From: a virus | Direction: 5' to 3' (one strand) | Length of the DNA: 44,021 bases | UHGV virus genome: UHGV-0153635 | Shown: piece by piece, positions 1 to 44,021 of the stretch | How positions within the stretch are numbered: position 1 is the stretch's first letter | How the letters are laid out: each line of letters opens with the position of its first letter | The notes under the pieces: model-generated | What the model was told of the DNA's origin: nothing | What the model saw: the letters and a program-made list of their open reading frames with translations, nothing else | Database searches by the model: none | Made by a program: the position numbers and the translations under genes

Positions 1-536
1 TCCGAGCCATACTTCTCCGAGACATACTGAACCTTGCGAGCGCTCAGCCAATCCTCGGTCAACACTGTCACCCCCGTGCTTAGCCATTCCCCAGCAGCTG
101 CGTACTGCGCGGGCTGCCCCATGAGCACCCATTTGGGAGACTGGTACTGATGCAGCGCCCTCGCCAGGTACGTGCCGTTCTGTAAATCCCATACTAACCT
201 CTTTAGTTGCTCTGAATAGTAAACTGCACCAGCCATTTCTGGCATCAGCCCTTTTGATACTAGGAATCCGTAAAGCTGCGCCTGCAATTCCGCGCTCGTC
301 TGGTGAATCTGTATTAGCTGTGCGGGTGCAGGCAGCACCCTAGGCAGCACTTCCGGCTGCACCAGGGATACATATTGTTTGCGCTCACTGAGCGACGTAT
401 GACACCTGTGACAATACATCTGCCACGTATCAGGTTTATTGTAAAGCACTGCGGCAGGGGTTCTACCGCAGCATCTGAACCTGGCGGCTTGCCCCACAGC
501 CAGGCGCTTGCATGCTTGTAGCCAGGGGGCGTCCAT
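1..536 (-). CDS. DNA primase (DnaG/Toprim-type), 5' portion; gene continues across the window boundary into 43790..44021
   Basis: ATG at 536..534 preceded by GGAGAG RBS, 2 nt after the stop of the upstream gene; open frame runs to position 1 with no stop; the split codon (positions 2,1 + 44021) is in frame with the C-terminal segment; translated N-terminus contains a Cys/His cluster (C-x12-C-H-R-C-H). Confidence 0.6.
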   Translation of the reverse strand, partial: MDAPWLQACKRLAVGQAARFRCCGRTPAAVLYNKPDTWQMYCHRCHTSLSERKQYVSLVQPEVLPRVLPAPAQLIQIHQTSAELQAQLYGFLVSKGLMPEMAGAVYYSEQLKRLVWDLQNGTYLARALHQYQSPKWVLMGQPAQYAAAGEWLSTGVTVLTEDWLSARKVQYVSEKYGS

Positions 537-538
537 AG

Positions 539-1012
539 TTACTCTCCGTAAGGGTGTGCAATGGCTGGGTTTAGCGTAGTCTTACGCCCCTGCTGCTTCT
601 CCTTACGTTTGATATCCATAGCCATGCGCGTCAGGTCATGTGCTAGCTGCAAGGCTGCGTCAGGTGCAAGGTAGTTGTAACTCGCGAAATCCGGGAGTAT
701 TGAACGTATCTCAACCTCGCCAAACTCATTAGGGAGGATGTCCAAGTACTGTGTCTTACTTGGCACTGTGTAGTAACGCGCACTCTCCGGCGCTGGCGGG
801 AGCGGGTCGTCTTGCTCTACTTGAGAGGCTGCCTTGTACAGATCAAAGCGTTCAGACAGCACCCAACTACCCATGCTAAGGTCTGTCTTAATATAATCAT
901 AACCGCACTCCCGCTCCGTCGCCACTACTTCGTACAACTGCCCCTGCTCAACACCGTTAGCCTCGTTATCCTGATTACCTACAACGATGTCACCCACTTT
1001 AAACTTAGTCAT
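539..1012 (-). CDS. hypothetical early protein (157 aa)
   Basis: ORF track; same strand and tight packing with neighbours. Confidence 0.55.
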   Translation of the reverse strand: MTKFKVGDIVVGNQDNEANGVEQGQLYEVVATERECGYDYIKTDLSMGSWVLSERFDLYKAASQVEQDDPLPPAPESARYYTVPSKTQYLDILPNEFGEVEIRSILPDFASYNYLAPDAALQLAHDLTRMAMDIKRKEKQQGRKTTLNPAIAHPYGE

Positions 1013-1015
1013 ACC

Positions 1016-1246
1016 CTACCCCTCATATTTAGTGTTGAAACAGCCAGCATTAGCAGCAGCCTCAGCTTGTTCACGTTGATATAATTCCCAAAGAGCCTCT
1101 ACATCATAGCTTGTGAGCCACACCGTGTCTACGTTCGGGCTATCCTCCGGCCCCCAGGCTTGCTGGACCTTGTAGATACTCTTGCCCAGCGGCCCCCGGG
1201 GTGGCAGTACCTGGATGTCCAGGTTGTGCTGTGTTTGCTTAGTCAT
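1016..1246 (-). CDS. hypothetical protein (start ambiguous: ATG 1246 or ATG 1312)
   Basis: ORF track 1016..1312; ATG at 1246 has AAGGAG upstream and overlaps the upstream stop by only 8 nt. Confidence 0.4.
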   Translation of the reverse strand: MTKQTQHNLDIQVLPPRGPLGKSIYKVQQAWGPEDSPNVDTVWLTSYDVEALWELYQREQAEAAANAGCFNTKYEG

Positions 1247-1454
1247 GCTTAGGCATCTCCTTACCACAGTCCGCGCAGCAGCGCTCGGCCCCCTTTCCTT
1301 TAAACCACTCATGCTGGCACTGCTGCCTCAGAAGCTCTAGCAGCATCTTGTAAGCCTCTAGCTGGTATTCCTCGTTAAGTGAGATATTCATACGTGCCTT
1401 GTATATCTCCAACCACTTAACCTTCTCCTGCAACGTCTCAGCGTTAACTTGCAT
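1239..1454 (-). CDS. hypothetical protein (71 aa), C-terminal Cys cluster CCADC
   Basis: ORF track; ATG start; overlaps upstream stop. Confidence 0.45.
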   Translation of the reverse strand: MQVNAETLQEKVKWLEIYKARMNISLNEEYQLEAYKMLLELLRQQCQHEWFKGKGAERCCADCGKEMPKHD

Positions 1455-1632
1455 CAGGTAACTCCCCCGTCTTAATGAAATGCTCCAGGATTGGCAGTAA
1501 CTGCTGCGCTTGCTCTTGGCATAGTGAAATTGGATACTTCGTGGCCTCTGTTGTAAGGTCTAACGTTGTAACACTATCGTTATCAATGAGTAGCTGCACA
1601 GGGCCACACAACATTGTCTCTTTAAGCTGCAT
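1444..1632 (-). CDS. hypothetical protein (62 aa)
   Basis: ORF track; ATG start 1632 immediately after the stop of 1622..1948. Confidence 0.45.
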   Translation of the reverse strand: MQLKETMLCGPVQLLIDNDSVTTLDLTTEATKYPISLCQEQAQQLLPILEHFIKTGELPDAS

Positions 1633-1948
1633 AACTAACCCTCCAATCGTAGTAATCTTGTATAGCTTCGTAGAACGCTCTCTGAGCGCCTTTGTACCCT
1701 AAGCGCTGTAGTTGCCCTACCACGTCGAACTTAAGCTCTCCCAGGGCTTCCTGTGCGCTCTCAGGGCTATAGGCGTACCAGCCTTCCAGTAGGCGCAGCC
1801 CCTCGCGGTACTCAAAGCCTGTGCGCCACTGCAAAGGCGCTAGCTTCCGCAGCTGCACCGGGATATCCCGCAGGGACTTCAGGCCCATGCTTCGTTGCTG
1901 CTCCAGCATCTGCCAGAACAGCGCAGCGGTCTCAGCGGGAGTAAGCAT
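1622..1948 (-). CDS. hypothetical early protein (108 aa)
   Basis: ORF track; ATG at 1948 overlaps the stop of the upstream small ORF (TAATG). Confidence 0.55.
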   Translation of the reverse strand: MLTPAETAALFWQMLEQQRSMGLKSLRDIPVQLRKLAPLQWRTGFEYREGLRLLEGWYAYSPESAQEALGELKFDVVGQLQRLGYKGAQRAFYEAIQDYYDWRVSYAA

Positions 1949-2127
1949 TAGATAACCCCTTTAACGCCAAAGCGCTCACAGTACGTGCGCAGGCTCAGCC
2001 CTAGCTGACGTGCCCGTACCTGGTAGTAATGCTTAAGCCCCTGCTTAGCTGCGTGCTCCCGCGCTAAGCCCTCGATAGTTGGCTGCTCCTGCTTAATCAG
2101 GATAGCCTCTGGATTCTGTGCTGTCAT
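1948..2127 (-). CDS. hypothetical small protein (59 aa, below the track's 60-aa cutoff)
   Basis: Manual translation: ATG at 2127..2125 with AAGGAAG RBS; stop overlaps next ATG. Confidence 0.4.
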   Translation of the reverse strand: MTAQNPEAILIKQEQPTIEGLAREHAAKQGLKHYYQVRARQLGLSLRTYCERFGVKGVI

Positions 2128-2253
2128 TTTGTGCTTCCTTCTTCAATAAGTTTCATTGCCCGGCCCCAGGCTGACTCAGCGCTGAAGCCGTTAGCGAGTA
2201 GGTACTGCATGTACTGGTACGCAATGCTCTGGATAGTCATACCGTGCAACCTC

Positions 2254-2414
2254 TAAAGTGCTGTGATAAGTGTATTAGGGTAGCTGGCGCGTAAGCCCTG
2301 CCACGTTGCTGAGAAATAAAAATAAGCCTGGTGGCGAATCTTACGACGGTCCATATCCGGGTACAGCTTAGTGAGGGATTTTGTAATCTTGCTTAAGCGT
2401 TGTTGCTTTGTCAT
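2254..2414 (-). CDS. hypothetical small basic protein (~53 aa)
   Basis: Manual translation; ATG at 2414..2412 lies 9 nt downstream of the AGAGG inside the conserved 12-mer AGAGGTTGCACG. Confidence 0.3.
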
Positions 2415-2438
2415 GTCGTGCAACCTCTGTTTAGTTAG

Positions 2439-2636
2439 TTAGCGGAACAGCTCTAGCAAGCGCAGAATCAACCGCGCTATACCTTCGCAGATATAAGGTA
2501 GCAGCACTATAGCTGCCATGACCAGGAAGAACGTTAGCCAGAACATTTGCGGCCCCCAGTAAGCATCAGGAACAGCGCGAACATCTCTGCTTCGCGCTTG
2601 CGTTCTGTTTCGACTGTCTGATTGTTCATACTGCAC
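2439..2636 (-). CDS. hypothetical small membrane protein (track start is GTG; an internal ATG would give a 35-aa hydrophobic peptide)
   Basis: ORF track; hydrophobic stretch FWLTFFLVMAAIVLLPYI; start uncertain. Confidence 0.35.
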   Translation of the reverse strand: MQYEQSDSRNRTQARSRDVRAVPDAYWGPQMFWLTFFLVMAAIVLLPYICEGIARLILRLLELFR

Positions 2637-2639
2637 CTC

Positions 2640-2870
2640 TCAATAAAATACAACGCAACTGTACTTACCTGCACAGACGGTTATACGCTTATTAGCGTAG
2701 TCCCCTTCCCAGTACCTGGGGTAAGCAACCGGGGAGTAATCCGACCTGGTCACTGGTGTTTTAAAGCAGCTCTGTAAGTGCCTGTAAGCCCTCTCGAACA
2801 ACCCGCCCCGATACACAACCGCTTGAGCCTTGCGTGCCGTCCGAAACTGCTCTAACTCTGCGTAGGTCAT
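2640..2870 (-). CDS. hypothetical protein (~76 aa)
   Basis: ORF track 2640..2903 trimmed to ATG 2870, which has AGGAGA RBS and sits 1 nt after the upstream stop. Confidence 0.45.
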   Translation of the reverse strand: MTYAELEQFRTARKAQAVVYRGGLFERAYRHLQSCFKTPVTRSDYSPVAYPRYWEGDYANKRITVCAGKYSCVVFY

Positions 2871-2871
2871 A

Positions 2872-3114
2872 CTAAATCTCCTGGTCTGATTTACCGTCAA
2901 CAATAAGCAGCACTGGCTTATCAGGATAAGCGCCCTGGAAGCTCTGTAGCAGGCGCTTGCCTAAGCCCTTGCAGCCACCCTCCGGGTCCTCGTAAAGCTC
3001 GTACCCGGGCTGCCCTGTGACTTCTACGGTGCAGTACGGGATAGGTGCTGCTACGTTGCTGCTCAGTAGCAGCACTGCGGACTTAACCGCGATAGTAATT
3101 GTCTGAATCATCAT
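2872..3114 (-). CDS. hypothetical protein (80 aa)
   Basis: ORF track; ATG start; overlaps upstream stop. Confidence 0.5.
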   Translation of the reverse strand: MMIQTITIAVKSAVLLLSSNVAAPIPYCTVEVTGQPGYELYEDPEGGCKGLGKRLLQSFQGAYPDKPVLLIVDGKSDQEI

Positions 3115-3353
3115 TTAACTCCTCTTGGGATACGCCCTTTGCTGGCGTAGTAGCTGTTAATCTTGCTGTCGGTCTTGTTACCGATACTGCGTACGTTCGT
3201 ACTGAAGCCCTGTGGCCTTGCCCGGTCAGTAGCCTCAAAGGTCTGAAGCTTCTTCAGGCGCTTACGCTCCTCAGAGCCTTCTGGAGTCTGCGCAGCAGCT
3301 ACCAGAGCTTTGATTGACTGCTCGCGCTTCTTACAGAGTTTTAAGTAACCCAT
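3111..3353 (-). CDS. hypothetical basic protein (80 aa); first sizeable gene downstream of the early promoter block
   Basis: ORF track; ATG 3353 with AAGGGG RBS; Lys/Arg-rich. Confidence 0.55.
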   Translation of the reverse strand: MGYLKLCKKREQSIKALVAAAQTPEGSEERKRLKKLQTFEATDRARPQGFSTNVRSIGNKTDSKINSYYASKGRIPRGVK

Positions 3354-3699
3354 TTGAATCCCCTTAATTCTGCACCCTCGCTGTGAGGACGCTTAACTAA
3401 GAAACTTCTCTTAGCGAGTCACCCTTTACTGGTTAGACTCTCATCGGTTCTCCCTGCGGGAATGCCCGGACGCACCCTTCGACACATTTTCTTTGTGGCC
3501 TAGTGTCTCGCTCGACCTCCTCAGCAGATTTTTAACGTGACGCTGGGGACCCCACCTGACTTTAGCGGCACTTCACAGTGCGTTTGCTTGCTATCTAAGT
3601 TACTGCGTGTTTCTGTACTTGTCAAGCTCTGTTTCTGAACTTTTGCTCTTAACTCTCTAGCTAGCGCCTTGATAGGCTGGCTAGTTGCCAGCGCTACCG

Positions 3700-3846
3700 T
3701 TATAGCTTAATGCATTTGTGTCTAAGGAACCAGACACGCAGCCTACCTTGCTCCCCCTTGAGGGTTACAAGGCCGTGCTCATTGATTGTATCTACCGTTA
3801 CAATGAAACCAGTAGGGGTTAAGAATGAGTCGTTTTGCTTAATCAT
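3700..3846 (-). CDS. possible small ORF (48 aa) in the early leader region
   Basis: Manual translation; ATG 3846 with AAAGGTG RBS; no homology evidence. Confidence 0.2.
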   Translation of the reverse strand: MIKQNDSFLTPTGFIVTVDTINEHGLVTLKGEQGRLRVWFLRHKCIKL

Positions 3847-3998
3847 GATAGTACACCTTTAGTTAATGAGCCTATCAAGACACTAGCCGGATTGTTAAAG
3901 AGCGCTACTGCCTACTACTTATCGATTATCCAGGCTTCGTATGCCCTGGCGCTACTCCCCGTTACCGGGCGGCTCCTTGCCTCTCGATGTTGTGTTCA

Positions 3999-4026
3999 CT
4001 ATAAACAGGGCACTTCTAAATGTCAA
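3999..4026 (-). promoter_or_regulatory. sigma70-type promoter candidate (TTGACA - 17 bp - TATAGT), reading toward lower coordinates
   Basis: Minus strand reads TTGACAtttagaagtgccctgttTATAGT; hexamers and 17-bp spacing read directly. Confidence 0.5.
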
Positions 4027-4029
4027 ACT

Positions 4030-4515
4030 TTATTTTGCTCTGTGGAACTCTTTTGTTAATGCCGCGCTCACACGGACAGCCGCTGAGTGCGCAACCTCTG
4101 CGCTGCTATAACCCTCCTTGCAATAGCGCTTACCGTCCACCACTACCACGTATTTAAAACCGTCTACAGTTCGCTGCACCCATTTAAAACCGCTGGTATT
4201 ATTAGCCGGACGTTTACTATTGTGCCTGTTCTGCTGAGGTGTTGCAGCTCTCAGATTCTCCACTCTATTATCTTTTGGATTCCCGTTAATGTGGTCAACA
4301 ACCTCTGGGTAGAACCCGTGGTGCAGAGCAAATATAATCCTGTGTATACAGTAGTATGCGCCATCTACACGGATTACTCGGTAACCTTTAGCAATCTGAG
4401 TACCTAATGGTTTATTGGCCTGCCGCCCTTTACCAGGCACCCTCCAGTACAGAACGCCCTTTGTACTTTCATATCGCATGTTGCTACGCACAAAATCTAA
4501 ATCTAAATCCGCCAT
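4030..4515 (-). CDS. HNH homing endonuclease (paralog family member 1)
   Basis: VDHINGNPKDNRVENLR...QQNRHN HNH motif; ATG 4515 with AGAGGG RBS (track start 4551 is further upstream). Confidence 0.8.
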   Translation of the reverse strand: MADLDLDFVRSNMRYESTKGVLYWRVPGKGRQANKPLGTQIAKGYRVIRVDGAYYCIHRIIFALHHGFYPEVVDHINGNPKDNRVENLRAATPQQNRHNSKRPANNTSGFKWVQRTVDGFKYVVVVDGKRYCKEGYSSAEVAHSAAVRVSAALTKEFHRAK

Positions 4516-4634
4516 ATAATACCCTCTTAGTGTGTTGAAAAAGGGAAGCACTGTACAGCTAGTGCCTCCCCTCGGTTAATGTCACTGCCCGCACCGCATT
4601 AGCAGCGCTTTCCCGGTGCAACGTAAGCTATAGG

Positions 4635-4901
4635 TTACTTTAAGGCATTATGCATAGCAGCGCTAGGTACACAATACCGATCAAGAAACTCTGCTGCATC
4701 CGGATAAACCTCCCTGTACTTAAGCTGATTAAACTCTACATAGAACTCAACCAGCCCTAACCCAAGCAAGTGCATCCGCTTAGGCTTACCCAACCCCTCC
4801 CATAGCTGCAAGGATGTATCGTAAGCCGGATAGGAGCCTGCTTGCTTATGCATATAGTCGTAGATGCCCAGTAACCCTTTCTTCAATGCTACAGCATTCA
4901 T
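4635..4901 (-). CDS. hypothetical protein (88 aa)
   Basis: ORF track; ATG 4901 preceded by GAGGA within a duplicated upstream element. Confidence 0.55.
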   Translation of the reverse strand: MNAVALKKGLLGIYDYMHKQAGSYPAYDTSLQLWEGLGKPKRMHLLGLGLVEFYVEFNQLKYREVYPDAAEFLDRYCVPSAAMHNALK

Positions 4902-4903
4902 TT

Positions 4904-4955
4904 AAATGTCCTCAAATTAATTACCTATAGTATATAGCGTAGCGCCTATACGCTA
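4904..4955 (-). repeat. copy 1 of a duplicated ~45-bp upstream element (second copy 5555..5604)
   Basis: Shared core AAATGTCCTCAAATTAATTACC plus TATAG..AGCGTAGCG..TATA with hairpin potential, read on the plus strand in both copies. Confidence 0.5.
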
Positions 4956-5534
4956 AAACGGAAACTCTGAGTCGTCAAAGTGCACTAGCACTGTATCAGC
5001 AGTAGCTACAACCCCCGGTACAGTTCGCATAGCCTCAGCACGTTCCTGCTCTTGCAGTATAGAACGTATCGACATAACCTCAACCAGATACTGCAAGCCC
5101 CGCTCAGCCCTGCTAACAGCCCTCTCCGCACAGTACAGGAAATCCTCCCAGGCAACCGGGCAGTAACGCAGCTTCAGGCTCATAAGGTCCTGTACAGCGC
5201 TCAGGAGCATACCTCTCTGCACTGCATCTAGTCCCTGTATTACATCTATCCGGCTGTACAACTCCCTCTGCTTATCCTGTATAGCAGCAGCATCCAGAGC
5301 CTGCACTGTACCAATTAGCATAGGCTGTAACCCCCTGAGTCTGTCCAGTACTGGATTATCAGAATCCGCTAGCTCAACAGGCATTCCTAAGTGCCAGACC
5401 CTGGCTGTACCGGCATCACTACGAGGCTTATGCTGCTTCCTGGCTGGAGCAGGAACCTCACAGCCTAACTCCGTGTCCCAGTAGTAGTTCTGCTTCTTAC
5501 CGTCTACCCGGCGCTGCTTACGCAGTATCGTCAT
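4953..5534 (-). CDS. hypothetical protein (193 aa); leftmost gene in phage orientation
   Basis: ORF track; ATG 5534 with GAGGAGGG RBS. Confidence 0.55.
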   Translation of the reverse strand: MTILRKQRRVDGKKQNYYWDTELGCEVPAPARKQHKPRSDAGTARVWHLGMPVELADSDNPVLDRLRGLQPMLIGTVQALDAAAIQDKQRELYSRIDVIQGLDAVQRGMLLSAVQDLMSLKLRYCPVAWEDFLYCAERAVSRAERGLQYLVEVMSIRSILQEQERAEAMRTVPGVVATADTVLVHFDDSEFPF

Positions 5535-5554
5535 AGTACCCTCCTCAACATAGT

Positions 5555-5604
5555 AAATGTCCTCAAATTAATTACCCTCCTTATAGAGCGTAGCGAGTAT
5601 AAGG
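5555..5604 (-). repeat. copy 2 of the duplicated ~45-bp upstream element
   Basis: Same core as 4904..4955. Confidence 0.5.
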
Positions 5605-5632
5605 TTAGGTAACTCTGGTTAACTCTGAGATA

Positions 5633-5661
5633 ACTATAGCACTCTGTACCTTAACGTGCAA
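5633..5661 (-). promoter_or_regulatory. sigma70-type promoter candidate (TTGCAC - 17 bp - TATAGT) overlapping one copy of the conserved 12-mer
   Basis: Minus strand reads TTGCACgttaaggtacagagtgcTATAGT about 100 bp upstream of ATG 5534. Confidence 0.35.
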
Positions 5662-5689
5662 CCTCTGTAGTTAAAGCTGTGGCTAATCC

Positions 5690-5945
5690 TGTGCTATCTC
5701 CGGTCTATACCTGTGGAGTCTATGGCTATCCTTAGGCTATCACTGCGCTGCACAGAGAAGACGAAAAGAGGTAAGGCAGCGCCCACCTCCGCCACCACAC
5801 TAAGCACAGCCCAGAGCTATCACTCAGAGCCAACCAGAGCCACGCTAAGGCTATCACAGGGCTATCCCTATGCTATCCCATTGGCTATCCGGTAGAAGCG
5901 CTTAGAGAAGCTCCCAGAGCCTCGTAGAGGCCCCAGGCTATCCGC
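5690..5945. repeat. array of about nine GCTATC-core heptamer repeats (GGCTATC on plus, GATAGCC in phage orientation); candidate genome-terminus region
   Basis: Copies read at about 5693, 5724, 5735, 5816, 5849, 5860, 5870, 5883, 5937 in the only large intergenic gap between the last late gene and the first left-end gene. Confidence 0.55.
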
Positions 5946-6159
5946 TGGTAAGCACAGGCCCCCACCCCACCCCGGCCTTAGTTATGGCTGAGGCACCCCC
6001 TATGGGGGAACTGAGGGGCGTTGAGGGTGAGGGCCAGCCTCGCGTAAGTATAACATTTTTAGGGAGCGAGTATACACCTGCCCCAGTGACAATCCCATAC
6101 TAAGCCTGCCAGCTCTAGCAAGCCCAATGCACTGGCACTGAGCCTGCTCAGGGACCAAC

Positions 6160-7824
6160 CTAGCGCACAACGAACTTACCGAGGCTAATATCGTTAACCA
6201 GGGTAGCTACGATACTAGATAACTGCGTAGTAGTAAGGGTATTAACATCCCCACCGCGTAAGGTGGCGGCATTTGTAAACGGATACGCTTGCGGCTGCTT
6301 AGTATCGAAGAACTGATTCCCCTGCTCGTACCGGTAAGCTGGTGTAGTTGTATAAAGTATTCCGTTCGTAGTTACAGGAACAGAACAATTCACGATGTTT
6401 ACATGCGCAGCGAGACCGGCGCACTCAATAGGACGAGCAACAGTGCCGAACGGCTGAACACCTACCAGACGGTTTATGTTCAGGCTCTGTGCCGCCTGCG
6501 CATACAGATAAGAACTAGGAAGGCCGTTAACACCGCGAATATTCCAGTTATCTACTTCAATATGTCGGGCATTAATAATCTGGCAGATTGCTTGACCGTC
6601 TGCATCAGGATTTGCGCCAACAATACGCACATTCTTAATAGTGATGTCGGAAGTAGCTGTTGTGTTCGCCCCACAGTTAATCATAACAGCTTTAGAACCA
6701 GATTGTGTGCAGTGGATTGTCAACCCGTCAAACTCAATATCACCTAGATTTACTGTGTGAGAGGAGCCGGCCTGGCGTAAAAAGAACACAGCCCAATCCG
6801 TGTGGTTGGATATTAAGATATTACTAAAGCGCAGTCGTGTGACTTCTACCGGATAGAATCTGCATAAAATCCCCTGAGAGCAGTTTCGGATGAAGATGTT
6901 GTCGTAAGTGACATCACGTGAACCCTCAATAGCAATACCTGCATTACAACTTTCAATGTATAACCCGGTCACGCTGCCGTTGGAGAAGTTCGCGCGGAGG
7001 CCATGTGATTCACAGTTCTTGATGGTTACGCCGCTGATGTTTACACGCGTAATTGCAGTACCCCCACCAACGCCAGCCCCTAAATCGTCAGACTGAAGGC
7101 GCAACCCATTACCGCCGGAGCCATTAATGCTGACATCGTGAATCATCACGTTAAGTGTGCGACCTGGTTTGGATGAATCCACAAACACAGAAGATGCCCA
7201 AGTTGTTTGGGTGCGTACATGATGAATGTGCGCTTCGGTGGCATTACCAACAACAATCGCCATACCCTGCCGGTTACTTCCGTCTGGATTCTGTATTTGT
7301 CCGCGACCGCAGTCATGAGAATAAAGATTATCAGCAATTACCCAGCGTCCGTGCTCCATGGCTACGTTATTCTGCCACGCTCCCTGTAACTCGCACCCTG
7401 AAAGCTCAAGAGTACCAGCGGATTGCATAGCCAGCCCAACCCCTGGGGTAAAGGACGCATCCTGTCGATAAAAATCAAACAGGAAATTTCCAACGATACG
7501 AATATCATAGGGGGTGTAATCAAACTCCTGATTTGCTTCGTTCCAGGTACGAGGTGAACGCAACACAAACTGGCGAGAGTCTACGATTACTTTAGGTAGT
7601 TGCGTACGTATCCTTACATCTGTTGGGATAATAAATAACCCCTCTAAAGTTACCGGGGTGTAGGCCACCTCTATATTACCACCCGTAGATAGTGCCGCCT
7701 GTAATTCAGAGTCACTACGAACAACCTTCCAACCACTGAGTAGTCCGTCCAGCGCCGCGCCTACTGTAGTATCATTATAATCCACCTGGTATGCATCTAC
7801 GTGGATGTTTTCAACAAGGGCCAT
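6160..7824 (-). CDS. tailspike protein, right-handed beta-helix (pectate-lyase-like) polysaccharide depolymerase candidate
   Basis: 554 aa with recurring beta-helix-like motifs (IKNCESHG, IESCNAGIAIEGS, IRNCSQGI, IVNCSVP) and Gly/Asn/Ser/Thr-rich content; ATG 7824 with AAGGAG RBS; last gene of the late operon. Confidence 0.65.
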   Translation of the reverse strand: MALVENIHVDAYQVDYNDTTVGAALDGLLSGWKVVRSDSELQAALSTGGNIEVAYTPVTLEGLFIIPTDVRIRTQLPKVIVDSRQFVLRSPRTWNEANQEFDYTPYDIRIVGNFLFDFYRQDASFTPGVGLAMQSAGTLELSGCELQGAWQNNVAMEHGRWVIADNLYSHDCGRGQIQNPDGSNRQGMAIVVGNATEAHIHHVRTQTTWASSVFVDSSKPGRTLNVMIHDVSINGSGGNGLRLQSDDLGAGVGGGTAITRVNISGVTIKNCESHGLRANFSNGSVTGLYIESCNAGIAIEGSRDVTYDNIFIRNCSQGILCRFYPVEVTRLRFSNILISNHTDWAVFFLRQAGSSHTVNLGDIEFDGLTIHCTQSGSKAVMINCGANTTATSDITIKNVRIVGANPDADGQAICQIINARHIEVDNWNIRGVNGLPSSYLYAQAAQSLNINRLVGVQPFGTVARPIECAGLAAHVNIVNCSVPVTTNGILYTTTPAYRYEQGNQFFDTKQPQAYPFTNAATLRGGDVNTLTTTQLSSIVATLVNDISLGKFVVR

Positions 7825-7833
7825 ACTTACTCC

Positions 7834-8376
7834 TTACTTGGGCAGGGCTGCTACAGCTTCCTGCACTGATTTAAATTCATTACCGATAGCCTTGCTCTGC
7901 CATAAGCGGCGCTTCCATAAGCCGTAGCAGACCTTGTTACCTTTGATGCTGCAATCGTACTTCTTACCGTTCAAGGTAATGTACTTCCATTGCAGAACCG
8001 CCTGCCCGGCTGCGCGGTAATCCCCTTGCTTTAGCTTACGCTTAGCTGCGCTGTTTGAGAATCCAGAGACGCCTACGTTGTAGGCCATATCCAGGCTGCC
8101 CAGCAGAACCACGTCAGGAAGCGACTCAGGAAGCCCTACAAGCGCCTGTGCGTGCTCCCCCGCTGATTGTATCAGTTGCTTCTGACAATCGCTTAGAGAG
8201 CGTTTCTGGCCCATCTGTACGCCTTTAGTCTCACCGTAGCAGATGGTAGGTACTCCGGCGCTGTCTCTGTATGCGGTGCTGCTATAACCTTCGTTGTTCT
8301 GGATAACGGCGGTGATACCGCCGCCCAGAAGAGACGCCCCGGCAAGGGCACCTACAATCTTATTTCTTAAACTCAT
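7834..8376 (-). CDS. SAR endolysin (T4-lysozyme-type muramidase)
   Basis: Catalytic E-x8-D-x5-T (NEGYSSTAYRDSAGVPT); N-terminal Gly/Ala-rich weakly hydrophobic segment IVGALAGASLLGGGITAV typical of a signal-anchor-release domain; ATG 8376 chosen over GTG 8388. Confidence 0.8.
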   Translation of the reverse strand: MSLRNKIVGALAGASLLGGGITAVIQNNEGYSSTAYRDSAGVPTICYGETKGVQMGQKRSLSDCQKQLIQSAGEHAQALVGLPESLPDVVLLGSLDMAYNVGVSGFSNSAAKRKLKQGDYRAAGQAVLQWKYITLNGKKYDCSIKGNKVCYGLWKRRLWQSKAIGNEFKSVQEAVAALPK

Positions 8377-8608
8377 AGAATGGGACACCTTTTCGTACAG
8401 CCTCTTCCTGTAGCTTCAGGCGCTTGTGGCTGATATAAGCATTCCATGCAGCGGTAAGGATAGCGCAGATAGTCGCAGTGATGAAACTGATAGCGCTCCA
8501 GTTCCAGGACATAACCTCTGCTAACCAACCGCCGCTCGTAGCTACGCCCGTAGCCATTACCCCTGCCCGAGTAGCCAGGTCAGCGGGTACATCAGAGAGT
8601 CGAATCAT
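8360..8608 (-). CDS. holin, two-TMD pinholin-like
   Basis: Two hydrophobic segments (Gly/Ala/Thr-rich TMD1, then WSAISFITATICAILTAAW) and a charged C-terminus; directly upstream of the SAR endolysin; ATG 8608 with AAGGA RBS. Confidence 0.55.
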   Translation of the reverse strand: MIRLSDVPADLATRAGVMATGVATSGGWLAEVMSWNWSAISFITATICAILTAAWNAYISHKRLKLQEEAVRKGVPFYEFKK

Positions 8609-9005
8609 CAACCTTATCCTTACCGCGAGAGAATCTGCGGAACAGTAGCACAATCACCAGAATCAGAATCGGGATGGCTGCGCCTACTGCTGCTGCTAAA
8701 ATTAAGCTACTGCTGTCATTATTAACTACCTGTAGTTTATCAGCGGTGATAGTCCCGGTGCTAATAGTCTGGACTTGTTTTTTACTGGATGTATCCAGAG
8801 CACCTACGGTAGAATCTTGAATGTCTGTTTTATTGGTGGTGCTGGTGTCCACCTTGTTATTGAGGCCGACAGTTTGCTTGGTGTTCTCGGCCCCCACCTG
8901 AGCAGACACATCCGGCTTAGAGCCGATGAGTCCAGTCAGGGCAGAGGTCGCTGAGCAACCAGAGAGCATAACTGCCAGCAGTAACCCAGCGACCAGGTTA
9001 CGCAT
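8592..9005 (-). CDS. unimolecular spanin (u-spanin) candidate: outer-membrane lipoprotein signal plus C-terminal TMD
   Basis: N-terminal signal with lipobox L-S-G-C; Ser/Thr/Val-rich middle; C-terminal hydrophobic helix LILAAAVGAAIPILILVIVLLF followed by RRFSRGK. Confidence 0.55.
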   Translation of the reverse strand: MRNLVAGLLLAVMLSGCSATSALTGLIGSKPDVSAQVGAENTKQTVGLNNKVDTSTTNKTDIQDSTVGALDTSSKKQVQTISTGTITADKLQVVNNDSSSLILAAAVGAAIPILILVIVLLFRRFSRGKDKVDDSTL

Positions 9006-9193
9006 TATGCAGGCAGGGTGTAGCCAGCAGCTTTAATAGCAGCCAGGGCAGGGGTCATGAGCGTATCAAACGCAGGACCACTGGATGCCATAGACTGTGG
9101 TTGCGTCTTCAACTGGTACATAGCCTTAGCTACGATATTGAGCTGACGCAGAAGCTCCTGCTGTACTGCTTCAGTTTGTGCTGCAATTGCCAT
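9005..9193 (-). CDS. hypothetical protein (62 aa)
   Basis: ORF track; TAATG-type coupling on both sides. Confidence 0.45.
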   Translation of the reverse strand: MAIAAQTEAVQQELLRQLNIVAKAMYQLKTQPQSMASSGPAFDTLMTPALAAIKAAGYTLPA

Positions 9194-11044
9194 TTAGTAC
9201 CTTCCTTTTCTTCTAGTTAAACCCCGGTCAATCCGGGCCTGTGTACCACGGCTGCGCGGGGCAACCATACTTTGCTTCCAGTCCATAGGGTTATCCATGA
9301 ACTTACGAGCTTGCTTCTGCTGTTCCTTCTCAGCAGATACCTTCTCGTCCTCAACCAGGAAGCCGTTGAGTTCTGCTACGAGCATAGCTACTGCGTCGGC
9401 ACGGTCGTCCTTTGCTAAGCTACCACGGTCGTAGGTAATGCTTTGGAGCTGTTGGAACGCGCTATATAACCAGCGCTTATCGCGGCTATAGGCCATGCAG
9501 CTCTGAATGTCGTCTGTAAGCGCCCTAGAATGCACTACAAGGCGATGCCTGCGCGTCACTGGGGAGATGGTATCGATGATACGCCTCTCCTTCTGTGAGG
9601 TGTTGTAGCCCCCTCTAACGCCTATACCGGGAATCTTACGCTCGCGCAGTCGGTTCATGAACAGCATCTCTACTGTACCATGCCCCATGTTGCTCTCGAT
9701 GAACAGGTCCGAGATACCCAGCTCAATAGCCAAGTCAATGAGCTTGTCGATGTTCTCGGTGCTGATACCTCCCTGGAACCCGCCTACAGAGAACAGGTGC
9801 AAGTACGAGTTCGCTGCCCCGCCCGCTGCATAAGACACCTCATCCCCACCACAACCAGCAGGGTCAATCACCATGAGCTTGTGCTGGTACGGCAGCATCA
9901 GCTCACCATAGCTAGCTGGCTGGTACAGCAACTGCCCACGGATACCTTCGTGTTCCTCCGTATAGAGGTAGCGCTTGTCCGCAATATAGCTTAGACGGTC
10001 CGGGGCTGCATCATGCGAACCCGAGTAGACCATGCAATCGCTGAGCTTAATCCTTGTTCTCATTGCGTCAGACATAGTAGTGTCGAGCATGTACTGCAAC
10101 TGGAAGCCCTCTGGACCAAAGTCCAGCTCCTTCTCAATCAGAGCATCCTCGTCGTAACGCCCCTTGTCTGCGCACTCCCCTAAGGTTCCGTCTAATCCGA
10201 ATCCGGTACGTTTATACCCGCGCTCAATAAGCTCACAGATATAAGGAGCAAGTGTATCGCCATAACGTTCCTGCATTTCCTCGTTTGGTATACGACCAGG
10301 CCATACGCGCACTTCAAAGCCACGCCCCGGCAAGGTCTTGTAGATACTATCCTTAGTCTGAGGTGTTCCCAGATACAGCGTATCCCCGTGCGTACAGATA
10401 GCGGCGAAGTCCTTGGATATCATGAGCAACTGCTCACGCATCGTCTGGGTCAGGCCATTCTTCGTAGTCTCAATATCATCCGGGATAAGCAGGTCCGCAC
10501 GCTTACCCTGCAACTGCGCAGTAATACCTACGCACGCAATGCTAGCGGACTTATCCAGAGGCTTCAGGTCGCAGTGCACGTCATAACCCTCGTAAGAGGT
10601 GCGGTCGCCACGGGCCGGGTCAGCCTTGAGGTAGCACAGCAAAGGCCACGTTTCAATCATACGAATGACCAGCGTAGCCACCTCAGACGCCTGCTTCTCA
10701 CCACCAGATACAATCAGGATACGACAGCTCTGGTCCTGTATCAGACGCCACACCGCATACAGTGCAGCCAGGGTAGACTTAGCCTCACCACGCTGAGCAG
10801 CGACCATGCGCTTGCGCGGACCTTTCTGCATGAACTCTGCTATATCGGCCTGCATCTCCGTAAGGTTAAATCCGAGGAACTTCATACCTAAGTATGCGAA
10901 CTCCCGGAAATCCTTCAGAGTCACAGCCATCATCAGCGCTACTTCCTCACGCTGGTCCTTCGGGATAGTTCTTGGGCTATCATTCATTACCGTTGTACGA
11001 GCACTGATGAGCTTGAGTCTGCTCAGTGTAGTTTGGCTTATCAT
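9194..11044 (-). CDS. terminase large subunit (T7 gp19-like)
   Basis: 616 aa, size and position after the small subunit; global resemblance to T7-type terminases. Confidence 0.85.
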   Translation of the reverse strand: MISQTTLSRLKLISARTTVMNDSPRTIPKDQREEVALMMAVTLKDFREFAYLGMKFLGFNLTEMQADIAEFMQKGPRKRMVAAQRGEAKSTLAALYAVWRLIQDQSCRILIVSGGEKQASEVATLVIRMIETWPLLCYLKADPARGDRTSYEGYDVHCDLKPLDKSASIACVGITAQLQGKRADLLIPDDIETTKNGLTQTMREQLLMISKDFAAICTHGDTLYLGTPQTKDSIYKTLPGRGFEVRVWPGRIPNEEMQERYGDTLAPYICELIERGYKRTGFGLDGTLGECADKGRYDEDALIEKELDFGPEGFQLQYMLDTTMSDAMRTRIKLSDCMVYSGSHDAAPDRLSYIADKRYLYTEEHEGIRGQLLYQPASYGELMLPYQHKLMVIDPAGCGGDEVSYAAGGAANSYLHLFSVGGFQGGISTENIDKLIDLAIELGISDLFIESNMGHGTVEMLFMNRLRERKIPGIGVRGGYNTSQKERRIIDTISPVTRRHRLVVHSRALTDDIQSCMAYSRDKRWLYSAFQQLQSITYDRGSLAKDDRADAVAMLVAELNGFLVEDEKVSAEKEQQKQARKFMDNPMDWKQSMVAPRSRGTQARIDRGLTRRKGRY

Positions 11045-11045
11045 C

Positions 11046-11345
11046 TTAAATAATCCCTGCTAAATCATCCTCTGGGTCTGCCCCGGCCTGGGCTAATAGC
11101 TCCTCAGCCTTGGCTTTACGCTTGGCTGCTAGCTCATCCTCGAATACATCCCGCAGCTCCTGCATCTCCGCAGAGTCTGCATCTGCCGTGATGTCATTGT
11201 CCTTGAGGAATTTCGCTATCACGGATTTATCCGCCGCAGGTAAAGGAATCTCCTCCTCCCCCGCCTGCTTGAGTTCGCTAATTAGCGCCTCAGTAAACAT
11301 CCTGTGAAGTTCGCTGAGGCGGCTCTTGGTTGCCGCCTTTGCCAT
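11046..11345 (-). CDS. terminase small subunit (T7 gp18-like)
   Basis: ATG 11345..11343 overlaps the tail-fiber stop (TAATG); acidic ~99-aa product; track ORF 11046..11519 trimmed to this internal Met. Confidence 0.55.
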   Translation of the reverse strand: MAKAATKSRLSELHRMFTEALISELKQAGEEEIPLPAADKSVIAKFLKDNDITADADSAEMQELRDVFEDELAAKRKAKAEELLAQAGADPEDDLAGII

Positions 11346-12853
11346 TAACGCATCCTCCGTGCTCTGATATAACCGTCCGCTGTGCAGGTACTTGTGAACG
11401 TGGCCTGCGCTACTAGGTACAGCGTAGTAGTCGTGCTGAGCAGAACCCTGCGAGACATACCCTGACGAGTAGAAGTACCAGCTGCTAGAGTTGTAGTGAT
11501 GTTGTAACGGTCCCACCAATCTGTAGGTAGGGTGGCTGAGGTAGCACTGACCCCAAAGTTCAGGAGCGTGACGTTACCTGCATTAGTTACACGCAGAGCA
11601 CTCTCCAGCTCCCAATCCCCAGCGGGTAGGCTGATACTTGCGATGTTGGTTAATGCCCCGGACGTCAAGGATACAGCAGTACCAGAGGCAGCCGACACCT
11701 CTTGCCCCACAATACCGGAAGCAGCCGCAGTACCTGTAACCAGGCCAGTAATACCGCTACTCAACGCAGTGAGTGCAGTGATATCCGAGTTAGAACCGCT
11801 AGAAGCAGCACCAAGATTATTACGAGCACCTGCTGGGGTAGTACCGCCTGTGCCGCCGTTGGCTATAGGCAGTATACCTGTTACGCCCGGGGAGATGTTG
11901 GCGGAGCCATCGAAGCTGGCTGCGGCGGTGGTTGCTAGGTTTACTTGTACAGTACGAGAGGTTTCAAGGACTGTCGCTTTAGGCGATACACCAGTAGCAC
12001 TGCCTGTGCCGCCTTGAGCTGTACTGAGTGGCGTTGTAAGTCCGCTCAAGCTTGTGATATCAGAGTTGGCACCCTTAGCAGCCTTGCCGTCGATATCTGC
12101 CTGTAGCGCGTTGTGCTCAAGCTGGGCTTGGCTGATAGCAGCAGCTAGCTGGTCCGCAGTGGCATAGTTAGGGTCTAGACCTACATCCTCACCCAGACGG
12201 GCAAATATGTGTGTACCAGCAGGTACAGGGTCTGCCAGCATAATCTGGTTATCCACTACCTCGTAGCTATAACCAGGTGTCTGGCATACGCCGTTGATGT
12301 AAAGAGCTGCCTTGATGAAGTTAAAGGGTGGGTCCAGTACATCGGTTTCAGTGATAGTAGTCGTGTACCATGGGTAGCTAGTAGTAGCCGTTACCCAGGT
12401 CTCCTCTAGACTAGTTACACGCTGGTCTACTACGTCAAGCTGCCCCTTATTAACCGCATCCCCAGGATTAACCCCAGCACCTAAGTTGGTGATGCGGAAC
12501 CCGTTCATGCTCAAGTCGCCGTAGAAGCCCTCAATAGAGCGCCCCTCGGTTAGTTCTTGGGCAAGATGCAGGAACTGCGTGTTCTGTGTATCTATGTTCT
12601 CACGGATGAACGCGGCACCCTCTGCGAACATTATGTACAGAAACTCCTTATCAGTACGCCGCACTATGAGTACGTCTGTACTGGCAGCCAGTGCACTGTC
12701 TAACTGAATAACAGTGTCACTTGCCCAGGTATAAGCAGTAGTCAGTACATTATCCAGGTACAAGTAAATATAAGACTTATCCAGATAATCAATGTTCACA
12801 TTAACGCTAGTGGTGCCAGCCGGGTACGTTAGTTCTTCCCAACTGAAAGCCAT
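11345..12853 (-). CDS. tail fiber protein with T7 gp17-like N-terminal adaptor domain
   Basis: 502 aa; C-terminal Gly/Thr/Ala-rich repeats (ANGGTGGTTPAGARNNLGAA and relatives). Confidence 0.8.
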   Translation of the reverse strand: MAFSWEELTYPAGTTSVNVNIDYLDKSYIYLYLDNVLTTAYTWASDTVIQLDSALAASTDVLIVRRTDKEFLYIMFAEGAAFIRENIDTQNTQFLHLAQELTEGRSIEGFYGDLSMNGFRITNLGAGVNPGDAVNKGQLDVVDQRVTSLEETWVTATTSYPWYTTTITETDVLDPPFNFIKAALYINGVCQTPGYSYEVVDNQIMLADPVPAGTHIFARLGEDVGLDPNYATADQLAAAISQAQLEHNALQADIDGKAAKGANSDITSLSGLTTPLSTAQGGTGSATGVSPKATVLETSRTVQVNLATTAAASFDGSANISPGVTGILPIANGGTGGTTPAGARNNLGAASSGSNSDITALTALSSGITGLVTGTAAASGIVGQEVSAASGTAVSLTSGALTNIASISLPAGDWELESALRVTNAGNVTLLNFGVSATSATLPTDWWDRYNITTTLAAGTSTRQGMSRRVLLSTTTTLYLVAQATFTSTCTADGYIRARRMR

Positions 12854-12855
12854 GC

Positions 12856-15800
12856 TTAATCATCTCCAAAGTTATTAATGATGGCTCGCGTAGGCGCGAA
12901 CTCCTGAATCAAAGGCATCTGCTTAGACAAGCCCTTTGCATCTACATTACCGCTAGCTACGTCCTGCATTAAGCCGAGCATACCCATGATGTACCCCATA
13001 CCAGCCAAGCTATGACGCGGGGATTGGTCCCCAAATACATCCTGAATCATAGTAAGACCACCGAGCACGGACATACCCATTACTGCATCCGTAATGAGCT
13101 TCTTGTCAGACTGTTCCCCGGCTTTCCCATCCAGAGCATACTTAGCCTGGGTCATGAGCAGCATCATAGGGAACTGGTATGCAGCGATATGCGCTAAGCC
13201 AATCCAGCCTGCATCATTCATCTCCCTGCGCAGAATCTTGTTCGTAGCAGCCATAGCAAAGCTCTGGTAGCCTACAACAACCTTCCCTACTGGGCTGAAT
13301 TGTGCAAAGTGACTGGTCTCACCTGTACGCACCTGCTGCACTACGTAGTCCATTAAGCGCGAGCCTACAACTTCCATTTGCATTTGCAGGTCCGGTGGTA
13401 GCATCTTCCCAGGGTTCTTGGCATACGCAGCTTGCATCTGCTTAGCGAGGTCCTTATCCAGGCCCCAGCGCTCCAGGCGCTTGACTGCATCAGCAGAACC
13501 ACTGAGCATACTCTGCAACTCGTCCATAACGATACCAGAGTTCCAGTTAACCTGCGCCCTGTGCACCATGGACATCCCGTTAACATGCCGAGCAGCCTGG
13601 CCTACGTTCTGTGTAACGTTGAACCAATTGCTACTGCGTGTCAAATCCAGGTTATCGTCAGCATAGGTATTGAGCCAGCGGAAGCGCATCTCCTTCTGCA
13701 AAGAGCCTCGCAGGATAGAATCCAGGCGCCCAGCCATGTCCTGGTCCTTAAAGACTACTGAGCCTTCCTTGAACCACGGTTGTTCGCGCATACTCCGAAG
13801 CACGCGAGCCATACCAAACTCTTTCATAGCCAGAGCTGTGTCGGTAATCTGGTACAGCGCGGAGTTCTTGAGCATGGTTGCGTTAGCAAGGTTCCCAGCG
13901 GCACGGAAGATTTCAGGAAGCTGTGCTCCTGCACCACCCGCTACACCGCCGAGCATGAAGTCGATGGTGTCATTCACAGCCTGTTCCCATCTACCCGGGT
14001 CAGCCAGCGTATGCTTACCGTCGTTAATCATAGTCTCAAGCTGCTTCAGGTCCTCTATACCCGCGTAGGACATGCCTACACGCCCCGACATCCTGTTAGT
14101 GTACCCATGCATTACCTTGGCTACATCAGTGTCCAGGAGGTCCTGTAAGCGCATTGGTTGCCCATCCACGATATACTCCTTGGACATATTAAAGCGGTTA
14201 CGCTGCTTCAGGTTCCGGGCAGGGGCAGTGGCTCCAGATGGCTTAACGTTAGTCGCTAAGAACCCTTGGATATCCGCCTCATCGATGCCCGCTTGCCGCA
14301 TAGCCATGACAAGTTCATCATTGCCCATACCGTTAATAAGCTGCTTCCACATAGGCCCAGTACCACCAGCCCGACCATTATAAATACCATCCGTAATCTC
14401 CTTAGCTACGCGCTGGACTACTTCAGATTCCATGGTAGGGTAGATATCACGCAGGGCCTGACGGAACAGGTCCCGGTAGTTATCCAGAGTACGCCCCTCT
14501 CGTAGAGCCTGTCGCATCTTGTCGTAACTGTACTGGCGCGGGAAGTAGTAGTCTGAGCGTACAATAGTAGCGTCGTCTACAAGCCCAGAGGCCTGCATAT
14601 GGTCGTACCATTTCCCAGCCCAACCAGAGTCCTTATACGCTTTAATTACCGGGGCAATGTCCTCTGATGGCACAGGTACAGCACGCCCAGCTACCTCAGC
14701 AGAATAAGCATCATCAAGGTATACACCTACACGTTGCTCCAAGTCCCGTCGCGCAGTGATAAACTTAGAACGATGGAAGAACCTGTCCAGCATACCTACG
14801 CCCTGCTGTTGCTTCAGGGCGCTTGTAATAGCGTCCTCAACGACACTGGCACTGGCATCCATCTCAAGCATCAGGTTACGCTTAAAGTCTGCTACAGAGG
14901 GTTTACGAGCGCCTACAGCAGCTCCATCAGATACCAGTAAATCTGCGAGGTCCTTGTTACCCTGGGCGATGTTATCATACAGGGCGAAGTTGGTTCTGAA
15001 GCCTGTCTTAACCTTATCCAGCAGTTTCTGGTCCCCTGCTGGGGTAGCTGCTACGTTCTCTCCGAAGCTGGACATGGACTCGCTCTTGAAGCGCACGGCC
15101 TGGGCATCTTCAGCCGCAACCTTAAGTACACTCTCATAGGAATCCAGAACCTTGGCTAACGCAGTGTCATTACCCTTGTATCCCAGGGCACGCAGAACTG
15201 TCTCACCGATACGGCGCAGCAGCGTCTTATCCCCGACCTGTACAGAGTTCAGGTAGTCCACCCAGTGCTTGCTATCCGCTAACCCCGCCAGCATCTCCTC
15301 TGGAGAATTAGCGAAGTAGCGCAGGTTCTTGGGTAGGTCTGCACGTCCCAGAAGCTCATGTCCCAGCTTCTGCAAGGTTTCTCTTGCAGCAACAGCCTCA
15401 GGTACAGTGGAGCTGATAGCTCGTACTGTAGCAGCGTGTACAAGCTCATGCACAGCAATCTTAGCAGTGTTCTGGTCCAGAGAGTTCAGAGCATCCCCTA
15501 CAGTGCTCCAGGTCTTACCCTGAGAAGCTTTACTGGCACGCATAGCAACGTAGTCTGTACCTTGCTCTGGCATGCGATAGTACGCGCTGCGCAGGTTCGT
15601 GTCCCCTGTCAGGTGCACAGATACATCATCCACTAAGCCATCCAGTGTCTTCAGAATAGCTTTCTGACCATCGTCCAGATACGTAGACTTCATGAGGTGC
15701 TCAGCAACATCCTTAGCACGCACTACAACCTTCGCCTGCTGCCCTTTCAGTACCTGGATAGGTTCTACCAAGGACTTAGCCGCAACCTCCTCAGAGGCCG

Positions 15801-16566
15801 CTGTACGAGCGTATACAGTGTCTTTAGCAGTACGCTTAGTAGGTGCATCTGGGTCAAAGCGCGAGGCTCTGCTAGCAGCTGATTCAGCACGTCCAGTAGC
15901 CTTAGCTACTTTAGCCATATCCCAGAGCTGGTCTACACCGGAGATACCTGCAACCAGTGCAGCTACCCCTTCGCTTTGCCCGAGCTGGTCAGAAGCATAT
16001 ATAGCACTTCCGACATCCACAGCGCGAATGGCAGTACGAGCAGCCAACCCAGCACGTCCCGCCACGCCTGCGGCTCCCAGAGGAGCAAGCATAATGGGGG
16101 CATCCCCAATAATAGAACCTGCAATACCTGATATAATATTCTTAGATACATCCCGGTCCCTCTGGCGTTGCTCCAGCATTTGCTGTATACGGTACTGATA
16201 ATCGTCCTGACTCACGGAGTCATGCAGATACTCAATCTCGTCCTGATTAGGTGCAAGCAGGCGCATACTCTGGTCCTGCGGCATAACCTTACGAGCATCC
16301 CAGTTGTAGTCTGTCTCGAAGTTCGGAGCGTCAGCTTTACGGATAGCCGCAGCGATGATGCTATTGCCTATACCAGCAGCGAAGCTCTCACCCGCTGTAA
16401 CAGCAGGGGTCTTACCTGATGCCTGGATAGCGGCACGCTCTAAAGCGTTCACACCCATGTCTGTAGCACTGTTCCAGTCCAGCTTCTCTGCTGCCTGTAC
16501 AGGTGCTACGCTCTTAGCAGAATCCTTTTCTTGTGGATTAGCTTCTTGATTCAAGAACTGAGCCAT
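12856..16566 (-). CDS. internal virion / ejection protein (T7 gp16-like)
   Basis: 1236 aa, largest gene, position between gp15-like and tail fiber; ATG 16566 with GAGGGA RBS. Confidence 0.7.
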   Translation of the reverse strand: MAQFLNQEANPQEKDSAKSVAPVQAAEKLDWNSATDMGVNALERAAIQASGKTPAVTAGESFAAGIGNSIIAAAIRKADAPNFETDYNWDARKVMPQDQSMRLLAPNQDEIEYLHDSVSQDDYQYRIQQMLEQRQRDRDVSKNIISGIAGSIIGDAPIMLAPLGAAGVAGRAGLAARTAIRAVDVGSAIYASDQLGQSEGVAALVAGISGVDQLWDMAKVAKATGRAESAASRASRFDPDAPTKRTAKDTVYARTAASEEVAAKSLVEPIQVLKGQQAKVVVRAKDVAEHLMKSTYLDDGQKAILKTLDGLVDDVSVHLTGDTNLRSAYYRMPEQGTDYVAMRASKASQGKTWSTVGDALNSLDQNTAKIAVHELVHAATVRAISSTVPEAVAARETLQKLGHELLGRADLPKNLRYFANSPEEMLAGLADSKHWVDYLNSVQVGDKTLLRRIGETVLRALGYKGNDTALAKVLDSYESVLKVAAEDAQAVRFKSESMSSFGENVAATPAGDQKLLDKVKTGFRTNFALYDNIAQGNKDLADLLVSDGAAVGARKPSVADFKRNLMLEMDASASVVEDAITSALKQQQGVGMLDRFFHRSKFITARRDLEQRVGVYLDDAYSAEVAGRAVPVPSEDIAPVIKAYKDSGWAGKWYDHMQASGLVDDATIVRSDYYFPRQYSYDKMRQALREGRTLDNYRDLFRQALRDIYPTMESEVVQRVAKEITDGIYNGRAGGTGPMWKQLINGMGNDELVMAMRQAGIDEADIQGFLATNVKPSGATAPARNLKQRNRFNMSKEYIVDGQPMRLQDLLDTDVAKVMHGYTNRMSGRVGMSYAGIEDLKQLETMINDGKHTLADPGRWEQAVNDTIDFMLGGVAGGAGAQLPEIFRAAGNLANATMLKNSALYQITDTALAMKEFGMARVLRSMREQPWFKEGSVVFKDQDMAGRLDSILRGSLQKEMRFRWLNTYADDNLDLTRSSNWFNVTQNVGQAARHVNGMSMVHRAQVNWNSGIVMDELQSMLSGSADAVKRLERWGLDKDLAKQMQAAYAKNPGKMLPPDLQMQMEVVGSRLMDYVVQQVRTGETSHFAQFSPVGKVVVGYQSFAMAATNKILRREMNDAGWIGLAHIAAYQFPMMLLMTQAKYALDGKAGEQSDKKLITDAVMGMSVLGGLTMIQDVFGDQSPRHSLAGMGYIMGMLGLMQDVASGNVDAKGLSKQMPLIQEFAPTRAIINNFGDD

Positions 16567-16662
16567 TGTATTCCCTCAAAAGAATTGTGATAAGAGCAGG
16601 GGCCGAAGCCCCTTGCTTTAATTAAACTAGTCTATTTCCTAGTAGCCAAGATAAGGACCACC

Positions 16663-17055
16663 TCACTTTCTGCCGAACGGAGTAAACCATTCCTGCTGAG
16701 ACGAGTGCCTACCCTTATCCAGACTCTCTTGGATGTTATCCGAATGAGTTACTGGACGCAGGTGACGGGGATTAATACAAGCAGGGTTATCGCAAGAATG
16801 CGCAAGTTCGAGTTCAGCCTGGTCGTAGTCACCTTTGTGGAGCACGTATGACACCTTGTGCGCCCCTAGGTTCTTACCACCTATCTTGAACCTCCCATAA
16901 CCATACTGGTCCTTACTCCCCAGGTACTCTATGCAACCATCCTCCTTGACAGTGCTAAGTCTATACAGCCGACTGTATGGATTCTCCCTACATGGCTGGG
17001 ATACCATCCAATTAAAGTCGTACACGATGCATCCTCCGTTAGAAGCGGGTTCCAT
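16663..17055 (-). CDS. HNH endonuclease (distinct from the other four); start uncertain
   Basis: ELAHSCDNPACINPRHLRPVTHSDN motif; track ORF runs to GTG 17130 overlapping the upstream gene, ATG 17055 chosen. Confidence 0.7.
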   Translation of the reverse strand: MEPASNGGCIVYDFNWMVSQPCRENPYSRLYRLSTVKEDGCIEYLGSKDQYGYGRFKIGGKNLGAHKVSYVLHKGDYDQAELELAHSCDNPACINPRHLRPVTHSDNIQESLDKGRHSSQQEWFTPFGRK

Positions 17056-19723
17056 ACAGCCAACTGCGGAAGTTCTCTTCCAAGTACTTCTTACGTGATG
17101 GCTGCGCCTGCTTGTACGCTGGTTGTGCACGCAGAGTCTGCCAGGCCTTACCCTCGGCTTCGGAGACCGGGTACTGGTAAGCCCCTACAGGTTGCTTCTG
17201 CGCTTTACGAACCTGCGCTACTGCTTCTGCTACTGGAGCAGAACTACCGTTACCGCCGTGATAGTTCAGGTCAAACATAACCTTCATGGCTTCATCTGTT
17301 GCTGGTAAAGCGTTAGACTTAAGCTGCTTCTGCACGGCCGGGAGGTACTGCTTCTCCATGCTGGTCTTCAGCACAGACACAGCCCAGGCTGGTGTAAGCT
17401 CCTTAGGAACAGGCATACCGGACTTGTCATGCAGGCCAAAGCCTACGCTACCATTGCCCTTCTTAGCCCTGTATCCTTCGAACTGCATGGTATTAGCTGT
17501 AATCTCAGAGAACAGGTTCGGGTCTACACCAACAGTGTTCTTCCCATCCACGTTCATCTGCACAGTACGCCCGTTGTCATGGTCGTAGAAAGTTGCTGGT
17601 CTAGAGCCTACAGCGGTGCTGCCAATCTTGACACCGCCAGCCAGGGCCTTGTCATAACCTTCCTGAGCCAGTTCTTGTACCTGTGAGTTGTTGATGCTGA
17701 CGTTATGCATTAAGCCATCAGTATCAATTACAGTAGCAGTGAGGTTCTGCCCACGGGAACCAGCAGTCCCCGCCTGGATGATAACTTTCTGCACTTTACT
17801 AGGGTCTACAACGCCATCTACAGCATCTTGTACAGTCTGCTGCAACGCGGTGGTGTACTGCTGAGTATCCCCCTGATAGCTACCCATGAGGTCCTTCATA
17901 GAGGAGCCTGCTGGCAGGTACACATGCCGTGGCTTACCTGCTACGTCAATCTCAAGCTTACGTGCCTGGATGTTCCCAGCAAGCATAGTGCTGATATCCT
18001 CAGCGCTCTTACCTACCAGTGCCTCGGGGTTAGTACGGTACAGATAACGGTATTCCGCCTCCATAGCAGCACGCCCTTCCTGACGCTGCATATCCGCAGT
18101 GTCTCCGAAGCTGAACCAGTTAGCAGTGCCCTTGGCATCCAGCATATCCTCGGTAGGATTCACTGCTAGGTTGTTGTAGCGTCCAGAAGCCTTGTTCTGT
18201 GAGAGTCTGCGGATATCATCCAGCATGATGTTGCTGGCGTTACTAGGCCCCTGAGAGGCTGCGCGCTGCACTACGCCCTTCCAATCCCCCGGTACAGAGT
18301 CCAGCAGCGCCATCTTGCCTACATCAGTGCTTTGTTGGTACATCTGCACCCATGTAGCGATGGTAGCTTGGTTCTCTGCGGAGATTTGCCCATCCTCTCC
18401 GAGCTGGTCCAGACTCGCTAAGGTATTAGACAGGTTCTTGGACATACGAGACTGTGCAGTCTGAATAGCCCACGGGTCCTTACTGGATGCTCCGTACTGC
18501 GCTAGCAGGATGTTACCTTGCGCTGTATCAGGGAACTGCCCCAGGACTTGGTTACGAGCCTTATCGACGTCTCCGCCGAACATACCTGCCAGTACCGTGG
18601 TGGGCGCATTACTAGAGATTACGTTCTGTAGCGCGTACTTAGCAGACGCCTGCTCACGCAGCTTGTTGGCACTATCCCAGATTTCCATCTGAGTGCCTGG
18701 GCTGAGCACATCCATCTTGCCGTACTTAATTAACTCTGCACGGATAGTCTGCATACCTTGCTCTTGCTCCTCAGGGGAAGCACTTTGCAGAATCTGCAAC
18801 TGGTCCGATATATTAAAACGTACCTCAGATTCAAGCTGAGCGCCTGCGCGCTTAAACTCTGAGTACAGCGCCTTGTTAACCTCGACTGCGTTAACACCCA
18901 GCTCCCGTGTAGCGAGTTGCTGTAGCTTGTCGATGAGCATAGGGTCTGTCGTGTTCTGAGCGATACTAACCAGGTAGTTCTTAGCACGGTCCAGCTTCTT
19001 ATCTTTGTCCAGGTGCGCAGCGCCTAGGATAGCTTCCATACCGCCCATCACAGCGCCCTCGGCAGCGCCTGCTTGCCCCTGCTCGATACGCGCGTAGAAC
19101 TCATCAGAGCTAGCGCTCAGGTTCTTATCTAAGGCACGGTCAGCTTGTACTACAGCGAACTCTGCACGCCCTTTCTGGAACGCTACGTAGTTGCCTGCGC
19201 TGGTCATTTGCAACTGCTTCAGGGCGGCTGCTTGGGACTGCTTATCCATCTTAGGGAGGTACAGTCCGAGCTTATCTTGCATCTGCTGTACGTACTTCTG
19301 CTCCTGCTGATGGAACTCCTGGTCAGACATTCCAGACAGCGCTGCATCACTAGCACGCTTAACAGAATCAGCTTTCCACCGGGCTAGCTCCCCGCTAGCC
19401 GCAGCTTGTAAGTACCCTTCCTGGTAATACCCCCGGAGCAGGAACCCTTGCTTCTTAACGTTCTCGTCCAGTTCCCCGGCAGCATCCATAGAGCCTTGAG
19501 CATCCATAGCGCCACGTACAGCAGCCTTAGCGCCCTCAGCTTCTACACCCTGCTGAAACCCTACTGTAAAATCCCCGAAGAACTTCTCTACTGCGGCCCT
19601 ACGATTCAGGGATGCCTGGTCAATAGTAGGAGCACCCACGCCTACAGCGAAGTCTACCTGAGAGGGTGCTAGCTCAGCAGCCCCCAGATTCAGGCCCTGT
19701 CGCTGTGTATTAATTACTGGCAT
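17039..19723 (-). CDS. internal virion protein (T7 gp15-like)
   Basis: 894 aa; position; ATG 19723 with GGGAG RBS. Confidence 0.65.
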   Translation of the reverse strand: MPVINTQRQGLNLGAAELAPSQVDFAVGVGAPTIDQASLNRRAAVEKFFGDFTVGFQQGVEAEGAKAAVRGAMDAQGSMDAAGELDENVKKQGFLLRGYYQEGYLQAAASGELARWKADSVKRASDAALSGMSDQEFHQQEQKYVQQMQDKLGLYLPKMDKQSQAAALKQLQMTSAGNYVAFQKGRAEFAVVQADRALDKNLSASSDEFYARIEQGQAGAAEGAVMGGMEAILGAAHLDKDKKLDRAKNYLVSIAQNTTDPMLIDKLQQLATRELGVNAVEVNKALYSEFKRAGAQLESEVRFNISDQLQILQSASPEEQEQGMQTIRAELIKYGKMDVLSPGTQMEIWDSANKLREQASAKYALQNVISSNAPTTVLAGMFGGDVDKARNQVLGQFPDTAQGNILLAQYGASSKDPWAIQTAQSRMSKNLSNTLASLDQLGEDGQISAENQATIATWVQMYQQSTDVGKMALLDSVPGDWKGVVQRAASQGPSNASNIMLDDIRRLSQNKASGRYNNLAVNPTEDMLDAKGTANWFSFGDTADMQRQEGRAAMEAEYRYLYRTNPEALVGKSAEDISTMLAGNIQARKLEIDVAGKPRHVYLPAGSSMKDLMGSYQGDTQQYTTALQQTVQDAVDGVVDPSKVQKVIIQAGTAGSRGQNLTATVIDTDGLMHNVSINNSQVQELAQEGYDKALAGGVKIGSTAVGSRPATFYDHDNGRTVQMNVDGKNTVGVDPNLFSEITANTMQFEGYRAKKGNGSVGFGLHDKSGMPVPKELTPAWAVSVLKTSMEKQYLPAVQKQLKSNALPATDEAMKVMFDLNYHGGNGSSAPVAEAVAQVRKAQKQPVGAYQYPVSEAEGKAWQTLRAQPAYKQAQPSRKKYLEENFRSWLYGTRF

Positions 19724-19724
19724 A

Positions 19725-20345
19725 TTAGTTGCTCCCTAAATAGCTTTTCCAGGATTGTACTTGCCCACTGTTACCGCCGCTACCTTGACTACCCCACAGG
19801 TCATAACCAGTTGAGTTGGTGCTCTGTGTATTTGCAGCGCCGCTGGACTCTCCGCTGGAACTGCCCAGGCTACTCATAGCCCCACCAGCATACTGCCCAG
19901 CCATCTGACCACCCATACTGAGCAGTCCGTTCCAGAGCTTATCAGAACCGCTCTCCCAGTCCATGCGTGCACTGGTGTCGTCAATGGCGCGGTCTACCTG
20001 TAACCGCAGTTGTTCCTCAGTCTGAGCTTGCTGACGGTTAATGGAGGACGTTTGACGGTCCTCCTGAATATTAACTGTGCTAACAGCATCTTGTACGGAA
20101 GCGCCAATAGTATCTGAAGCAGCGGACTGCAAACCAATCTGTGAGCGTACCTGGTCAGCTTGGAGTTGTGTATTGTAAAGGGCTTGCGCAGTGCGCTGGC
20201 GGGAGGCTGTACGGTTCAGGTTAATCTGAGTTACACCTTTAGCCAGTTGCGTCATAGCCGCTGTATTTTGAGCTTTGGAGGCTTTCATCTCAGACCCGGC
20301 CCCAAGAACCGCTTTCGCTGCCATAGCAGCAACCACCCACCACAT
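19725..20345 (-). CDS. internal virion protein (T7 gp14-like)
   Basis: 206 aa; hydrophobic N-terminus; position between tail tubular B and gp15-like. Confidence 0.55.
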   Translation of the reverse strand: MWWVVAAMAAKAVLGAGSEMKASKAQNTAAMTQLAKGVTQINLNRTASRQRTAQALYNTQLQADQVRSQIGLQSAASDTIGASVQDAVSTVNIQEDRQTSSINRQQAQTEEQLRLQVDRAIDDTSARMDWESGSDKLWNGLLSMGGQMAGQYAGGAMSSLGSSSGESSGAANTQSTNSTGYDLWGSQGSGGNSGQVQSWKSYLGSN

Positions 20346-20347
20346 AA

Positions 20348-22708
20348 TTAAACCCTCTGTCTGCGTTGGTTGTATCTAAGGATGTACGAAACATCCAGCA
20401 CGTTCATCTCTTGAGTACCGGACGTACTGAGAGTTACCTCGGTTGTATCTGAGTTAGTACGGCAAGGGATTATAATGTTTCCTAAGTCAGCCTTGAGCGG
20501 AAGCCCCGGGGCTAGTTCTTTAGAGTTCATTAGCACCCCTGATACTTCGTCAGTTGTATCTACATCCCGAGTAGTATCTAGCACCTCTACGTCAAAGTCC
20601 CCGGAGCTGCGGATAGCTACATCCAGGCGCAGTAAACGTACGTGCCCAGAGCCTACGAGGTTGTCATTCTGGTCCTTCAGCATAGGCGGCGTAAGCTTCG
20701 CCAGAGCCTCTGTACGTAGTCCTACGTAGTAGCTACCGTCCGGTACACCCCGAACTGTTTGAACGTTCCAAGAGGCGTCCAGGCCGCTTAAACCGAGTTC
20801 TGAACCTGCTGCTGTAGCATCCTCTTTATAAGCCAGAGCAATGTCCTCTACGGTAATACCGGGGAAGCGTAGTGCCGCTGGTAAAGAGAAGCTGCGACTG
20901 CTTACTGCAACTGCCAGGGGCAGGTCCACGTACGGGTAATCATAAGCTGCACCAGCAACGAAACCCTCACGCGGGTCTACTTGCAGGGCCTGTACGTTCC
21001 CGTTAGCCCCGCGTACAAACAAGTACATAAGCTCGGACTGTGCGTGCATATTCAGTATCGTAGCAGGGAGTACCCACTTGTGATAAGCTGCCTGAGACTT
21101 AGCCCCATCAGAACCCCACAGGAACTCATACACCAACAGGGCATTACGCTCCCCAGAGTACCTGAAGAACCCGATGTTCGTAACGCTGGAAACATCCATA
21201 CTCATAATACGCCCTGGGATGTACTTCGGTAAATGCACTGTAGCATCCTGAGAGACGTACTGCGAGGATGTGTAAGCCGAGGGGATGAACTCTAGCAACC
21301 CAGCGTAGTTCTGATTGCGTCTGTTGGCATACAGAACAGTCTGCCCTGTAACGATAGGAGATACCCTGCTGTCACAGGAGAACTCTGAGGTTAGGGTTAT
21401 GCTGGCGTTAGTGGGGGTAAGCGCATTCCCACCCGGAACTACAGCCTGCATACTATCCCCGAACACTACCAGGTCCCGGTTGAACTGTAGAGCTGTACGG
21501 AACACGGAGTCCTGCGCTGAGGCAGAGGCAATGTCTATACGGTCTGTATCCAGCAAGGAGGTCACTGTACTGCGGTAGAAGCGCTGATACAAGCCGCTAG
21601 CGCTCATGCAGATACTCGCCCCAGAGAGCAGGACCAGCCTGCCCTGGAACGCTGCAATACCTGTGATGTACCCGTTCTCTACAAATGCAGGGTCTTCGTT
21701 AGTATCGTCGTCGCCCGCTAATCGCCCCTCGAAGTTGCGCACGATAATATTATCATCAGCTGCCAGTTCCAGAGGCATATTAGAGATGCTACTGATACTA
21801 CCGTAAGCTCCAGCTTCTTCCCAGGTTCTGGTGCTGTAATCGTACTTGTACCAAGTAGCATCCGACCCCGCCTGCCCTACTCTGCACATAGCCCCGTCAG
21901 CAATACTCGGGAGGGCTGCTGGTAAGTCCGATTCTTGGTCCACTCTGCTTTGATTAGACCACGTAGCATAAGTAGTGCCAGAGCTAGAAGTAACCACCAG
22001 GTTAGGCAGGCCACTAATGAAGATACAAGCCCCGGATGAGTCTCGGGTTACTGTACCACCCGCAGCCTCTACTGCTGCACGTATACCGCTGCTCCAACCG
22101 TTGCCACCATCCACCAGGTTCTGCGTAATCGTAGACGCTGCTGCATCCTCTGCGCTAGCCCCAGTGCTAATGTTAGAGTAGCCCGTCACGGAGCCACCTG
22201 TCCAGGACACTGAGATTTCCCAGCGCTTGCCGAAGGCTGCTGTATTCACCCGGAAGAACCCTGTGGTAGTAGGGTTGAGCTTGCCAGTGTTACTTACTGT
22301 AGTAACAGGTTGCTTCTCTGTGTTCAGGATGTAGGTCAGGCCATTGATGCTTGCGGTCTGAATACTAGTAGCCCCGATACTGGTCTGCAAGTACGAACTA
22401 GTACCGGAGTTAATTAGAGTACCTGTATCCTTACTCAGCAACTGCCAGTAACCTGTCTGCGTATTAATCAGCAAGTGCCTGCCGTCTGTACCACGCTCTA
22501 TGTAAGCGGTGAACAGGAAGTCATCGGCAGGGGATACCATACTGGTTAAGCTCACGCTGCGTGCCGGAGGTCTGCGGCGCAACCCAGTAACCGGGTCACA
22601 GAGCATGTTCTGTAAAGCGCCTAACTGCCCAGGCTGGCGCTCTCGTGGAATCTGTTGGGACACACCCTGCAATAAGCTGGGCAGAGTGCCCTCGTATGTT
22701 TTCGCCAA
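20348..22708 (-). CDS. tail tubular protein B (T7 gp12-like)
   Basis: 786 aa; TTG start with AGGAGA RBS; position after tail tubular A. Confidence 0.8.
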   Translation of the reverse strand: MAKTYEGTLPSLLQGVSQQIPRERQPGQLGALQNMLCDPVTGLRRRPPARSVSLTSMVSPADDFLFTAYIERGTDGRHLLINTQTGYWQLLSKDTGTLINSGTSSYLQTSIGATSIQTASINGLTYILNTEKQPVTTVSNTGKLNPTTTGFFRVNTAAFGKRWEISVSWTGGSVTGYSNISTGASAEDAAASTITQNLVDGGNGWSSGIRAAVEAAGGTVTRDSSGACIFISGLPNLVVTSSSGTTYATWSNQSRVDQESDLPAALPSIADGAMCRVGQAGSDATWYKYDYSTRTWEEAGAYGSISSISNMPLELAADDNIIVRNFEGRLAGDDDTNEDPAFVENGYITGIAAFQGRLVLLSGASICMSASGLYQRFYRSTVTSLLDTDRIDIASASAQDSVFRTALQFNRDLVVFGDSMQAVVPGGNALTPTNASITLTSEFSCDSRVSPIVTGQTVLYANRRNQNYAGLLEFIPSAYTSSQYVSQDATVHLPKYIPGRIMSMDVSSVTNIGFFRYSGERNALLVYEFLWGSDGAKSQAAYHKWVLPATILNMHAQSELMYLFVRGANGNVQALQVDPREGFVAGAAYDYPYVDLPLAVAVSSRSFSLPAALRFPGITVEDIALAYKEDATAAGSELGLSGLDASWNVQTVRGVPDGSYYVGLRTEALAKLTPPMLKDQNDNLVGSGHVRLLRLDVAIRSSGDFDVEVLDTTRDVDTTDEVSGVLMNSKELAPGLPLKADLGNIIIPCRTNSDTTEVTLSTSGTQEMNVLDVSYILRYNQRRQRV

Positions 22709-22723
22709 GGGTGTATCTCCTAG

Positions 22724-23284
22724 TTAGATGCGGAAGCCAGCGGCGATACGCCCGGCTGTACGGGTACGTGCAGTACTGTATTTCTGATTACGTAAGTGCT
22801 CTCGGTAGTTCAGGGACTCATACTCAGCAGCCTTAGCAACAAGCTCCTGATAGTTCCCGTCAGCACCAAGGTCATTCAGATACACCTCCGCTGCGGTAGC
22901 ATAAGCTACCCACATAGCGCAGTGCTCTGGCAGGTCCTCGAACTCTATGTCCAGTGTAATCTTTAGATGCACCGTATCCGTGAATACTTTAGTCTGGTCC
23001 GCAAGGTTGTACAGAACCCCGTCACGCTCGCCGTACTTCTCGTTAGTGCAGCTATCATACAGAGACAATTGCGCCCAAGGCACGTTAATGAAGCCCGTAG
23101 TAGTCGTAGGCGTAGCGTCGCGGTAGATGGTGTTGAACCAAAATCCAGTAGCAATAGCACCTTTACGGGTACGGTTCAGGGCTGCACGAGCAAGCCCAGC
23201 AGTGGGGTTGCTTGTGTTGATGTCAACTATACGAGATTCCCCGAGGGCTTCGATAGTGACGTTTACAGCATCAATCTCCCTCAT
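22724..23284 (-). CDS. tail tubular protein A (T7 gp11-like)
   Basis: 186 aa; position after capsid and terminator. Confidence 0.75.
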   Translation of the reverse strand: MREIDAVNVTIEALGESRIVDINTSNPTAGLARAALNRTRKGAIATGFWFNTIYRDATPTTTTGFINVPWAQLSLYDSCTNEKYGERDGVLYNLADQTKVFTDTVHLKITLDIEFEDLPEHCAMWVAYATAAEVYLNDLGADGNYQELVAKAAEYESLNYREHLRNQKYSTARTRTAGRIAAGFRI

Positions 23285-23516
23285 TAGGGCATCTCCTGTT
23301 TGATTAAAAGGGTTGTGGCTGGAAGTTACTTTACTACTCCCCGCATTCCGGGGGACCTATTACCAGGGACCAACAGTGTCTTGCCTCTTTGAACAAGATT
23401 GCACCCCTGAACCATTTAACAACGTTGCGTATGCACCACAACGGAAAGAGCACTGCATGGTTTTACCATTACATCCGAGGATTTATCTGGTGTAGTCAAT
23501 GCTCTTACCTGTTGTA

Positions 23517-23576
23517 GTTTCTGAGGCCCAGAAACGAAAAAAGCCCCGTACCTCCAGTTAAGGAAGCACGGGGCTT
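23517..23576 (-). terminator. intrinsic terminator downstream of the capsid gene (T-phi analogue), two tandem hairpins
   Basis: Minus strand: stem AGCCCCGT/ACGGGGCT followed by TTTTTT, then second stem GTTTCTG/CAGAAAC. Confidence 0.6.
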
Positions 23577-23580
23577 GGGT

Positions 23581-23799
23581 TTACTCTGAGGCTTTCGCAG
23601 CCTTCTTAGCTTTCTTTTGAACAGGTGCAATCTCAGCACCTAGCTCCTTACTCAACAGCTCTTGCACCGCAGCCAGCACTTCTTCTGTAGTCGCCTCAGT
23701 ACCAAGGCGCTTCAGAGCTACCTCAATCTTAGGCAGCGCCAGCAGAGCCTGCTGGCGCTTAGTGCTAGGGCGGCTGCTGAAACTAGCTAGAACAGCCAT
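23581..23799 (-). CDS. small Lys/Ala-rich protein (72 aa) directly after the capsid gene in the -1 frame
   Basis: ATG 23799 with AGGGG RBS, 12 nt past the capsid stop. Confidence 0.45.
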   Translation of the reverse strand: MAVLASFSSRPSTKRQQALLALPKIEVALKRLGTEATTEEVLAAVQELLSKELGAEIAPVQKKAKKAAKASE

Positions 23800-23810
23800 C
23801 TTAGCCCCTA

Positions 23811-24806
23811 TTAAGAGAAGGTGAATTTAGCTACTGCTGCGGTGTCCGGACGACGCTCACCAACGTTATACATAGCGTAGCAATCCAGTACATTCGCGAA
23901 GTTCTCCTGATCATCCCAGATACGGGAAGTGAATGGCTTAGCTTCGACAGTTACCAGTGTCTTGGACTTGCTGAACGTAACCATACGGCAGTTAGCATCG
24001 TCTGCGGTAACGGTGAATGCAGAGCCCAATGGGTGCGTACCAGCAGCAGTAGGGAACTCGGTGCATTCTACAACCGGGATACCGTTCATCTTAACTACGC
24101 GACGGTTCTTGTAACCATCTTCATTGGTCATACCGAAGTCGCGGTCGAACAGCTTCGGATGCTCCAGCAGCATAGAGTAAGTATCTACGTCAACCAGAGT
24201 AACCATATCCGCCAGCGGAACCTTACGCTTAATCAGCTCATCAATACCAGCTTTATGCGCGAGGTTAATAGCCTCGGCGTTAGCTTCACGAGCAGCCTGG
24301 TCAGCAGGGGTAGCGTCTACAGTTACTGGGATTTCGATACCATCACTGAACGCAGGCTTCAGGTGCGCAGGAGCAACCCAGGAACGGCCCTTGATGAGCT
24401 GAATCAGGTGCGCCTGGTCGAAGGTCTCTGCGAACTCAGAGCCGTTGTTCTGACCCATCTCAGTTAGGAAATCGGGAGCAGTCCAATCGTCCTGGTAGTC
24501 AATAGGGTTACGGATGTACAGCACGGTCTCGACAGTGATAATCATCTTGTCGTTACGTACTGGGGTCGGGTCCAGAGCTACGCCAGAGGTACGGCCCTTA
24601 ACGGTGCTGGTGTTCAGACGGTCAATACGGTACGTGTTAGAGCGGTCAGCGGTAGAGCGCTGGGTAGACAGTCCCAGGAAGATAGCCTGGTACTGGAAAC
24701 GTGTATCCACTTCGTTCTGGTAGACCTCTAAATGCAGATCCACATCAGAAGCAGCCCCACCCCAGTGTGGGCGGGTCAGGTTTCCAGTGTACGCTGTGTT
24801 GGCCAT
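23811..24806 (-). CDS. major capsid protein
   Basis: 331 aa; between scaffold and T-phi-like terminator; ATG 24806 with AAGGAA RBS. Confidence 0.8.
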   Translation of the reverse strand: MANTAYTGNLTRPHWGGAASDVDLHLEVYQNEVDTRFQYQAIFLGLSTQRSTADRSNTYRIDRLNTSTVKGRTSGVALDPTPVRNDKMIITVETVLYIRNPIDYQDDWTAPDFLTEMGQNNGSEFAETFDQAHLIQLIKGRSWVAPAHLKPAFSDGIEIPVTVDATPADQAAREANAEAINLAHKAGIDELIKRKVPLADMVTLVDVDTYSMLLEHPKLFDRDFGMTNEDGYKNRRVVKMNGIPVVECTEFPTAAGTHPLGSAFTVTADDANCRMVTFSKSKTLVTVEAKPFTSRIWDDQENFANVLDCYAMYNVGERRPDTAAVAKFTFS

Positions 24807-24818
24807 GTTTTTAGTTCC

Positions 24819-25298
24819 TTATTTAAGAGTATGAGGCGATGCCGCCTCGTGATATTTAGCCTTAGCTGTTAGGTAGGCAGCTCTAGCGGCTTCGGGGGTC
24901 TTGAAATACCCAAAGTACACCAGCTTGCCATGACGCTTTAGACTTACCTTATAACGCCGCTCTGCGGGTATGTAGGTGTATCCCAAGTGTCGGCGGTTCT
25001 GCATGTTTTCGTAAGCGGTTACTAGTCGCAAGTTCTCTACGCGGTTGTTGAGTTTATCCCCGTCTATATGGTCAATCACCATACCATCCGGCACAGGGCC
25101 GTGGTGCAGGCACCAGACCACAATATGAGCCATTGTTGATAATTTACCACGACTTCCACGGTTCCAGCTAGCGCGTCTGTACCCGAAAGAGTTTACCTCT
25201 GTGTCCCCATAACGTCCCGTGCGCTTACTTCTAATACGCCCGGTTGACTGCTCGTATGAATACCTATCAAAGAACTCTACAGGTAGGTCCCTATACAT
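24819..25298 (-). CDS. HNH homing endonuclease (paralog family member 2)
   Basis: VIDHIDGDKLNNRVENLR...ENMQN; ATG 25298 overlaps scaffold stop. Confidence 0.8.
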   Translation of the reverse strand: MYRDLPVEFFDRYSYEQSTGRIRSKRTGRYGDTEVNSFGYRRASWNRGSRGKLSTMAHIVVWCLHHGPVPDGMVIDHIDGDKLNNRVENLRLVTAYENMQNRRHLGYTYIPAERRYKVSLKRHGKLVYFGYFKTPEAARAAYLTAKAKYHEAASPHTLK

Positions 25299-26152
25299 TA
25301 TAACCCCTTAGCTTTCCCCGCAGCTCTGCGTGATAACAGATTCTGATAGCGCTGGGCGAACTTAGGAGATTCTAAGCTACGATTCCCGGCCTCTTTGCGA
25401 AGTGCTAGGTACTCTTTAGAGAAGTCCGCTGCGGACAATGCACCGTCCAGAGCAGCACCTCCTTTGAGGATACCAGCTTCCTTAGCGATTAAACCCAGAC
25501 CTTGTACAGTCTCAACAACCAGTTTAGCAGCGCCAGCTACATCCCCAGAGTTAGCAAGAGCACGGGCAGCAGCTCGGACATGCTCAGACGCCTTAGCGTT
25601 GAACAGTTGCGATGCTGTCTCCCAGTTCTGCTTACCACCTACGAGGTCGTATGCCGCTGTAACCGCCCGCTGAGCCTGGCCTATCTGATCATCGAGGTAT
25701 GCCTTTGCAAGCAGCTCAGCGTACTGTGCATGCTCACCAAAGCGCTCTTTGATGAAGGCCGAGTCAATGAGATTCGGGTCGTTATACTCCACTGCTTTCC
25801 CAATAGCGCGAACCATGTCCGCATCATTGAGCTTTGACACCTGCTTCAACATGGCGATACCGGCGTCGATAGCTGGGTTCCCTGTCGTTGCGAGTTCTGT
25901 TTGAGCTTCTGCTTGAGGCTCTGCTGCTTCAGGCTTACCGTGCTTAGCCAGAGCCGCAGCTAACGCCTCCACATCAAAGGCGGGAGGCTCGGCACCCTGT
26001 GTTGGGGCTGCTGCCGTAGCTGCTTGTTCCTGCGGTACGCCCTGCATGTTCGGGGCTTTAGGACCGGGGCCGCCAGGAATCTTAGGGCCGCCTACGTTCT
26101 CTAGTACCGTTGTCTCTGGTGCCGCTGCTGCGGCGGTAGTAGTGTCTGTCAC
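25298..26152 (-). CDS. capsid assembly scaffolding protein
   Basis: 284 aa, Ala-rich and acidic; between portal and capsid; start is GTG in the track. Confidence 0.6.
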   Translation of the reverse strand: MTDTTTAAAAAPETTVLENVGGPKIPGGPGPKAPNMQGVPQEQAATAAAPTQGAEPPAFDVEALAAALAKHGKPEAAEPQAEAQTELATTGNPAIDAGIAMLKQVSKLNDADMVRAIGKAVEYNDPNLIDSAFIKERFGEHAQYAELLAKAYLDDQIGQAQRAVTAAYDLVGGKQNWETASQLFNAKASEHVRAAARALANSGDVAGAAKLVVETVQGLGLIAKEAGILKGGAALDGALSAADFSKEYLALRKEAGNRSLESPKFAQRYQNLLSRRAAGKAKGL

Positions 26153-26167
26153 ATTAACCTCGTTCTA

Positions 26168-27733
26168 TTATGCGATTAAGCCCAGTTGCTGAGCCGCTTG
26201 ATTAGGGTCTGCTGCCTGAAGAGCCTGTTGTTGCTGCTGCGCTGCTTGAGCTGCTCGCGTATCCTCCTGCTCCTGCAACTGCTTCAACTGCTCTTCCGTG
26301 TAGAAGAACTTGCTGCTGTTGATACCGAAGCTATCAAACACCGTATCAATCAAGGCATCCACGTTAGTACGCTTAGTGTACGTTTGTAGCACAGGTACAA
26401 TCAACTGCAAGGACTGCGTAGCTTCCAGTAGGCGGTCATTCTGCGCTGCTTTAGCGAGGGCTGCTGTACCCACCACGACATTCAGTGTCATAGCTTGCAG
26501 GTCCAACAGCGGCTGCATCTGCGGGTACAGCTCCAGACAGTACAGGTACGCCAGCTTAGTAAGCCATACGCTGCTTAGCTGACTGTACGCATCCCCCAGA
26601 GCCTCCTGTGCCTCCTGAGCATTCTGACGAATCTCATACGCCGTAACACGCTCTGCATCCCTGGTGTTGCCTCCGTACATAAACGCGCGGGCAAGACGTT
26701 GCTCAATGCTGGCAATCTCAGCCTGCATGACCTGAATCTTCTGGTAGACGCCGCCCTCATAGGCCCATATACCGGGGCCAGTAGTACCAGCCGGGGCATT
26801 AGTCTGGATGATGTCCCCTACCGCAGCTTCGTTGAATGCGTCGATATCTACACCGGATGCAGAGTTAGACATGTTCACAAAGCGCATAGCTTCAACTTCG
26901 TACAGCGTCAGGGCTTTACTCAGCTCAGATAATCTAGCGAACTCACCCGCGTAGTCCTCAACCAGCCCACGCCCGTAATGCTCAGAGTTAACGCGGTTCC
27001 AGACCAGTACCGTGTACGGGCACTGTTTCTCCGGATAGTAGCTAGGCTCGCCAACAGGTTTATTATCAACCTCCTGGTACACCTTGTAGACTACTGCACC
27101 GCCTTCTCGCACCTCACGGCATACGCCTGTATAGAGTTCCAGGTCCTCGTAATCTGCCTTGTTGTCGTACTGGATACGGTACTCATCGGGTAAATCCCCA
27201 ACGCAGATACGCTCCTTCAGGACAATCAGCATTACATCGCCAGAGCCATTACGCTTAACCGCGTAATCTCGGATGCTGTAGATATGAGAGCGCTGACGCT
27301 GCTTATCCCGGTACTCCAGGGCATTCCCTGTAACCATCAGCAGCTTCGTAGCGTGCAGCTTCGCAGCGTACTCTTCGTCTTTGTAGACCTGTGCCGACGC
27401 AGCCAGCTCAATCTCTGCCTGTACACTCGGTACTTCGCCCTGGATACCCAGCTCACCAACTACACCAGCCAGCTCATCGCTGTCTACGAAGCGGAAGAAC
27501 GGTGCTCCTTGAGGGAACAGCGATTTAACCACCTTGGTACTAGCGGTGTTAATCAGGATAGCTCCGAGGCTCTGGTAGTCCCGGTGCAGCGCCGAGCGCT
27601 TGCCGTCCATACCGGACAGGTCGCGCGTGAACACTGTGGGCAAAGACCACTCCGCGAATTTTTCAGCAGCTGTAAGGCATGAACTATCTTGCAGCTTAGC
27701 AAACAGCCCCGCTAGAGGCTCTTTAGGTTTCAT
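26168..27733 (-). CDS. portal (head-tail connector) protein (T7 gp8-like)
   Basis: ATG 27733 with GGAGG RBS (track GTG 27739 rejected); ATG overlaps the HNH stop as ATGA. Confidence 0.8.
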   Translation of the reverse strand: MKPKEPLAGLFAKLQDSSCLTAAEKFAEWSLPTVFTRDLSGMDGKRSALHRDYQSLGAILINTASTKVVKSLFPQGAPFFRFVDSDELAGVVGELGIQGEVPSVQAEIELAASAQVYKDEEYAAKLHATKLLMVTGNALEYRDKQRQRSHIYSIRDYAVKRNGSGDVMLIVLKERICVGDLPDEYRIQYDNKADYEDLELYTGVCREVREGGAVVYKVYQEVDNKPVGEPSYYPEKQCPYTVLVWNRVNSEHYGRGLVEDYAGEFARLSELSKALTLYEVEAMRFVNMSNSASGVDIDAFNEAAVGDIIQTNAPAGTTGPGIWAYEGGVYQKIQVMQAEIASIEQRLARAFMYGGNTRDAERVTAYEIRQNAQEAQEALGDAYSQLSSVWLTKLAYLYCLELYPQMQPLLDLQAMTLNVVVGTAALAKAAQNDRLLEATQSLQLIVPVLQTYTKRTNVDALIDTVFDSFGINSSKFFYTEEQLKQLQEQEDTRAAQAAQQQQQALQAADPNQAAQQLGLIA

Positions 27734-28182
27734 ACCCACGCCTCCACTGGACAGTTAGTATGTTTAGCAGCCTTAGCACGCATATAAGCTGCGCGAGCAT
27801 CTAGGATTGTACTGAAAGACCCTAGATGCTCAACCCCGTAATTGGTCCCTATGGCTGCGCAGAATGAGTAGCCGTTCCAGAAGAATCCTTTGCGCTTAGC
27901 ATTCTGAGCATTCTCTGCACGGGTAGCCGCACGTAAGTTAGATGGGGAGTTATTGGTTCGGCAGCGGTCTATGTGGTCTACCAGCTCAGGCCAATACCCG
28001 TGCGTTAGGTAGAACACTACGCGGTGTGCTTTGTAGGACACCCCTTTAATCTCGCCACAGTAGTAACCGTCCACTACTGTTTTCAGAGCAGGTTCACCAA
28101 CCTTGCACCGAGGACGTGCCACCTTCCAGGATAGCCCTGTAGGGCTGCTTGGGTCAATCTGCACTAGGTCTTGAATCTGCAT
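27730..28182 (-). CDS. HNH homing endonuclease (paralog family member 3)
   Basis: LVDHIDRCRTNNSPSNLR...AENAQN; ATG 28182 with AAGGAG RBS. Confidence 0.8.
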   Translation of the reverse strand: MQIQDLVQIDPSSPTGLSWKVARPRCKVGEPALKTVVDGYYCGEIKGVSYKAHRVVFYLTHGYWPELVDHIDRCRTNNSPSNLRAATRAENAQNAKRKGFFWNGYSFCAAIGTNYGVEHLGSFSTILDARAAYMRAKAAKHTNCPVEAWV

Positions 28183-28191
28183 CTTAGCTCC

Positions 28192-28455
28192 TTAAATGCC
28201 GAGCGCTGTGGATACCGCCCCCGCACGACGCTTTTTCTGTGACGCAGTGATATCGCTAGCCGAAGCCTGCGCTGCACCGCCTGAGTCTACTGTATTGATA
28301 TTCTCTGCCGAGGTATCAGCGTCTAACTGCGCTTGCGCTGCAAGCTGCTTCTGCTGCTCCTCGTACTGGCGCTGTTGCGCCTCCAGCGATTTTGTATCCG
28401 TCAACCCTACCATATCAGTGATAGAGCTTAAACCTTTCTTGAGAGAGTTGCTCAT
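28192..28455 (-). CDS. hypothetical small protein upstream of portal, Gln/Ala-rich
   Basis: ATG 28455 with AAGGGG RBS, ATGA overlap with upstream stop. Confidence 0.5.
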   Translation of the reverse strand: MSNSLKKGLSSITDMVGLTDTKSLEAQQRQYEEQQKQLAAQAQLDADTSAENINTVDSGGAAQASASDITASQKKRRAGAVSTALGI

Positions 28456-28877
28456 AGTCTCCACCCCTTCTGGATGTAAGTAGTATTATTAATTGCGCGG
28501 GATGTGATTAACCAATCCGCACCGTTCTCTTTAGCAATCCTGCGCATGTTCCTAACAAGGGTGCCGACTGCCGCTGGATGCCCCGGCTCTACTACCAAGA
28601 ACCAAGAGAGCATAACCTTGCCCGGATAATGAGAATCCTCTTTTAGTACAGGGTATAATGTAACTGCCCCCACTGGGGTATCCCCACTAAACACCACCAG
28701 CATAGAGTCTCCTTGGGCCTCTCGTACTACCCTCTGGAAGTGTTCCTCTAACTCTATACCTAGCTTTAAACCCGGACCATAGATATGAAGTTGTTTAATA
28801 ATACTAATTATATAATCACTAGAGTTACTCCAGTTATAGAGTCTAGTATTATACAGTGCTTTCTTTGTTTGGCTCAT
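28452..28877 (-). CDS. hypothetical protein (141 aa) in an AT-rich islet; weak acetyltransferase-like impression only
   Basis: ORF track; visibly lower GC than flanks; conserved 12-mer about 25 nt upstream of the ATG. Confidence 0.5.
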   Translation of the reverse strand: MSQTKKALYNTRLYNWSNSSDYIISIIKQLHIYGPGLKLGIELEEHFQRVVREAQGDSMLVVFSGDTPVGAVTLYPVLKEDSHYPGKVMLSWFLVVEPGHPAAVGTLVRNMRRIAKENGADWLITSRAINNTTYIQKGWRL

Positions 28878-28918
28878 GCTTCTCTTGCCCCTTGTTCTAT
28901 ACGTGCAACCTCTAATGG

Positions 28919-29287
28919 TTAGGATTTGTCCTGCTGCATCAGAAAAGCTATCATCCCTGCTCTTAAATGGTTAGTATCCTGTACTAGCACGTAATCTCCA
29001 TCTCCGTAAGGTGCTCTGGCTGTGTAGCAAACCCGTCCGCCTGAAGCCCCATCAGGACCGTAGTGTACTGTAATCTCTATACGGTTACGGTTTAGGATAC
29101 GCCATGCATCTGCTGGGTTGTTGCAGTAGTCCCGTGAGAAGCCGCCGTACCCATTGTCCATATAGACAACTGAGGAGTTCTGCGGGAAGGTTTTATTGTT
29201 GCATTCTGGTGATTTATTAATATCTGGCCAGAAAACATCGCTCACTCTTTTATTGATTTCAAAATCTGATAACTGTGAATAGTCCAT
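28919..29287 (-). CDS. hypothetical protein (~122 aa) in an AT-rich islet
   Basis: ATG 29287 with GAGAGG RBS, 10 nt after the RNAP stop; track start 29323 would overlap RNAP. Confidence 0.5.
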   Translation of the reverse strand: MDYSQLSDFEINKRVSDVFWPDINKSPECNNKTFPQNSSVVYMDNGYGGFSRDYCNNPADAWRILNRNRIEITVHYGPDGASGGRVCYTARAPYGDGDYVLVQDTNHLRAGMIAFLMQQDKS

Positions 29288-29297
29288 ATTATACCTC

Positions 29298-31739
29298 TCA
29301 ACAAAAGAAGAATGGGGATTCAAGTACTTGCGTTAAGTCCAGAGTGCCTTTCTGAGGCATCTCTAAACCTTCCAGGTCTGCGCCGCACTCTACCGCTGCG
29401 TCAGCCAGCGTTTGCAACGGGTCGTGCTCGGTGTACAAGCGCAGGAACTGCTCACGAATAGCTTTATGCATTGCGTCAACATCACAGGCATGCGTAGCCA
29501 GCGAGTCATGGATAGGCAGGATATCACCGTCGAAGGCGTTCAGTACCATCATCAGGTGCGTACTATCCAGCGAGTGCACGAAGTTCGGAGCGATACCAGA
29601 CTTAGCCTTACGGCGATTGTTCTGCTCGTAGTTACGGTTGTAACTGAGCAGGTACGTCAGGTTCATACTCTGAACTTTAACCCGGCACTCATCAGACTCT
29701 GTGTAGCGGTTAATGACCAACCCACCCAGCGGAGTCTTCCACTGTAAGTGCCGCTTAGTCGGGACACGTCCTGTAATCTGCTGAGCAAAGCGCATAGCCT
29801 TGGCAGCCGCAGGGTTAGCCTCCTCTACAGCAGCGCGCATACGCGGAGCTAAGTACCCTGCGAGCTTAAACAGGCTATACTCCTCAGTAGGCTCATAACC
29901 CTCATCCTTAGCACCCAGTAGGATGTACTCAGAGCAACTGCGTACAGTCGCAGAATACACATAGGTCATACAGGGGCGCTTGGTCATACTCCTAGTAATT
30001 GGGTTCTCTCTCCAGTACGTAGCCTGCACTACGTGCTCTGGGTCAGTGAGGTCCATGATTACCTTGGAGTCCGTGCGCTCCTTCACGTCCATGTACATAT
30101 CCGCTTTCTCTGCGTTACCCTCCCAGAACAGGTTCGTTAAGCGCCCACCGATTGGGTCCCGGAGCATTGCGCTGTAGTGCTGAGAACCCGAGTTTGTAGC
30201 GTCCATAGCGACTGGTACGTGCGATACATACTCTCGCGGCTCCACAGAGCTAAGAGCATTAACAAGCTCGACTGCTGCTGCCAGGAAGCACCATGGACTA
30301 TCTGCCTGTTTAAAAGCGTCCGAATTAAATGGGTCATCTGCCAGGCGTCTAATCGCTTCATAGTTCGCATCAGCCCAAGCTGCACGGGCTTCGAATAGGG
30401 CTTTGTCATAACCAAAGCAAGTGGCGACATGCACCTTGAGCCAAAATAATCCACGCTCCCCAAGCGGTTTTCCGCGACCAAATTCAAGCAAGGCCTTCTG
30501 CAAATCAGAACCTTGTGGGTGCAGGCTGGACTTGAAGTACAGGCGGTATCGCCAATCCACACAAGTCGGGAAGTACAGCTCTGTTTCATCTTTGAACTCC
30601 TCGCACATACTTACGGTTGTAACCAGGGCGCGAAGCTGCCCTACGCGAGTACGCTCATCCGCGTACCACTGGCGCATATGCATCTTCCACTCCTGGAACT
30701 CCTCAAGCTCACGCTCAGTGTACTCTTCCTTAGGCACACCATCCAAGCGCCACTCTGGTTTAGGGGCTGGGTTGCTGCTAGGCATGCCTGTGCTTACTCC
30801 CAAGGCACGCGCCTGCTGCACCAGCTTCAGCATAGTCTTATTAATACGGTACGGCACTTCCTGAGCACGATTCAGAGCCTGCTGTAACTGCGGAGCCTGC
30901 TTGAACGCCTCGGCTACTTCACGCTTCATGCTTCGCTGAATCTGTGAGTTGCTGTAAGTACCGCGTCTATCAATGTCCGTGAGGTATCCACCGGAGAACA
31001 TCGTATCATGCGGCTGCGGCGGGATAAGCATAGGTGGCTTCAGCTGCACTGTATCGGCGTGCTCTACCAGCTCAGACAGTACCTGCTCCAGCGCTGGGGC
31101 TGGGGTGAGATACTGCAACTGCGTCTTATCGCGCTTGCTCCACACGAACAGCCCGGTTTCCCACACCGCCTGCATCAAGAGCTTGCCCACGGAGATGCAC
31201 TGTGAGTTCGACCAAGGCTCATGCTGGTAATGCACGTTCTCAGCAGAGGCACGCAAGGTCTTCAGGATATGCGAGGGGCTGGTGGTATTACGTTCCTTCA
31301 GGTACTCATGCACCCGGTTCATATATGCCGGGGCTACAGCCTGGAGCTGCACAGCCAGTAGCTCCGCCTGAACCTGACGGCCCAGCGCAGAGAGCACGGA
31401 CTGTGCTGAGCTGGCACTGTTAGTGCCTACGTTAGAGAATAGCGAATCGAAGCACTTCGTCAAGGACATTACGGCCAGGACATCCGTAGGGATTAAGCGC
31501 AGGAACGCGCGGTACTTAGCGCCTACACCAGCAGTCTTCTCCTGCTTAGTGCTGTTGATGCCTGCGCATACAGTGTCGTATGCAGCCGCAATCATACGCT
31601 GCACTGGCGGCAAGGTGCTGAGGCTACCAGAGTCCAGGGCTTTCTGCACCAGGCTCTTGCTGCGCTCCAGGCTGCGTGTACGGTACTGCTGCTCTAGCTG
31701 GAGCTGTCGCTCTGTGCGTTCTTCTAAGGTTTCTTTCAA
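29298..31739 (-). CDS. single-subunit DNA-directed RNA polymerase (T7 RNAP family)
   Basis: 813 aa; SGSQHYSAMLRD, IAPNFVHSLDSTH, C-terminal ESPFFFC align with T7 RNAP motifs; TTG start with GAGGA RBS. Confidence 0.95.
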   Translation of the reverse strand: MKETLEERTERQLQLEQQYRTRSLERSKSLVQKALDSGSLSTLPPVQRMIAAAYDTVCAGINSTKQEKTAGVGAKYRAFLRLIPTDVLAVMSLTKCFDSLFSNVGTNSASSAQSVLSALGRQVQAELLAVQLQAVAPAYMNRVHEYLKERNTTSPSHILKTLRASAENVHYQHEPWSNSQCISVGKLLMQAVWETGLFVWSKRDKTQLQYLTPAPALEQVLSELVEHADTVQLKPPMLIPPQPHDTMFSGGYLTDIDRRGTYSNSQIQRSMKREVAEAFKQAPQLQQALNRAQEVPYRINKTMLKLVQQARALGVSTGMPSSNPAPKPEWRLDGVPKEEYTERELEEFQEWKMHMRQWYADERTRVGQLRALVTTVSMCEEFKDETELYFPTCVDWRYRLYFKSSLHPQGSDLQKALLEFGRGKPLGERGLFWLKVHVATCFGYDKALFEARAAWADANYEAIRRLADDPFNSDAFKQADSPWCFLAAAVELVNALSSVEPREYVSHVPVAMDATNSGSQHYSAMLRDPIGGRLTNLFWEGNAEKADMYMDVKERTDSKVIMDLTDPEHVVQATYWRENPITRSMTKRPCMTYVYSATVRSCSEYILLGAKDEGYEPTEEYSLFKLAGYLAPRMRAAVEEANPAAAKAMRFAQQITGRVPTKRHLQWKTPLGGLVINRYTESDECRVKVQSMNLTYLLSYNRNYEQNNRRKAKSGIAPNFVHSLDSTHLMMVLNAFDGDILPIHDSLATHACDVDAMHKAIREQFLRLYTEHDPLQTLADAAVECGADLEGLEMPQKGTLDLTQVLESPFFFC

Positions 31740-31782
31740 TTCGCTATCCTCTACGTTAATCTGGACGTTTCTGAGGTTATTA

Positions 31783-32448
31783 CTATCGGTTTGCTAAGTA
31801 AACTGCCTGCGCGAAGCCTCTCGGGGTAAGAGAGCGTAGCTGCTTAGTCTTAGGGGACTTACCGCCCAAGTAAGCCCAGCCCCAGAACTTGCCGATATGT
31901 GGCACAGGCTTCTTCTCAGGCATAATAAAACCGCCACCCACCCACAAGCAGGTCTTCTTAGTGTAAGCATCCTGAGCAGGCATACGCGGATGAAAGCTCT
32001 CTTCTTCCCCGGACATGTACCCGCCATACTCATATGGGTTAAAGTAATAGTCAGGCTTACGATATAGTGTAGATAACTTACCCACGGGGTTCTCAATCAT
32101 ATACCGGGCGTTGTAGTCCCGGGCTAGCTTAACAATCATCTTTGTATTAACCAGGGTAGCTAGCCCTGTGTGGTTATGTTTCGCCCCAGACACTGCAAAC
32201 TCTGTGCAATCTGGGAATGCAAAGATGATGTCTGGCGCTCCTAATCCTAAGCGGTATGCGAAGTCTTCAAAGTATTCATCAATCCAGCAGTTCACATAAG
32301 TTATATTCTCATGCTGGACCCGGATAGGTTCATAGCTTCCGTGGTTAGCATTCTCATAATTAAAGCAGTAGCACTTACAACCTGCATCAGCCCAAGGCTT
32401 AACCATAATGCCGGAACCGTCAAACATAGACCAGATAACTCTCTGCAT
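31783..32448 (-). CDS. compact DNA cytosine-C5 methyltransferase-like protein (221 aa)
   Basis: Ordered matches to C5-MTase motif I (MFDGSG), motif IV with catalytic Cys (FPDCTEFAVSG), motif VI (MIENPVG), C-terminal LTPR..AQAV resembling motifs IX/X; spacing of I-IV-VI similar to M.HhaI; ATG 32448 with AGGAGGG RBS. Confidence 0.5.
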   Translation of the reverse strand: MQRVIWSMFDGSGIMVKPWADAGCKCYCFNYENANHGSYEPIRVQHENITYVNCWIDEYFEDFAYRLGLGAPDIIFAFPDCTEFAVSGAKHNHTGLATLVNTKMIVKLARDYNARYMIENPVGKLSTLYRKPDYYFNPYEYGGYMSGEEESFHPRMPAQDAYTKKTCLWVGGGFIMPEKKPVPHIGKFWGWAYLGGKSPKTKQLRSLTPRGFAQAVYLANR

Positions 32449-32457
32449 AGCACCCTC

Positions 32458-32664
32458 CTAGATAGTGCAGCCGTCGCACGTACCATCGTCGTTGAGCTCG
32501 CAGGTGCTCTCTGTTTGGGCCTGCTCACGCTCTGCATTACGCGCTGCTACGGCATCTTCATCGAAGTCCAGGATGAACCCATCAAACTCATCCTTAGGCT
32601 CATCCTTAGGGCATGCCCCGATGCTGCAACGGTTAGTACAATCTGCTCCGCATTTACCTGTCAT
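32458..32664 (-). CDS. Cys-rich acidic mini-protein (68 aa), possible metal-binding
   Basis: C-x3-C-x3-C-x4-C-P near the N-terminus and C-x7-C-x2-C at the C-terminus; 9 nt upstream of the MTase-like gene. Confidence 0.45.
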   Translation of the reverse strand: MTGKCGADCTNRCSIGACPKDEPKDEFDGFILDFDEDAVAARNAEREQAQTESTCELNDDGTCDGCTI

Positions 32665-32823
32665 GCTATTCCCCTTTCTTAGTTTCTTGTTCGCGTCTTA
32701 CCCAAAGCTCGTGCATACCCAAATAAGCTTGTGCAGATGCAGCGTCACCGCGCCCCAGCGCTTCTTCGTAGCGTTCCCGGCACCATGCGCTAGGTGCCAG
32801 GGGTTCCTGTGTATTATCCAATA

Positions 32824-33075
32824 CTACCCCTTAACTTTGATTCCAGCTTCTTCTATACACTCTGCGCATAAATCTATAGCGTGCTGAGCAACCTCTGAAC
32901 TGTACATTCCAAACCCTTCTGTGGTTGTTGGTAGCTGCACTACAACAGCGTCACGCGAAGCCTGCCAACACTTGAAGTACGTACTTATAACTGAATTTTC
33001 AAAGTTGAGGCTACCTTTAACTGGGTCAACCTCTCTCTTGAACCACTTTTCAAACTGCTTTATTGATTCGTTCAA
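32824..33075 (-). CDS. hypothetical protein (83 aa)
   Basis: ORF track; TTG start with GGGAG RBS. Confidence 0.4.
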   Translation of the reverse strand: MNESIKQFEKWFKREVDPVKGSLNFENSVISTYFKCWQASRDAVVVQLPTTTEGFGMYSSEVAQHAIDLCAECIEEAGIKVKG

Positions 33076-33231
33076 TGCAAGGTCTCCCCGGCACTCTCTG
33101 AGTGCTCAATCAAGTAGAAGTCAATGTCCTTAGTAACGACACCCTCAAGGTATCCGACGTGCAGGAGGTTCTGCATGAACTCCTCCGCATCGTCCAGGTT
33201 ATCCGTATCCAGCTCAATCACTGCGGCAATC

Positions 33232-33669
33232 TTAGGCATTATCCTGCTCCAGTTCTATAGCGCGCTTAGCGCTCTCGTAGATGTTCTGGAGGTCCTCGGC
33301 AGCGTCTTTATGACCACGCTGCCCTACTGCCAGAGCCTTCTTGATGAGGTGCTGTAGTGCCGGGTTAACTACGGAGAAAGCACGCAGCACGTCATATACA
33401 TCCACAAACACCCCCGGCTTAATCTCCCGCAAGTACTTTACACCGTCCTGCGGCTGGCGCACCGGGTCAGACTTCGCTGCTTCAGCGGCAGGCTCTTCAT
33501 CCCAATCTATCAGCAGGGCGGAGAAGCCGTGCCAATGCTCGCATATAGAACCGTCCCAACACACACGGTAGCCACTGAAGGTCTCACCAATGATTGTTCC
33601 GGATAACCCCACATACCGACTATCACTACCTACATACTTTACGCGCCTACCAGTTGCAGTCTTACCCAT
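33232..33669 (-). CDS. hypothetical protein (145 aa)
   Basis: ORF track; ATG start. Confidence 0.5.
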   Translation of the reverse strand: MGKTATGRRVKYVGSDSRYVGLSGTIIGETFSGYRVCWDGSICEHWHGFSALLIDWDEEPAAEAAKSDPVRQPQDGVKYLREIKPGVFVDVYDVLRAFSVVNPALQHLIKKALAVGQRGHKDAAEDLQNIYESAKRAIELEQDNA

Positions 33670-34090
33670 TCTTAATTACCTCCCGTGCTTTCCTCTGTGC
33701 CCGCACCCTACGGCGCTTAGCGTTCTGTGCTGCCTTAGCTTCTTCCTCGGTCTTCCAGGAGTAGTACAGCAGCTGCGTTGGTTCCCGGTCTAGATAGTCA
33801 GCCACCCGGCGTAGAGCAGCAGCGATAGCAGCGCTAGACTGCATACTCCCAACAATCCAACGCCCAGCGGCTGATGCCACTTTGCCTTCTCCACCGTTAC
33901 AAGAGCGGTGCAAAGCCCCGCGAATACGCCCAGTTATATGGCAATGGTCAACCACAACAGAGTCACCTTTAACCCCCTTGATTGAGAAGTCCAGAGCACC
34001 TCCACAGAGCAGGCACACCCCGCCCTGCTCCTTCGCCAGCTTCATAGCTACGCTGCGGATTTGCCCGCGCGTAATCTTGCGTAGAATCAT
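33662..34090 (-). CDS. endonuclease VII-type Holliday-junction resolvase
   Basis: CLLCGG...VVDHCHITGRIRGALHRSCNGGEGK matches the T4 endo VII zinc/HNH-like core. Confidence 0.8.
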   Translation of the reverse strand: MILRKITRGQIRSVAMKLAKEQGGVCLLCGGALDFSIKGVKGDSVVVDHCHITGRIRGALHRSCNGGEGKVASAAGRWIVGSMQSSAAIAAALRRVADYLDREPTQLLYYSWKTEEEAKAAQNAKRRRVRAQRKAREVIKNG

Positions 34091-34287
34091 TCCCGCACCA
34101 CCTTGAAACTGCGGAAGTAGTCCGACATGGAGTAGCTACTAGAGGTATGGCGGACCCCAGGGTTCGGTGCTAAGACGAATGTATAACCATCTTCTGACAC
34201 ATACTCTACGGTGTACTTATTACCTGTGTGAATACTCTGTATAATATCCCCAACTTCTAACCTCATAACCCAATCTCCTCTAAGCAA
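34087..34287 (-). CDS. hypothetical protein (66 aa)
   Basis: ORF track. Confidence 0.4.
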   Translation of the reverse strand: MLRGDWVMRLEVGDIIQSIHTGNKYTVEYVSEDGYTFVLAPNPGVRHTSSSYSMSDYFRSFKVVRE

Positions 34288-34460
34288 TCCAGGTCATGCT
34301 GCTCGTGAATCGCAGCAGCCATAGCTTTAGCAAGCTCTCGATGCTGCTCGGGGTACTGCTCTGCCATTGCAAGCATAAGCAGTTCCAGCTTAATGAATTC
34401 GTCTGCATAGAATAACTCCCAGGCCTTAAGGCGCATCTGCTTCATTGATTGTTTCTTCAT
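34263..34460 (-). CDS. hypothetical protein (65 aa)
   Basis: ORF track. Confidence 0.4.
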   Translation of the reverse strand: MKKQSMKQMRLKAWELFYADEFIKLELLMLAMAEQYPEQHRELAKAMAAAIHEQHDLDCLEEIGL

Positions 34461-35385
34461 TACCCTGCTCCAGAATATAGGTTCGGTACTGCTTGTGATA
34501 GTCCCTGAGCTGGGTTAACCAGCTCCTGTATTCTGGAGTAGTTACCAAAGACATCAGGTACTCATACGCTGAATCCTGTTCGTGCCTTCTCAGCCAGAGT
34601 GCTTCTGCTTCCGCCAGTACATCCTGCCCTATGGCTGCGTAGGCTCCTAGGACACGCTCTGCGGCCTCCTCTGCTGAGGCAATAGGGTTGATTACCTCGA
34701 AGGCTTTCGTAGCCCCACAGAGCTTCCCATTGAGCCTGAGGATGCCTTTGATGTTGTCTGCTGCATCACCAGCCAGTAACTGCGCGAAGAAGAACTTTGT
34801 TCCCTGCCCGACTATTGGGAATGAGTGTGATTCGTCCCACGCGATGTAGCCATACGGGTCAGATACTCCCTCCAAGGTATGTCCTGCTGGCATCTCAAGT
34901 CTGGCGTATGGTGATAATCGAAGGTCCTTATCGCCGGAGCTGATGATACAGCGTTCCCTAAAGCGATATGAATCCATAACGATAAGGTCGTCCGCTTCAT
35001 ATTCATAGCTCCCCAGCACCTCTATACCGTGCTGACTGTACTCATTAGGATTGCTCAGCAGGTGCCGCTTCAGCGGCTGCTTGAGAGGTAGCTCCGGGCG
35101 CGCAGTACGTTGCGCCTGGTAAGGTCGTACAGTCGGTAGCAGGTATCTACCGCACTTAGCACAACCAGTAGGAGTAAGATACACCAGACACTCTTTGACG
35201 TTAGCATAGAAACATTGCTCCAATACCCATGTGTAGAACCTGCGTATGGCCGTATCTAAGCGCTTGCAGGTTGCAGCCGCAGCATACACCCCGAAGTCGC
35301 CATCCAGCAGCAGAATCTTGTCTGATACAGCAGGGGCCTGCAACTGCTCAGGCAGGCCCGATAAGTCGATGCCCCGTATCTGCAT
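34426..35385 (-). CDS. 5'-3' exonuclease (T7 gp6 / FEN family)
   Basis: KILLLDGDFGVYAAAA and CIISSGDKDLRLSP parallel T7 gp6 motifs. Confidence 0.85.
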   Translation of the reverse strand: MQIRGIDLSGLPEQLQAPAVSDKILLLDGDFGVYAAAATCKRLDTAIRRFYTWVLEQCFYANVKECLVYLTPTGCAKCGRYLLPTVRPYQAQRTARPELPLKQPLKRHLLSNPNEYSQHGIEVLGSYEYEADDLIVMDSYRFRERCIISSGDKDLRLSPYARLEMPAGHTLEGVSDPYGYIAWDESHSFPIVGQGTKFFFAQLLAGDAADNIKGILRLNGKLCGATKAFEVINPIASAEEAAERVLGAYAAIGQDVLAEAEALWLRRHEQDSAYEYLMSLVTTPEYRSWLTQLRDYHKQYRTYILEQGNEETINEADAP

Positions 35386-35585
35386 TAATCCCCCGGCTTT
35401 TGCAGTTCATACAGGCGTTGAGCCTCTTTAATACCGCAGGTCCAGGCTGACAAGCAGGCGCCACCCGCCCCCTTACCGGAAATAATGCGCGCACCAGCTG
35501 CCATTAACAGGACTCCTGGCACAATAAGCACCACTGCTGGGATCGTGAATAAGTATTTCAGCATATTAGTACCCCGCAGCTTCAA
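35385..35585 (-). CDS. small membrane protein (66 aa)
   Basis: ORF track; hydrophobic segment FTIPAVVLIVPGVLLMAAGA. Confidence 0.4.
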   Translation of the reverse strand: MKLRGTNMLKYLFTIPAVVLIVPGVLLMAAGARIISGKGAGGACLSAWTCGIKEAQRLYELQKPGD

Positions 35586-35946
35586 GAACCAGCACAGTAC
35601 CCAGCAGCTCCCCCATTACCTCTACGGCAACCAGGCCCTGCTCTGGGTCGTACAGCACCGCAGCGATATTCCCTAGGTGCGCTGAGAGGCTACCTACAAT
35701 GCGCAGGTACACCAGCGGGTCCTCTAAGAGCTTCTCAGCCTTAGCTGGGATATCGTTGTGCTGTTGCATCTGCTCCTCAACCAGGGCGAAGTCTGCGCCA
35801 TACACCTTACCCAGCAGCACCAGGTCAGACTTAATGCAGCTAACGGTAGGCTCTGCGTCGTTGTACAAGTCCCCAATGAAGCGGCTTACTTCGTAGGATA
35901 GGTTCTGGAAAGCAGTCTGAATCTCTTTAGTATTCTCGGTCATCAT
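35566..35946 (-). CDS. hypothetical protein (126 aa)
   Basis: ORF track; ATG ATG start; hairpin AGGCCC/GGGCCT in its upstream intergenic. Confidence 0.5.
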   Translation of the reverse strand: MMTENTKEIQTAFQNLSYEVSRFIGDLYNDAEPTVSCIKSDLVLLGKVYGADFALVEEQMQQHNDIPAKAEKLLEDPLVYLRIVGSLSAHLGNIAAVLYDPEQGLVAVEVMGELLGTVLVLEAAGY

Positions 35947-36012
35947 AATCCTTAGAGGCCCACTAGGGGCCTATTGCATTGGGTAGGTTTCAAAGTCTAA
36001 CTGTGCTGGCGT

Positions 36013-36816
36013 TCAGGCTACCGGAGGAGCGATAGGCGCTACCGGAGCCTGCGGAGCTACTGGAGCAACAGGCGCAGCAGCAACTGGGGCAGCGGGGGCC
36101 GTAGGGGCTGCCGGGGCAGGGGTGGTTGCAGGTGCCATATCCTCAGGAGCAGGTACGCCTCCCATCAGCATCTGCTGCAACGGTGAACCTTCAAAATCCA
36201 CCGCAGCCAAGATGTCGTTCTGAATGAAGTTATTAGCTGCAATATGCAGAGAGTCCCAAGTTTCCTGAGTGGGGTTCTGCCAAAGAAAGATTCGCAGGAA
36301 CTGCTCGTCCAGCTCAGGCAGCACGATAGGTGCACCAGTGTTCGGGTCAAACTTCGGCAGAGGGCGAGTACCGGAGAACTCAATAACGTTCAGGGTCTTG
36401 CCCGCCTTAGTGGTGTGCTGCTCTACCTCAAATGCCATAGGCTTACCCAGTGCCTGTGCCAGGTGCTTCATGGTGCCATCTACGTTCATCTTGTCGAACA
36501 GTTGCTTGAACTTAGCTTTCTCGAAGCTGGACACCACCATAGGGAACGGGTTAATGCGCTTGATACCGCCGTCTGGGGTGTAGATGATAAAGCCTGTGCG
36601 TACGTTCAACACTGCTGGCTTACCAGTAGGCTTGCCTGCGTTCATTGGAATCTTCTTGCCCAGCTCGATGTACTCAACCATGCGTCCGTAGTAAGTACCC
36701 TTCGGCAGCAGCACGTCCTCAAAGTTACCGCCGCCCTGCTGCGTAATGCTGTGATCTACGCCCTGGGTTTCTACGGTTTCGTTTACCAGCGCAGCGATGT
36801 TGTTCAGAATAGTCAT
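36013..36816 (-). CDS. hypothetical protein (267 aa) with Pro/Ala-rich low-complexity C-terminal tail
   Basis: ATG 36816 with GAGAGAG RBS; C-terminus PAPAAPTAPAAPVAAAPVAPVAPQAPVAP. Confidence 0.55.
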   Translation of the reverse strand: MTILNNIAALVNETVETQGVDHSITQQGGGNFEDVLLPKGTYYGRMVEYIELGKKIPMNAGKPTGKPAVLNVRTGFIIYTPDGGIKRINPFPMVVSSFEKAKFKQLFDKMNVDGTMKHLAQALGKPMAFEVEQHTTKAGKTLNVIEFSGTRPLPKFDPNTGAPIVLPELDEQFLRIFLWQNPTQETWDSLHIAANNFIQNDILAAVDFEGSPLQQMLMGGVPAPEDMAPATTPAPAAPTAPAAPVAAAPVAPVAPQAPVAPIAPPVA

Positions 36817-37069
36817 ATAGATTAGCTCTCTCGTGTGATTAATGTATTATTTACGTTCAGATGCAGGCGGGGCCTACGTTATACGATGATGGTATCACCA
36901 ACCTTTAAGGCGTGCGCAGACTCCTCAGATTTGAACCACTTCTCCGTACTGCTGGTATGGCCCCAGCAGTTATACTCCACCTGTACACGCCAGGTCTGGT
37001 ATTGCTCATCCCAAACAGGCATTTCTACCTTTGTTAACGTAGCGTCTAATGTATTCATAGAACCTCCAG

Positions 37070-38047
37070 TTACTTCTTACGCCCTACCCAACGACCGTTT
37101 TCGTCGAGTAGCATAGGTACGATTTGGGGGCAACCTTCAGTAATTACCATACACCCCAGAATCGGCTTGCTACGAGACAACTTACCATAAGCAAACGCCA
37201 GGCTTTTGTTGTCAATCAAGCAACCGCAGTGTGCTCCAAAGTACAGGGCCGTGCTGCTGGCTGCATACTGAATATCTAGCTTACCGTGAAAGTGCCCTAT
37301 CACCATTGATTTGCGCTCATGCGCAGCGTTAAGCAACAGGTCCCCGGCTACCTGATGTTGGAAGCGCACGGTGCCGAGCGCTGTTTCCAAGTCCCAAGCG
37401 TCACCCCAGCTCCAACCAGGAGCACCGTGCTCTGGGAATAAGATGTCGCGGTACTTCTTGATGAACTGAACAGGCAGCCCGTGCGCCTTCGCTCTGCGAT
37501 AGATAAGCGAGCCGTGGTTAGAGTCGCACAGTAGCATGTTCGGGAAGATGCCGTGCAGTTTCTCTAAGCCAGCCTTGGCTTTCTCCAACTCAACCCCCGC
37601 GCTATCTAGCTCCGGGCTGCTGTCATGGAAGCTAATAGCGTGACCATCAGTCTCATCACCAATCTGTACAACAATATCAGGGTAGTACTCATCCCGCACA
37701 GACTTCAGGAAGTCATAAGCGTCTGGGTGTACATACGGCTCGTGCAGGTCCCCCACTACCAGAATGCGCTGACACACTTCCGGTACGTAAGTATTGCCCA
37801 AGTCGTCCGTAGGGGATGGCTGGATTACTTTACGGGCTTGCATCAGGGCGTTGTTAGCCTTGCTCTTGCTGCCGCCGTTATCAATGAAGATGCTGCGCCA
37901 GTACCGTACTAACTGACGGGACACTGTGTGTTGATAACCTGTGCGCTCAGTATAGGCTAATGAGGCATCGAAGTTATCTGGGTACTCTTTTAGAATCTGC
38001 TCATGCTGCTCTTTAGTGAATAACTTAATTAGAGATACTTTAGCCAA
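37070..38047 (-). CDS. calcineurin-like metallophosphoesterase
   Basis: GDLHE, GDETDGH and CDSNHG motifs; start moved to TTG 38047 with AGGAGA RBS (track start 38119 is also TTG). Confidence 0.65.
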   Translation of the reverse strand: MAKVSLIKLFTKEQHEQILKEYPDNFDASLAYTERTGYQHTVSRQLVRYWRSIFIDNGGSKSKANNALMQARKVIQPSPTDDLGNTYVPEVCQRILVVGDLHEPYVHPDAYDFLKSVRDEYYPDIVVQIGDETDGHAISFHDSSPELDSAGVELEKAKAGLEKLHGIFPNMLLCDSNHGSLIYRRAKAHGLPVQFIKKYRDILFPEHGAPGWSWGDAWDLETALGTVRFQHQVAGDLLLNAAHERKSMVIGHFHGKLDIQYAASSTALYFGAHCGCLIDNKSLAFAYGKLSRSKPILGCMVITEGCPQIVPMLLDENGRWVGRKK

Positions 38048-38122
38048 GGGGATTCTCCTGTATTGTCCTATACGTGTTACTTCTATTGCAGCAGTTTCAT
38101 AGTCCTGCTGCAATGTCAAGCA

Positions 38123-38335
38123 TTATTCTACGAGCTTGTACTCGCCGGGGAAGAAGGTTACTGTGTCGTTTATATCAGTCCACAACTCAATCTCCCCGGT
38201 ATCCGGCCAATAAGCTACCACCTCATGCCGCGTGCCCACGGGGAAACGCTTGGCATCTTCTGGGTCAATGTAGTCCAGGTCGTGATGCACAATCTCAATG
38301 ATGCTGCCTACTTTAATCATCTTCCGGCTCCTCAC
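38123..38335 (-). CDS. hypothetical protein (70 aa)
   Basis: ORF track. Confidence 0.4.
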   Translation of the reverse strand: MRSRKMIKVGSIIEIVHHDLDYIDPEDAKRFPVGTRHEVVAYWPDTGEIELWTDINDTVTFFPGEYKLVE

Positions 38336-38519
38336 AATAAACTTCTCTGAAGTAGGTTAGTAGGTTACTCTGCGCACACAACATCTCGTGCATGTAGCGA
38401 TGTATCATAGGGTCGGTTTTAATTAACCCCTCACCGCCTAGCTTACGTAGCATGTACGCAATGTCATTACCGCCCTTATCCATGTAGTAGTCTACTAACC
38501 TAGCGTTAAACTTCTGCAT
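38313..38519 (-). CDS. hypothetical protein (68 aa)
   Basis: ORF track. Confidence 0.4.
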   Translation of the reverse strand: MQKFNARLVDYYMDKGGNDIAYMLRKLGGEGLIKTDPMIHRYMHEMLCAQSNLLTYFREVYCEEPEDD

Positions 38520-38655
38520 CTTCGACCTCCATAGTTTCTACGTAAGCATCCCAAAGGTTACGGGAATGGTCTTGTGCTGCGTCCTTATCTAAGTATACAG
38601 CAGTAGGGGACACATCCCCCCAACAATCCCGCTCAAACACTATGTGAACTTGCAT
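38506..38655 (-). CDS. hypothetical small protein (start uncertain)
   Basis: ORF track 38506..38706 trimmed to an internal ATG to limit overlap with the polymerase gene. Confidence 0.3.
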   Translation of the reverse strand: MQVHIVFERDCWGDVSPTAVYLDKDAAQDHSRNLWDAYVETMEVEDAEV

Positions 38656-41029
38656 AGTACTCCTCAACGCTAGGTGTGTGTGTTTTGCTGTACATGCTCG
38701 GACCATGCTCTGCTGCCGCAGGGAATGGTACTTGCGAGATGATGCCGTAGTTAGGCCACAGTGCAGCGATGCGACGCGGCGCTTCCTCCATGCATTCCTT
38801 GACCAAGTTACCAGCTAGCACGGCAGTTTCCTCATCAGCACTGTCCAGATACAGGGCGTCGTGTACGTTAGTAATCAGGCACACCTTACCACCAAACCAA
38901 TCCTTAGCAATCAGATTACGCAGCACTTGCCCAGCGGCGATTGCCATGAGAAAGAACGCTTCTGATTGGCACCAGTAGTTAGCTAGCTCTGTGCCTTTGT
39001 AATCCATCACCTGCACTTTCCTTCCGCCGCCCTCGGGAACCTGCCACTGAAGTTTCTGCCTGAATGACAGGCGTGTACCCGCTGGGCTGGTCCAGTACCC
39101 TCGGCGATACAAACGCCACTGCCCATCCTCGCACTGCTCACGCAGCACAGGTTCCAGCATCCCGGTGCGCTCAACCTCGGCGCGTACTACATCACGGAAG
39201 CCAATGGTTGTAGGGAACAGCTTAGCCTCGTTATCCAGGAAGCTCTGCGCGTACTCCACGGTACAGCCTGTAGCAAACGCAATCCCCTTGGCTGTAGCGC
39301 CATATTGCGCTGCGAAGCTCGGGGGCTTGATGTCTGTACGCTGCTGCTTCCAGTACTTGTAGTCCGGTCCATCCTGGTTATGGCAGAGCTGGTACATCTC
39401 CTCGTAGCTCTTGCCTTCCTTGAAGGCTAGGCGGTAGCAGTGCATGTCCGTGTCTTTCTGGAGTAGCTCAAGTAGTTTAAGGTCTCCTGTATGAACACAG
39501 GACATAACCACTTCCAGGGCCGAGTAGTCAACTTCAGTGATACGACCAGACTCTCCGAAACGAGAGGTGAACATCTGTTTAACCCGACTTGTCCCATCGC
39601 GCGGTAGATTCTGGAGGTTCGGATTGGACGCTGAAAGACGCCCTGTGACGGTACTGCATGTATTAAGACGGTGGTGGATAATACCTGAACCATCAGGGTT
39701 CTCAGGTATGACGTACTGAAGCATGCCCGAGGTCTTCTTAACTGAGCCATCTTTATTGTACTCCGTGCGAAGGTAGTAAGTTCCCGTGTCTTTCTCCAGC
39801 GCAGCCAGCTCATTCACTAACTTAGCGAACTCGAAGCCCTGCGCAGCCAGGCCGTTCATTGCATCACCGCTGGTGCTGTACACTGGGGAACCGTCAGGCA
39901 GTACCTGAGCACCTCTGAACTCCCCGCGCTCACTGTACTTCTCCTGTAAATGCTGCGGTAGCTCCTGAATGTTCACGATGCCGGGGAAGTTGTAGATGCC
40001 CTTGCCCCACTTCAGCTTCTCCTTGTCAGAGTCTACCCGGAATACCTTGGGCATACCCTTGTTCTTACCCGCAGCGTAAGTTACATAGTTATGATTACCA
40101 CTAACATCAGTTTCTGCGCACGGTACGTAAGTACTGTCGCTGCCCCGCACCAAGTACGCATCATACTTCTCGTACTGCGGCGGGTCATACGGAACCTTCA
40201 TGTCATAGCGAATAGGTCCGCCATACACCAGCGCAGACATATGATAGTTGCTACCGTAGTTGAACTCGAACTCTTCCGGCAGGTCCTTAGGCAGGTACTG
40301 CTGCAACTGCTGACGCAGCTCCTGAATGCGCTGCTCCTGCTCAGCTTGGTTCCGCTGCGCTACAGGCATGTTTACGTAAAGGCCGAAGAACTCACAGTAC
40401 GCCCAAGCCAGCATAGCATCCATACGCTCCCAGACCATCTGCATTTGCCCGCGCTCTGCGAAGATACTGCACTGTCCGTAGAAGCACAGGGCCGTATTTG
40501 GCACGTCACCATTCACCAAGTAATCCCTCAGTAGAATGGGGTCTATCTCTGAGGTTAAAGCGCCTTGTTCCCACAGTAACTTAACCCCATCAATCTTATG
40601 CTCACCGCCGTACTTAGGTGCGGTTTCGTCTAGAGAGGGGTACAGGTCCTGAAAGTCACTAGCAATATAATGTCCATGCATCGTGTCAAATACTCGGCCC
40701 CCGCGCTTCAAGAACTCCTCGAAGTGCTGACGCTGATAGGTCAGGAACCAGCTAATCTCGAACGCCGCGTTATGCGCTACAAGGAGCCAACAATCGCTGG
40801 GTATACGGAACCACAGATGCTCCCCGGCTACATCATCCAAGAACTCCTGCTTGCTGTTGAAGCGAATGTCAAAGGTCGGCTCTACAGTAACCGTACCATC
40901 ATCATGGGCCCTGTCGATGCGGTAGGCTGAGTGCACTACGTAGTTGTCAGGGCAATAAGGACTAGCCTTGCTGCCGTAGTACGGGTGATTCTCGACCTCA
41001 AGGTCAATCGTCATAATGCTACTAGTCAT
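38633..41029 (-). CDS. DNA polymerase, family A with 3'-5' exonuclease domain (T7 gp5-like)
   Basis: 798 aa; N-terminal exo motif TIDLEVEN; ATG 41029 one nt after the HNH stop. Confidence 0.9.
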   Translation of the reverse strand: MTSSIMTIDLEVENHPYYGSKASPYCPDNYVVHSAYRIDRAHDDGTVTVEPTFDIRFNSKQEFLDDVAGEHLWFRIPSDCWLLVAHNAAFEISWFLTYQRQHFEEFLKRGGRVFDTMHGHYIASDFQDLYPSLDETAPKYGGEHKIDGVKLLWEQGALTSEIDPILLRDYLVNGDVPNTALCFYGQCSIFAERGQMQMVWERMDAMLAWAYCEFFGLYVNMPVAQRNQAEQEQRIQELRQQLQQYLPKDLPEEFEFNYGSNYHMSALVYGGPIRYDMKVPYDPPQYEKYDAYLVRGSDSTYVPCAETDVSGNHNYVTYAAGKNKGMPKVFRVDSDKEKLKWGKGIYNFPGIVNIQELPQHLQEKYSERGEFRGAQVLPDGSPVYSTSGDAMNGLAAQGFEFAKLVNELAALEKDTGTYYLRTEYNKDGSVKKTSGMLQYVIPENPDGSGIIHHRLNTCSTVTGRLSASNPNLQNLPRDGTSRVKQMFTSRFGESGRITEVDYSALEVVMSCVHTGDLKLLELLQKDTDMHCYRLAFKEGKSYEEMYQLCHNQDGPDYKYWKQQRTDIKPPSFAAQYGATAKGIAFATGCTVEYAQSFLDNEAKLFPTTIGFRDVVRAEVERTGMLEPVLREQCEDGQWRLYRRGYWTSPAGTRLSFRQKLQWQVPEGGGRKVQVMDYKGTELANYWCQSEAFFLMAIAAGQVLRNLIAKDWFGGKVCLITNVHDALYLDSADEETAVLAGNLVKECMEEAPRRIAALWPNYGIISQVPFPAAAEHGPSMYSKTHTPSVEEYYASSHSV

Positions 41030-41030
41030 A

Positions 41031-41519
41031 TTATAGTCCGTGATTATTGTGGTACCCGGCTGCTTCAGCCGCCAACCTCCGGCACTCTATGGCTTGCTCG
41101 ATATTACCGAAGGACCCTAACTGTTTATTTCCAATAGTTGCTATCCAACGATTACCTTTCTTGTATACCCCGACGTAACCGCTGCGATTGCTTTTGTATA
41201 AAGACTTGTTCTGCATGTTTTGCTCTGGTAGCACTGCTCTTAAATTATCTGGAGTATCATCTAACCTATTATGGTTTATGTGGTCTACATGATAACCTGC
41301 CCGCAGCGGCCCATTATGCATCTCATATACTATCAAACTTCTCTTATATAACTTGTTGTGTAGCTTAATGTACCAGTACCCGCACACCTTGTTTAAGGTG
41401 CCCGCTTCGGAACCTGCTGCACAATTTAGACGGCTACGCCCGCGTCCGCTGCGAACTTCATGCTTCCAATAAAGCTTGCCATCTCTGTATGTAAACCAAG
41501 TACCCCAATTCATTTCCAC
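41031..41519 (-). CDS. HNH homing endonuclease (paralog family member 4), AT-rich
   Basis: HVDHINHNRLDDTPDNLR...EQNMQN; visibly lower GC than the flanking polymerase and helicase genes. Confidence 0.8.
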   Translation of the reverse strand: MEMNWGTWFTYRDGKLYWKHEVRSGRGRSRLNCAAGSEAGTLNKVCGYWYIKLHNKLYKRSLIVYEMHNGPLRAGYHVDHINHNRLDDTPDNLRAVLPEQNMQNKSLYKSNRSGYVGVYKKGNRWIATIGNKQLGSFGNIEQAIECRRLAAEAAGYHNNHGL

Positions 41520-41672
41520 TTAGCCCTCCGAGCCTTGTTAATCGCCAGGTGCACTATGAGCTGGCTTGACTCTAGCGCGTAGCTTTTACGGGAAGTACGT
41601 GCAGATGCAGCGTAGGCCTTAATGACCTCGTAGTCCCGGTCAGTGACGTCTTCTTTAGTCAGCATGTTACTC

Positions 41673-41846
41673 ACCTATATTCATAGGCACAGTGTGCACA
41701 GCTACGAACATATCGAAAGCTCCGCGCATGTAAGGTTTCTGGTATATGCCCTCTACCTGAACAAAACTATCTTCAACATTATCAAAATGTTTTGCTACAT
41801 AACCTTCAAAGGCTGCTTTTAATGCCTCATACTCTGCTCGTGTCAT
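41673..41846 (-). CDS. hypothetical small protein (58 aa)
   Basis: Manual translation; ATG 41846 with GAGGTTAGT upstream; AT-rich. Confidence 0.3.
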
Positions 41847-41925
41847 ACTAACCTCTACACTCTATATAATAGGGGATAATTGAGACAACCAACACGCCAG
41901 CCTCTGCTGGAAGCTGGCTTAGTAG

Positions 41926-42132
41926 TTACTCTACTACGAAGTAGATAGCTTGCATTCGCTCAAGGTCGTCGGTGTGTGCGTCCCCTGTATCGAAGTACTC
42001 ATTGCTATTCTCATCGTAAGCCAGAATCTCTCCGCCAACGTCGTGGAAGGAGGTGCTCCACACTTGCCCGGCGTGCTCCCATACCGCTACAAAGTTTCCT
42101 GACTCTGGACGAGTTTTTACTTGCTTAATCAT
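41926..42132 (-). CDS. hypothetical protein (68 aa)
   Basis: ORF track; ATG overlaps helicase stop. Confidence 0.45.
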   Translation of the reverse strand: MIKQVKTRPESGNFVAVWEHAGQVWSTSFHDVGGEILAYDENSNEYFDTGDAHTDDLERMQAIYFVVE

Positions 42133-43406
42133 GCTAATTTCCCCGCGTTGAACTGGCAGCGTCCACCATCGAACTCTACCTGGAATTGTAAGTAGCTCTG
42201 ACTACCGGACTTGCCGAGCTTGTTCTTTGGCGTGCTAATGCCGCGAACATCCAGCATATCCGGCCTTGTGCTGGGGTCTAACCTGCCCATCATGATGCAC
42301 AGGTCCAGCGCGCCCTGTACACCAATCTTGCTCTGCTTCATCGCTGTCAGCGGTGGGTACAGCATATCGTAACCTTCGACTGATAGCTGCATAGTGCCTA
42401 TGATGATGCAGTCGTACTCGCAGCCCAGTACTCGCAGCTCCTGCCATTTCGCTTCCAGCCCCTGGTGCTCTGACTCTGCTGTACCGCCCCGGATATTCGC
42501 AACCATATCCACAACCAGCACAGCCGGGCGCATCTCCTCCATCAATGTAGCTATCTGAGGCATAGTGATGCTGTGCGCATCCTTAACTCTGATGCGGTCC
42601 CAGCTACCTACCTTAGCCAGGTACTTCTCTGCGAACTTACCTTGCTTATGCTGCTCTACAATCTCATGCAATGTCAGCCCTGTAGCTGCCTGGTAGATAC
42701 GCGGTACAGTACGCTTAGCTAAGCTTTCATTGACGAGCCATAGTACAGGGCGGTCAGCATAGCTTTCCTCTTTTCGTGCCATCTGCTCGACCAGGCCCAC
42801 GACAGTTGCAGCCAGTAAAGAGGTTTTCCCTGCATCGACGGGTGCCGCAACAGCAACACAGTCCCCACCGCGGAGACCACGGATATTGTCAGCAAGCTCA
42901 GGAAATACATTAAGTTTAAGGCCGCCGCTTTCATCAGTAGCCGCAAGTATATCATCTACACCCCCATCTTCCCAGTTCAACAAAGAGTCCTGCGCTGTCG
43001 CTACGCTGCTGTACTTGCGCTCTAACTGCTTGGCCTCTGCGATAAAGTCTATCTCTGCACCATCCTGGTACTGCTGCACCAGCGCCGCCATCTCGCCGGA
43101 GTAGGCCATCTCATTCAGAGTACGCACTACCCCGGCTGCTGCCTCGTCTGGAACCTGCTGCACTTGCTTGAGCATGTGCTTCAGAATATCCATCTGCTCT
43201 TTCTGTAGATGCTGCCCGCGCATCCCCAGGAGCGTCTGCATAGCGTCCCACTGCACAGCGTTGCTGTCGGTGTAGGTTCCGTAGTACAGGTCCACCCAGC
43301 CCAGCAGCGCTACTGTATCTACAGCCAGCATGGACTTCGGTATCTGCTCTCGCAAGCGTTGCCAGACCTTGCGTTCACACATCGCCTTTACGATTAAGTA
43401 ATCCAA
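42129..43406 (-). CDS. replicative DNA helicase (DnaB/T7 gp4 helicase-domain family)
   Basis: Walker A APVDAGKTS; 425 aa; TTG start with AAGGAG RBS. Confidence 0.85.
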   Translation of the reverse strand: MDYLIVKAMCERKVWQRLREQIPKSMLAVDTVALLGWVDLYYGTYTDSNAVQWDAMQTLLGMRGQHLQKEQMDILKHMLKQVQQVPDEAAAGVVRTLNEMAYSGEMAALVQQYQDGAEIDFIAEAKQLERKYSSVATAQDSLLNWEDGGVDDILAATDESGGLKLNVFPELADNIRGLRGGDCVAVAAPVDAGKTSLLAATVVGLVEQMARKEESYADRPVLWLVNESLAKRTVPRIYQAATGLTLHEIVEQHKQGKFAEKYLAKVGSWDRIRVKDAHSITMPQIATLMEEMRPAVLVVDMVANIRGGTAESEHQGLEAKWQELRVLGCEYDCIIIGTMQLSVEGYDMLYPPLTAMKQSKIGVQGALDLCIMMGRLDPSTRPDMLDVRGISTPKNKLGKSGSQSYLQFQVEFDGGRCQFNAGKLA

Positions 43407-43409
43407 GCC

Positions 43410-43793
43410 TTACTCCTTCTCGTTTAAGTATTCCTGCATCTTCTTCTCCAGAACCTTCAGAGAACTTCCGGCCAGCTTCTGAACATCCGGGTTTTTAGCT
43501 ACCGCCTCAACGCCACTTGCTGCTGCCATGGTGTAAATAGTCTTGGTAGTGGGCACAAAGGGGTACATCAGCAACAGCACTGCCCATACTACAGCCGCAT
43601 AGCGCACTACTTTAAAAGAGGATTTACGCGCGGACTGTTCTGCCTCATAGCTGTTTGTTAGCATGTCCGCTAGCATTAGTATAATCATAGGGGAGAGTAC
43701 CAAAGCAAACCCTCCCAGCACCAACACAATCTCCAGCGTTGACTTAACACCGCCAACAGTACCTGCCAAGTAGATAAAAGTAGCAAAGTTCAT
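43410..43793 (-). CDS. membrane protein (127 aa) between primase and helicase
   Basis: ORF track; several hydrophobic helices. Confidence 0.5.
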   Translation of the reverse strand: MNFATFIYLAGTVGGVKSTLEIVLVLGGFALVLSPMIILMLADMLTNSYEAEQSARKSSFKVVRYAAVVWAVLLLMYPFVPTTKTIYTMAAASGVEAVAKNPDVQKLAGSSLKVLEKKMQEYLNEKE

Positions 43794-44021
43794 TTTAAAC
43801 CCTCCAGAATCTCTGAGATATTACATGCCTTAGGGTCGTCCCTAAGCACCCGGTCGTGCACTGGCAGGAACGGCTTCAGGGTACGCTGTATCGTCTTAGC
43901 CCCGGCCCAGCCAGCTTCGTCATTGTCCAGCATCAACAGCACTGGCTTACCAAGCTGAATCAGCTTCGCTTTCAGCGGCAGCGATAATCTGGTCCCAAGT
44001 AAGGCTACCGCCGTAACAGGT
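43790..44021 (-). CDS. DNA primase, 3' portion with Toprim DxD motif; continues from 1..536
   Basis: Translation entering from the window edge gives ...VLLMLDNDEAGWAGAKTIQRT...ILEGLK, then TGA overlapping the next ATG (ATGA). Confidence 0.6.
   Translation of the reverse strand, partial: PVTAVALLGTRLSLPLKAKLIQLGKPVLLMLDNDEAGWAGAKTIQRTLKPFLPVHDRVLRDDPKACNISEILEGLK

What the first reader, a model, noticed from the sequence alone, without database searches (positions are those of the whole stretch)
1..536. One primase gene is split across the two ends of the window: the sequence is a circularly permuted whole genome
The minus-strand ORF starting at ATG 536 has no stop before position 1. The split codon formed by positions 2,1 and 44021 (GAA) is in frame with the segment 44021..43790, which encodes a Toprim-type LMLDNDEAG motif and ends in a stop overlapping the next start. 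Joined, the two pieces make a 255-codon primase. This means the record is an arbitrarily opened circular assembly (terminal repeat probably collapsed), so the true physical ends lie inside the window rather than at its edges.
Basis: seen in the sequence. Interest (0 to 1): 0.6.

Follow-up and report, generated by a model that had tools for sequence, protein, structure and literature searches.

The report
Phage primase split by record opening
The window is one complete genome of a T7-like (Koutsourovirus) phage whose assembled circle was cut open inside its DNA primase gene, which is an ordinary assembly artefact and matters only for correct annotation and for placing the genome ends.

Summary
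The minus-strand ORF from ATG 536 runs off position 1. Codon 179 is bases 2, 1 and 44021 (GAA). The frame continues to TGA at 43792..43790, giving 255 aa.

The joined protein is a stand-alone T7 gp4-like/DnaG-type primase:
- PHROG_47 "DNA primase", E=1.4e-26.
- Invariant zinc-ribbon cysteines, TOPRIM Glu and DxD.
- A model of a 94%-identical homologue best matches the T7 primase fragment 1NUI.

763 phage records match at least 80% of it as a single place. Six related sequences align without a gap across the window junction.

The window is a new Koutsourovirus (Autographiviridae), about 86-90% nucleotide identity to its nearest relatives. Rotated, it is collinear end to end with phiKDA1.

phiKDA1's annotated 267-bp direct terminal repeat maps once, to 5777..6032, with both flanks contiguous. 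The repeat is therefore collapsed. The inferred physical ends are near 6032 and 5777, giving a virion DNA of about 44.28 kb.

The record is rotated. The phage is not biologically permuted, because its terminase is T7-type. The exact end positions rest on homology only, since no reads were available.

This is ordinary and of low interest.

The parts
1..536 (-). 5' part of the primase gene: codons 1-178 plus the first two bases of codon 179. It holds the zinc-ribbon cysteines C22/C23, C42 and C45 (window 473..402) and the TOPRIM glutamate E161 (window 56..54).
   Evidence: invariant columns in a 37-sequence alignment; PHROG_47 match covering residues 2-254.
43790..44021 (-). 3' part of the primase gene: the last base of codon 179, codons 180-255 and the TGA stop. 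It holds the TOPRIM DxD (D211, D213) within LMLDNDEAG (window 43936..43910).
   Evidence: Pfam Toprim_2 match to residues 173-228 at 21.7 bits, just under the 22.1-bit cut-off; profile match to the DnaG RNA-polymerase domain 4e2k.
5777..6032 (-). Single, collapsed copy of the direct terminal repeat (256 bp). The inferred left physical end is at 6032 and the inferred right physical end at 5777, reading the genome on the minus strand.
   Evidence: phiKDA1's annotated 267-bp left and right direct repeats both map here, and both unique flanks are contiguous. Self-BLAST finds no second copy. The boundaries are by homology only.
42129..43406 (-). Separate DnaB-like replicative helicase (425 aa), the partner of the stand-alone primase.
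   Evidence: phrog_19 E=1.8e-64; Pfam AAA_25 and DnaB_C.
43410..43793 (-). 127-aa hydrophobic ORF lying between the primase and the helicase. Its start overlaps the primase stop.
   Evidence: phrog_3878, function unknown. It is absent from close relatives at DNA level. The best phage hit is 33% identity to Citrobacter phage CVT22.
539..1012 (-). 157-aa ORF immediately upstream of the primase. The same 157-aa gene lies upstream of the primase in relatives.
9194..11044 (-). T7-type terminase large subunit, which implies fixed ends with short direct terminal repeats rather than headful permutation.
   Evidence: phrog_38 E=8.8e-113; PF22530 Terminase-T7_RNaseH-like, 104.6 bits.
29298..31739 (-). 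Single-subunit phage RNA polymerase, the hallmark of Autographiviridae.
   Evidence: phrog_414 E=1.3e-267.

Best explanation
The window is one unit-length genome (44,021 bp) of a Koutsourovirus-like autographivirus, written as the reverse complement of the conventional orientation. The assembler closed the linear, terminally repetitive virion DNA into a circle by merging its two direct terminal repeats. The circle was then opened at an arbitrary point, which happens to fall in codon 179 of the DNA primase gene.

The primase is a 255-aa stand-alone T7 gp4-like enzyme with an N-terminal Cys4 zinc ribbon followed by a TOPRIM RNA-polymerase domain. By inference, it makes RNA primers for lagging-strand synthesis together with the separately encoded DnaB-like helicase two genes downstream.

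The real molecule most likely starts at about window 6032 and runs down the minus strand through position 1 and 44021. It most likely ends at about 5777, after a second copy of the 256-bp repeat, for about 44,277 bp in total.

Shown here: the ORF join, the primase homology and fold, collinearity, and a single copy of the repeat homologue. Inferred: the exact repeat boundaries, the duplication of the repeat in virion DNA, and enzymatic activity.
For: - ORF join: a 255-aa in-frame product.
- Primase family: PHROG_47 E=1.4e-26. Invariant C22, C23, C42, C45, E161, D162, D211 and D213 in 37 homologues. The profile hits only DnaG primases at the top of the PDB list (4e2k, E=0.0017).
- Fold: an AF2 model of the 94%-identical homologue P0001 (pLDDT 90.7) best matches the T7 primase fragment 1nui over its full length (E=3.9e-08).
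- Contiguity: single-piece tblastn hits in 763 records. There is no gap at the junction in protein or DNA alignments. The gene is internal on Logan contigs with the same neighbours. A junction 27-mer lies inside an IMG/VR contig.
- Whole genome: the rotated window is collinear with phiKDA1 from 1 to 43,804. Nearest relatives show 86-90% nucleotide identity over 68-81% of the query.
- Ends: phiKDA1's annotated direct repeats map once, to 5777..6032. The terminase is T7-type.
Against: - No reads were available, so the repeat's duplication and its exact boundaries are not measured.
- Entb_48's record ends overlap on a shorter stretch (about window 5836..6013), so boundaries may differ between relatives or records.
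- I could not trace the experimental basis of phiKDA1's repeat annotation.
- Pfam Toprim_2 scores 21.7 bits, just under its 22.1 gathering cut-off.
- A single-sequence search of PDB found nothing.
Confidence: 0.93

Rival explanations
1. The phage packages by a headful mechanism and its virion DNA is truly circularly permuted, so there are no fixed physical ends anywhere in the window.
For: The record closes into a circle. Several public relatives are also deposited with arbitrary openings.
Against: The terminase large subunit carries the T7-type RNaseH-like domain. The close relative phiKDA1 is deposited as linear DNA with 267-bp direct repeats. The homologous stretch sits in the non-coding gap between the last late gene and the first early genes, as in T7-like phages.
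Confidence: 0.03
2. The window is a piece of something larger or truly circular, such as a prophage, a plasmid-like replicon or a concatemer unit, and is not a virion genome unit.
For: Nothing specific. Only that no read or provenance data are available.
Against: Its length equals one genome unit of the genus. Every phiKDA1 module is present once and in order. There is no flanking host DNA, and no integrase appeared among the ORFs examined. All genes lie on one strand, as in lytic Autographiviridae.
Confidence: 0.02
3. The in-frame join is a coincidence or a chimeric mis-assembly, and the two ends are not neighbours in the real DNA.
For: None found.
Against: Full-length single-piece matches at E=4e-146. 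Ungapped DNA alignments across the junction in six independent sequences, including 48 identical bases around it in OQ884031.1. A junction 27-mer found in IMG/VR.
Confidence: 0.01

Closest known systems
Enterobacter phage phiKDA1 (Koutsourovirus KDA1; JQ267518 / NC_027980) and relatives SDFMU_Pec, SDFMU_EhYP, KKP 3828 and Entb_48
   Same: Same gene order from end to end. The region 20001-44021 shows 86-90% nucleotide identity over 68-81% of the query. The primase is 78-93% identical. The terminal-repeat sequence is homologous.
   Different: Identity to every listed record is 90% or lower, so this is likely a distinct species (the ICTV 95% criterion is from my own knowledge). The early-gene content differs. 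The tailspike module differs. An extra 127-aa ORF lies between the primase and the helicase. The record is rotated and carries one repeat copy instead of two.
Primase domain of bacteriophage T7 gp4 (PDB 1NUI)
   Same: Zinc ribbon plus TOPRIM RNA-polymerase domain. It is the best structural match over the full length. The catalytic Glu and DxD are conserved.
   Different: Only about 18% identity. It is not fused to the helicase: the helicase is a separate gene, as in phiKMV/KP34-like phages.
Bacterial DnaG primase RNA-polymerase domain (e.g. S. aureus 4E2K, Aquifex 2AU3)
   Same: Profile-level sequence match across the TOPRIM core and a fold match.
   Different: Much shorter (255 aa). It lacks the C-terminal DnaB-binding domain of DnaG.
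Assembly artefact of phages with direct terminal repeats: the repeat is collapsed and the circle opened arbitrarily (the problem PhageTerm addresses; PMC5557969, PMC5923482)
   Same: One repeat copy with both flanks joined, and a record start inside a gene. Public relative OQ884031.1 shows the same artefact in the same gene.
   Different: No leftover assembler overlap remains at the window ends. OQ884031.1 keeps 127 nt of overlap and OQ884028.1 keeps 55 nt.

Membership tests
T7 gp4-type / DnaG-type (TOPRIM) DNA primase | N-terminal Cys4 zinc-ribbon domain | tested here: met
   C22/C23, C42 and C45 are invariant in 37 homologues. Short beta-strands at residues 18-53 in the model. The full-length alignment to 1nui includes the zinc-binding domain.
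T7 gp4-type / DnaG-type (TOPRIM) DNA primase | TOPRIM core with conserved Glu and DxD | tested here: met
   E161, D211 and D213 are invariant and align with DnaG's TOPRIM motifs in 4e2k. Pfam Toprim_2 is borderline at 21.7 bits against a 22.1-bit cut-off, although several homologues carry a precomputed PF13155 hit.
T7 gp4-type / DnaG-type (TOPRIM) DNA primase | Fold of a solved primase | tested here: met
   Foldseek top hits are 1nui_A (E=3.9e-08, prob 1.00, TM 0.52), 5ikn, 2au3 and 5guj. The model is of the 94%-identical P0001.
T7 gp4 bifunctional primase-helicase | Primase covalently fused to a DnaB-family helicase | tested here: not met
   The primase stops at 43790. The helicase is a separate 425-aa ORF at 42129..43406, with a 127-aa ORF between them. 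It works like the gp4 primase half but is not a gp4-type fusion.
T7 gp4-type / DnaG-type (TOPRIM) DNA primase | Template-directed oligoribonucleotide synthesis | not testable with these tools
   Requires a biochemical assay.
Autographiviridae, genus Koutsourovirus | Single-subunit RNA polymerase, with gene order and nucleotide similarity matching genus members | tested here: met
   phrog_414 E=1.3e-267. Collinear with phiKDA1. 86-90% identity to five records, four of which NCBI classifies as Koutsourovirus (Entb_48 is listed only as 'Viruses').
Genome with short direct terminal repeats (T7-like packaging) | T7-type terminase large subunit | tested here: met
   PF22530, 104.6 bits against a 27-bit cut-off.
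Genome with short direct terminal repeats (T7-like packaging) | The same sequence present at both ends of virion DNA | not testable with these tools
   Only one copy is in the window. Homology to phiKDA1's annotated repeats supports the feature, but reads or run-off sequencing are needed.
Headful-packaged, circularly permuted genome | pac-type (P22/T4-like) terminase and no relative with fixed ends | tested here: not met
   The terminase is T7-type and phiKDA1 has annotated fixed repeats.

The most novel reading that the evidence does not exclude
The non-coding stretch that holds the collapsed repeat may carry the concatemer-processing and packaging signals of this genus. It contains a roughly 40-nt element just upstream of the left repeat boundary that is conserved in all four relatives aligned there, a cluster of 9 GATAGC hexamers, and a hairpin with a T-run on the right boundary. 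These would be analogous to T7's terminal short-repeat arrays and its promoter-dependent end processing, which would make the ends of Koutsourovirus genomes predictable from sequence alone.
Probability: 0.25. Interest if true: 0.25.

Novelty: new member of a known kind. Interest (0 to 1): 0.08.

Why it matters
The consequences are practical, not conceptual.

- A gene caller run on this record as it stands will miss or truncate the primase. This happened in the public relative OQ884031.1, where no primase CDS is annotated.
- The record misstates the genome ends and length by one repeat copy.
- Rotating the record to start at about 6032 on the reverse complement and appending the repeat would give a correct record of about 44.28 kb. 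That record would be suitable for comparative genomics, taxonomy (probably a new Koutsourovirus species) or synthetic rebooting.
- Nothing here challenges current understanding of primases or of phage packaging.

Tried and rejected
- A single-sequence phmmer search of the joined protein against PDB found nothing. A 37-sequence profile was needed.
I modelled the 94%-identical P0001 instead.
- An exact 41-mer across the junction has no match in IMG/VR. A 27-mer found one contig and none in JGI metagenome contigs.
- I checked whether the window is the 'EM1' elephant-faeces phage that cites phiKDA1 (PMC9596486). It is not: that genome is 40,868 bp and its RNA polymerase is 71% identical to phiKDA1's.
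- A literature search for Koutsourovirus terminal repeats found nothing, so the basis of phiKDA1's repeat annotation is unverified.
- The sigma-70 consensus scan found no promoter in 5400..6300, so I do not claim that the conserved element upstream of the repeat is a host promoter.
- I looked for a residual assembler overlap between the window ends and for a second repeat copy. Neither exists.

Full report
**The observation**

Reading the minus strand, an ORF begins at ATG 536..534, two bases after the TAA of the preceding 157-aa ORF (539..1012). It has no stop before position 1. The window begins TC and ends in T, so the complement of positions 2, 1 and 44021 reads GAA. Translation of the joined ends continues in frame through 44020..43793 to TGA at 43792..43790, which overlaps the ATG of the next ORF (43410..43793) as ATGA. 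The product is 255 aa. Glu179 is the split codon, and LMLDNDEAG is residues 208-216 (window 43936..43910).

**Whether the join is real**

- tblastn of the joined protein against 50,697 phage records found 772 records. In 763 of them a single place covers at least 80% of the query. The best are Salmonella phage KKP 3828 (86.5% identity, residues 1-255, one piece, E=4e-146), Enterobacter phage SDFMU_EhYP (93.3%) and phiKDA1 (78.5%, annotated 'putative DNA primase').
- In a protein alignment the only indels lie around residues 150-155, about 25 residues before the junction. Around Glu179 the relatives read ...S(Q/V)PVTA... without a gap.
- At DNA level a 2-kb query centred on the junction aligns straight through position 1000|1001 in four phage records. 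A Logan contig and an IMG/VR contig do the same. In SDFMU_EhYP 48 consecutive bases around the junction are identical.
- An exact 27-mer over the junction lies inside IMGVR_UViG_3300045988_016375.
- The 5.8-billion-protein collection holds more than 100 full-length homologues of 255-310 aa (best 94%). On their contigs the gene is internal. The 157-aa ORF is upstream and a DnaB-like helicase is downstream.

Chance or chimerism is excluded.

**What the protein is**

- PHROG_47 'DNA primase' matches residues 2-254 at E=1.4e-26.
- Pfam Toprim_2 matches residues 173-228 at 21.7 bits, just below its 22.1-bit gathering score.
- In an alignment of 37 homologues down to about 49-50% identity, these residues are invariant: C22, C23, C42 and C45 (a Cys4 zinc ribbon), E161-D162 (the TOPRIM glutamate in VLTEDWLS), and D211 and D213 (the TOPRIM DxD).
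- A profile of that alignment hits DnaG primase RNA-polymerase domains at the top of the PDB list (S. aureus 4e2k E=0.0017, then B. subtilis, Aquifex and E. coli DnaG). The Glu and DxD columns align. The single sequence alone found nothing.
- The tool would not accept the joined sequence for structure prediction, so I modelled the 94%-identical P0001. Mean pLDDT is 90.7.
- Foldseek against PDB puts the T7 gp4 primase fragment 1NUI first, over the whole length (E=3.9e-08, prob 1.00). Other T7 gp4 structures and Aquifex and Bacillus DnaG follow.

So the protein is a T7 gp4-like primase with a zinc-binding domain and an RNA-polymerase domain. Unlike gp4 it is not fused to its helicase. The helicase is a separate 425-aa DnaB-like ORF at 42129..43406 (phrog_19 E=1.8e-64; Pfam AAA_25 and DnaB_C). 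This is the arrangement annotated in phiKDA1 and its relatives. The window break falls between the TOPRIM Glu (window 56..54) and the DxD (43927..43919), so neither half alone would be recognisable as a complete catalytic domain.

**What the window is**

All long ORFs lie on the minus strand. They include:
- a single-subunit RNA polymerase (phrog_414 E=1.3e-267);
- a family-A DNA polymerase;
- portal, major capsid and tail tubular B proteins;
- a terminase large subunit;
- a tailspike.

Megablast places the window in the genus Koutsourovirus (Autographiviridae, Slopekvirinae). Window 20001-44021 shows 86-90% identity over 68-81% of the query to SDFMU_Pec, SDFMU_EhYP, KKP 3828, phiKDA1 and Entb_48. 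The early region is more mosaic. No record is closer, so this is probably a new species of a known genus. The 95% species criterion is from my own knowledge of ICTV practice.

**Where the true ends are**

phiKDA1 is deposited as a linear 43,804-bp genome with annotated 267-bp left and right direct repeats, which are identical to each other.

- The left repeat plus its early-gene flank aligns to window 6032..5637.
- The right repeat plus 30 bases of its tailspike-side flank aligns to 6062..5779.
- In a multiple alignment the repeat boundaries correspond to CCTCACCCTCAACG... starting at window 6032 and ...GGAGGTGGGCGCTG ending at 5777. This is 256 bp, and each boundary string occurs once.
- Self-BLAST finds no second copy anywhere in the window.

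The window therefore holds one copy of the repeat, with the sequence that precedes the right copy on one side and the sequence that follows the left copy on the other. This is the signature of a repeat collapsed during assembly.

When the window is reverse-complemented, rotated to start at 6032 and given a second repeat copy, it is 44,277 bp. It is then collinear with phiKDA1 from base 1 to base 43,802, with offsets under 1 kb. One aligned segment (rotated 5489-6190) runs through the old window junction at 6032|6033.

The terminase large subunit has the T7-type RNaseH-like nuclease domain (PF22530, 104.6 bits). This fits packaging of unit-length DNA with short direct repeats rather than headful packaging. 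The record is therefore permuted, but the virion DNA is not.

**Limits**

- No reads were available, so the duplication of the repeat and its exact limits are inferred.
- I could not find a paper documenting how phiKDA1's repeats were determined.
- The record of Entb_48 has ends that overlap on a shorter stretch (about window 5836..6013) and are preceded by about 19 unmatched bases. Either boundaries vary or that record is also imperfect.
- I put high confidence on 'the ends lie in the 5.5-6.2 kb non-coding gap' and moderate confidence on the exact coordinates.

**Comparison with what is known**

Collapse of direct terminal repeats and arbitrary opening of the resulting circle is a well-described assembly artefact. 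It is the reason tools such as PhageTerm exist (PMC5557969). Correcting assembly artefacts caused by direct terminal repeats is listed as a standard step for a correct phage genome sequence (PMC5923482).

A public relative shows the same thing in the same gene. OQ884031.1 (SDFMU_EhYP) starts at primase residue 30 or so, keeps a 127-nt exact overlap between its ends, and has no primase CDS annotated. OQ884028.1 keeps a 55-nt overlap.

The finding is therefore correct, useful for curation, and biologically ordinary.

Noticed in passing
window 43410..43793 (-): A 127-aa hydrophobic ORF (apparently multi-pass membrane, judged by eye) sits between the primase and the helicase, with an ATGA overlap on the primase stop. 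None of the close relatives has it at DNA level. Their alignments skip this 370-bp stretch and carry other small ORFs or none there. The best phage hits are only 27-33% identical, in unrelated phages (Citrobacter CVT22, Acinetobacter AP22-like, a Vibrio phage). It matches phrog_3878, function unknown, and has no Pfam hit. It looks like a laterally acquired accessory gene in a variable slot.
   Followed up: partly
window 6160..7824 (-): The last late gene is a 554-aa tailspike. It differs from phiKDA1's. About 1.43 kb of its DNA is 79-80% identical to tail spike/fibre genes of unrelated phages (Shigella phage MK-13, 158 kb; N4-like E. coli phage G7C). This points to exchange of a receptor-binding module and hints at an E. 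coli/Shigella-type O-antigen host (phrog_12242).
   Followed up: partly
L005/L006 (OQ884031.1) and L009/L010 (OQ884028.1): Two public 'complete genome' records of close relatives carry assembly artefacts. SDFMU_EhYP is opened inside the primase gene, has a 127-nt exact overlap between its ends, and has no primase annotated. SDFMU_Pec has a 55-nt exact end overlap. These sizes match common assembler k-mer lengths.
   Followed up: yes
window 5698..5942 (-): Nine of the 21 minus-strand GATAGC hexamers in the whole 44-kb window fall within 245 bp, inside and just beyond the terminal-repeat homologue. The plus strand has none there. This is reminiscent of the short repeat arrays at T7-like genome ends.
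   Followed up: partly
window ~6039..6078 (-) and 5767..5790 (-): A roughly 40-nt element (GGTGTATACTCGCTCCCTAAAAATGTTATACTTACGCGAG) lies immediately upstream of the left repeat boundary. It is conserved in phiKDA1, Entb_48 and SDFMU_Pec. A hairpin followed by a T-run straddles the right repeat boundary. They may be packaging or processing signals or transcription signals. No sigma-70 consensus was found in 5400..6300.
   Followed up: partly
window 4903..4969 and 5554..5617: This is the only internal repeat found by self-BLAST: a 67-bp direct repeat at 78% identity, in the early region upstream of the first ORFs. It may be a pair of repeated early promoters or leader sequences.
   Followed up: no
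window 41031..41519 (-): An HNH_3 homing-endonuclease ORF (162 aa) lies between the helicase and the DNA polymerase. The same position is occupied in a Logan relative. phiKDA1 carries several HNH genes at partly different sites, which is typical mobile-endonuclease turnover.
   Followed up: no

What the first reader, a model, noticed from the sequence alone, without database searches (positions are those of the whole stretch)
2243..2427. Exact 12-mer CGTGCAACCTCT (minus-strand AGAGGTTGCACG) occurs four times, each upstream of a start codon
Perfect plus-strand copies were read at about 2243-2254, 2416-2427, 5655-5666 and 28901-28912, with degenerate copies near 38069-38080 and 4100-4112. Two copies sit 9 nt before an ATG, so the AGAGG may double as the Shine-Dalgarno; others are 25-120 nt upstream. 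Four exact copies of a 12-mer are far more than chance for a 44-kb sequence, suggesting a phage-specific promoter core, a translational operator or a processing site.
Basis: seen in the sequence. Interest (0 to 1): 0.5.

Follow-up and report, generated by a model that had tools for sequence, protein, structure and literature searches.

The report
Phage RNA polymerase promoter motif
The repeated 12-mer is most likely the core of the promoter read by this phage's own RNA polymerase, an ordinary and expected feature of this phage group that had not been spelled out for this genus.

Summary
CGTGCAACCTCT occurs exactly four times (2243, 2417, 5655, 28902), always on the + strand, against 0.01 expected by chance. 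All genes run on the minus strand, so the functional reading is AGAGGTTGCACG. The window is a Koutsourovirus-type (phiKDA1-like, KP34/phiKMV-type) podophage genome, reverse-complemented and permuted.

The 12-mer is invariant in five isolate relatives and two metagenomic relatives at three syntenic sites. These are about 100-150 nt inside the terminal repeat, in front of a small early ORF, and just downstream of the phage RNA polymerase gene, where the flanks are otherwise unalignable.

Every copy is followed by four A/T-rich bases, then G, then a purine. That gives a 16-nt element plus a G start, the same layout as the experimentally validated 16-nt KP34 strong promoter. The two share 9 of 16 bases in register and two of three genomic positions. 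Shigella phage Buco carries an intermediate motif (10 of 12 bases) at homologous sites.

Best reading: cognate promoters of the phage single-subunit RNA polymerase (confidence about 0.8, with no transcript data). At the two copies in 2243-2428, AGAGG probably also serves as the ribosome-binding site, and the pair brackets an inserted 53-aa gene. The processing-site, translational-operator and sigma-70 readings are not supported. This is a new member of a known kind, of modest interest.

The parts
2238..2254 (-). Site B2. AGAGGTTGCACG (2254->2243), then GTAT, then G at 2238 (predicted +1). The ATG of a conserved 38-aa ORF is 2240-2238, so AGAGG sits 9 nt upstream as a likely ribosome-binding site.
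   Evidence: The orthologous copy is in front of the same ORF in phiKDA1, EhYP and Pec.
2412..2428 (-). Site B1. AGAGGTTGCACG (2428->2417), then ACAT, then G at 2412 (predicted +1). The ATG of the inserted 53-aa ORF is 2414-2412. The motif starts 10 nt after the stop codon of a small hydrophobic ORF.
   Evidence: The upstream flank matches the single B site of the relatives.
2253..2414 (-). A 53-aa ORF bracketed by sites B1 and B2. It is an inserted gene absent from the relatives, and its stop codon TAG overlaps the first bases of the B2 motif.
   Evidence: Its only homologues are in unrelated phages.
5650..5666 (-). Site A. AGAGGTTGCACG, then TTAA, then G at 5650 (predicted +1). It lies in non-coding DNA about 100 nt inside the terminal-repeat boundary and 120 nt upstream of the first left-end ORF.
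   Evidence: It is invariant in phiKDA1, EhYP, Pec, Entb_48 and L019. Its position is analogous to the KP34 promoter at nt 475 (PMC6834552).
28897..28913 (-). Site C. AGAGGTTGCACG, then TATA, then G at 28897 (predicted +1). It lies downstream of the RNA polymerase gene, 5 nt after the stop codon of an inserted NinX-like ORF, and 24 nt (from the 12-mer) upstream of the first gene of the structural module.
   Evidence: It is a 17-nt island of identity between unalignable upstream flanks in the window, phiKDA1, Pec, KKP 3828 and L015.
29298..31739 (-). Gene for the single-subunit (T7-family) RNA polymerase, the presumed reader of the motif.
   Evidence: It is 64% identical to KP34 RNAP, 70% to Buco, 71% to EM1 and 28.5% to T7. 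The T7 catalytic residues D537, K631 and D812 are in invariant alignment columns.
5705..5721 (-). Candidate variant site A0: AGACTCCACAGGTATA then G. It shares AGA at -16..-14, CA at -8/-7, G at -5, TATA and a G start. Its -9..-5 bases, ACAGG, equal those of the KP34 promoter.
   Evidence: conserved in relatives. Weaker evidence than for A, B and C.
38068..38084 (-).
   Evidence: A positional counterpart exists in Cronobacter phage Peggy at 12955. The site varies at 3 positions among relatives.
1422..1438 (-). Candidate variant site E: AGACGTTGCAGGAGAA then G. It lies inside the first codons of ORF 1239..1454 and is identical to the KP34 promoter plus start base at 12 of 17 positions.
   Evidence: EhYP has AGACGTTGCACG here. 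Because it is in coding sequence, conservation alone is not diagnostic.
23541..23576 (-). Strong intrinsic terminator (15-bp stem followed by a T run) after the capsid gene cluster. It would end the transcription unit that starts at site C.
   Evidence: It occupies the same position as the annotated KP34 terminator at 26623-26660 (PMC4411677).

Best explanation
AGAGGTTGCACG is the upstream recognition part (about -16 to -5) of the promoter used by the phage's own single-subunit RNA polymerase, encoded at 29298-31739. The full element is 16 nt: the 12-mer plus four A/T-rich bases that would melt. Transcription is predicted to start at the G that follows, at window positions 28897, 5650, 2412 and 2238 on the minus strand.

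- The copy after the polymerase gene (site C) would drive the portal-scaffold-capsid module up to the terminator at 23576-23541.
- The left-end copy (site A) corresponds to the left-end promoter of KP34, and by analogy to phiOL of T7.
- The early-region copies (B1 and B2) would re-initiate transcription of downstream early and middle genes.

On read-through transcripts from upstream, the AGAGG of B1 and B2 also serves as the ribosome-binding site of the ORF whose AUG overlaps the start point. The B1/B2 pair arose when a small foreign gene was inserted together with a second copy of the motif.

Shown here: the repeats, their strand, their positions, their conservation, and their similarity to a validated promoter. 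Inferred: binding by the polymerase, the start point and the timing.
For: 1. Count and strand. There are four exact copies against 0.01 expected, all on the gene-sense strand.

2. Host genome. The window is a Koutsourovirus-type genome. Its relatives are phiKDA1, SDFMU_Pec, SDFMU_EhYP, KKP 3828 and Entb_48, at about 84-93% DNA identity.

3. Conservation in relatives. All 19 exact copies in six isolates and two IMG/VR relatives are gene-sense. They sit at three syntenic sites, and each is followed by 4 A/T-rich nt, then G, then a purine.

4. Site C as an island. The motif plus TATAG is perfectly conserved while the upstream flanks cannot be aligned. In phiKDA1 the downstream flank differs as well.

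5. No competing motif. This is the only intergenic 12-mer repeated in all six genomes.

6. Match to a validated promoter. The KP34 RNAP strong promoter T(A/G)ATGTTACAGGAGTA is 16 nt with a G start. It was mapped by 5'-RACE and in vitro transcription at nt 475 (left end), 22197 (6 nt after the RNAP stop codon) and 33721 (PMC6834552; confirmed in sequence). Ungapped, in the same register, site C shares 9 of 16 bases with it (xxAxGTTxCAxGxxTA then G). My binomial estimate for 9 or more matches in a fixed register is about 0.008.

7. An intermediate in Buco. Buco's RNAP is 70% identical to the window's. It has TG[AG]NGTTACA[CG]GGTAT at the left end (with the flank CTTTCATTCGAAAG shared with KP34), 42 nt after the RNAP stop codon, before gp11, and inside the internal-virion-protein gene at the KP34 33721-equivalent position. 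Its 6006 copy matches the 12-mer at 10 of 12 positions.

8. EM1. The in-vitro-active promoter of EM1 RNAP (71% identical) lies at the same post-RNAP site, in front of the homologous gene (PMC9596486).

9. Specificity loop. The residues aligned to T7 739-770 are identical in the window, phiKDA1, Pec and Entb_48 (KKP 3828 differs at one residue at the loop's C-terminal edge), all of which have the same 12-mer. The loop differs from KP34 and Buco, where the motif differs.

10. Precedent in the group. A small number of promoters, with one directly after the RNAP gene, is the pattern found in LUZ19 by ONT-cappable-seq (PMC10914365).

11. Terminator. The terminator after the capsid cluster is placed as in KP34.
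Against: - There are no transcript 5' ends or binding data for any Koutsourovirus, so the start point is inferred by analogy.
- Site C is not universal. In EhYP it is interrupted (AGAGGTTG, then 14 nt, then CACGTATAG). In Entb_48 it has diverged at 5 of 12 positions, although the Entb_48 polymerase loop is unchanged. The site-C copy is therefore dispensable or replaceable.
- EhYP's polymerase has 5-6 clustered changes in the specificity loop, yet it keeps exact 12-mers at sites A and B. A simple loop-motif co-variation model does not predict this.
- The -4..-1 bases differ between sites (TATA, TTAA, GTAT, ACAT).
- At B1 and B2 the predicted +1 is the G of the start codon, so transcripts made there cannot encode the adjacent ORF.
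- An earlier promoter prediction for KP34-like phages, also based on a repeated motif (PMC4411677), was later shown to be inactive (PMC6834552). Repetition alone is therefore weak evidence.
- Identity with the KP34 promoter is only 9 of 16.
Confidence: 0.8

Rival explanations
1. The motif is a portable translation-initiation module (ribosome-binding site plus spacer). It is conserved because it drives translation of the ORF behind it, and it acts as a short homology patch for gene-cassette exchange.
For: At B1, B2 and the B sites of all relatives, AGAGG sits 9 nt before an ATG. Three different genes follow the motif in different genomes, and the window has a motif-flanked inserted gene.
Against: Site A has no start codon for 120 nt. 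Site C is 24 nt from an ATG that has its own GAGAAG/GGGG ribosome-binding region, and in phiKDA1 it is about 350 nt from the next gene. In KKP 3828 and Entb_48 the 38-aa ORF is translated from a different site without the motif. A ribosome-binding site needs only about 5 nt, not 12 invariant ones.
Confidence: 0.06
2. The motif is an operator for a DNA-binding regulator, phage or host, or part of a host sigma-70 promoter with TTGCAC as the -35 element. It would control early transcription rather than being read by the phage polymerase.
For: Three of the four copies lie in the early and left-end region. In the window, TTGCAC at site A is followed 17 nt later by TATAGT.
Against: TTGCAC matches TTGACA at only 3 of 6 positions. 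The consensus scan reports no sigma-70-like site at any copy. The -10-like hexamer is not conserved in phiKDA1 or Pec and is absent at sites B and C. The motif is not palindromic, as most operators are. The copy after the RNA polymerase gene and the in-register match to the KP34 promoter are left unexplained.
Confidence: 0.06
3. The motif marks site-specific single-strand interruptions (nicks) in virion DNA, as described for phiKMV-like phages. In those phages a short strand-specific consensus occurs a few times per genome.
For: Copy number is low, strand bias is strict, and this is a short consensus in a phiKMV-type phage. Precedent: CGACxxxxxCCTA/CTCCGG in phikF77, phiKMV and LUZ19 (PMC3517423). 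The same idea was raised for a KP34 motif (PMC4411677).
Against: The motif has no sequence similarity to the known nick consensus. It is confined to intergenic positions, which fits transcription signals. It is homologous in sequence and position to a motif shown to be a promoter in KP34 (PMC6834552).
Confidence: 0.03
4. The motif is an RNA-level element, such as an RNase III or RNase E processing site or another structured signal in the polycistronic transcripts.
For: T7-group phages process their long transcripts at intergenic sites, and all copies here are intergenic or at gene boundaries.
Against: The 92-nt windows around the four copies have no common fold, and their folding energies are ordinary (z-scores -1.4, -0.2, +0.6, -0.4). 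No inverted repeat accompanies the motif. Rfam finds nothing in the window.
Confidence: 0.03

Closest known systems
Klebsiella phage KP34 RNA polymerase strong promoter, T(A/G)ATGTTACAGGAGTA followed by a G start (Lu et al. 2019, PMC6834552)
   Same: - Both are 16-nt elements followed by a G start.
- Both have few copies per genome, all gene-sense.
- Each has one copy shortly inside the left terminal repeat and one just after the RNA polymerase gene.
- 9 of 16 bases are identical in register (GTT.CA.G core, TA at -2/-1).
- In both, part of the promoter (AGGAG in KP34, AGAGG here) lies at ribosome-binding distance from an ATG next to the start point.
- The polymerases are 64% identical.
   Different: - The sequences differ at 7 of 16 positions (AGAG versus TAAT at -16..-13, G versus A at -9, C versus G at -6).
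- The third KP34 copy, inside the internal-virion-protein gene, has no counterpart in the window.
- The early-region B copies have no KP34 counterpart.
- The KP34 promoter is experimentally proven; this one is not.
Repeated motif of Shigella phage Buco (Bucovirus), TG[AG]NGTTACA[CG]GGTAT, found here
   Same: It matches the 12-mer at 10 of 12 positions in its 6006 copy. It has left-end and post-RNAP copies, and one copy overlaps a start codon.
   Different: It has A at -9 and a different -4..-1. It also has a fourth copy inside the internal-virion-protein gene, as in KP34. It is likewise untested experimentally.
LUZ19 / Phikmvvirus phage-specific promoters, GgtTATGTCACacACAnnGG (Putzeys et al. 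2024, PMC10914365)
   Same: There are only four per genome, they are nearly invariant across the genus, and copies sit directly downstream of the RNA polymerase gene.
   Different: The sequence is unrelated. One LUZ19 copy is antisense. The polymerases are only distantly related (about 33% identity for Pseudomonas phiKMV-type polymerases).
T7 class II/III promoters and phiOL (own knowledge of the T7 literature)
   Same: The layout is the same: an upstream recognition block, an A/T-rich -4..-1 (TATA at site C), and a G start. T7 has a left-end promoter (phiOL, near nt 405) upstream of the early genes. T7 also has a family of consensus copies plus weaker variant copies.
   Different: T7 has 17 promoters and an early-placed polymerase gene. 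Apart from TATAG there is no sequence identity. The polymerase is 28.5% identical.
EM1 RNA polymerase promoter, TCAGAAGTCACACTATAA (PMC9596486)
   Same: Its polymerase is the closest experimentally used one (71% identity). The promoter lies at the same site, between the RNAP gene and the homologous downstream gene, with the same spacing to AAGGGG. It resembles the variant site D, AGAAGTAACACGTATAG.
   Different: Ungapped, it shares only TATA and one further base with the 12-mer element. The specificity loop differs (KVAVR..NISQ versus RVKVQ..NLTY). The three 'phiKDA1' candidate promoters tested in that paper are not this motif, and they were tested with EM1 RNAP only.

Membership tests
Cognate promoter of a KP34/phiKMV-type single-subunit phage RNA polymerase | The genome encodes a T7-family single-subunit RNA polymerase. 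| tested here: met
   The ORF at 29298-31739 (minus strand) is 64% identical to KP34 RNAP and 28.5% to T7 RNAP. The catalytic D537, K631 and D812 columns are invariant.
Cognate promoter of a KP34/phiKMV-type single-subunit phage RNA polymerase | A short motif (about 16-20 bp) is repeated a few times, always in the direction of transcription and outside or between genes. | tested here: met
   There are four exact copies, all gene-sense, intergenic or at gene boundaries. All 19 copies in eight related genomes are gene-sense.
Cognate promoter of a KP34/phiKMV-type single-subunit phage RNA polymerase | One copy lies directly downstream of the RNA polymerase gene, ahead of the structural genes. | tested here: met
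   Site C is at 28913->28897. The equivalent is 20-29 nt after the RNAP stop codon in Pec and phiKDA1. Exceptions: it is disrupted in EhYP and diverged in Entb_48.
Cognate promoter of a KP34/phiKMV-type single-subunit phage RNA polymerase | The sequence is similar, in register, to an experimentally validated promoter of a related polymerase. | tested here: met
   It shares 9 of 16 bases with the KP34 strong promoter, with the same 16-nt length and G start (PMC6834552). It shares 10 of 12 with the Buco intermediate. The similarity is moderate, not decisive.
Cognate promoter of a KP34/phiKMV-type single-subunit phage RNA polymerase | The motif is conserved among phages whose polymerases share the same specificity loop, and it differs where the loop differs. 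| tested here: inconclusive
   The loop and the motif are both the same in the window, phiKDA1, Pec and Entb_48 (one residue at the loop's edge differs in KKP 3828), and both differ in KP34, Buco and EM1. However, EhYP has a changed loop and keeps exact copies at sites A and B.
Cognate promoter of a KP34/phiKMV-type single-subunit phage RNA polymerase | The phage polymerase initiates transcription at the site (5'-triphosphate ends, in vitro run-off). | not testable with these tools
   No transcriptome or biochemical data for this genus were found in the library.
Shine-Dalgarno sequence / translational operator | Every copy lies 5-10 nt upstream of a start codon. | tested here: not met
   This holds only for B1 and B2. 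Site A is 120 nt from the next ORF, site C is 24 nt from it, and the phiKDA1 site C is about 350 nt from it.
RNase III-type processing site | A stable, conserved stem-loop contains the motif. | tested here: not met
   There is no shared fold, and z-scores range from -1.4 to +0.6. Rfam finds nothing.
Host sigma-70 promoter | -35 and -10 hexamers are present at 16-18 nt spacing. | tested here: not met
   No copy is reported by the consensus scan. TTGCAC matches TTGACA at 3 of 6 positions, and a -10-like hexamer occurs only at site A of some genomes.
Localized nick site of phiKMV-like phages | A single-strand interruption is present in virion DNA at the consensus. | not testable with these tools
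   The motif does not resemble CGACxxxxxCCTA/CTCCGG (PMC3517423). The physical state of the DNA is unknown.

The most novel reading that the evidence does not exclude
The 17-bp element is a dual-use, portable module. It would be a promoter for the phage polymerase whose 5' half is also the ribosome-binding site of an ORF starting exactly at the transcription start point. Duplicated copies would serve as the homology used to slot foreign small genes into the early region, as with the B1/B2 pair around the 53-aa gene.

In addition, the genus may contain a natural change of specificity. SDFMU_EhYP has lost the consensus copy in front of its late genes, keeps a variant there (AGAAACCACACGTATAG), and carries 5-6 clustered substitutions in the polymerase specificity loop. 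That would amount to a naturally evolved, nearly orthogonal polymerase-promoter pair within 94% identical enzymes.
Probability: 0.2. Interest if true: 0.45.

Novelty: new member of a known kind. Interest (0 to 1): 0.3.

Why it matters
It gives Koutsourovirus phages of Enterobacter and Salmonella a concrete, testable promoter consensus: AGAGGTTGCACG, four A/T-rich bases, then G. This group had no described promoter, and for its relatives motif-based predictions have failed before.

Practical value is threefold. Transcription units can be annotated better. A candidate new polymerase-promoter pair becomes available for in vitro transcription or orthogonal expression. The series KP34, Buco, Koutsourovirus and EhYP gives data points for how specificity-loop residues and promoter bases change together.

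Biologically it is what one expects of a phiKMV-type phage, so the surprise is small.

Tried and rejected
- **IMG/VR scans with the extended motifs.** Most hits were chance matches in unrelated contigs; BLAST against the window found nothing for them. Only phiKDA1 itself and two metagenomic relatives (L015, L019) were informative.
- **Literature search.** I searched for the exact motif and for the related phages. I found no description of this motif. [quoted passage not shown] I therefore cannot tell whether it already lists this motif among its 'KP34-like' predictions.
- **RNA-structure readings.** Single-sequence folds were unremarkable, and Rfam found nothing in the window or in the phiKDA1 insert. 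The conserved stretch upstream of site B looked like hairpins or a terminator, but it is the coding sequence of a 35-aa hydrophobic ORF with no compensatory changes.
- **Sigma-70 reading of TTGCAC.** Rejected.
- **Homologues of the 53-aa inserted ORF.** The aim was another motif-flanked cassette. The homologues are in unrelated siphoviruses and myoviruses, and fetching Escherichia phage EM1 (PQ571293) added nothing.
- **A repeated motif in Cronobacter phage Peggy by k-mer sharing.** Too noisy. A targeted search later gave three loosely related copies.
- **Other phages with the EhYP-type specificity loop.** None exist in the phage collection.
- **A copy at the KP34 33721-equivalent position inside the internal-virion-protein gene.** It is absent in the window.
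Full report
**1. The observation.** CGTGCAACCTCT occurs exactly four times in the 44,021-base window, at 2243-2254, 2417-2428, 5655-5666 and 28902-28913. All four are on the + strand, and dinucleotide-preserving shuffles give 0.01 expected. With up to two mismatches there are ten hits against 3.9 expected. All long ORFs are on the minus strand and GC skew is negative throughout. The biologically relevant reading is therefore AGAGGTTGCACG on the gene-sense strand.

**2. What the window is.** It is a phiKMV/KP34-type podophage of the genus Koutsourovirus (Autographiviridae, Slopekvirinae). The closest records are Enterobacter phages phiKDA1, SDFMU_Pec, SDFMU_EhYP and Entb_48 and Salmonella phage KKP 3828. 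They match at about 84-93% DNA identity over 50-80% of the sequence.
- Gene order on the minus strand is: small early ORFs, primase/helicase, DNA polymerase, RNA polymerase (29298-31739), portal, scaffold, capsid, tail, internal proteins, terminase, lysis genes, tailspike.
- The sequence is reverse-complemented and circularly permuted. The single copy of the terminal repeat maps to about 6032->5770.

**3. Where the copies sit (gene-sense orientation).**
- Site A (5666->5655) is in non-coding DNA about 100 nt inside the terminal repeat and 120 nt upstream of the first ORF.
- Sites B1 (2428->2417) and B2 (2254->2243) each end 2 nt before an ATG. They bracket a 53-aa ORF (2414->2253) whose stop codon overlaps B2.
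- Site B1 begins 10 nt after the stop codon of a small hydrophobic ORF. That ORF accounts for the conserved upstream flank.
- Site C (28913->28902) lies downstream of the RNA polymerase gene, 5 nt after the stop codon of an inserted NinX-family ORF (PF10765). It is 24 nt upstream of the first gene of the structural module.

**4. Conservation in relatives.**
- In the five isolate relatives and two IMG/VR relatives (L015, L019), the 12-mer is present without any change at the same three sites. All 19 copies are gene-sense.
- At site C the upstream flanks are unalignable between genomes, and in phiKDA1 the downstream flank differs too. The motif plus TATAG nevertheless stays identical in the window, phiKDA1, Pec, KKP 3828 and L015.
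- At site B three different genes follow the motif in different genomes.
- It is the only intergenic 12-mer repeated in all six isolate genomes. The other shared repeats are coding-sequence repeats.
- Every copy is followed by four A/T-rich bases (TATA, TTAA, GTAT, ACAT or ATAT), then G, then a purine. The base 5' of the block is variable. The conserved unit is therefore 16 nt plus G.

**5. Comparison with a validated promoter.**
- Lu et al. (PMC6834552) mapped the KP34 RNA polymerase strong promoter by 5'-RACE and in vitro transcription. It is T(A/G)ATGTTACAGGAGTA, 16 nt are required, and initiation is at the following G.
- Its copies are at nt 475 (left end), 22197 (6 nt after the polymerase stop codon) and 33721. 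I confirmed these in the KP34 sequence.
- Ungapped and in the same register, site C (AGAGGTTGCACGTATA, then G) shares 9 of 16 bases with it. My binomial estimate for 9 or more matches in a fixed register is about 0.008. The two elements also share two of three genomic positions.
- As at B1 and B2, the KP34 copy after the polymerase gene contains AGGAG at ribosome-binding distance from an ATG that starts 3 nt after +1.

**6. Intermediates in other genera.**
- Shigella phage Buco (polymerase 70% identical) has TG[AG]NGTTACA[CG]GGTAT at four places. These are its left-end region (flank CTTTCATTCGAAAG shared with KP34), 42 nt after the polymerase stop codon, overlapping the gp11 start codon, and inside the internal-virion-protein gene at the KP34 33721-equivalent position.
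- Its 6006 copy matches the 12-mer at 10 of 12 positions.
- The EM1 polymerase (71% identical) has its in-vitro-active promoter at the same post-polymerase site, in front of the homologous gene.
- In LUZ19, cappable-seq found four phage-specific promoters. Two lie directly downstream of the polymerase gene, and they are nearly invariant across the genus.

**7. The polymerase.**
- Residues aligned with the T7 specificity loop (739-770) read RVKVQSMNLTY in the window, phiKDA1, Pec, KKP 3828 and Entb_48.
- They read RVRIDCMNLSA in KP34, RVRIDSMNLTS in Buco and KVAVRSMNISQ in EM1.
- The same core loop therefore goes with the same motif, and different loops go with different motifs. This is suggestive only.
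- The exception is EhYP. Its polymerase is 94% identical overall but has 5-6 substitutions clustered in the loop (RVTIRSMNITH), a loop unique in the phage collection.
- EhYP has lost the intact site C: AGAGGTTG, then 14 nt, then CACGTATAG. This looks like a deletion derivative of the 320-nt insert that phiKDA1 carries at this site. It nevertheless keeps exact copies at sites A and B.
- Entb_48 has the usual loop but a diverged site C (TTGGGTTGTAGGTATAG), located behind an extra ORF.

**8. Variant sites.**
- All three CASGTATAG occurrences in the window are gene-sense, intergenic, and preceded by AGA at -16..-14.
- A looser pattern written after seeing the sites, AGANNNNNCABGNNWWGR, gives seven hits. 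All are gene-sense, against 0.59 expected for both strands. Across the six genomes the sense-to-antisense count is 33 to 1.
- The three extra sites are:
  - A0 (5721->5705): AGACTCCACAGGTATAG.
- D (38084->38068): AGAAGTAACACGTATAG.
  - E (1438->1422): AGACGTTGCAGGAGAAG. It lies in the first codons of an ORF and is identical to the KP34 promoter plus start base at 12 of 17 positions.
- These may be weaker promoters, as class II promoters are in T7. The evidence for them is much thinner than for A, B and C.

**9. Rival readings.**
- *Ribosome-binding site or translational operator.* This fits only B1 and B2. In KKP 3828 and Entb_48 another gene is inserted after the motif, and the 38-aa ORF then uses its own GGAG site.
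- *Processing site.* There is no shared or unusually stable fold and no Rfam match.
- *Sigma-70 promoter.* No copy is found by the consensus scan.
- *Nick site.* phiKMV-like phages do have strand-specific nick consensus sequences. The sequence here is unrelated, and the question cannot be settled without DNA.
- *A caution.* An earlier promoter prediction for KP34-like phages, also based on a repeated motif, proved inactive. What distinguishes the present case is homology in position and in register to the motif that proved active.

**10. Mechanism proposed.**
- The phage polymerase, made after host transcription of the early and middle region, binds the duplex at about -16 to -5. It melts the A/T-rich -4..-1 and starts at G.
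- Site C starts the portal-scaffold-capsid unit, which ends at the strong terminator at 23576->23541. That terminator is placed as in KP34.
- Sites A and B add polymerase-driven transcription of the left end and of downstream early and middle genes.
- On read-through RNA, the AGAGG of B1 and B2 serves as the ribosome-binding site.
- The B1/B2 pair reflects insertion of a foreign small gene, whose homologues occur only in unrelated phages, together with a second motif copy.
- The first three steps are inferred. The sequence relations are shown.

**11. Verdict.** It is a new, still unvalidated member of the known class of KP34/phiKMV-type single-subunit polymerase promoters. I found no published description of the motif in the searchable library, but I could not check the supplementary tables of a large promoter-mining study. 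Interest is modest at 0.3. Confidence in the promoter reading is about 0.8.

Noticed in passing
window 4903-4950 and 5554-5601 (minus-strand sense): A 48-nt direct repeat (83% identical): TATA(G)GCGCTACGCT(A/C)TATA...GGTAATTAATTTGAGGACATTTA. One copy sits immediately upstream of each of the first two left-end ORFs. It contains an imperfect hairpin and recalls the repeated early-region element of KP34-like phages, which was once proposed as a promoter and later found inactive.
   Followed up: partly
L002 (SDFMU_EhYP) 14654-14770, and site C at 15076-15106: The EhYP RNA polymerase is 94% identical to the window's but has 5-6 substitutions clustered in the specificity loop (RVTIRSMNITH versus RVKVQSMNLTY). 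This loop is unique in the phage collection. The same genome has lost the intact motif in front of its late genes and keeps only AGAAACCACACGTATAG there. This may be a natural change of promoter specificity.
   Followed up: partly
L001 (phiKDA1) 20753-21070: A non-coding insert of about 320 nt sits between the site C motif and the first structural-module gene. It is flanked by an 11-nt direct duplication, CACGTATAGAA. It has no Rfam match and no long ORF. EhYP carries what looks like a deletion remnant of it.
   Followed up: partly
window 28919-29287 (minus); Entb_48 22463-23110; Peggy 20578-21171: The short interval between the RNA polymerase gene and the late promoter is a hot spot for inserted genes. 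The window has a NinX-family ORF (PF10765) there, Entb_48 has a 215-aa ORF, Peggy has an HNH homing endonuclease, and KKP 3828 has an 82-aa ORF.
   Followed up: partly
window 2439-2546 (minus): A conserved 35-aa hydrophobic ORF (MFWLTFFLVMAAIVLLPYICEGIARLILRLLELFR) lies immediately upstream of site B. It is nearly invariant in all relatives. A simple scan partly reads it as a terminator-like hairpin.
   Followed up: partly
window about 5700-5960 (minus): The left-end and terminal-repeat region is packed with short GATAGC/GGATAGCC-type repeats, with a terminator-like hairpin at 5790->5767 near the inner edge of the terminal repeat.
   Followed up: no
window about 38086-38125 (minus): Just upstream of variant site D there is a perfect TTGACA hexamer and a 9-bp inverted repeat (TTGCAGCAG ... 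CTGCTGCAA). The whole block is almost invariant in the relatives.
   Followed up: no
window 3998-4026 (minus): This is the best sigma-70-like site in the early region (TTGACA, 17 nt, TATAGT; 11 of 12 matches). It lies about 1.6 kb inside the left end, downstream of three ORFs (5534-4030) that have no good host-type promoter in front of them. Those ORFs might depend on sites A0 and A.
   Followed up: no
L015 and L019 (IMG/VR contigs 3300045988_068184 and 3300045988_016375): Two further complete-length (about 44 kb) Koutsourovirus-like genomes come from one metagenome. They carry the same motif at sites A, B and C, again with a different upstream flank at site C.
   Followed up: partly

What the first reader, a model, noticed from the sequence alone, without database searches (positions are those of the whole stretch)
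3354..4030. Early control region: near-consensus sigma70 promoter followed by a ~640-nt leader with no long ORF
The minus strand carries TTGACA-17-TATAGT at 4026-3999, plus a weaker TTGACA-17-TAACTT candidate around 3625-3596. The first sizeable gene starts only at 3353; in between only a 48-aa candidate ORF (3700-3846) was found. Strong host-type promoters at this position are expected for a T7-like early region, but the long leader could hold small regulatory peptides or structured RNA.
Basis: partly seen in the sequence, partly recalled or inferred. Interest (0 to 1): 0.45.

Follow-up and report, generated by a model that had tools for sequence, protein, structure and literature searches.

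The report
Phage early promoters with rRNA-like leader
This stretch is the start-up control region of a phiKDA1-like phage. It holds two host-type promoters, an exact copy of the ribosomal-RNA "boxA" signal next to a long-range RNA helix that brackets a tiny orphan gene, and a conserved folded leader RNA absent from Rfam; the parts are partly known and partly apparently undescribed.

Summary
In detail: TTGACA-17-TATAGT at 4026-3998 (minus strand) is the best sigma70 match in the window, and no long ORF lies before 3353. It is not one 640-nt leader, though.

- **P1 transcript.** P1 resembles T7 A1. Its RNA has two conserved hairpins, then an exact rrn-type boxA (3903-3892).
- **Cassette helix.** The sequence just after boxA pairs with the sequence just after the 48-codon ORF, about 190 nt away. 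The helix is 20 bp, or about 35-nt arms if boxA and an "anti-boxA" are counted (fold z = -5.6).
- **Same design elsewhere.** boxA, a helix arm, a variable ORF and the second arm recur in SP6, K1-5, K1E, K30, PhiM1 and other phages. Across 14 cassettes, 10 of 20 pairs show compensatory changes.
- **Insertion.** phiKDA1 and EhYP lack the cassette at this site. ORF48 is an ORFan.
- **P2.** The "weaker" promoter (3625-3597) matches more than 120 Klebsiella phage records.
- **Leader B.** P2 drives a ~240-nt structured 5'UTR supported by covariation, with no Rfam match. It recurs behind host-type promoters in related phages.

Most likely this is a host-RNA-polymerase early region that imitates pre-rRNA (boxA plus a leader-trailer helix, probably cut by RNase III), followed by a portable promoter-plus-leader module. 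All function is inferred from sequence.

The parts
3998..4026 (-). Promoter P1: TTGACA (4026-4021), 17-nt spacer, TATAGT (4003-3998). Predicted start about 3991-3988. The initial transcribed sequence CATCGAGAGG (3989-3980) resembles that of T7 A1.
   Evidence: The -10 hexamer and initial transcribed sequence are conserved in Entb_48, phiKDA1, EhYP, L012, L087 and PAS7.
3930..3972 (-). Leader A, two conserved hairpins. Hairpin 1 is CCCG-GUAA-CGGG (3969-3958). Hairpin 2 is CCAGG-[GCAUACGAAG]-CCUGG (3949-3930); it sits upstream of boxA where boxB sits in rrn leaders.
   Evidence: The stems differ but stay complementary in relatives (CCAGG/CCTGG; TCAGC/GCTGA; TCGAC/GTCGA; CTAGT/ACTAG in K1-5), while the loop is conserved.
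3892..3903 (-). boxA: GCTCTTTAACAA, identical to the E. coli rrn boxA core. It fits the consensus GYTCTTTAANA.
   Evidence: the only exact match in the window; consensus from PMC5725501. The same 12-mer occurs in T7, SP6, K1-5, K1E, K30, PhiM1 and Entb_48.
3869..3888 (-). 5' arm of the leader-trailer helix (GGCTAGTGTCTTGATAGGCT). It is GU-rich and sits where boxC sits in rrn leaders.
3700..3859 (-). Shine-Dalgarno AAGGTG (3859-3854) and ORF48 (3846-3700), the payload of the cassette; an ORFan.
   Evidence: No Pfam or PHROG family, no tblastn hit in phages, and only itself among 5.8 billion proteins.
3676..3692 (-). Small hairpin GCTGGC-AACTA-GCCAGC just before, and overlapping by 3 nt, the 3' arm. 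It is conserved with strand-swapped variants in other phages.
   Evidence: Variants: K1E GCCAGC..GCTGGC, K30 GCTGGC..GCCGGC, K1-5 GGCTGGC..GTCAGCC.
3659..3678 (-). 3' arm of the leader-trailer helix (AGCCTATCAAGGCGCTAGCT). It forms 20 contiguous pairs with 3888-3869, three of them G.U.
3645..3653 (-). Anti-boxA (GTTAAGAGC). It extends the helix over boxA itself and is the right-hand end of the inserted cassette.
   Evidence: The insertion boundaries come from comparison with phiKDA1, EhYP and SU552A.
3597..3625 (-). Promoter P2: TTGACA (3625-3620), 17-nt spacer, TAACTT (3602-3597); resembles T7 A2. Predicted start about 3594-3590.
3354..3594 (-). Leader B, a conserved structured 5'UTR. Elements: 5' motif AUAGCAAGC; hairpins at 3581-3568 and 3468-3457; Pc at 3440-3436/3420-3416; H2 at 3414-3409/3402-3397; H3 at 3392-3372; an alternative stem 3402-3395/3369-3362 that covers the Shine-Dalgarno sequence (3365-3360).
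   Evidence: No Rfam match.
3111..3353 (-). First sizeable gene (80 aa, phrog_9286, function unknown), served by leader B.
4030..4515 (-). Context: an HNH_3 homing-type endonuclease gene inserted directly upstream of P1.
   Evidence: No comparable ORF lies between the upstream hairpin and P1 in Entb_48 or phiKDA1.
4535..4573 (-). Context: a terminator-like hairpin plus U run that closes the leftmost two-gene unit.
   Evidence: The same hairpin sequence lies directly upstream of P1 in Entb_48 and phiKDA1.

Best explanation
The stretch is the main host-RNA-polymerase start-up region of a phiKDA1-like (Koutsourovirus) podophage. It is built from three stacked modules.

**Module 1: P1 and leader A.** P1 is a T7 A1-like promoter. 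Its RNA begins with two conserved hairpins.

**Module 2: the boxA cassette.** This is an inserted unit with four parts in order:
- an exact rrn-type boxA;
- directly after it, a GU-rich arm;
- a Shine-Dalgarno sequence and an orphan 48-codon ORF;
- the complementary arm plus an anti-boxA.

In the RNA the two arms form a 20-bp leader-trailer helix, about 35 nt per arm if boxA and anti-boxA are included. This is the layout of a pre-16S rRNA.

Inferred mechanism: NusB/NusE with NusA, NusG and SuhB load on boxA. This makes the polymerase resistant to Rho across poorly translated RNA. It also keeps the 5' arm near the RNA exit channel until the 3' arm emerges. RNase III then cuts the helix and releases a small mRNA with protected ends.

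**Module 3: P2 and leader B.** P2 is T7 A2-like and widely conserved. It starts a ~240-nt purine-rich, multi-hairpin 5'UTR that ends at the ribosome-binding site of the first sizeable gene. The same promoter-plus-leader module recurs one to three times per genome in related phages, in front of unrelated genes. Inferred role: a portable expression leader that stabilises the RNA, evades Rho and gates access to the ribosome-binding site.

**Shown versus inferred.** Shown: the sequences, their conservation, the helices and their covariation, and the presence/absence polymorphism of the cassette. Inferred: promoter activity, Nus factor binding, RNase III cleavage, and any regulatory switching.
For: **Promoters**
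- establish the P1 match.
- P2 matches 142 phage records and is annotated as a promoter in SU552A.

**boxA**
- The exact 12-mer is present once in the window.
- It fits the published consensus GYTCTTTAANA.
- The same 12-mer lies between promoter A3 and gene 0.3 in T7.
- It occurs in one to three copies in the early regions of SP6, K1-5, K1E, K30, PhiM1 and Entb_48.

**Helix in the window**
- Inverted repeat 3649-3678 / 3869-3898.
- Fold of 3910-3640: -99.3 kcal/mol, z = -5.64, matched by 0 of 200 shuffles.

**Helix in other phages**
- 18 of 27 boxA copies in 14 phages have 18-30 contiguous pairs. They start 3-18 nt after the start of boxA and span 155-583 nt.
- Arm sequences differ between cassettes but are matched by their partners.
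- On 14 aligned cassettes, 98.9% of cells are paired and 10 of 20 pairs carry compensatory changes. No shuffle of 500 reached these values, and slid controls gave 26-44% pairing.
- There are 23 G.U cells against 3 non-pairs. This points to RNA of the coding strand rather than DNA.

**Cassette as an insertion**
- phiKDA1 and EhYP run from leader A straight into P2.
- Entb_48 has a cassette at the same site carrying a different ORF, which is 70% identical to SP6 gp1.

**Positional analogy with RNase III sites**
- The last boxA before anti-restriction genes (ocr-type, SAM hydrolase) is followed by a long local hairpin instead of a long-range helix. From memory, this is where T7 has its R0.3 RNase III site.

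**rrn model**
- boxA, boxC inside a 25-40-bp leader-trailer helix, and the Nus tethering model are described in PMC10250234 and PMC4807359.

**Leader B**
- 33 predicted pairs, 12 with compensatory changes.
- Over 15 copies, 97% of cells are paired, with 45 double-change cells against 14 expected and 0 of 500 shuffles reaching this.
- Copies sit behind sigma70-type promoters in PAS7, P64441, L075 and L087.
- C/G ratio is 0.66-0.77 against 0.83 for the genome.
Against: - Nothing here shows transcription, Nus factor binding or RNase III cleavage.
- P1's hexamer match alone is within chance.
- The phage set used for the helix analysis was chosen by BLAST similarity to this module. In an unbiased IMG/VR sample of boxA-like sites, only 8% have a long-range helix of at least 16 bp, against 0.3% in controls. 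The cassette is therefore a subset feature, not a general property of boxA.
- The distance from boxA to the helix is 0-6 nt, whereas rrn operons have 18-19 nt between boxA and boxC.
- In this window boxA itself is drawn into the helix, which would compete with NusB/E binding.
- The fold energies of leader A plus boxA, and of leader B, are not unusual on their own (z = -0.8 and -1.1).
- ORF48 has no homologues, so the payload may not be a real gene.
- The boundaries of the inserted segment coincide with the inverted repeat, which also fits a DNA-level mobile element.
Confidence: 0.6

Rival explanations
1. The inverted repeats act in DNA, not RNA. They would be the terminal inverted repeats of a small mobile gene cassette (like a MITE or a moron), or recombination hot-spots. 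On this view the boxA-like ends serve as shared homology for cassette exchange, and any RNA helix is a by-product.
For: - The segment present here but absent in phiKDA1 and EhYP starts at boxA and ends at anti-boxA, which is exactly the inverted repeat.
- Different ORFs occupy the same slot in different phages.
- The same cassette (arms plus ORF) is shared by Entb_48 and SP6, which belong to different subfamilies.
- T4-type phages have analogous mobile regulatory cassettes, the PeSLs (PMC2839356, PMC4122927).
Against: - Departures from Watson-Crick pairing are almost all G.U on the coding strand: 23 cells against 3 non-pairs, and one U.G is conserved in 10 of 14 cassettes. DNA-level repeats should show A.C as often as G.T.
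- The arms always have the same orientation relative to transcription and to boxA.
- No transposase or clear target-site duplication was seen.
- The 12-mer is exactly the rrn boxA. It is also present in T7, where there is no long-range partner.
- This rival is not exclusive with the main explanation.
Confidence: 0.15
2. boxA works here as it does in the suhB 5'UTR. The Nus factor complex bound 46 nt upstream of the ORF48 start codon would repress translation of ORF48 and so promote Rho termination. That would make it an attenuator of P1 transcription rather than an antiterminator.
For: - boxA lies within 50 nt of a start codon. [quoted passage not shown]
- P2 lies directly downstream and could make P1 read-through dispensable.
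Against: - In arrays in SP6, K1-5, K1E and phD2B, boxA precedes every cassette of one operon that leads to anti-restriction genes (ocr-type, SAM hydrolase). Termination at each one would be self-defeating.
- T7 keeps boxA in the only path from its A promoters to its early genes.
- The conserved long-range helix is not explained by this model.
Confidence: 0.12
3. Leader B is not merely a 5'UTR. It could be a cis-acting RNA that modifies RNA polymerase into a termination-resistant form, like HK022 put. Or it could be released as a stable small RNA that acts in trans on a host factor.
For: - It lies immediately after strong promoters at the head of long host-transcribed operons, including one after the DNA polymerase gene in PAS7 and P64441.
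- It has no boxA of its own.
- Its 5' domain occurs alone in some copies.
- Loop and single-stranded motifs are conserved.
Against: - There is no sequence or Rfam similarity to any known RNA.
- The 3' domain always ends at a Shine-Dalgarno sequence, and the alternative pairing covers that sequence. This points to translation or processing control in cis.
- The family is narrow: no additional member was found among the Drulisvirus loci or the further IMG/VR contigs scanned.
Confidence: 0.15
4. One reading: one long, essentially passive leader from P1, with a weak internal promoter-like site. Any structure or small ORF in it would be incidental.
For: - The P1 match is the best in the window.
- Global fold z-scores of two sub-segments are unremarkable.
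Against: - P2 is the most conserved element.
- Covariation supports specific helices.
- An exact boxA is present.
- The cassette is polymorphic between relatives.
Confidence: 0.05

Closest known systems
T7 early control region (promoters A1, A2, A3, then boxA, then the RNase III site R0.3, then gene 0.3)
   Same: - Strong host-type promoters lie near the left end.
- P1's initial transcribed sequence (CATCGAGAGG) and P2's GCAGTAA -10 region resemble A1 and A2.
- The identical boxA 12-mer lies 60-90 nt downstream of a promoter.
- A double-stranded RNA element follows boxA directly.
   Different: - In T7 the element after boxA is a local hairpin. That it is the R0.3 RNase III site is from my memory of Dunn and Studier 1983 and Molineux's reviews; the record used here does not annotate it. 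Here the element is a long-range helix enclosing an ORF.
- A second promoter with a 240-nt structured leader follows here; T7 has nothing like leader B.
- In this phage group the phage RNA polymerase gene lies late in the DNA-metabolism block (position shown for the relative PAS7; not located in this window).
rrn operon leader: boxB, boxA, boxC and the 16S leader-trailer helix, read by the rrn antitermination complex and cut by RNase III
   Same: - The order is the same: hairpin, exact boxA, then a GU-rich strand that pairs with a trailer after the enclosed RNA.
- The helix is at least 17-20 bp and is kept by covariation with G.U interchange.
   Different: - It encloses a 48-codon mRNA of about 190 nt, not a 1.5-kb rRNA.
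- The helix starts 0-6 nt after boxA, against 18-19 nt in rrn operons.
- In this window boxA itself is paired with an anti-boxA.
- Apart from boxA, the 141-nt boxA module used as a query found no match in E. coli genomes.
PeSL mobile regulatory cassettes of T4-type phages (PMC2839356, PMC4122927)
   Same: Short conserved regulatory motifs flank variable, mostly orphan early ORFs. They mark insertion, deletion and replacement boundaries between related phages.
   Different: - PeSLs are an early promoter plus a stem-loop terminator.
- Here the flanks are boxA plus two arms that pair with each other across the ORF.
- They occur in a different phage family.
BoxA-regulated mRNAs (suhB 5'UTR) and BoxA upstream of CRISPR arrays (PMC5725501, PMC7665894)
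   Same: A consensus boxA lies in the 5' part of a non-ribosomal transcript made by host RNA polymerase.
   Different: - Those cases have no leader-trailer helix.
- The outcome there is repression (suhB) or anti-Rho protection of a non-coding array. Which applies here is untested.
Lambda nut and HK022 put antitermination sites
   Same: These are phage RNA elements placed just after early promoters that reprogram host RNA polymerase.
   Different: - No N-like protein or boxB matching lambda's was identified.
- Leader B has no detectable similarity to them, and its function is untested.

Membership tests
Sigma70-type early promoters of T7-group phages | -35 and -10 hexamers with 16-18-nt spacing, on the coding strand upstream of the early genes | tested here: met
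   P1 scores 11/12 and P2 is TTGACA-17-TAACTT. Both lie upstream of the small early genes on the minus strand.
Sigma70-type early promoters of T7-group phages | Conserved in related phages at the same position | tested here: met
   P1's -10 hexamer and initial transcribed sequence are conserved in 7 relatives. P2 matches 142 records.
Sigma70-type early promoters of T7-group phages | Transcripts start there early in infection | not testable with these tools
   Needs 5'-end mapping.
rrn-type BoxA (NusB/NusE binding site) | Matches the consensus GYTCTTTAANA | tested here: met
   GCTCTTTAACAA at 3903-3892; consensus from PMC5725501.
rrn-type BoxA (NusB/NusE binding site) | Lies in RNA made by host RNA polymerase, promoter-proximal | tested here: inconclusive
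   It lies about 87 nt downstream of the predicted P1 start, but the start itself is only predicted.
rrn-type BoxA (NusB/NusE binding site) | Binds NusB/NusE and changes termination or processing | not testable with these tools
   Needs ChIP, gel shift, or nus and boxA mutants.
Pre-rRNA-type leader-trailer helix (RNase III processing stem) | Long-range complementarity of at least 17-20 bp flanking the enclosed RNA | tested here: met
   20 contiguous pairs, 190 nt apart. Fold z = -5.64.
Pre-rRNA-type leader-trailer helix (RNase III processing stem) | Pairing maintained by compensatory change | tested here: met
   10 of 20 pairs carry changes on both sides, and 0 of 500 shuffles reached this. 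Other cassettes have entirely different, matched arms.
Pre-rRNA-type leader-trailer helix (RNase III processing stem) | boxC lies 18-19 nt after boxA within the 5' strand | tested here: not met
   The helix starts 3-18 nt after the start of boxA, that is 0-6 nt after its end, or inside boxA. The arm is GU-rich but is not the boxC sequence.
Pre-rRNA-type leader-trailer helix (RNase III processing stem) | Encloses a stable RNA and is cleaved by RNase III | not testable with these tools
   Here it encloses an ORF. Cleavage needs an in vitro assay or an rnc host.
T7-type RNase III sites (R0.3 and others) | Local irregular hairpin of about 50-60 nt between genes | tested here: not met
   The partner arm is 190 nt away. 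Local hairpins of the T7 type are seen after the last boxA in T7, SP6 and K1-5, but not here.
Any Rfam family (for leader A, the cassette and leader B) | Covariance-model match | tested here: not met
   No match at gathering score in the whole window. No match at E<=10 in 3200-4200.
PeSL mobile regulatory cassettes | Early promoter plus stem-loop terminator flanking variable ORFs | tested here: not met
   The flanks here are boxA and paired arms, with no promoter inside the repeated unit. The resemblance is functional only.

The most novel reading that the evidence does not exclude
Early genes of many SP6-, PhiM1- and phiKDA1-like podophages, and of the T7-like coliphage K30, are packaged as "pre-rRNA mimics". 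On this reading, each cassette uses an exact boxA to load the host rrn antitermination/chaperone complex. The complex carries the adjacent 5' arm along with the polymerase until the 3' arm is made. The resulting leader-trailer helix is then cut by RNase III into a discrete, end-protected mini-mRNA. The same boxA-plus-arm junctions serve as the homology by which cassettes move between phage subfamilies.

In addition, leader B would be a new class of cis-regulatory RNA switch attached to a portable promoter.
Probability: 0.35. Interest if true: 0.8.

Novelty: new variant of a known kind. Interest (0 to 1): 0.6.

Why it matters
**The cassette reading.** If it is right, phages have copied the architecture that bacteria use to fold and process ribosomal RNA and applied it to small mRNAs. 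This would give a function to the long-noted but unexplained boxA of T7-group phages.

It would also offer a compact natural test bed: a loop of about 200 nt in place of 1.5 kb. That bears on the debated question of whether the Nus/SuhB complex mainly blocks Rho or mainly chaperones long-range RNA pairing.

It would explain how orphan early genes, often anti-defence genes, are swapped between distant podophages. For engineers of therapeutic Klebsiella, Enterobacter and E. coli phages, it marks ready-made insertion slots and strong portable promoter-leader modules.

**Leader B.** It is a candidate new structured RNA family.

**If the inferences fail.** The region is still a well-delimited ordinary early promoter region.

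Tried and rejected
**Searches that found nothing**
- Rfam, at gathering score on the whole window and at E<=10 on 3200-4200.
- tRNA and tmRNA scan.
- ORF48 against Pfam, PHROGs, tblastn on phages and the 5.8-billion-protein search: only itself. The idea of a conserved regulatory peptide was dropped.
- The boxA module (3825-3965) against E. coli genomes and the cassette (3640-3912) against plasmids: no match. The module is not copied from a host rrn leader or from plasmids.

**Methods abandoned**
- RNAduplex energies as a test for long-range pairing. The background mean was -27.5 kcal/mol and the minimum -60.8, so the measure does not discriminate. It was replaced by contiguous-pair runs.

**Scans with poor yield**
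- Pattern scans of genome and metagenome contigs for leader B returned mostly chance hits. Only L075 and L087 were real.
- A covariance model of the leader B 3' domain found no copies in the Drulisvirus (KP34-like) leaders or in 30 further IMG/VR loci. The family is narrow, and the Drulisvirus leaders behind the shared P2 are different.

**Ideas rejected**
- A hammerhead-like reading of CGAUGAGA in leader B: the core does not fit.
- A conserved small ORF in leader B: the 22-codon ATG frame at 3490 has no start codon at the aligned position in phiKDA1 (by eye, alignment).

**Literature**
- Searches for boxA in T7-group phages found no open-access paper.
- The SP6 genome paper was not held.
Full report
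**What the window is.** BLAST of the region finds Enterobacter phages Entb_48, phiKDA1 and SDFMU_EhYP as closest relatives. phiKDA1 belongs to Koutsourovirus, Slopekvirinae, Autographiviridae. All genes near the finding are on the minus strand. Tailspike and endolysin genes lie at 7824-6160 and 8388-7834, directly "upstream". The window is therefore a circular permutation of a ~44-kb genome, and the finding lies in its left-end early region.

Upstream of the finding, in order, are:
- two small genes (193 and 88 aa);
- a terminator-like hairpin with a U run (4573-4540);
- an HNH_3 endonuclease gene (4515-4030), whose stop codon is 4 nt from the -35 hexamer of P1.

**The observation.** TTGACA-17-TATAGT is at 4026-3998 and scores 11/12. 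It is the only 11/12 site in the 44-kb window on either strand, but 30% of Markov simulations have at least one such site. The hexamers alone do not prove anything.

The case for P1 rests on context and conservation. Entb_48, phiKDA1, EhYP, two metagenomic phages and coliphage PAS7 keep the -10 hexamer and an initial transcribed sequence, CATCGAGAGG / CATCAACGAGG. That sequence is like the start of the T7 A1 transcript (from memory).

The second site, TTGACA-17-TAACTT at 3625-3597, is the best-conserved part of the whole region. About 52 nt around it matches 142 phage records, 121 of them Klebsiella phages. Two records annotate it as a promoter. Its GCAGTAA -10 region resembles T7 A2 (from memory). 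No ORF longer than 48 codons lies between 4030 and 3353 on the coding strand.

**boxA.** At 3903-3892 the coding strand reads GCTCTTTAACAA, the only exact match in the window. This is the core of the E. coli rrn boxA and fits the consensus GYTCTTTAANA of Baniulyte et al. (PMC5725501). The same 12-mer is found:
- in T7 at 813, between promoter A3 (750) and gene 0.3 (925);
- in one to three copies in the early regions of SP6, K1-5, K1E, K30, PhiM1 and Entb_48.

About 60-75 nt around boxA is 83-92% identical across these otherwise distant phages. The ORFs that follow are unrelated proteins. From memory, the T7 boxA has been noted in reviews without an assigned function. I could not find it in the searchable literature.

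**The long-range helix.** The sequence just after boxA (3888-3869, GGCTAGTGTCTTGATAGGCT) is the inverted complement of the sequence just after the ORF48 stop (3678-3659, AGCCTATCAAGGCGCTAGCT). They form 20 contiguous pairs, three of them G.U, 190 nt apart. The pairing continues, with small bulges, so that boxA pairs with GTTAAGAGC at 3653-3645. Folding 3910-3640 gives -99.3 kcal/mol with z = -5.64; none of 200 shuffles folds as well.

The same design recurs in 13 other phages:
- 18 of 27 boxA copies have 18-30 contiguous pairs that begin 3-18 nt after the start of boxA and span 155-583 nt, enclosing one to three small genes. Two more have interrupted helices.
- The arms are not one conserved sequence. 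SP6-926, K1-5-710 and phD2B-990 use GCTTAGTGTAACCTATGTAAGCCGT and its complement. Proteus T2-2, MR4 and phD2B-707 use others, each matched by its partner.
- On an alignment of 14 cassettes, 98.9% of cells pair and 10 of 20 pairs show changes on both sides. No shuffle of 500 reaches these values, and sliding the partner by 1-3 columns drops pairing to 26-44%.
- Departures from Watson-Crick pairing are G.U in 23 cells and non-pairs in 3. One U.G is kept in 10 of 14 cassettes. That asymmetry is expected for RNA of the coding strand and not for a DNA-level repeat.

Two cautions apply. First, the phage set was found by similarity to this module. In an unbiased IMG/VR sample of 111 boxA-like sites, only 8% have a long-range helix of at least 16 bp, against 0.3% in controls. 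The cassette is a subset feature. Second, RNAduplex energies turned out not to discriminate and were discarded.

**The cassette is an insertion.** In phiKDA1 and EhYP, the RNA that starts at P1 runs through the same two hairpins and then straight into P2. The extra segment here begins at boxA and ends at the anti-boxA. Entb_48 has a cassette at the same place with the same arms but a different ORF, which is 70% identical to SP6 gp1. K30 looks like T7 with one such cassette added in front of the boxA that precedes ocr.

ORF48 itself has no Pfam or PHROG family and no tblastn hit in 50,697 phage records. It matches only itself among 5.8 billion proteins. It may be a very young gene or not a gene at all, although it inherits the conserved Shine-Dalgarno sequence of the slot.

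**What the cassette resembles.** In enterobacterial rrn operons the order is boxB hairpin, boxA, then boxC. boxC lies in the 5' strand of a 25-40-bp leader-trailer helix that closes around 16S rRNA. That helix is essential, is kept by covariation with G.U interchange, and is the RNase III substrate. The current model is that the Nus/SuhB complex holds boxA at the polymerase, so that boxC is in place when the trailer emerges (PMC10250234, PMC4807359).

The phage unit has the same order:
- a covarying hairpin with a conserved loop, GCAUACGAAG (3949-3930);
- an exact boxA;
- a GU-rich arm;
- the enclosed RNA;
- the trailer arm.

There are differences. The enclosed RNA is a small mRNA. The arm starts 0-6 nt after boxA rather than 18-19 nt. 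In "terminal" cassettes (this window, PhiM1, Entb_48, L015), boxA itself is drawn into the helix.

Where boxA is the last copy before an anti-restriction gene (ocr-type or SAM hydrolase) (T7, SP6-1536, K1-5-1467, K30-931, phD2B-1612), it is followed by a local hairpin instead, long and clearly stable in SP6, K1-5 and T7 (z = -2.3 to -4.4) and weaker in K30 and phD2B (z = -1.7, -1.8). In T7 this is the position of the R0.3 RNase III site (from memory). This positional equivalence is my main reason to think the long-range helix is also an RNase III substrate.

**Leader B.** From about 3594 (AUAGCAAGC) to the ATG at 3353 there is no conserved ORF, yet the sequence is well conserved:
- 93% identical in EhYP and 71% in Entb_48 and phiKDA1;
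- its last ~90 nt also occur in coliphage P64441, downstream of the DNA polymerase gene and behind another TTGACA-16-TAGAAT site.

More copies were found by profile search: two in L075, three in L087, two in L013 and three in PAS7. Each sits behind a strong sigma70-type promoter with an AT-rich upstream region, and each precedes a different gene. Two of the copies (the second in L013 and PAS7 2993-3100) have only the 5' domain.

RNAalifold predicts 33 pairs, 12 with compensatory changes. For the 3' domain over 15 copies, three hairpins pair in 97% of cells: Pc (3440-3416), H2 (3414-3397) and H3 (3392-3372). They carry 45 double-change cells against 14 expected, and 0 of 500 shuffles reach this.

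The segment TCTTAG can instead pair downstream with AATTAAGG, which covers the start of the Shine-Dalgarno sequence. That alternative also pairs in 96% of cells. In the one lineage where the middle base changed, both partners changed with it. This is one event, so it is only a hint of a switch.

Other properties of leader B:
- It is purine-rich and C-poor (C/G 0.66-0.77 against 0.83 genome-wide), a composition that would be poor for Rho loading.
- Its global fold energy is not unusual (z = -1.1).
- It matches no Rfam family.
- A covariance model finds it only in this narrow group, not in the Drulisvirus leaders that share P2.

**How it most likely works.** Shown: the elements, their conservation and covariation, and the insertion polymorphism.

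Inferred: on DNA entry, host RNA polymerase starts at P1 and P2.
- On P1 transcripts, boxA recruits NusB/E and the rest of the Nus complex. This guards against Rho on RNA that is poorly translated. It also keeps the 5' arm close until the 3' arm appears. The helix forms and RNase III cuts it, releasing a short end-protected mRNA.
- P2 transcripts carry leader B, which protects the 5' end, offers little for Rho to load on, and may gate the ribosome-binding site.

Both modules are portable. The cassette junctions and the promoter-leader unit appear at different places and with different cargo in different phages. This is functionally like the PeSL cassettes of T4-type phages (PMC2839356, PMC4122927).

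**Rivals.**
- The repeats could act mainly as DNA-level ends of a mobile cassette. The exact coincidence of the insertion boundaries with the repeat favours this; the G.U bias and fixed orientation argue against it. The two views are not exclusive.
- boxA could repress ORF48 translation and promote Rho termination, as in suhB.
- Leader B could be a put-like antiterminator or a released small RNA.

**Verdict.** The finding is real, and its promoter reading is right. The "long leader" is in fact a composite of known parts (host-type early promoters, boxA) and parts I could not find described: boxA-linked leader-trailer helices around early gene cassettes, and the leader B RNA. I rate it a new variant of a known kind, of moderate to high interest. 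All functional steps await experiment.

Noticed in passing
window 4030-4515 (-), with 4535-4573: An HNH_3 endonuclease gene lies between a terminator-like hairpin and the -35 hexamer of P1. Entb_48 and phiKDA1 have the same hairpin directly upstream of P1, with no comparable ORF between them. This suggests a homing-endonuclease insertion into the promoter-proximal spacer.
   Followed up: partly
window 4903-4950 and 5554-5601: A 48-nt direct repeat (83% identical) lies immediately upstream of the start codons of the 88-aa and 193-aa leftmost genes. On the coding strand, copy 1 contains ...CTATATACTATAGGTAA..., which resembles a T7-type phage-polymerase promoter core. Copy 2 differs at that point.
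   Followed up: no
window 5823-5843 and 5609-5629 (-): A 21-bp long-range complementarity (4 G.U pairs) lies in the non-coding left end, in a region rich in GGCTCTG repeats. It could be terminal-repeat or packaging sequence rather than RNA structure.
   Followed up: no
L135 2276-2294/2465-2483; L138 2207-2225/2421-2439; L139 1906-1926/2103-2123: Further gene-bracketing helices of 19-21 bp, with arms ending GCTTGATAGACT but without a boxA in front, occur in Klebsiella phage 6939, phage MR4 and Edwardsiella phage WAG25P1. The cassette system is therefore not strictly tied to boxA.
   Followed up: no
L003 2243-2428 versus L004 711-884: The ORF in the Entb_48 cassette is 70% identical to SP6 gp1 and is flanked by the same arms. 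A whole cassette is thus shared between Slopekvirinae-like and Molineuxvirinae phages.
   Followed up: yes
L134 (PAS7) 1275-1376: An unannotated 33-codon hydrophobic ORF (MGRIFGTTFLIAATIFNITLPFLAIYGLIMLFA) starts right after a copy of leader B, ahead of the first annotated gene of that unit.
   Followed up: no
GenBank OR847472.1, OR849530.1, OR847174.1, OR848645.1: Short records named "Listeria phage LM 4-11-1 / 4-14-1" carry sequence like Slopekvirinae coliphages, including leader B copies. They are probably mislabelled or contaminant contigs.
   Followed up: no
L137 (Peggy) 1323-1342 / 1735-1754: The 3' arm of the first cassette also has a 20-bp partner further downstream. One arm can therefore choose between two partners, giving possible alternative long-range pairings.
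   Followed up: no

What the first reader, a model, noticed from the sequence alone, without database searches (positions are those of the whole stretch)
4030..5604. Three genes (193 aa, 88 aa, HNH) lie upstream of the early promoter block; the first two are each preceded by a duplicated ~45-bp element
The elements at 4904-4955 and 5555-5604 share AAATGTCCTCAAATTAATTACC followed by TATAG..AGCGTAGCG..TATA with hairpin potential, and the core contains the RBS (GAGGA) of the downstream gene. A separate TTGCAC-17-TATAGT candidate lies at 5661-5633. The leftmost genes therefore appear to have their own shared control element, the sort of position where phages carry anti-host or anti-defence early proteins.
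Basis: partly seen in the sequence, partly recalled or inferred. Interest (0 to 1): 0.45.

Follow-up and report, generated by a model that had tools for sequence, protein, structure and literature searches.

The report
Paired leader elements flanking phage's first gene
The 48-base repeat is real and strongly conserved: in this group of T7-like Enterobacter phages the first two genes each sit behind the same non-coding leader, which contains their ribosome-binding site and marks the fixed joint where the second gene is swapped between phages; what the two proteins do is still unknown.

Summary
The window is a Koutsourovirus-like podophage (relatives phiKDA1, SDFMU_Pec) with its genes on the minus strand. 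The repeat is real: 48 nt at 83% identity (4903-4950, 5554-5601), including an exact 23-mer found nowhere else in the window. It is not a curiosity of one genome. In 19 of 20 related genomes, genes 1 and 2 are both preceded by the same element. The element comes in five unrelated sequence types that share only TGAG(G)ACA and track the gene-1 type. Within the window's type, copy B is 45/45 identical across genomes whose gene 1 is 77% identical (third codon positions 61%) and whose gene 2 is five unrelated proteins. It is therefore a selected non-coding cassette and a fixed recombination joint. It is not a phage-RNA-polymerase promoter, because polymerases 98% identical coexist with different element types. 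It shows no significant hairpin and no Rfam match. Genes 1 and 2 form their own small operon: a conserved extended -10 promoter at 5661-5633 and an intrinsic terminator at 4573-4536. The HNH gene lies beyond that terminator and is a sporadic insertion. Both proteins are clade-restricted orphans, so the anti-defence role is untested. My best reading is a shared mRNA leader and translation-initiation cassette.

The parts
5633..5661 (-). P1: sigma-70-type promoter, TTGCAC (5661-5656) - 17 nt - TATAGT (5638-5633), with extended -10 TG at 5641-5640. Homology to relatives that carry other element types breaks off here.
   Evidence: Read from the sequence. TGnTAnnnT is conserved in all relatives. Homology to phiKDA1 ends at 5637. 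The consensus scan does not flag it because the -35 matches only 3 of 6.
5654..5666 (-). 13-mer AGAGGTTGCACGT overlapping the -35 of P1. Other copies are at 28913-28901 (after the RNAP gene), 2428-2416 and 2254-2242. Candidate phage-RNAP promoter core.
   Evidence: 4 matches at up to 1 mismatch against 0.10 expected. Same positions in phiKDA1 (412, 20741, 3522), Pec and KKP 3828. KP34 RNAP strong promoters lie at equivalent places (475, 22197; PMC6834552).
5554..5601 (-). Element A, in the 5' leader of gene 1: TATACTCGCTACGCT - CTATAAGGAG - GGTAATTAATTTGAGGACATTTA.
   Evidence: 47-48 of 48 nt identical in L007, L008, L009 and L011.
4953..5534 (-). Gene 1, 193 aa. The basic N-terminal ~30 aa (RKQRRVDGKKQNYYWD) are conserved across all element types; the rest is type-specific. 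Function unknown.
   Evidence: AlphaFold2 mean pLDDT 56, with an N-terminal beta-hairpin at pLDDT 73-85. Only 9 clusters among 1.84 billion representatives.
4903..4950 (-). Element B. It fills the 51-nt gap between gene 1 and gene 2. Its GAGGA (4913-4909) is the RBS of gene 2, 7 nt before the ATG.
   Evidence: 45/45 identical in five genomes that carry five unrelated gene 2s.
4635..4901 (-). Gene 2, 88 aa, occupying a variable cassette slot. The same protein family sits behind element types I, III and IV in different phages.
   Evidence: Homology to phiKDA1 starts exactly at ATG 4901.
4574..4642 (-). Conserved linker forming the right border of the variable slot. It includes the stop codon of gene 2 and the RBS of a third small gene that is missing from the window.
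   Evidence: 89-95% identical in phiKDA1, Pec, Entb_48, KKP 3828 and EhYP.
4536..4573 (-). Intrinsic terminator closing the two-gene operon: 13-bp stem, 8-nt loop, U5.
   Evidence: -20.9 kcal/mol, z = -3.85. Conserved in relatives.
4030..4515 (-). Free-standing HNH endonuclease gene (161 aa), inserted between the terminator and P2.
   Evidence: PF13392 E=1.3e-14, phrog_99 E=1.8e-46. Absent at this site in four relatives, present in L018/L019.
3998..4026 (-). P2: TTGACA-17-TATAGT, the first promoter of the main early block.
   Evidence: 11 of 12 matches. phiKDA1 has TTGACA-17-TAGAGT at the equivalent place.

Best explanation
The duplicated element is a selected, non-coding leader cassette belonging to a self-contained two-gene operon at the left end of the genome.

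Layout: P1 (5661-5633), element A, gene 1, element B, gene 2, terminator (4573-4536).

Proposed action: both copies are transcribed and act in cis on the mRNA. Their 3' third (A/U-rich stretch, then TGAGGACA) is a ribosome-loading site. The type-specific 5' two-thirds are kept the same in front of both genes, so that both are started, and probably regulated, in the same way.

Second role: because A and B are fixed while the flanking genes are not, B together with the conserved linker at 4642-4574 serves as the joints at which the gene-2 cassette is exchanged between phages by recombination.

Shown: the repeat, its clade-wide pairing, purifying selection, the module boundaries, RBS geometry, and the operon limits.

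Inferred: that the constraint acts at the RNA or translation level, and that the two genes are co-regulated.
For: 1. The repeat is exact over 23 nt and unique to these two sites. TGAGGAC followed by a start codon occurs nowhere else in the window.

2. Pairing is clade-wide: 19 of 20 genomes have an A and a B. There are five sequence types. Within-genome A-B identity is 0.80, against 0.42 between types.

3. Purifying selection, window versus L011: gene 1 is 77% identical in DNA and 61% at third codon positions, yet B is 45/45, A is 47/48 and the P1-to-A leader is 57/60. The 22 nt between A and the gene-1 ATG are only 13/22.

4. B keeps GAGGA 5-7 nt before the ATG of five unrelated gene 2s. In PAS7, L014 and phiKDA1, A does the same for gene 1.

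5. The element travels with gene 1, not gene 2. The MNAVALKK gene 2 sits behind types I, III and IV, and homology to phiKDA1 begins exactly at ATG 4901.

6. The operon is bounded by a conserved extended -10 promoter and a conserved terminator.
Against: Conservation of all 45-48 nt is more than an ordinary ribosome-binding site needs.

In the window, A's GAGGA lies 25 nt from the gene-1 ATG. The spacer between them varies freely, so A cannot be acting as a simple RBS for gene 1 here.

No significant RNA structure and no Rfam family support a structured leader.

There is no transcript or translation data. The constraint could equally be on DNA.

A generic translation role does not explain why A and B stay alike within each type while the types differ completely.
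Confidence: 0.45

Rival explanations
1. The element is a type-specific target of a phage-encoded factor, most simply the gene-1 protein itself. That protein would bind both leaders, as RNA or DNA, to shut off or time genes 1 and 2. This would resemble the T4 RegA translational repressor, or, together with the downstream terminator, lambda N acting at nutL and nutR.
For: Element type tracks gene-1 type in all genomes, while gene 2 is uncorrelated.

A and B stay alike within a type, although the types share only TGAG(G)ACA.

In type II, a one-base insertion (TTAATACA versus TTATATACA) is shared by A and B of the same sub-lineage.

Gene 1 has a conserved, very basic N-terminal beta-hairpin plus a type-specific C-terminal part.

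Conservation extends over the whole 45-48 nt.

The operon ends in a terminator.
Against: The co-variation could be plain physical linkage, because A and B abut gene 1.

Gene 1 has no nucleic-acid-binding domain by Pfam, PHROGs, PDB or fold search.

The protein segment that is conserved across types is the basic N-terminus, whereas the element varies. This is the opposite of the N/boxB pattern.

There is no dyad symmetry and no boxB-like hairpin.

The boxA-like CGCTCTATAA in A is at chance level (13 hits versus 10.1 expected).
Confidence: 0.17
2. The repeat is mainly a product and tool of recombination, comparable to the PeSL cassettes of T4-type phages. The two copies would be duplicated gene-boundary sequence left by cassette insertion, kept because they are the homology at which modules are exchanged, with no regulatory role beyond an ordinary RBS.
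For: The breakpoints of mosaicism coincide with the element. The module [leader A - gene 1 - B] is swapped as a block between P1 and the gene-2 ATG.

Five unrelated gene 2s follow an identical B.

The right border of the slot is another conserved linker.

A second shared start region (AGAGGTTGCACGnnATG) precedes two unrelated adjacent early genes at 2428 and 2254.

PeSLs show that repeated regulatory cassettes mediate such shuffling (PMC2839356).
Against: Neutral scars should decay. Here A and B are 98-100% conserved where third codon positions are 61% identical, and the differences between A and B are themselves conserved across genomes. That points to selection on each copy, not recent duplication or ongoing conversion.

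From my own knowledge of T7 genetics, 23-48-nt direct repeats should promote loss of gene 1, so keeping them is costly unless they are needed.
Confidence: 0.2
3. The elements are promoters. Either they are T7/SP6-like promoters for the phage RNA polymerase (CTCTATAAGG in A, ACTATAGG in B; phiKDA1 has ACACTATA in both), or B is a sigma-70 promoter giving gene 2 its own transcript.
For: CTATAGG and CTATAAGG occur on the gene strand only in these two elements.

The verified promoter of EM1 RNAP (71% identical to phiKDA1 RNAP) is TCAGAAGTCACACTATAA. The same authors picked the phiKDA1 copy of element B (TACAACACTATACAATAG) as a candidate promoter (PMC9596486).
Against: The window's RNAP is 98.2% identical to Pec's, 97.3% to KKP 3828's and 93.7% to phiKDA1's. 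The equivalents of the specificity and AT-recognition loops are identical or differ by one residue. Yet their elements are of unrelated types IV, V and III.

The CTATA cores of A and B are 5 nt out of register relative to the shared flanks.

Types II, IV and V have no such core.

There is no copy before late genes, whereas AGAGGTTGCACGT occupies the KP34-promoter positions.

The phiKDA1 candidate was inactive with EM1 RNAP (PMC9596486).

For sigma-70, no site is flagged at either element. The best manual fit for B is 8 of 12, and its -35 lies in coding sequence that is not conserved in L011.
Confidence: 0.06
4. The element is a structured RNA signal, such as an RNase III or RNase E processing site or an attenuator/antiterminator hairpin. 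This would be like the repeated RNase III sites before T7 early genes or the duplicated hairpin motif of KP34-like phages.
For: Both copies can draw a short hairpin in the same register, with a CG-CUA-CG apex. There is one compensatory pair (U-A in A, G-C in B), by my own reading.

KP34-like phages have a duplicated early-region motif (PMC4411677) that folds strongly (z = -4.17).
Against: Folding energies are indistinguishable from shuffles (z = -0.03 to -0.9).

Stems of 6-9 mostly A-U pairs are too short for RNase III.

Types II and V have no comparable hairpin.

No Rfam hit at E<=1.
Confidence: 0.07

Closest known systems
PeSL cassettes (promoter-early stem-loops) of T4-type phages (PMC2839356, PMC4122927)
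   Same: Short conserved non-coding cassettes are repeated at the borders of small ORFan genes in a hypervariable early region. The breakpoints of gene gain, loss and replacement fall in the cassettes.
   Different: PeSLs are a strong sigma-70 promoter plus a terminator stem-loop and occur in many copies. Here there are only two copies, with no promoter and no significant stem-loop. The cassette ends in the ribosome-binding site, and its sequence is type-specific and linked to gene 1.
Leaders and RNase III sites of the T7 early operon (R0.3 before gene 0.3, and others)
   Same: There are repeated non-coding elements immediately upstream of the first early genes of a T7-like phage. The first gene products are made from the first DNA to enter the cell.
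   Different: T7 sites are long, bulged hairpins cleaved by RNase III. The elements here do not fold better than chance and are type-variable. This comparison rests on my own knowledge of T7 and was not tested here.
Lambda N with nutL/nutR, and T4 RegA with its mRNA operators
   Same: There are two copies of one element downstream of an early promoter, next to a small basic early protein, with phage-type-specific sequences and a terminator downstream.
   Different: No boxB hairpin. The boxA resemblance is at chance level. The basic N-terminus is the conserved part of the protein, not the variable part. No binding data.
Duplicated 'putative phage promoter' motif of KP34-like phages (AGCCTATAGCGTCCTACGGGGCGCTATGTGAA; PMC4411677)
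   Same: It is a roughly 32-nt motif present twice in intergenic positions of the early region in the sister genus, of unknown function.
   Different: The KP34 motif is one conserved sequence forming a strong GC hairpin (z = -4.17). It is not tied to the first gene and is not type-variable.
KP34 RNA polymerase strong promoter T(A/G)ATGTTACAGGAGTA (PMC6834552)
   Same: This concerns the neighbouring 13-mer AGAGGTTGCACGT, not the element. The 13-mer has the same genomic positions (left end, and just after the RNAP gene) and matches 9 of 14 nt when aligned.
   Different: The 13-mer is untested for this phage. At the left end it overlaps a good sigma-70 extended -10 promoter.

Membership tests
Shine-Dalgarno translation-initiation region | A purine-rich anti-16S match 5-10 nt upstream of the start codon | tested here: met
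   B has GAGGA at 4913-4909, 7 nt before ATG 4901. The same geometry holds before five unrelated gene 2s. In the window, A's GAGGA is 25 nt from the gene-1 ATG, which has its own AGGAGG 5 nt upstream. A is the direct RBS of gene 1 in PAS7, L014 and phiKDA1.
PeSL (promoter-early stem-loop) cassette | A strong sigma-70-like promoter inside the cassette | tested here: not met
   No promoter-like site is flagged at either element. The best manual fit for B is 8 of 12, with a -35 that is not conserved in L011.
PeSL (promoter-early stem-loop) cassette | A stem-loop that terminates transcription | tested here: not met
   z = -0.03 to -0.9 for both elements. The real terminator is separate, at 4573-4536.
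PeSL (promoter-early stem-loop) cassette | Copies flank variable ORFan genes, and recombination breakpoints fall in them | tested here: met
   The module [A - gene 1 - B] and the gene-2 cassette are exchanged with breakpoints at P1, at the end of B, and in the 4642-4574 linker.
T7-group single-subunit RNAP promoter | Phages with the same polymerase specificity determinants carry the same promoter sequence | tested here: not met
   RNAPs 93.7-98.2% identical, with identical or near-identical loop equivalents, go with element types I, III, IV and V.
T7-group single-subunit RNAP promoter | Copies upstream of middle or late gene blocks | tested here: not met
   There are only two copies, both at the left end.
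Lambda-type nut site with N-like antiterminator | boxA (CGCTCTT(T)A) followed by a boxB hairpin | tested here: not met
   A matches the boxA 13-mer at 10 of 13, but such matches occur at the chance rate (13 found, 10.1 expected). No significant hairpin.
Lambda-type nut site with N-like antiterminator | Two or more copies downstream of an early promoter and upstream of a terminator, beside a small arginine-rich protein gene | tested here: inconclusive
   The layout fits. Gene 1 has a basic N-terminus, but no evidence of RNA binding can be obtained with these tools.
Rfam RNA families | A match to any curated covariance model | tested here: not met
   0 matches at E<=1 in 3300-6200, both strands.
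HNH homing endonuclease (third gene) | An HNH_3 domain, and sporadic presence or absence at one site among close relatives | tested here: met
   PF13392 E=1.3e-14, phrog_99 E=1.8e-46. Absent at this site in L001-L004, present at the same site in L018/L019.
Intrinsic (Rho-independent) terminator (4573-4536) | A GC-rich stem-loop followed by a U run | tested here: met
   13-bp stem, 8-nt loop, U5, -20.9 kcal/mol, z = -3.85. The phiKDA1 copy gives z = -4.84.
Anti-defence / anti-restriction early protein (genes 1 and 2) | Homology or fold similarity to a known inhibitor, or demonstrated activity | tested here: not met
   No Pfam, PHROG, PDB-sequence or fold match. The models are of low confidence (pLDDT 56 and 53). 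Activity cannot be tested with these tools.

The most novel reading that the evidence does not exclude
Gene 1 encodes a new kind of type-specific regulator in a T7-like phage. Its variable C-terminal part would recognise its own leader type at both A and B, on the nascent mRNA. This would form a portable 'regulator plus two operators' module that times or shuts off the first two proteins made after DNA entry, or lets RNA polymerase read through the terminator at 4573-4536. It would be analogous to lambda N/nut or T4 RegA but unrelated in sequence.
Probability: 0.12. Interest if true: 0.7.

Novelty: new variant of a known kind. Interest (0 to 1): 0.4.

Why it matters
The finding defines a small, separately terminated 'first-in' operon in Koutsourovirus-type phages. 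It would be expressed from the first DNA to enter the cell.

Its second position is a swap slot: at least five unrelated small proteins follow an identical leader in near-identical phages. That pattern is expected of host-interaction or anti-defence genes, so the slot is a sensible place to look for new inhibitors.

The leader cassette is conserved far beyond the neutral rate, is always paired, and comes in five types. That makes it a tractable cis-element whose function could be settled with simple reporter and binding assays.

It also offers portable start regions for engineering these phages. Because the direct repeats predict frequent loss of gene 1, the locus may be unstable in therapeutic stocks.

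Tried and rejected
Hairpin or structured RNA. Four folds of the elements and two of the hairpin parts all gave z between -0.03 and -0.9. Rfam found nothing.

Leader peptide. The ATG at 5551-5549 opens a 6-codon ORF whose TGA overlaps the gene-1 ATG. That ATG is ACG in L008, L009, L022 and L023, and the frame is broken in L011. Rejected.

T7/SP6/EM1-like promoter. This was attractive because CTATA(A)GG occurs only here and phiKDA1's copy was once picked as a candidate (PMC9596486). It is rejected on polymerase identity versus element type.

boxA. The match is at chance level.

Third copy or antisense partner in the genome. None found.

Mimic of a host leader. The 18-mer has six scattered hits in unrelated bacteria and none in Enterobacteriaceae. 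My arithmetic gives roughly 17 expected by chance in 596 Gb.

Sigma-70 promoter in B. Weak and not conserved.

Protein function. Pfam, PHROGs, PDB sequence profiles, AlphaFold2 models, and Foldseek against PDB and BFVD returned only orthologues or noise. The top PDB hit, CarD, has E=0.16 and TM 0.15, and I give it no weight.

Collection scans. IMG/VR and metagenome scans for more relatives added only four loci.

Sister genera. Bucovirus and Cronobacter phage Peggy lack gene 1 and the element.
Full report
**What the window is.** The region matches Enterobacter phage phiKDA1 and its relatives (Autographiviridae, Slopekvirinae, Koutsourovirus) at 85-90% in patches. All long ORFs are on the minus strand. 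The annotated left terminal repeat of phiKDA1 aligns to about 6032-5766. Read on the minus strand, the finding therefore covers the first genes after the left end of a T7-like genome.

**Checking the observation.** The repeat is real: 48 nt, 83% identical, at 4903-4950 and 5554-5601.
- The 23-mer GGTAATTAATTTGAGGACATTTA occurs exactly twice, with no further copy at up to 3 mismatches and none in 100 shuffles.
- No 10- or 11-mer of either copy indicates a third or antisense copy.
- The ORFs are as described, and the third is an HNH_3 endonuclease.

Three details need correcting.
- Hairpin potential is not above chance: z = -0.03 to -0.9 in six folds.
- In copy B, GAGGA lies 7 nt before the gene-2 ATG. 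In copy A it lies 25 nt before the gene-1 ATG, which has its own AGGAGG 5 nt upstream.
- The short ORF that starts at the ATG inside A is not conserved.

**Operon structure.**
TGnTAnnnT is kept in every relative.
- After gene 2 comes a 70-nt linker conserved at 89-95%.
- Next is a 13-bp stem, 8-nt loop and U5 at 4573-4536, with z = -3.85. It is conserved in relatives, and the phiKDA1 copy gives z = -4.84.
- In phiKDA1 the next promoter follows directly. In the window, and in metagenomic relatives L018/L019, a 161-aa HNH gene sits between this terminator and TTGACA-17-TATAGT at 4026-3998.

Genes 1 and 2 are therefore a self-contained unit. The HNH gene is a sporadic insertion outside it.

**The element in relatives.** I extracted the sequence before gene 1 and gene 2 in 20 genomes: six isolates and fourteen metagenomic contigs.
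- In 19 of them both genes are preceded by the same element.
- The sequence differs between groups, giving five types:
  - Type I (window clade): CGCTACGCT-N10-GGTAATTAATTTGAGGAC.
  - Type II (PAS7, EhYP, L012, L014, L024): ATACATTT-N6-GTGAGGACA.
  - Type III (phiKDA1, Entb_48, L016, L020): AACACTATACA...ATAGGAGATAATTGAGACA.
  - Type IV (Pec, L018): ATTATCGTAGGCAnTAnTTGAGGAC.
  - Type V (KKP 3828): TTATATATACTTTATTTGAGGAC.
- Over the last 30 nt, A and B of one genome are 0.80 identical on average (minimum 0.70). Elements of different types are 0.42 identical, mostly through the shared TGAG(G)ACA.
- Sister genera (Bucovirus, Cronobacter phage Peggy) have neither gene 1 nor the element.

**Selection.** Within type I, I compared the window with L011.
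- Gene 1 is 77% identical in DNA and 61% at third codon positions.
- B is 45/45, A is 47/48, and the leader from P1 to A is 57/60.
- The 22 nt between A and the gene-1 ATG are only 13/22.
- At the third-position rate, 45 unchanged bases has a probability of about 2e-10 (my arithmetic).
- The ten central bases that differ between A and B are themselves conserved across genomes.

Each copy is therefore held by selection rather than by continuing homogenisation.

**Module boundaries.**
- Behind an identical B, five type-I genomes carry five gene 2s with no detectable similarity to each other.
- Conversely, the window's gene 2 (the MNAVALKK family, known only from this phage group) sits behind types I, III and IV.
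- Window-phiKDA1 homology starts exactly at ATG 4901 and, on the other side, stops at 5637, the -10 of P1.

The exchanged block is therefore [transcribed leader - gene 1 - B]. Gene 2 is a separate cassette between B and the 4642-4574 linker. Element type follows gene-1 type.

**What it is not.**
- It is not a promoter for the phage RNA polymerase, despite the CTATA(A)GG cores, which are unique in the window. It also resembles the EM1 RNAP promoter, and phiKDA1's copy of B was once tested as a candidate and found inactive (PMC9596486).
  - The window's polymerase is 98.2% identical to Pec's (type IV), 97.3% to KKP 3828's (type V) and 93.7% to phiKDA1's (type III).
  - The equivalents of the specificity and AT-recognition loops are identical or differ by one residue.
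- It is not a sigma-70 promoter by the consensus scan.
- It matches no Rfam family.
- It does not mimic a host sequence.
- Its boxA-like CGCTCTATAA is at chance level.

**The proteins.**
- Gene 1 belongs to a tiny family: 15 clusters in 5.8 billion sequences and 9 of 1.84 billion representatives.
- Its basic N-terminus (RKQRRVDGKKQNYYWD) is invariant and is predicted as a beta-hairpin at pLDDT 73-85. Its helical remainder is type-specific and poorly predicted.
- Gene 2 is a small helical orphan (pLDDT 53).
- Nothing matches in Pfam, PHROGs, PDB or BFVD beyond orthologues.

The anti-defence idea is untested. Only position and the swap-slot behaviour of gene 2 speak for it.

**Most likely mechanism.** The element is a cis-acting leader cassette on the mRNA of this first operon.
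- Its 3' third is a ribosome-loading site. This is directly visible for B, and for A in three of the five types.
- Its 5' part is a type-specific sequence needed in front of both genes, implying common handling of the two messages.
- As a side effect the fixed copies act as recombination joints.

I give this 0.45, because the full-length conservation and the within-type likeness of A and B ask for more than a generic RBS.

The most interesting alternative (0.17 as a rival; 0.12 in the specific form given as the novel case) is that the gene-1 protein recognises its own leader type at both sites. Physical linkage alone could produce the same co-variation. The other rivals are a pure recombination scar (0.20), a promoter (0.06) and a structured RNA (0.07).

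**Comparison with known systems.** The closest analogue in behaviour is the PeSL cassette of T4-type phages (PMC2839356). However, two of its defining features, the promoter and the terminator stem-loop, were tested here and not met. KP34-like phages have a different duplicated early motif, a strong hairpin (PMC4411677). I found no description of paired, type-variable leaders around the first gene of Koutsourovirus phages in the papers searched. I rate it a new variant of a known kind, of moderate interest.

Noticed in passing
window 5666-5654, 28913-28901, 2428-2416, 2254-2242 (all minus strand): The 13-mer AGAGGTTGCACGT occurs 4 times at up to 1 mismatch, against 0.10 expected. It sits at the left end and just before the first late gene after the RNAP gene, and likewise in phiKDA1, Pec and KKP 3828. 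These are the positions of the verified KP34 RNAP strong promoter T(A/G)ATGTTACAGGAGTA (PMC6834552), so it is a likely phage-RNAP promoter. The copies at 2428 and 2254 instead form a shared AGAGG...ATG start region for two unrelated adjacent small genes.
   Followed up: partly
window 3904-3892 (minus strand): There is an exact match to the boxA consensus CGCTCTTTAACAA about 85 nt downstream of early promoter P2. It is the only exact copy in the window. It is present in L009 and absent from phiKDA1. It hints at Nus-factor-dependent antitermination of early transcription, which would be unusual for a T7-like phage.
   Followed up: partly
window 5943-5725 (minus strand): Five exact GGATAGC repeats, plus several GATAGC variants, cluster within and just inside the terminal-repeat region. 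There are 17 copies in the whole window against 7.3 expected. The cluster recalls the short repeat arrays next to the T7 terminal repeats.
   Followed up: no
window 4642-4574 (minus strand); phiKDA1 1518-1600: A 70-nt linker after gene 2 is 89-95% conserved in all relatives. It contains the stop codon of different gene-2 cassettes (AAAGTAA) and the RBS of a third small gene. That gene is present in phiKDA1 (unannotated, about 1603-1806), L007 and L009, but is deleted in the window, where the RBS abuts the terminator.
   Followed up: partly
window 4030-4515 and 16567-17130 (minus strand): The left-end HNH gene is polymorphic among near-identical phages, and the same gene occupies the same site in L018/L019. 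The apparent 472-nt gap at 16567-17038 reads like a further HNH endonuclease gene, inside ORF 16663-17130. I did not scan it against Pfam. phiKDA1 carries five annotated endonuclease genes of this kind.
   Followed up: no
L004 (SDFMU_EhYP) 3057-3398; L008 3157-3384: The start codons of gene 2 are mis-called in the public or automatic annotation. The element B pattern places the real ATG at about L004 3117 (MHRLDLL...) and L008 3133 (MSRTYRK...).
   Followed up: yes
window 3625-3597 (minus strand): A further early promoter, TTGACAAGTACAGAAACACGCAGTAACTT, is almost the same as the host promoter listed for KP34-like phages, TTGACAAGTTCTGATTCACTGAGTAACTT (PMC4411677, Table 3). The main early promoter is therefore conserved across genera, while the gene-1/gene-2 operon upstream of it is not.
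   Followed up: no

What the first reader, a model, noticed from the sequence alone, without database searches (positions are those of the whole stretch)
5690..5945. Array of about nine GCTATC-core heptamer repeats in the only large intergenic gap: likely genome-terminus region
The repeats (GGCTATC on plus, GATAGCC in phage orientation) sit within about 250 bp between the last late gene (ends 6160) and the first left-end gene (starts 5534), next to G/C-rich tracts (cccccaccccaccccgg). T7 is known to carry short repeat arrays flanking its terminal repeats, so this is where the packaged ends and direct terminal repeat are most likely located.
Basis: partly seen in the sequence, partly recalled or inferred. 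Interest (0 to 1): 0.5.

Follow-up and report, generated by a model that had tools for sequence, protein, structure and literature searches.

The report
Phage genome-end repeat with heptamer array
The repeat cluster is real and lies in and just beside the terminal repeat of a T7-type Enterobacter-type phage genome that the assembler closed into a circle. It is an ordinary kind of feature, though this heptamer array seems not to have been described before.

Summary
Nine co-oriented GCTATC cores lie at 5693-5942 on the + strand. About 0.09 are expected per strand, and GATAGC is the most clustered hexamer in the whole window.

The window is a Koutsourovirus genome (about 91% identical to Enterobacter phage phiKDA1). 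Its genes are on the minus strand, and the assembly is circular and opened inside the primase gene. The 625-bp gap at 5535-6159 is therefore the concatemer junction.

By alignment to phiKDA1's annotated 267-bp terminal repeat, the single collapsed direct terminal repeat (DTR) is 6032..5777 on the minus strand (256 bp). The left end (CCTCACCCTCAACG...TTCCCCCATAGGGGGTGCCT) matches phage fHe-Kpn01, whose ends were mapped experimentally, and T7, in the same register.

Six heptamers lie inside the DTR. Three lie between it and a candidate early promoter. None lies upstream of it.

The same 11-nt unit (GCTATCCCTAT/G) recurs 5-9 times at the left ends of 21 of 22 distinct Drulisvirus-like contigs, but in the opposite orientation. 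It is thus a subfamily-wide element in cis and the counterpart of T7's CCTAAAG arrays.

What the heptamers do is inferred only; my best guess is that they help assemble the packaging or processing complex.

Verdict: a new member of a known kind, of modest interest.

The parts
6160..7824 (-). Tail (spike) protein gene, the last late gene before the junction
   Evidence: PHROG 12242 tail protein, E 2e-111. It occupies the same position as the phiKDA1 tailspike but has no nucleotide match to it.
6038..6078 (-). Conserved, unique 41-nt block (GGTGTATACTCGCTCCCTAAAAATGTTATACTTACGCGAGG) immediately upstream of the predicted left cut. It is a candidate recognition element for cutting the left end.
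   Evidence: Conserved in phiKDA1, SDFMU_Pec, SDFMU_EhYP and, in recognisable form, in KP34, Dlv622 and NKA196. It occurs only once in the window, so it is not a repeated promoter consensus.
5777..6032 (-). Predicted direct terminal repeat, 256 bp, present once because the assembly collapsed the two virion copies. The left genome end is at 6032 (possibly 6033) and the right boundary is at 5777 +/- 2.
   Evidence: Aligns end to end with both annotated 267-bp direct repeats of phiKDA1. There is one copy in the window. The start CCTCACCCTCAACG matches the experimentally mapped fHe-Kpn01 end and T7's TCTCACAGTG in the same register.
5996..6008 (-). Inverted repeat CCCCCATAGGGGG, 25 nt from the predicted left end
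   Evidence: It lies at offset 25-26 from the left end in phiKDA1, KP34 and T7. An exact scan found it in 48 IMG/VR loci. On its own the fold is weak (z -0.9).
5959..5975 (-).
   Evidence: It is conserved in Koutsourovirus and present as GGGGGCGGGGTG in Drulisvirus.
5816..5942 (-). Six GATAGC(C) heptamers inside the DTR (+ strand GCTATC at 5816, 5850, 5861, 5872, 5884, 5937). They lie 91, 144, 156, 167, 178 and 212 nt from the left end, and four of them are spaced 11-12 nt apart.
   Evidence: The copies at 5889 and 5866 (first base on the minus strand) are intact in all four relatives.
5767..5790 (-). Hairpin plus T-run (GGAGGTGGGCGCTGCCTTACCTCT TTTC) that coincides with the right boundary of the DTR
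   Evidence: Terminator-like hit. In phiKDA1 and in fHe-Kpn01 the annotated or mapped DTR ends at the 3' side of the loop of the homologous hairpin (fold z -2.8 and -2.4). In the window itself the fold is weaker (z -1.4).
5693..5741 (-). Three GATAGC(C) heptamers to the right of the DTR (+ strand GCTATC at 5693, 5725, 5736), 292, 303 and 335 nt from the left end
   Evidence: The copy at 5698 is intact in all four relatives.
5633..5661 (-). Candidate sigma-70 early promoter: TTGCAC, 17 nt, then TGcTATAGT (an extended -10 element)
   Evidence: Read from the sequence. The block GAGGTTGCACGTTAAGGTA is invariant in five genomes. The consensus scan did not call it, because its -35 element matches only 3 of 6 positions.
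4953..5534 (-). First ORF after the junction (193 aa), of unknown function
   Evidence: No PHROG match and no similarity to phiKDA1 ORF2.
9194..11044 (-). Terminase large subunit, the enzyme expected to make the two cuts
   Evidence: PHROG 38, E 9e-113. It is 79% identical to the fHe-Kpn01 maturase B.
11046..11345 (-). Terminase small subunit (maturase A), a candidate binder of the heptamers
   Evidence: It is 71% identical to the fHe-Kpn01 maturase A, starting from the internal Met at residue 59 of the mechanical ORF.

Best explanation
The 625-bp gap is the concatemer junction of a T7-type phage of the genus Koutsourovirus (subfamily Slopekvirinae) that packages unit-length DNA with short direct terminal repeats.

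The assembly was closed into a circle and opened inside the primase gene, so the terminal repeat appears once, in the middle of the window.

The terminase (9194-11044 and 11046-11345) is expected to cut replicated concatemers at two fixed places. One is the left end, at 6033|6032, just after a conserved 41-nt block. The other is the right boundary, near 5777, in the loop of a conserved hairpin followed by a T-run. The 256 bp between the cuts is copied, so each virion carries it at both ends.

The GATAGCC heptamers have the 11-nt unit GCTATCCCTAT on the + strand. They are co-oriented and spaced roughly one helical turn apart. They straddle the right-hand boundary, with six to its left and three to its right, and they are this subfamily's counterpart of the CCTAAAG arrays in and next to the T7 terminal repetition.

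My best guess for their role is that they are recognition or architectural sites on which the packaging or processing complex assembles at the junction. That complex could be the small-terminase ring or a partner protein.

Shown: the existence of the array, its conservation, and its position relative to the homologous DTR. Inferred: the exact ends in this phage, and any protein binding.
For: Identity of the genome:
- It is 88-92% identical to phiKDA1 over about 33 kb and collinear with it across the window's ends. An ORF spans the junction of the window's two ends.

Placement of the DTR:
- Window 5760-6032 matches both phiKDA1 1-283 and 43508-43802.
- The DTR is present once in the window.
- The first 47 nt align in register with fHe-Kpn01, whose ends were mapped experimentally, and with T7.
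- In about 200 Drulisvirus records the homologous sequence is often annotated as a terminal repeat or lies at the end of the record.
- Terminase subunits are 71% and 79% identical to those of fHe-Kpn01.
- Short-read assemblers are reported to collapse the DTRs of T7-like phages and to open the genome mid-way (PMC10438801).

The array:
- P is about 1e-15, and GATAGC is the top-ranked clustered word in the genome.
- All five Koutsourovirus junctions carry 6-9 copies, and none has an inverted copy.
- Of 22 distinct Drulisvirus-like left ends, 21 carry 5-9 copies of the same core at conserved offsets, with the 11-nt unit shared.
- There is phasing at about 11 bp (R 0.85, p about 0.016), and relatives differ by 11-bp indels.
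- T7 has the equivalent anatomy: 11 CCTAAAG copies in its first 340 bp.
Against: - No read-level or virion data exist for this phage, so the ends rest on homology.
- I found no publication that says how phiKDA1's 267-bp repeat was determined.
- Individual heptamer positions are conserved only slightly more than their surroundings (58% vs 41% intact, p 0.055). Selection is therefore visible on copy number and orientation rather than on each site.
- Unlike T7's array on the other side of its terminal repeat, no copy lies upstream of the DTR in the window. The same holds for every Drulisvirus-like end with upstream sequence in the locus.
- In Drulisvirus the copies reach 700-850 nt from the end, which is far from either cut. 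Their orientation is also reversed. Neither fact is predicted by a simple terminase-site model.
- To my knowledge, the function of the T7 arrays themselves has never been established.
Confidence: 0.85

Rival explanations
1. The heptamers are operator-like or architectural sites for a host or early phage protein that controls early transcription or genome entry at the left end. Their overlap with the DTR is incidental.
For: Three copies lie 30-80 nt upstream of the conserved candidate promoter TTGCAC-17-TATAGT, and the copy at 5698 is invariant. In Drulisvirus most copies lie in the long leader to the right of the DTR, at 300-850 nt, where early promoters are expected. Direct repeats with an 11-bp period are typical of proteins that bind head to tail (own knowledge).
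Against: Six of the nine copies are 110-270 nt upstream of the candidate promoter, inside the DTR, and so are also present at the right genome end, where there is nothing to regulate. The promoter scan found no sigma-70 site. I could not match the motif to any known regulator.
Confidence: 0.2
2. The array is an iteron-like element for starting replication or for recombination at the left end.
For: It consists of co-oriented short repeats with one-turn spacing near a genome end. T7 has a secondary origin near its left-end promoter phiOL (own knowledge; the promoter is annotated at 405).
Against: There is no adjacent A+T-rich unwinding region; the gap is 53% G+C against 52% for the genome. No initiator gene lies next to it. 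T7-type origins depend on phage promoters, not on iterons (own knowledge). The array also lies within the duplicated terminal repeat.
Confidence: 0.07
3. The heptamers have no function of their own. They are a by-product of replication slippage or unequal exchange in a non-coding region that is under relaxed constraint.
For: Relatives differ by indels of unit length (11 bp), and copies turn over in position. Per-site conservation is barely above background.
Against: The same 7-11-nt unit is kept at 5-9 co-oriented copies in more than 25 diverged genomes of two genera, although most of their leader sequences no longer align. The orientation is strictly uniform within each genus. Three copies are invariant in all five Koutsourovirus genomes.
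Confidence: 0.12
4. The region is not a genome terminus: the phage packages by the headful and is circularly permuted, or its ends lie elsewhere.
For: The window contains only one copy and carries no physical-end information.
Against: There is homology to annotated and experimentally mapped DTRs, and the terminal sequence is shared with T7. The terminase is of the T7 type and is 79% identical to that of a phage with mapped DTRs.
Confidence: 0.04

Closest known systems
Direct terminal repeats of Enterobacter phage phiKDA1 (JQ267518, annotated 267 bp; genus Koutsourovirus)
   Same: The sequences are homologous at about 88% identity, with the same start (CCTCACCCTCAACG), the same hairpin at the right boundary, and the same GATAGC array in the same orientation.
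   Different: The window's version is 256 bp and lacks an 11-bp unit. One heptamer that is intact in the window is GGATAACC in phiKDA1. The flanking tailspike and first early gene are unrelated.
T7 terminal repetition (160 bp) with its arrays of short CCTAAAG repeats beside it (Dunn and Studier 1983, own knowledge; sequence checked)
   Same: It lies in the same place in the genome map. The first ~45 nt are alignable, including TTCCCCCATAGGGGGT at offset 25-26. Both have co-oriented heptamers inside the repeat and immediately to its right. In T7 a transcription pause signal (ATCTGTT, 161-167) lies right at the right boundary, where this phage has a hairpin plus T-run.
   Different: The heptamer sequence is different (GATAGCC vs CCTAAAG), and the spacing is about 11 nt rather than about 13 nt. 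The window has no array to the left of the repeat. Most copies here lie inside the repeat rather than beside it.
Drulisvirus terminal repeats (KP34 216 bp; fHe-Kpn01 222 bp, ends mapped experimentally, PMC7291057)
   Same: They share the terminal sequence, the boundary hairpin and the terminase (71% and 79% identity). They share the 11-nt repeat unit GCTATCCCTAG/T, at 5-9 copies.
   Different: The array is in the opposite orientation relative to the genome. It lies mostly to the right of the repeat, out to about 850 nt. It is accompanied by other repeat families (CTAGTG, ACTAGTCCTT) that are absent from the window.
Small-terminase recognition repeats of other tailed phages (lambda cosB R sites, SPP1 pacL/pacR boxes; own knowledge)
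   Same: This is a 'works like' comparison only: several short repeats, phased by about one helical turn, on both sides of a terminase cut.
   Different: Binding has not been shown here. No sequence-specific binding site is established for T7-type small terminases. There is no sequence similarity.

Membership tests
T7-type genome ends with short direct terminal repeats | The same sequence is present at both ends of virion DNA | not testable with these tools
   The window holds one copy. No reads or virion data are available. The closest relative, phiKDA1, is annotated with two identical 267-bp copies.
T7-type genome ends with short direct terminal repeats | Sequence homology to a terminal repeat whose ends were mapped experimentally, in the same register | tested here: met
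   The start of the window's DTR aligns base for base with position 1 of fHe-Kpn01 (mapped ends, PMC7291057) and of T7. The right boundaries fall in a homologous hairpin.
T7-type genome ends with short direct terminal repeats | Position between the last late gene and the first early gene of a genome transcribed in one direction, which also encodes a single-subunit RNA polymerase | tested here: met
   Tail protein at 6160-7824, first ORF at 4953-5534, RNA polymerase at 29298-31739, all on the minus strand.
T7-type genome ends with short direct terminal repeats | T7-type terminase | tested here: met
   PHROG 38 terminase large subunit, E 9e-113. It is 79% identical to that of fHe-Kpn01.
T7-type short-repeat arrays beside the terminal repeat | Many co-oriented copies of a heptamer concentrated at the junction and at background frequency elsewhere | tested here: met
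   Nine of the 21 same-strand copies in the genome lie within 335 nt of the left end. T7 was treated the same way: 11 CCTAAAG copies in its first 340 nt.
T7-type short-repeat arrays beside the terminal repeat | Arrays on both sides of the terminal repeat in the concatemer | tested here: not met
   No copy lies in 6033-6159. None lies in up to 400 nt upstream of any Drulisvirus-like end that has upstream sequence. Only SDFMU_Pec and SDFMU_EhYP have one or two upstream copies.
T7-type short-repeat arrays beside the terminal repeat | Sequence relationship to the T7 heptamer CCTAAAG | tested here: not met
   The motif here is GATAGCC, with no similarity. The relationship is one of position and form only.
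Iteron-type replication origin | Adjacent A+T-rich unwinding element and a neighbouring initiator gene | tested here: not met
   The gap is 53% G+C against 52% for the genome. The neighbouring genes are a tail protein and an unknown 193-aa ORF with no family match.
Known structured RNA families | Match to an Rfam covariance model | tested here: not met
   No match up to E = 1 in 5400-6300 on either strand.

The most novel reading that the evidence does not exclude
The 11-nt GCTATCC unit could be the long-sought sequence-specific recognition element of T7-type packaging in this subfamily. On this reading it is bound by the conserved small terminase or a partner, and it works in either orientation, as the inversion between Koutsourovirus and Drulisvirus would imply. 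That would give a defined, portable packaging signal for these Klebsiella and Enterobacter phages.
Probability: 0.25. Interest if true: 0.5.

Novelty: new member of a known kind. Interest (0 to 1): 0.3.

Why it matters
In practice, the analysis says where to re-open and re-orient this genome. Base 1 should be window 6032 on the minus strand, with a second copy of 6032..5777 added at the right end. It also shows that the assembly is complete.

Biologically, it shows that one short unit, GCTATCC, is kept in multiple co-oriented copies at the left end of every Slopekvirinae genome examined except one (L021). The orientation is flipped between the two genera. I found no paper describing this. It gives a concrete, mutable target for asking what the short-repeat arrays at T7-type genome ends do, a question left open since the T7 sequence was published.

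These phages are candidates for therapy against Klebsiella and Enterobacter. Correct ends and a defined packaging signal matter for engineering them and for designing transducing particles.

Tried and rejected
- Tandem Repeats Finder found no array, because the copies are interspersed.
- The sigma-70 scan found no promoter. The candidate promoter I list is my own reading plus its conservation in relatives.
- Rfam gave no match, and no tRNA genes were found.
- Literature searches found nothing on phiKDA1's ends, on terminal repeats in the Kp34likevirus paper, or on the T7 arrays by their published labels SRL and SRR. A search for Koutsourovirus returned four papers whose titles do not concern genome ends, and I did not open them. 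Statements about the T7 arrays and T7 packaging therefore rest mostly on my own knowledge, plus short remarks in PMC3276506 and PMC3350473.
- The small ORFs across the array (5713-5895 +, 5732-5857 -, 5694-5807 -) are rejected as genes. Relatives differ there by 11-bp indels that break any reading frame, and the region is a duplicated terminal repeat.
- I considered that the conserved 41-nt block upstream of the left cut could be a phage promoter consensus. I rejected this as a repeated element, because it is unique in the window.
- I compared the motif by eye with the DnaA box and with direct-repeat sites of response regulators and found no convincing match. This was not a formal test.
- I tested whether the array is a simple block inversion relative to Drulisvirus. 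Only 29-37-nt stretches of two or three units match on the opposite strand. What is shared is therefore the unit, not an inverted segment.
- The first early ORF is not homologous to phiKDA1 ORF2.

Full report
**What is in the sequence.**
The + strand of 5690-5945 carries GCTATC at 5693, 5725, 5736, 5816, 5850, 5861, 5872, 5884 and 5937. All nine copies have the same orientation, and six have the preceding G. The rest of the window holds 32 copies on both strands, so about 0.09 are expected in a stretch this size on one strand. The Poisson P is about 1e-15, and no shuffle gave more than 3 copies in any 256-bp window. I also counted the densest 300-nt cluster for every hexamer and heptamer. GATAGC and GATAGCC (the phage-strand reading) rank first in the genome. 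Four consecutive copies are spaced 11, 11 and 12 nt apart. Over all nine copies there is modest phasing at about 11.2 nt (R 0.85; 1.6% of random placements do as well). Tandem Repeats Finder reports nothing, because the copies are interspersed.

**What the window is.**
All long ORFs are on the minus strand. They include a single-subunit RNA polymerase, a T7-type large terminase and a tail protein. The structural half is about 91% identical to Enterobacter phage phiKDA1 (Autographiviridae, Slopekvirinae, Koutsourovirus) and to four other Enterobacter or Salmonella phages. The whole window is collinear with phiKDA1. The window's last and first bases join inside the primase region, and an open frame spans the joint. 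So this is a complete genome that was assembled as a circle, opened at an arbitrary point and reverse-complemented. That is the usual fate of T7-like genomes in short-read assemblies, which also collapse the two terminal repeats into one (PMC10438801). The 625-bp gap at 5535-6159 lies between the last late gene (tail protein, 6160-7824) and the first ORF of the left end (4953-5534). It is therefore the concatemer junction.

**Where the terminal repeat is.**
phiKDA1 is annotated with identical 267-bp left and right direct repeats. Window 5760-6032 aligns to both and occurs once in the window. The homologous interval is 6032..5777 on the minus strand, 256 bp.

I found no paper saying how the phiKDA1 repeat was determined, so I looked for an independent anchor. 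Klebsiella phage fHe-Kpn01 (Drulisvirus, the sister genus) has blunt ends and a 222-bp repeat. These were established by PhageTerm, restriction mapping, Sanger sequencing and a ligation assay (PMC7291057). Its record starts CCTCACCCTGAACG. phiKDA1 starts CCTCACCCTCAACG, and the window reads CCTCACCCTCAACG from 6032 downwards. T7 starts TCTCACAGTGTACG. In all of these genomes the inverted repeat CCCCCATAGGGGG lies 25-26 nt from the end. The terminase subunits of the window and of fHe-Kpn01 are 71% and 79% identical. About 200 Drulisvirus records contain the homologous segment, and many have it annotated as a terminal repeat or lying at a record end.

The right boundary is also conserved. In phiKDA1 and in fHe-Kpn01 the repeat ends at the 3' side of the loop of a hairpin that is followed by TTTT. 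The window has the same element at 5790..5767, though its fold is weaker there (z -1.4). I place the right boundary at 5777 +/- 2. Immediately upstream of the left cut lies a 41-nt block (6078..6038). It is conserved across both genera and unique in the window.

**How the heptamers sit in this map.**
Measured from the predicted left end, the copies start at 91, 144, 156, 167, 178 and 212 (inside the repeat) and at 292, 303 and 335 (to its right). The last one lies about 30 nt upstream of a conserved block that reads as a sigma-70-type promoter, TTGCAC-17-TGcTATAGT at 5661..5633. This is my own reading. The block is invariant in five genomes but was not called by the scan. No copy lies between the tail gene and the left cut.

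**Relatives.**
All five Koutsourovirus junctions carry 6-9 GATAGC copies and no inverted copy. Three copies are intact in every genome. The others turn over, and relatives differ by 11-bp indels. Per-site conservation is only marginally above background (58% vs 41%, p 0.055), but number and orientation are maintained.

An exact scan of IMG/VR for the anchor CCCCCATAGGGGGTRCCT gave 48 loci. Twenty-four of them are distinct Slopekvirinae-like left ends with at least 900 nt downstream. One of these is phiKDA1, and another (L021) has essentially no array. The other 22 carry 5-9 copies of GCTATC in the forward orientation, which is inverted relative to Koutsourovirus. The copies lie at conserved offsets near 128, 150 or 205, 310-345, 420-470 and 700-850, often as pairs 11 nt apart. 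None lies in up to 400 nt upstream of the end.

The extended unit is shared: GCTATCCCTAG/T in Drulisvirus and GCTATCCCTAT on the window's + strand. Stretches of two or three units match across genera only on the opposite strand. T7, analysed in the same way, has 11 CCTAAAG copies in its first 340 nt, 3 inside and 8 to the right of its 160-bp repeat, plus a weaker array on the other side.

**Interpretation.**

The mechanism I consider most likely is T7-type packaging. Concatemers carry one repeat per junction. Terminase makes sequence-specific cuts at the two boundaries, and the repeat is duplicated (general statements in PMC3350473 and PMC10438801). [quoted passage not shown] The T7 pause sequence ATCTGTT lies at 161-167, immediately after the repeat (its identity as the pause site is my own knowledge). 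The hairpin plus T-run at the window's right boundary is in the equivalent place and may do the equivalent job. That is an inference.

The heptamers straddle this boundary. I propose that they are phased binding or architectural sites that assemble the processing complex, by analogy with small-terminase sites in other phages (own knowledge). This last step is unproven, and several facts fit it poorly:
- The orientation is reversed between the two genera.
- In Drulisvirus the copies reach 850 nt from the end.
- There are no upstream copies.
- The function of the T7 arrays is, to my knowledge, unknown.

The rivals are regulatory sites for early transcription, an iteron-like origin, and slippage products with no function. 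They are scored in the rival section. The last one fits poorly with the retention of one unit in more than 25 diverged genomes.

**Novelty and verdict.**
Terminal repeats of this genus are annotated in GenBank, and short-repeat arrays at T7-type ends have been known since 1983. This is therefore a new member of a known kind. I found no description of the subfamily-wide GCTATCC unit or of its inversion between genera. That observation is a small but usable lead into an old open question. Interest: 0.3.

Noticed in passing
L016-L062 (IMG/VR left ends), L012:1-900, L004:1-720, compared with window 5693-5942: The same GCTATCC unit is strictly co-oriented within each genome. It points one way in all Koutsourovirus genomes and the opposite way in all Drulisvirus-like genomes that carry it. 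Only units two or three copies long align across the genera, and only on the opposite strand.
   Followed up: partly
window 5767-5790 (-); L013:240-290; L012:195-245: The right boundary of the terminal repeat falls in the loop of a conserved hairpin followed by TTTT. T7 has its polymerase pause sequence ATCTGTT at the equivalent position (161-167). MAFFT even aligns CCTTACCTCTTTT with CCCTATCTGTTAC.
   Followed up: partly
window 5996-6008; L007:26-38: CCCCCATAGGGGG, with flanking TT...T.CCT, lies 25-26 nt from the left end in T7 (Studiervirinae) and in both Slopekvirinae genera. This is a striking conservation of the terminal 45 nt across subfamilies whose genomes otherwise no longer align.
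   Followed up: partly
window 6038-6078 (-): A 41-nt block just outside the repeat, upstream of the left cut, is conserved in both genera and unique in the window. T7 has an A/T-rich stretch in the same place. It may be part of the signal for cutting the left end.
   Followed up: partly
window 6160-7824 and 4953-5534: The two genes that flank the junction are the ones that do not match phiKDA1. The tail protein has no nucleotide match, which looks like a swap of the receptor-binding module. The first early ORF (193 aa) has no PHROG match and no similarity to phiKDA1 ORF2.
   Followed up: partly
window 1 and 44021: The window's two ends join inside the primase region. An open frame of 270 codons spans the joint, and phiKDA1 is collinear across it. 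The record is therefore a circularised assembly opened at an arbitrary point.
   Followed up: yes
L012:534-570 and L012:679-730 (fHe-Kpn01 leader): The Drulisvirus leader contains further tandem arrays with a period of about 11 nt (ACTAGTCCTT..., TAGTATTAGA/TAGTATTGGT...), and CTAGTG occurs nine times from position 71. None of these is present in the window.
   Followed up: no
window 5959-5975 plus 5996-6000; L007:88-134: The phage top strand of the repeat carries four G-runs (GGGGG...GGGGTGGGGTGGGGG). The T7 repeat also has a series of G-runs (GGGTTGGGG...GGG...GGG). A G-quadruplex is conceivable; I did not test this.
   Followed up: no
junction alignment, columns 403-417 and 472-485 (L008, L009): SDFMU_Pec and SDFMU_EhYP carry two copies of the boundary element GCGCTTACCTCTTTT about 70 nt apart. 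Their repeat boundary therefore cannot be read off by homology and may differ.
   Followed up: no
window 3354-3699: This is the second-largest stretch without a minus-strand ORF of 40 codons or more (346 bp), and it lies in the early region. I did not examine it.
   Followed up: no
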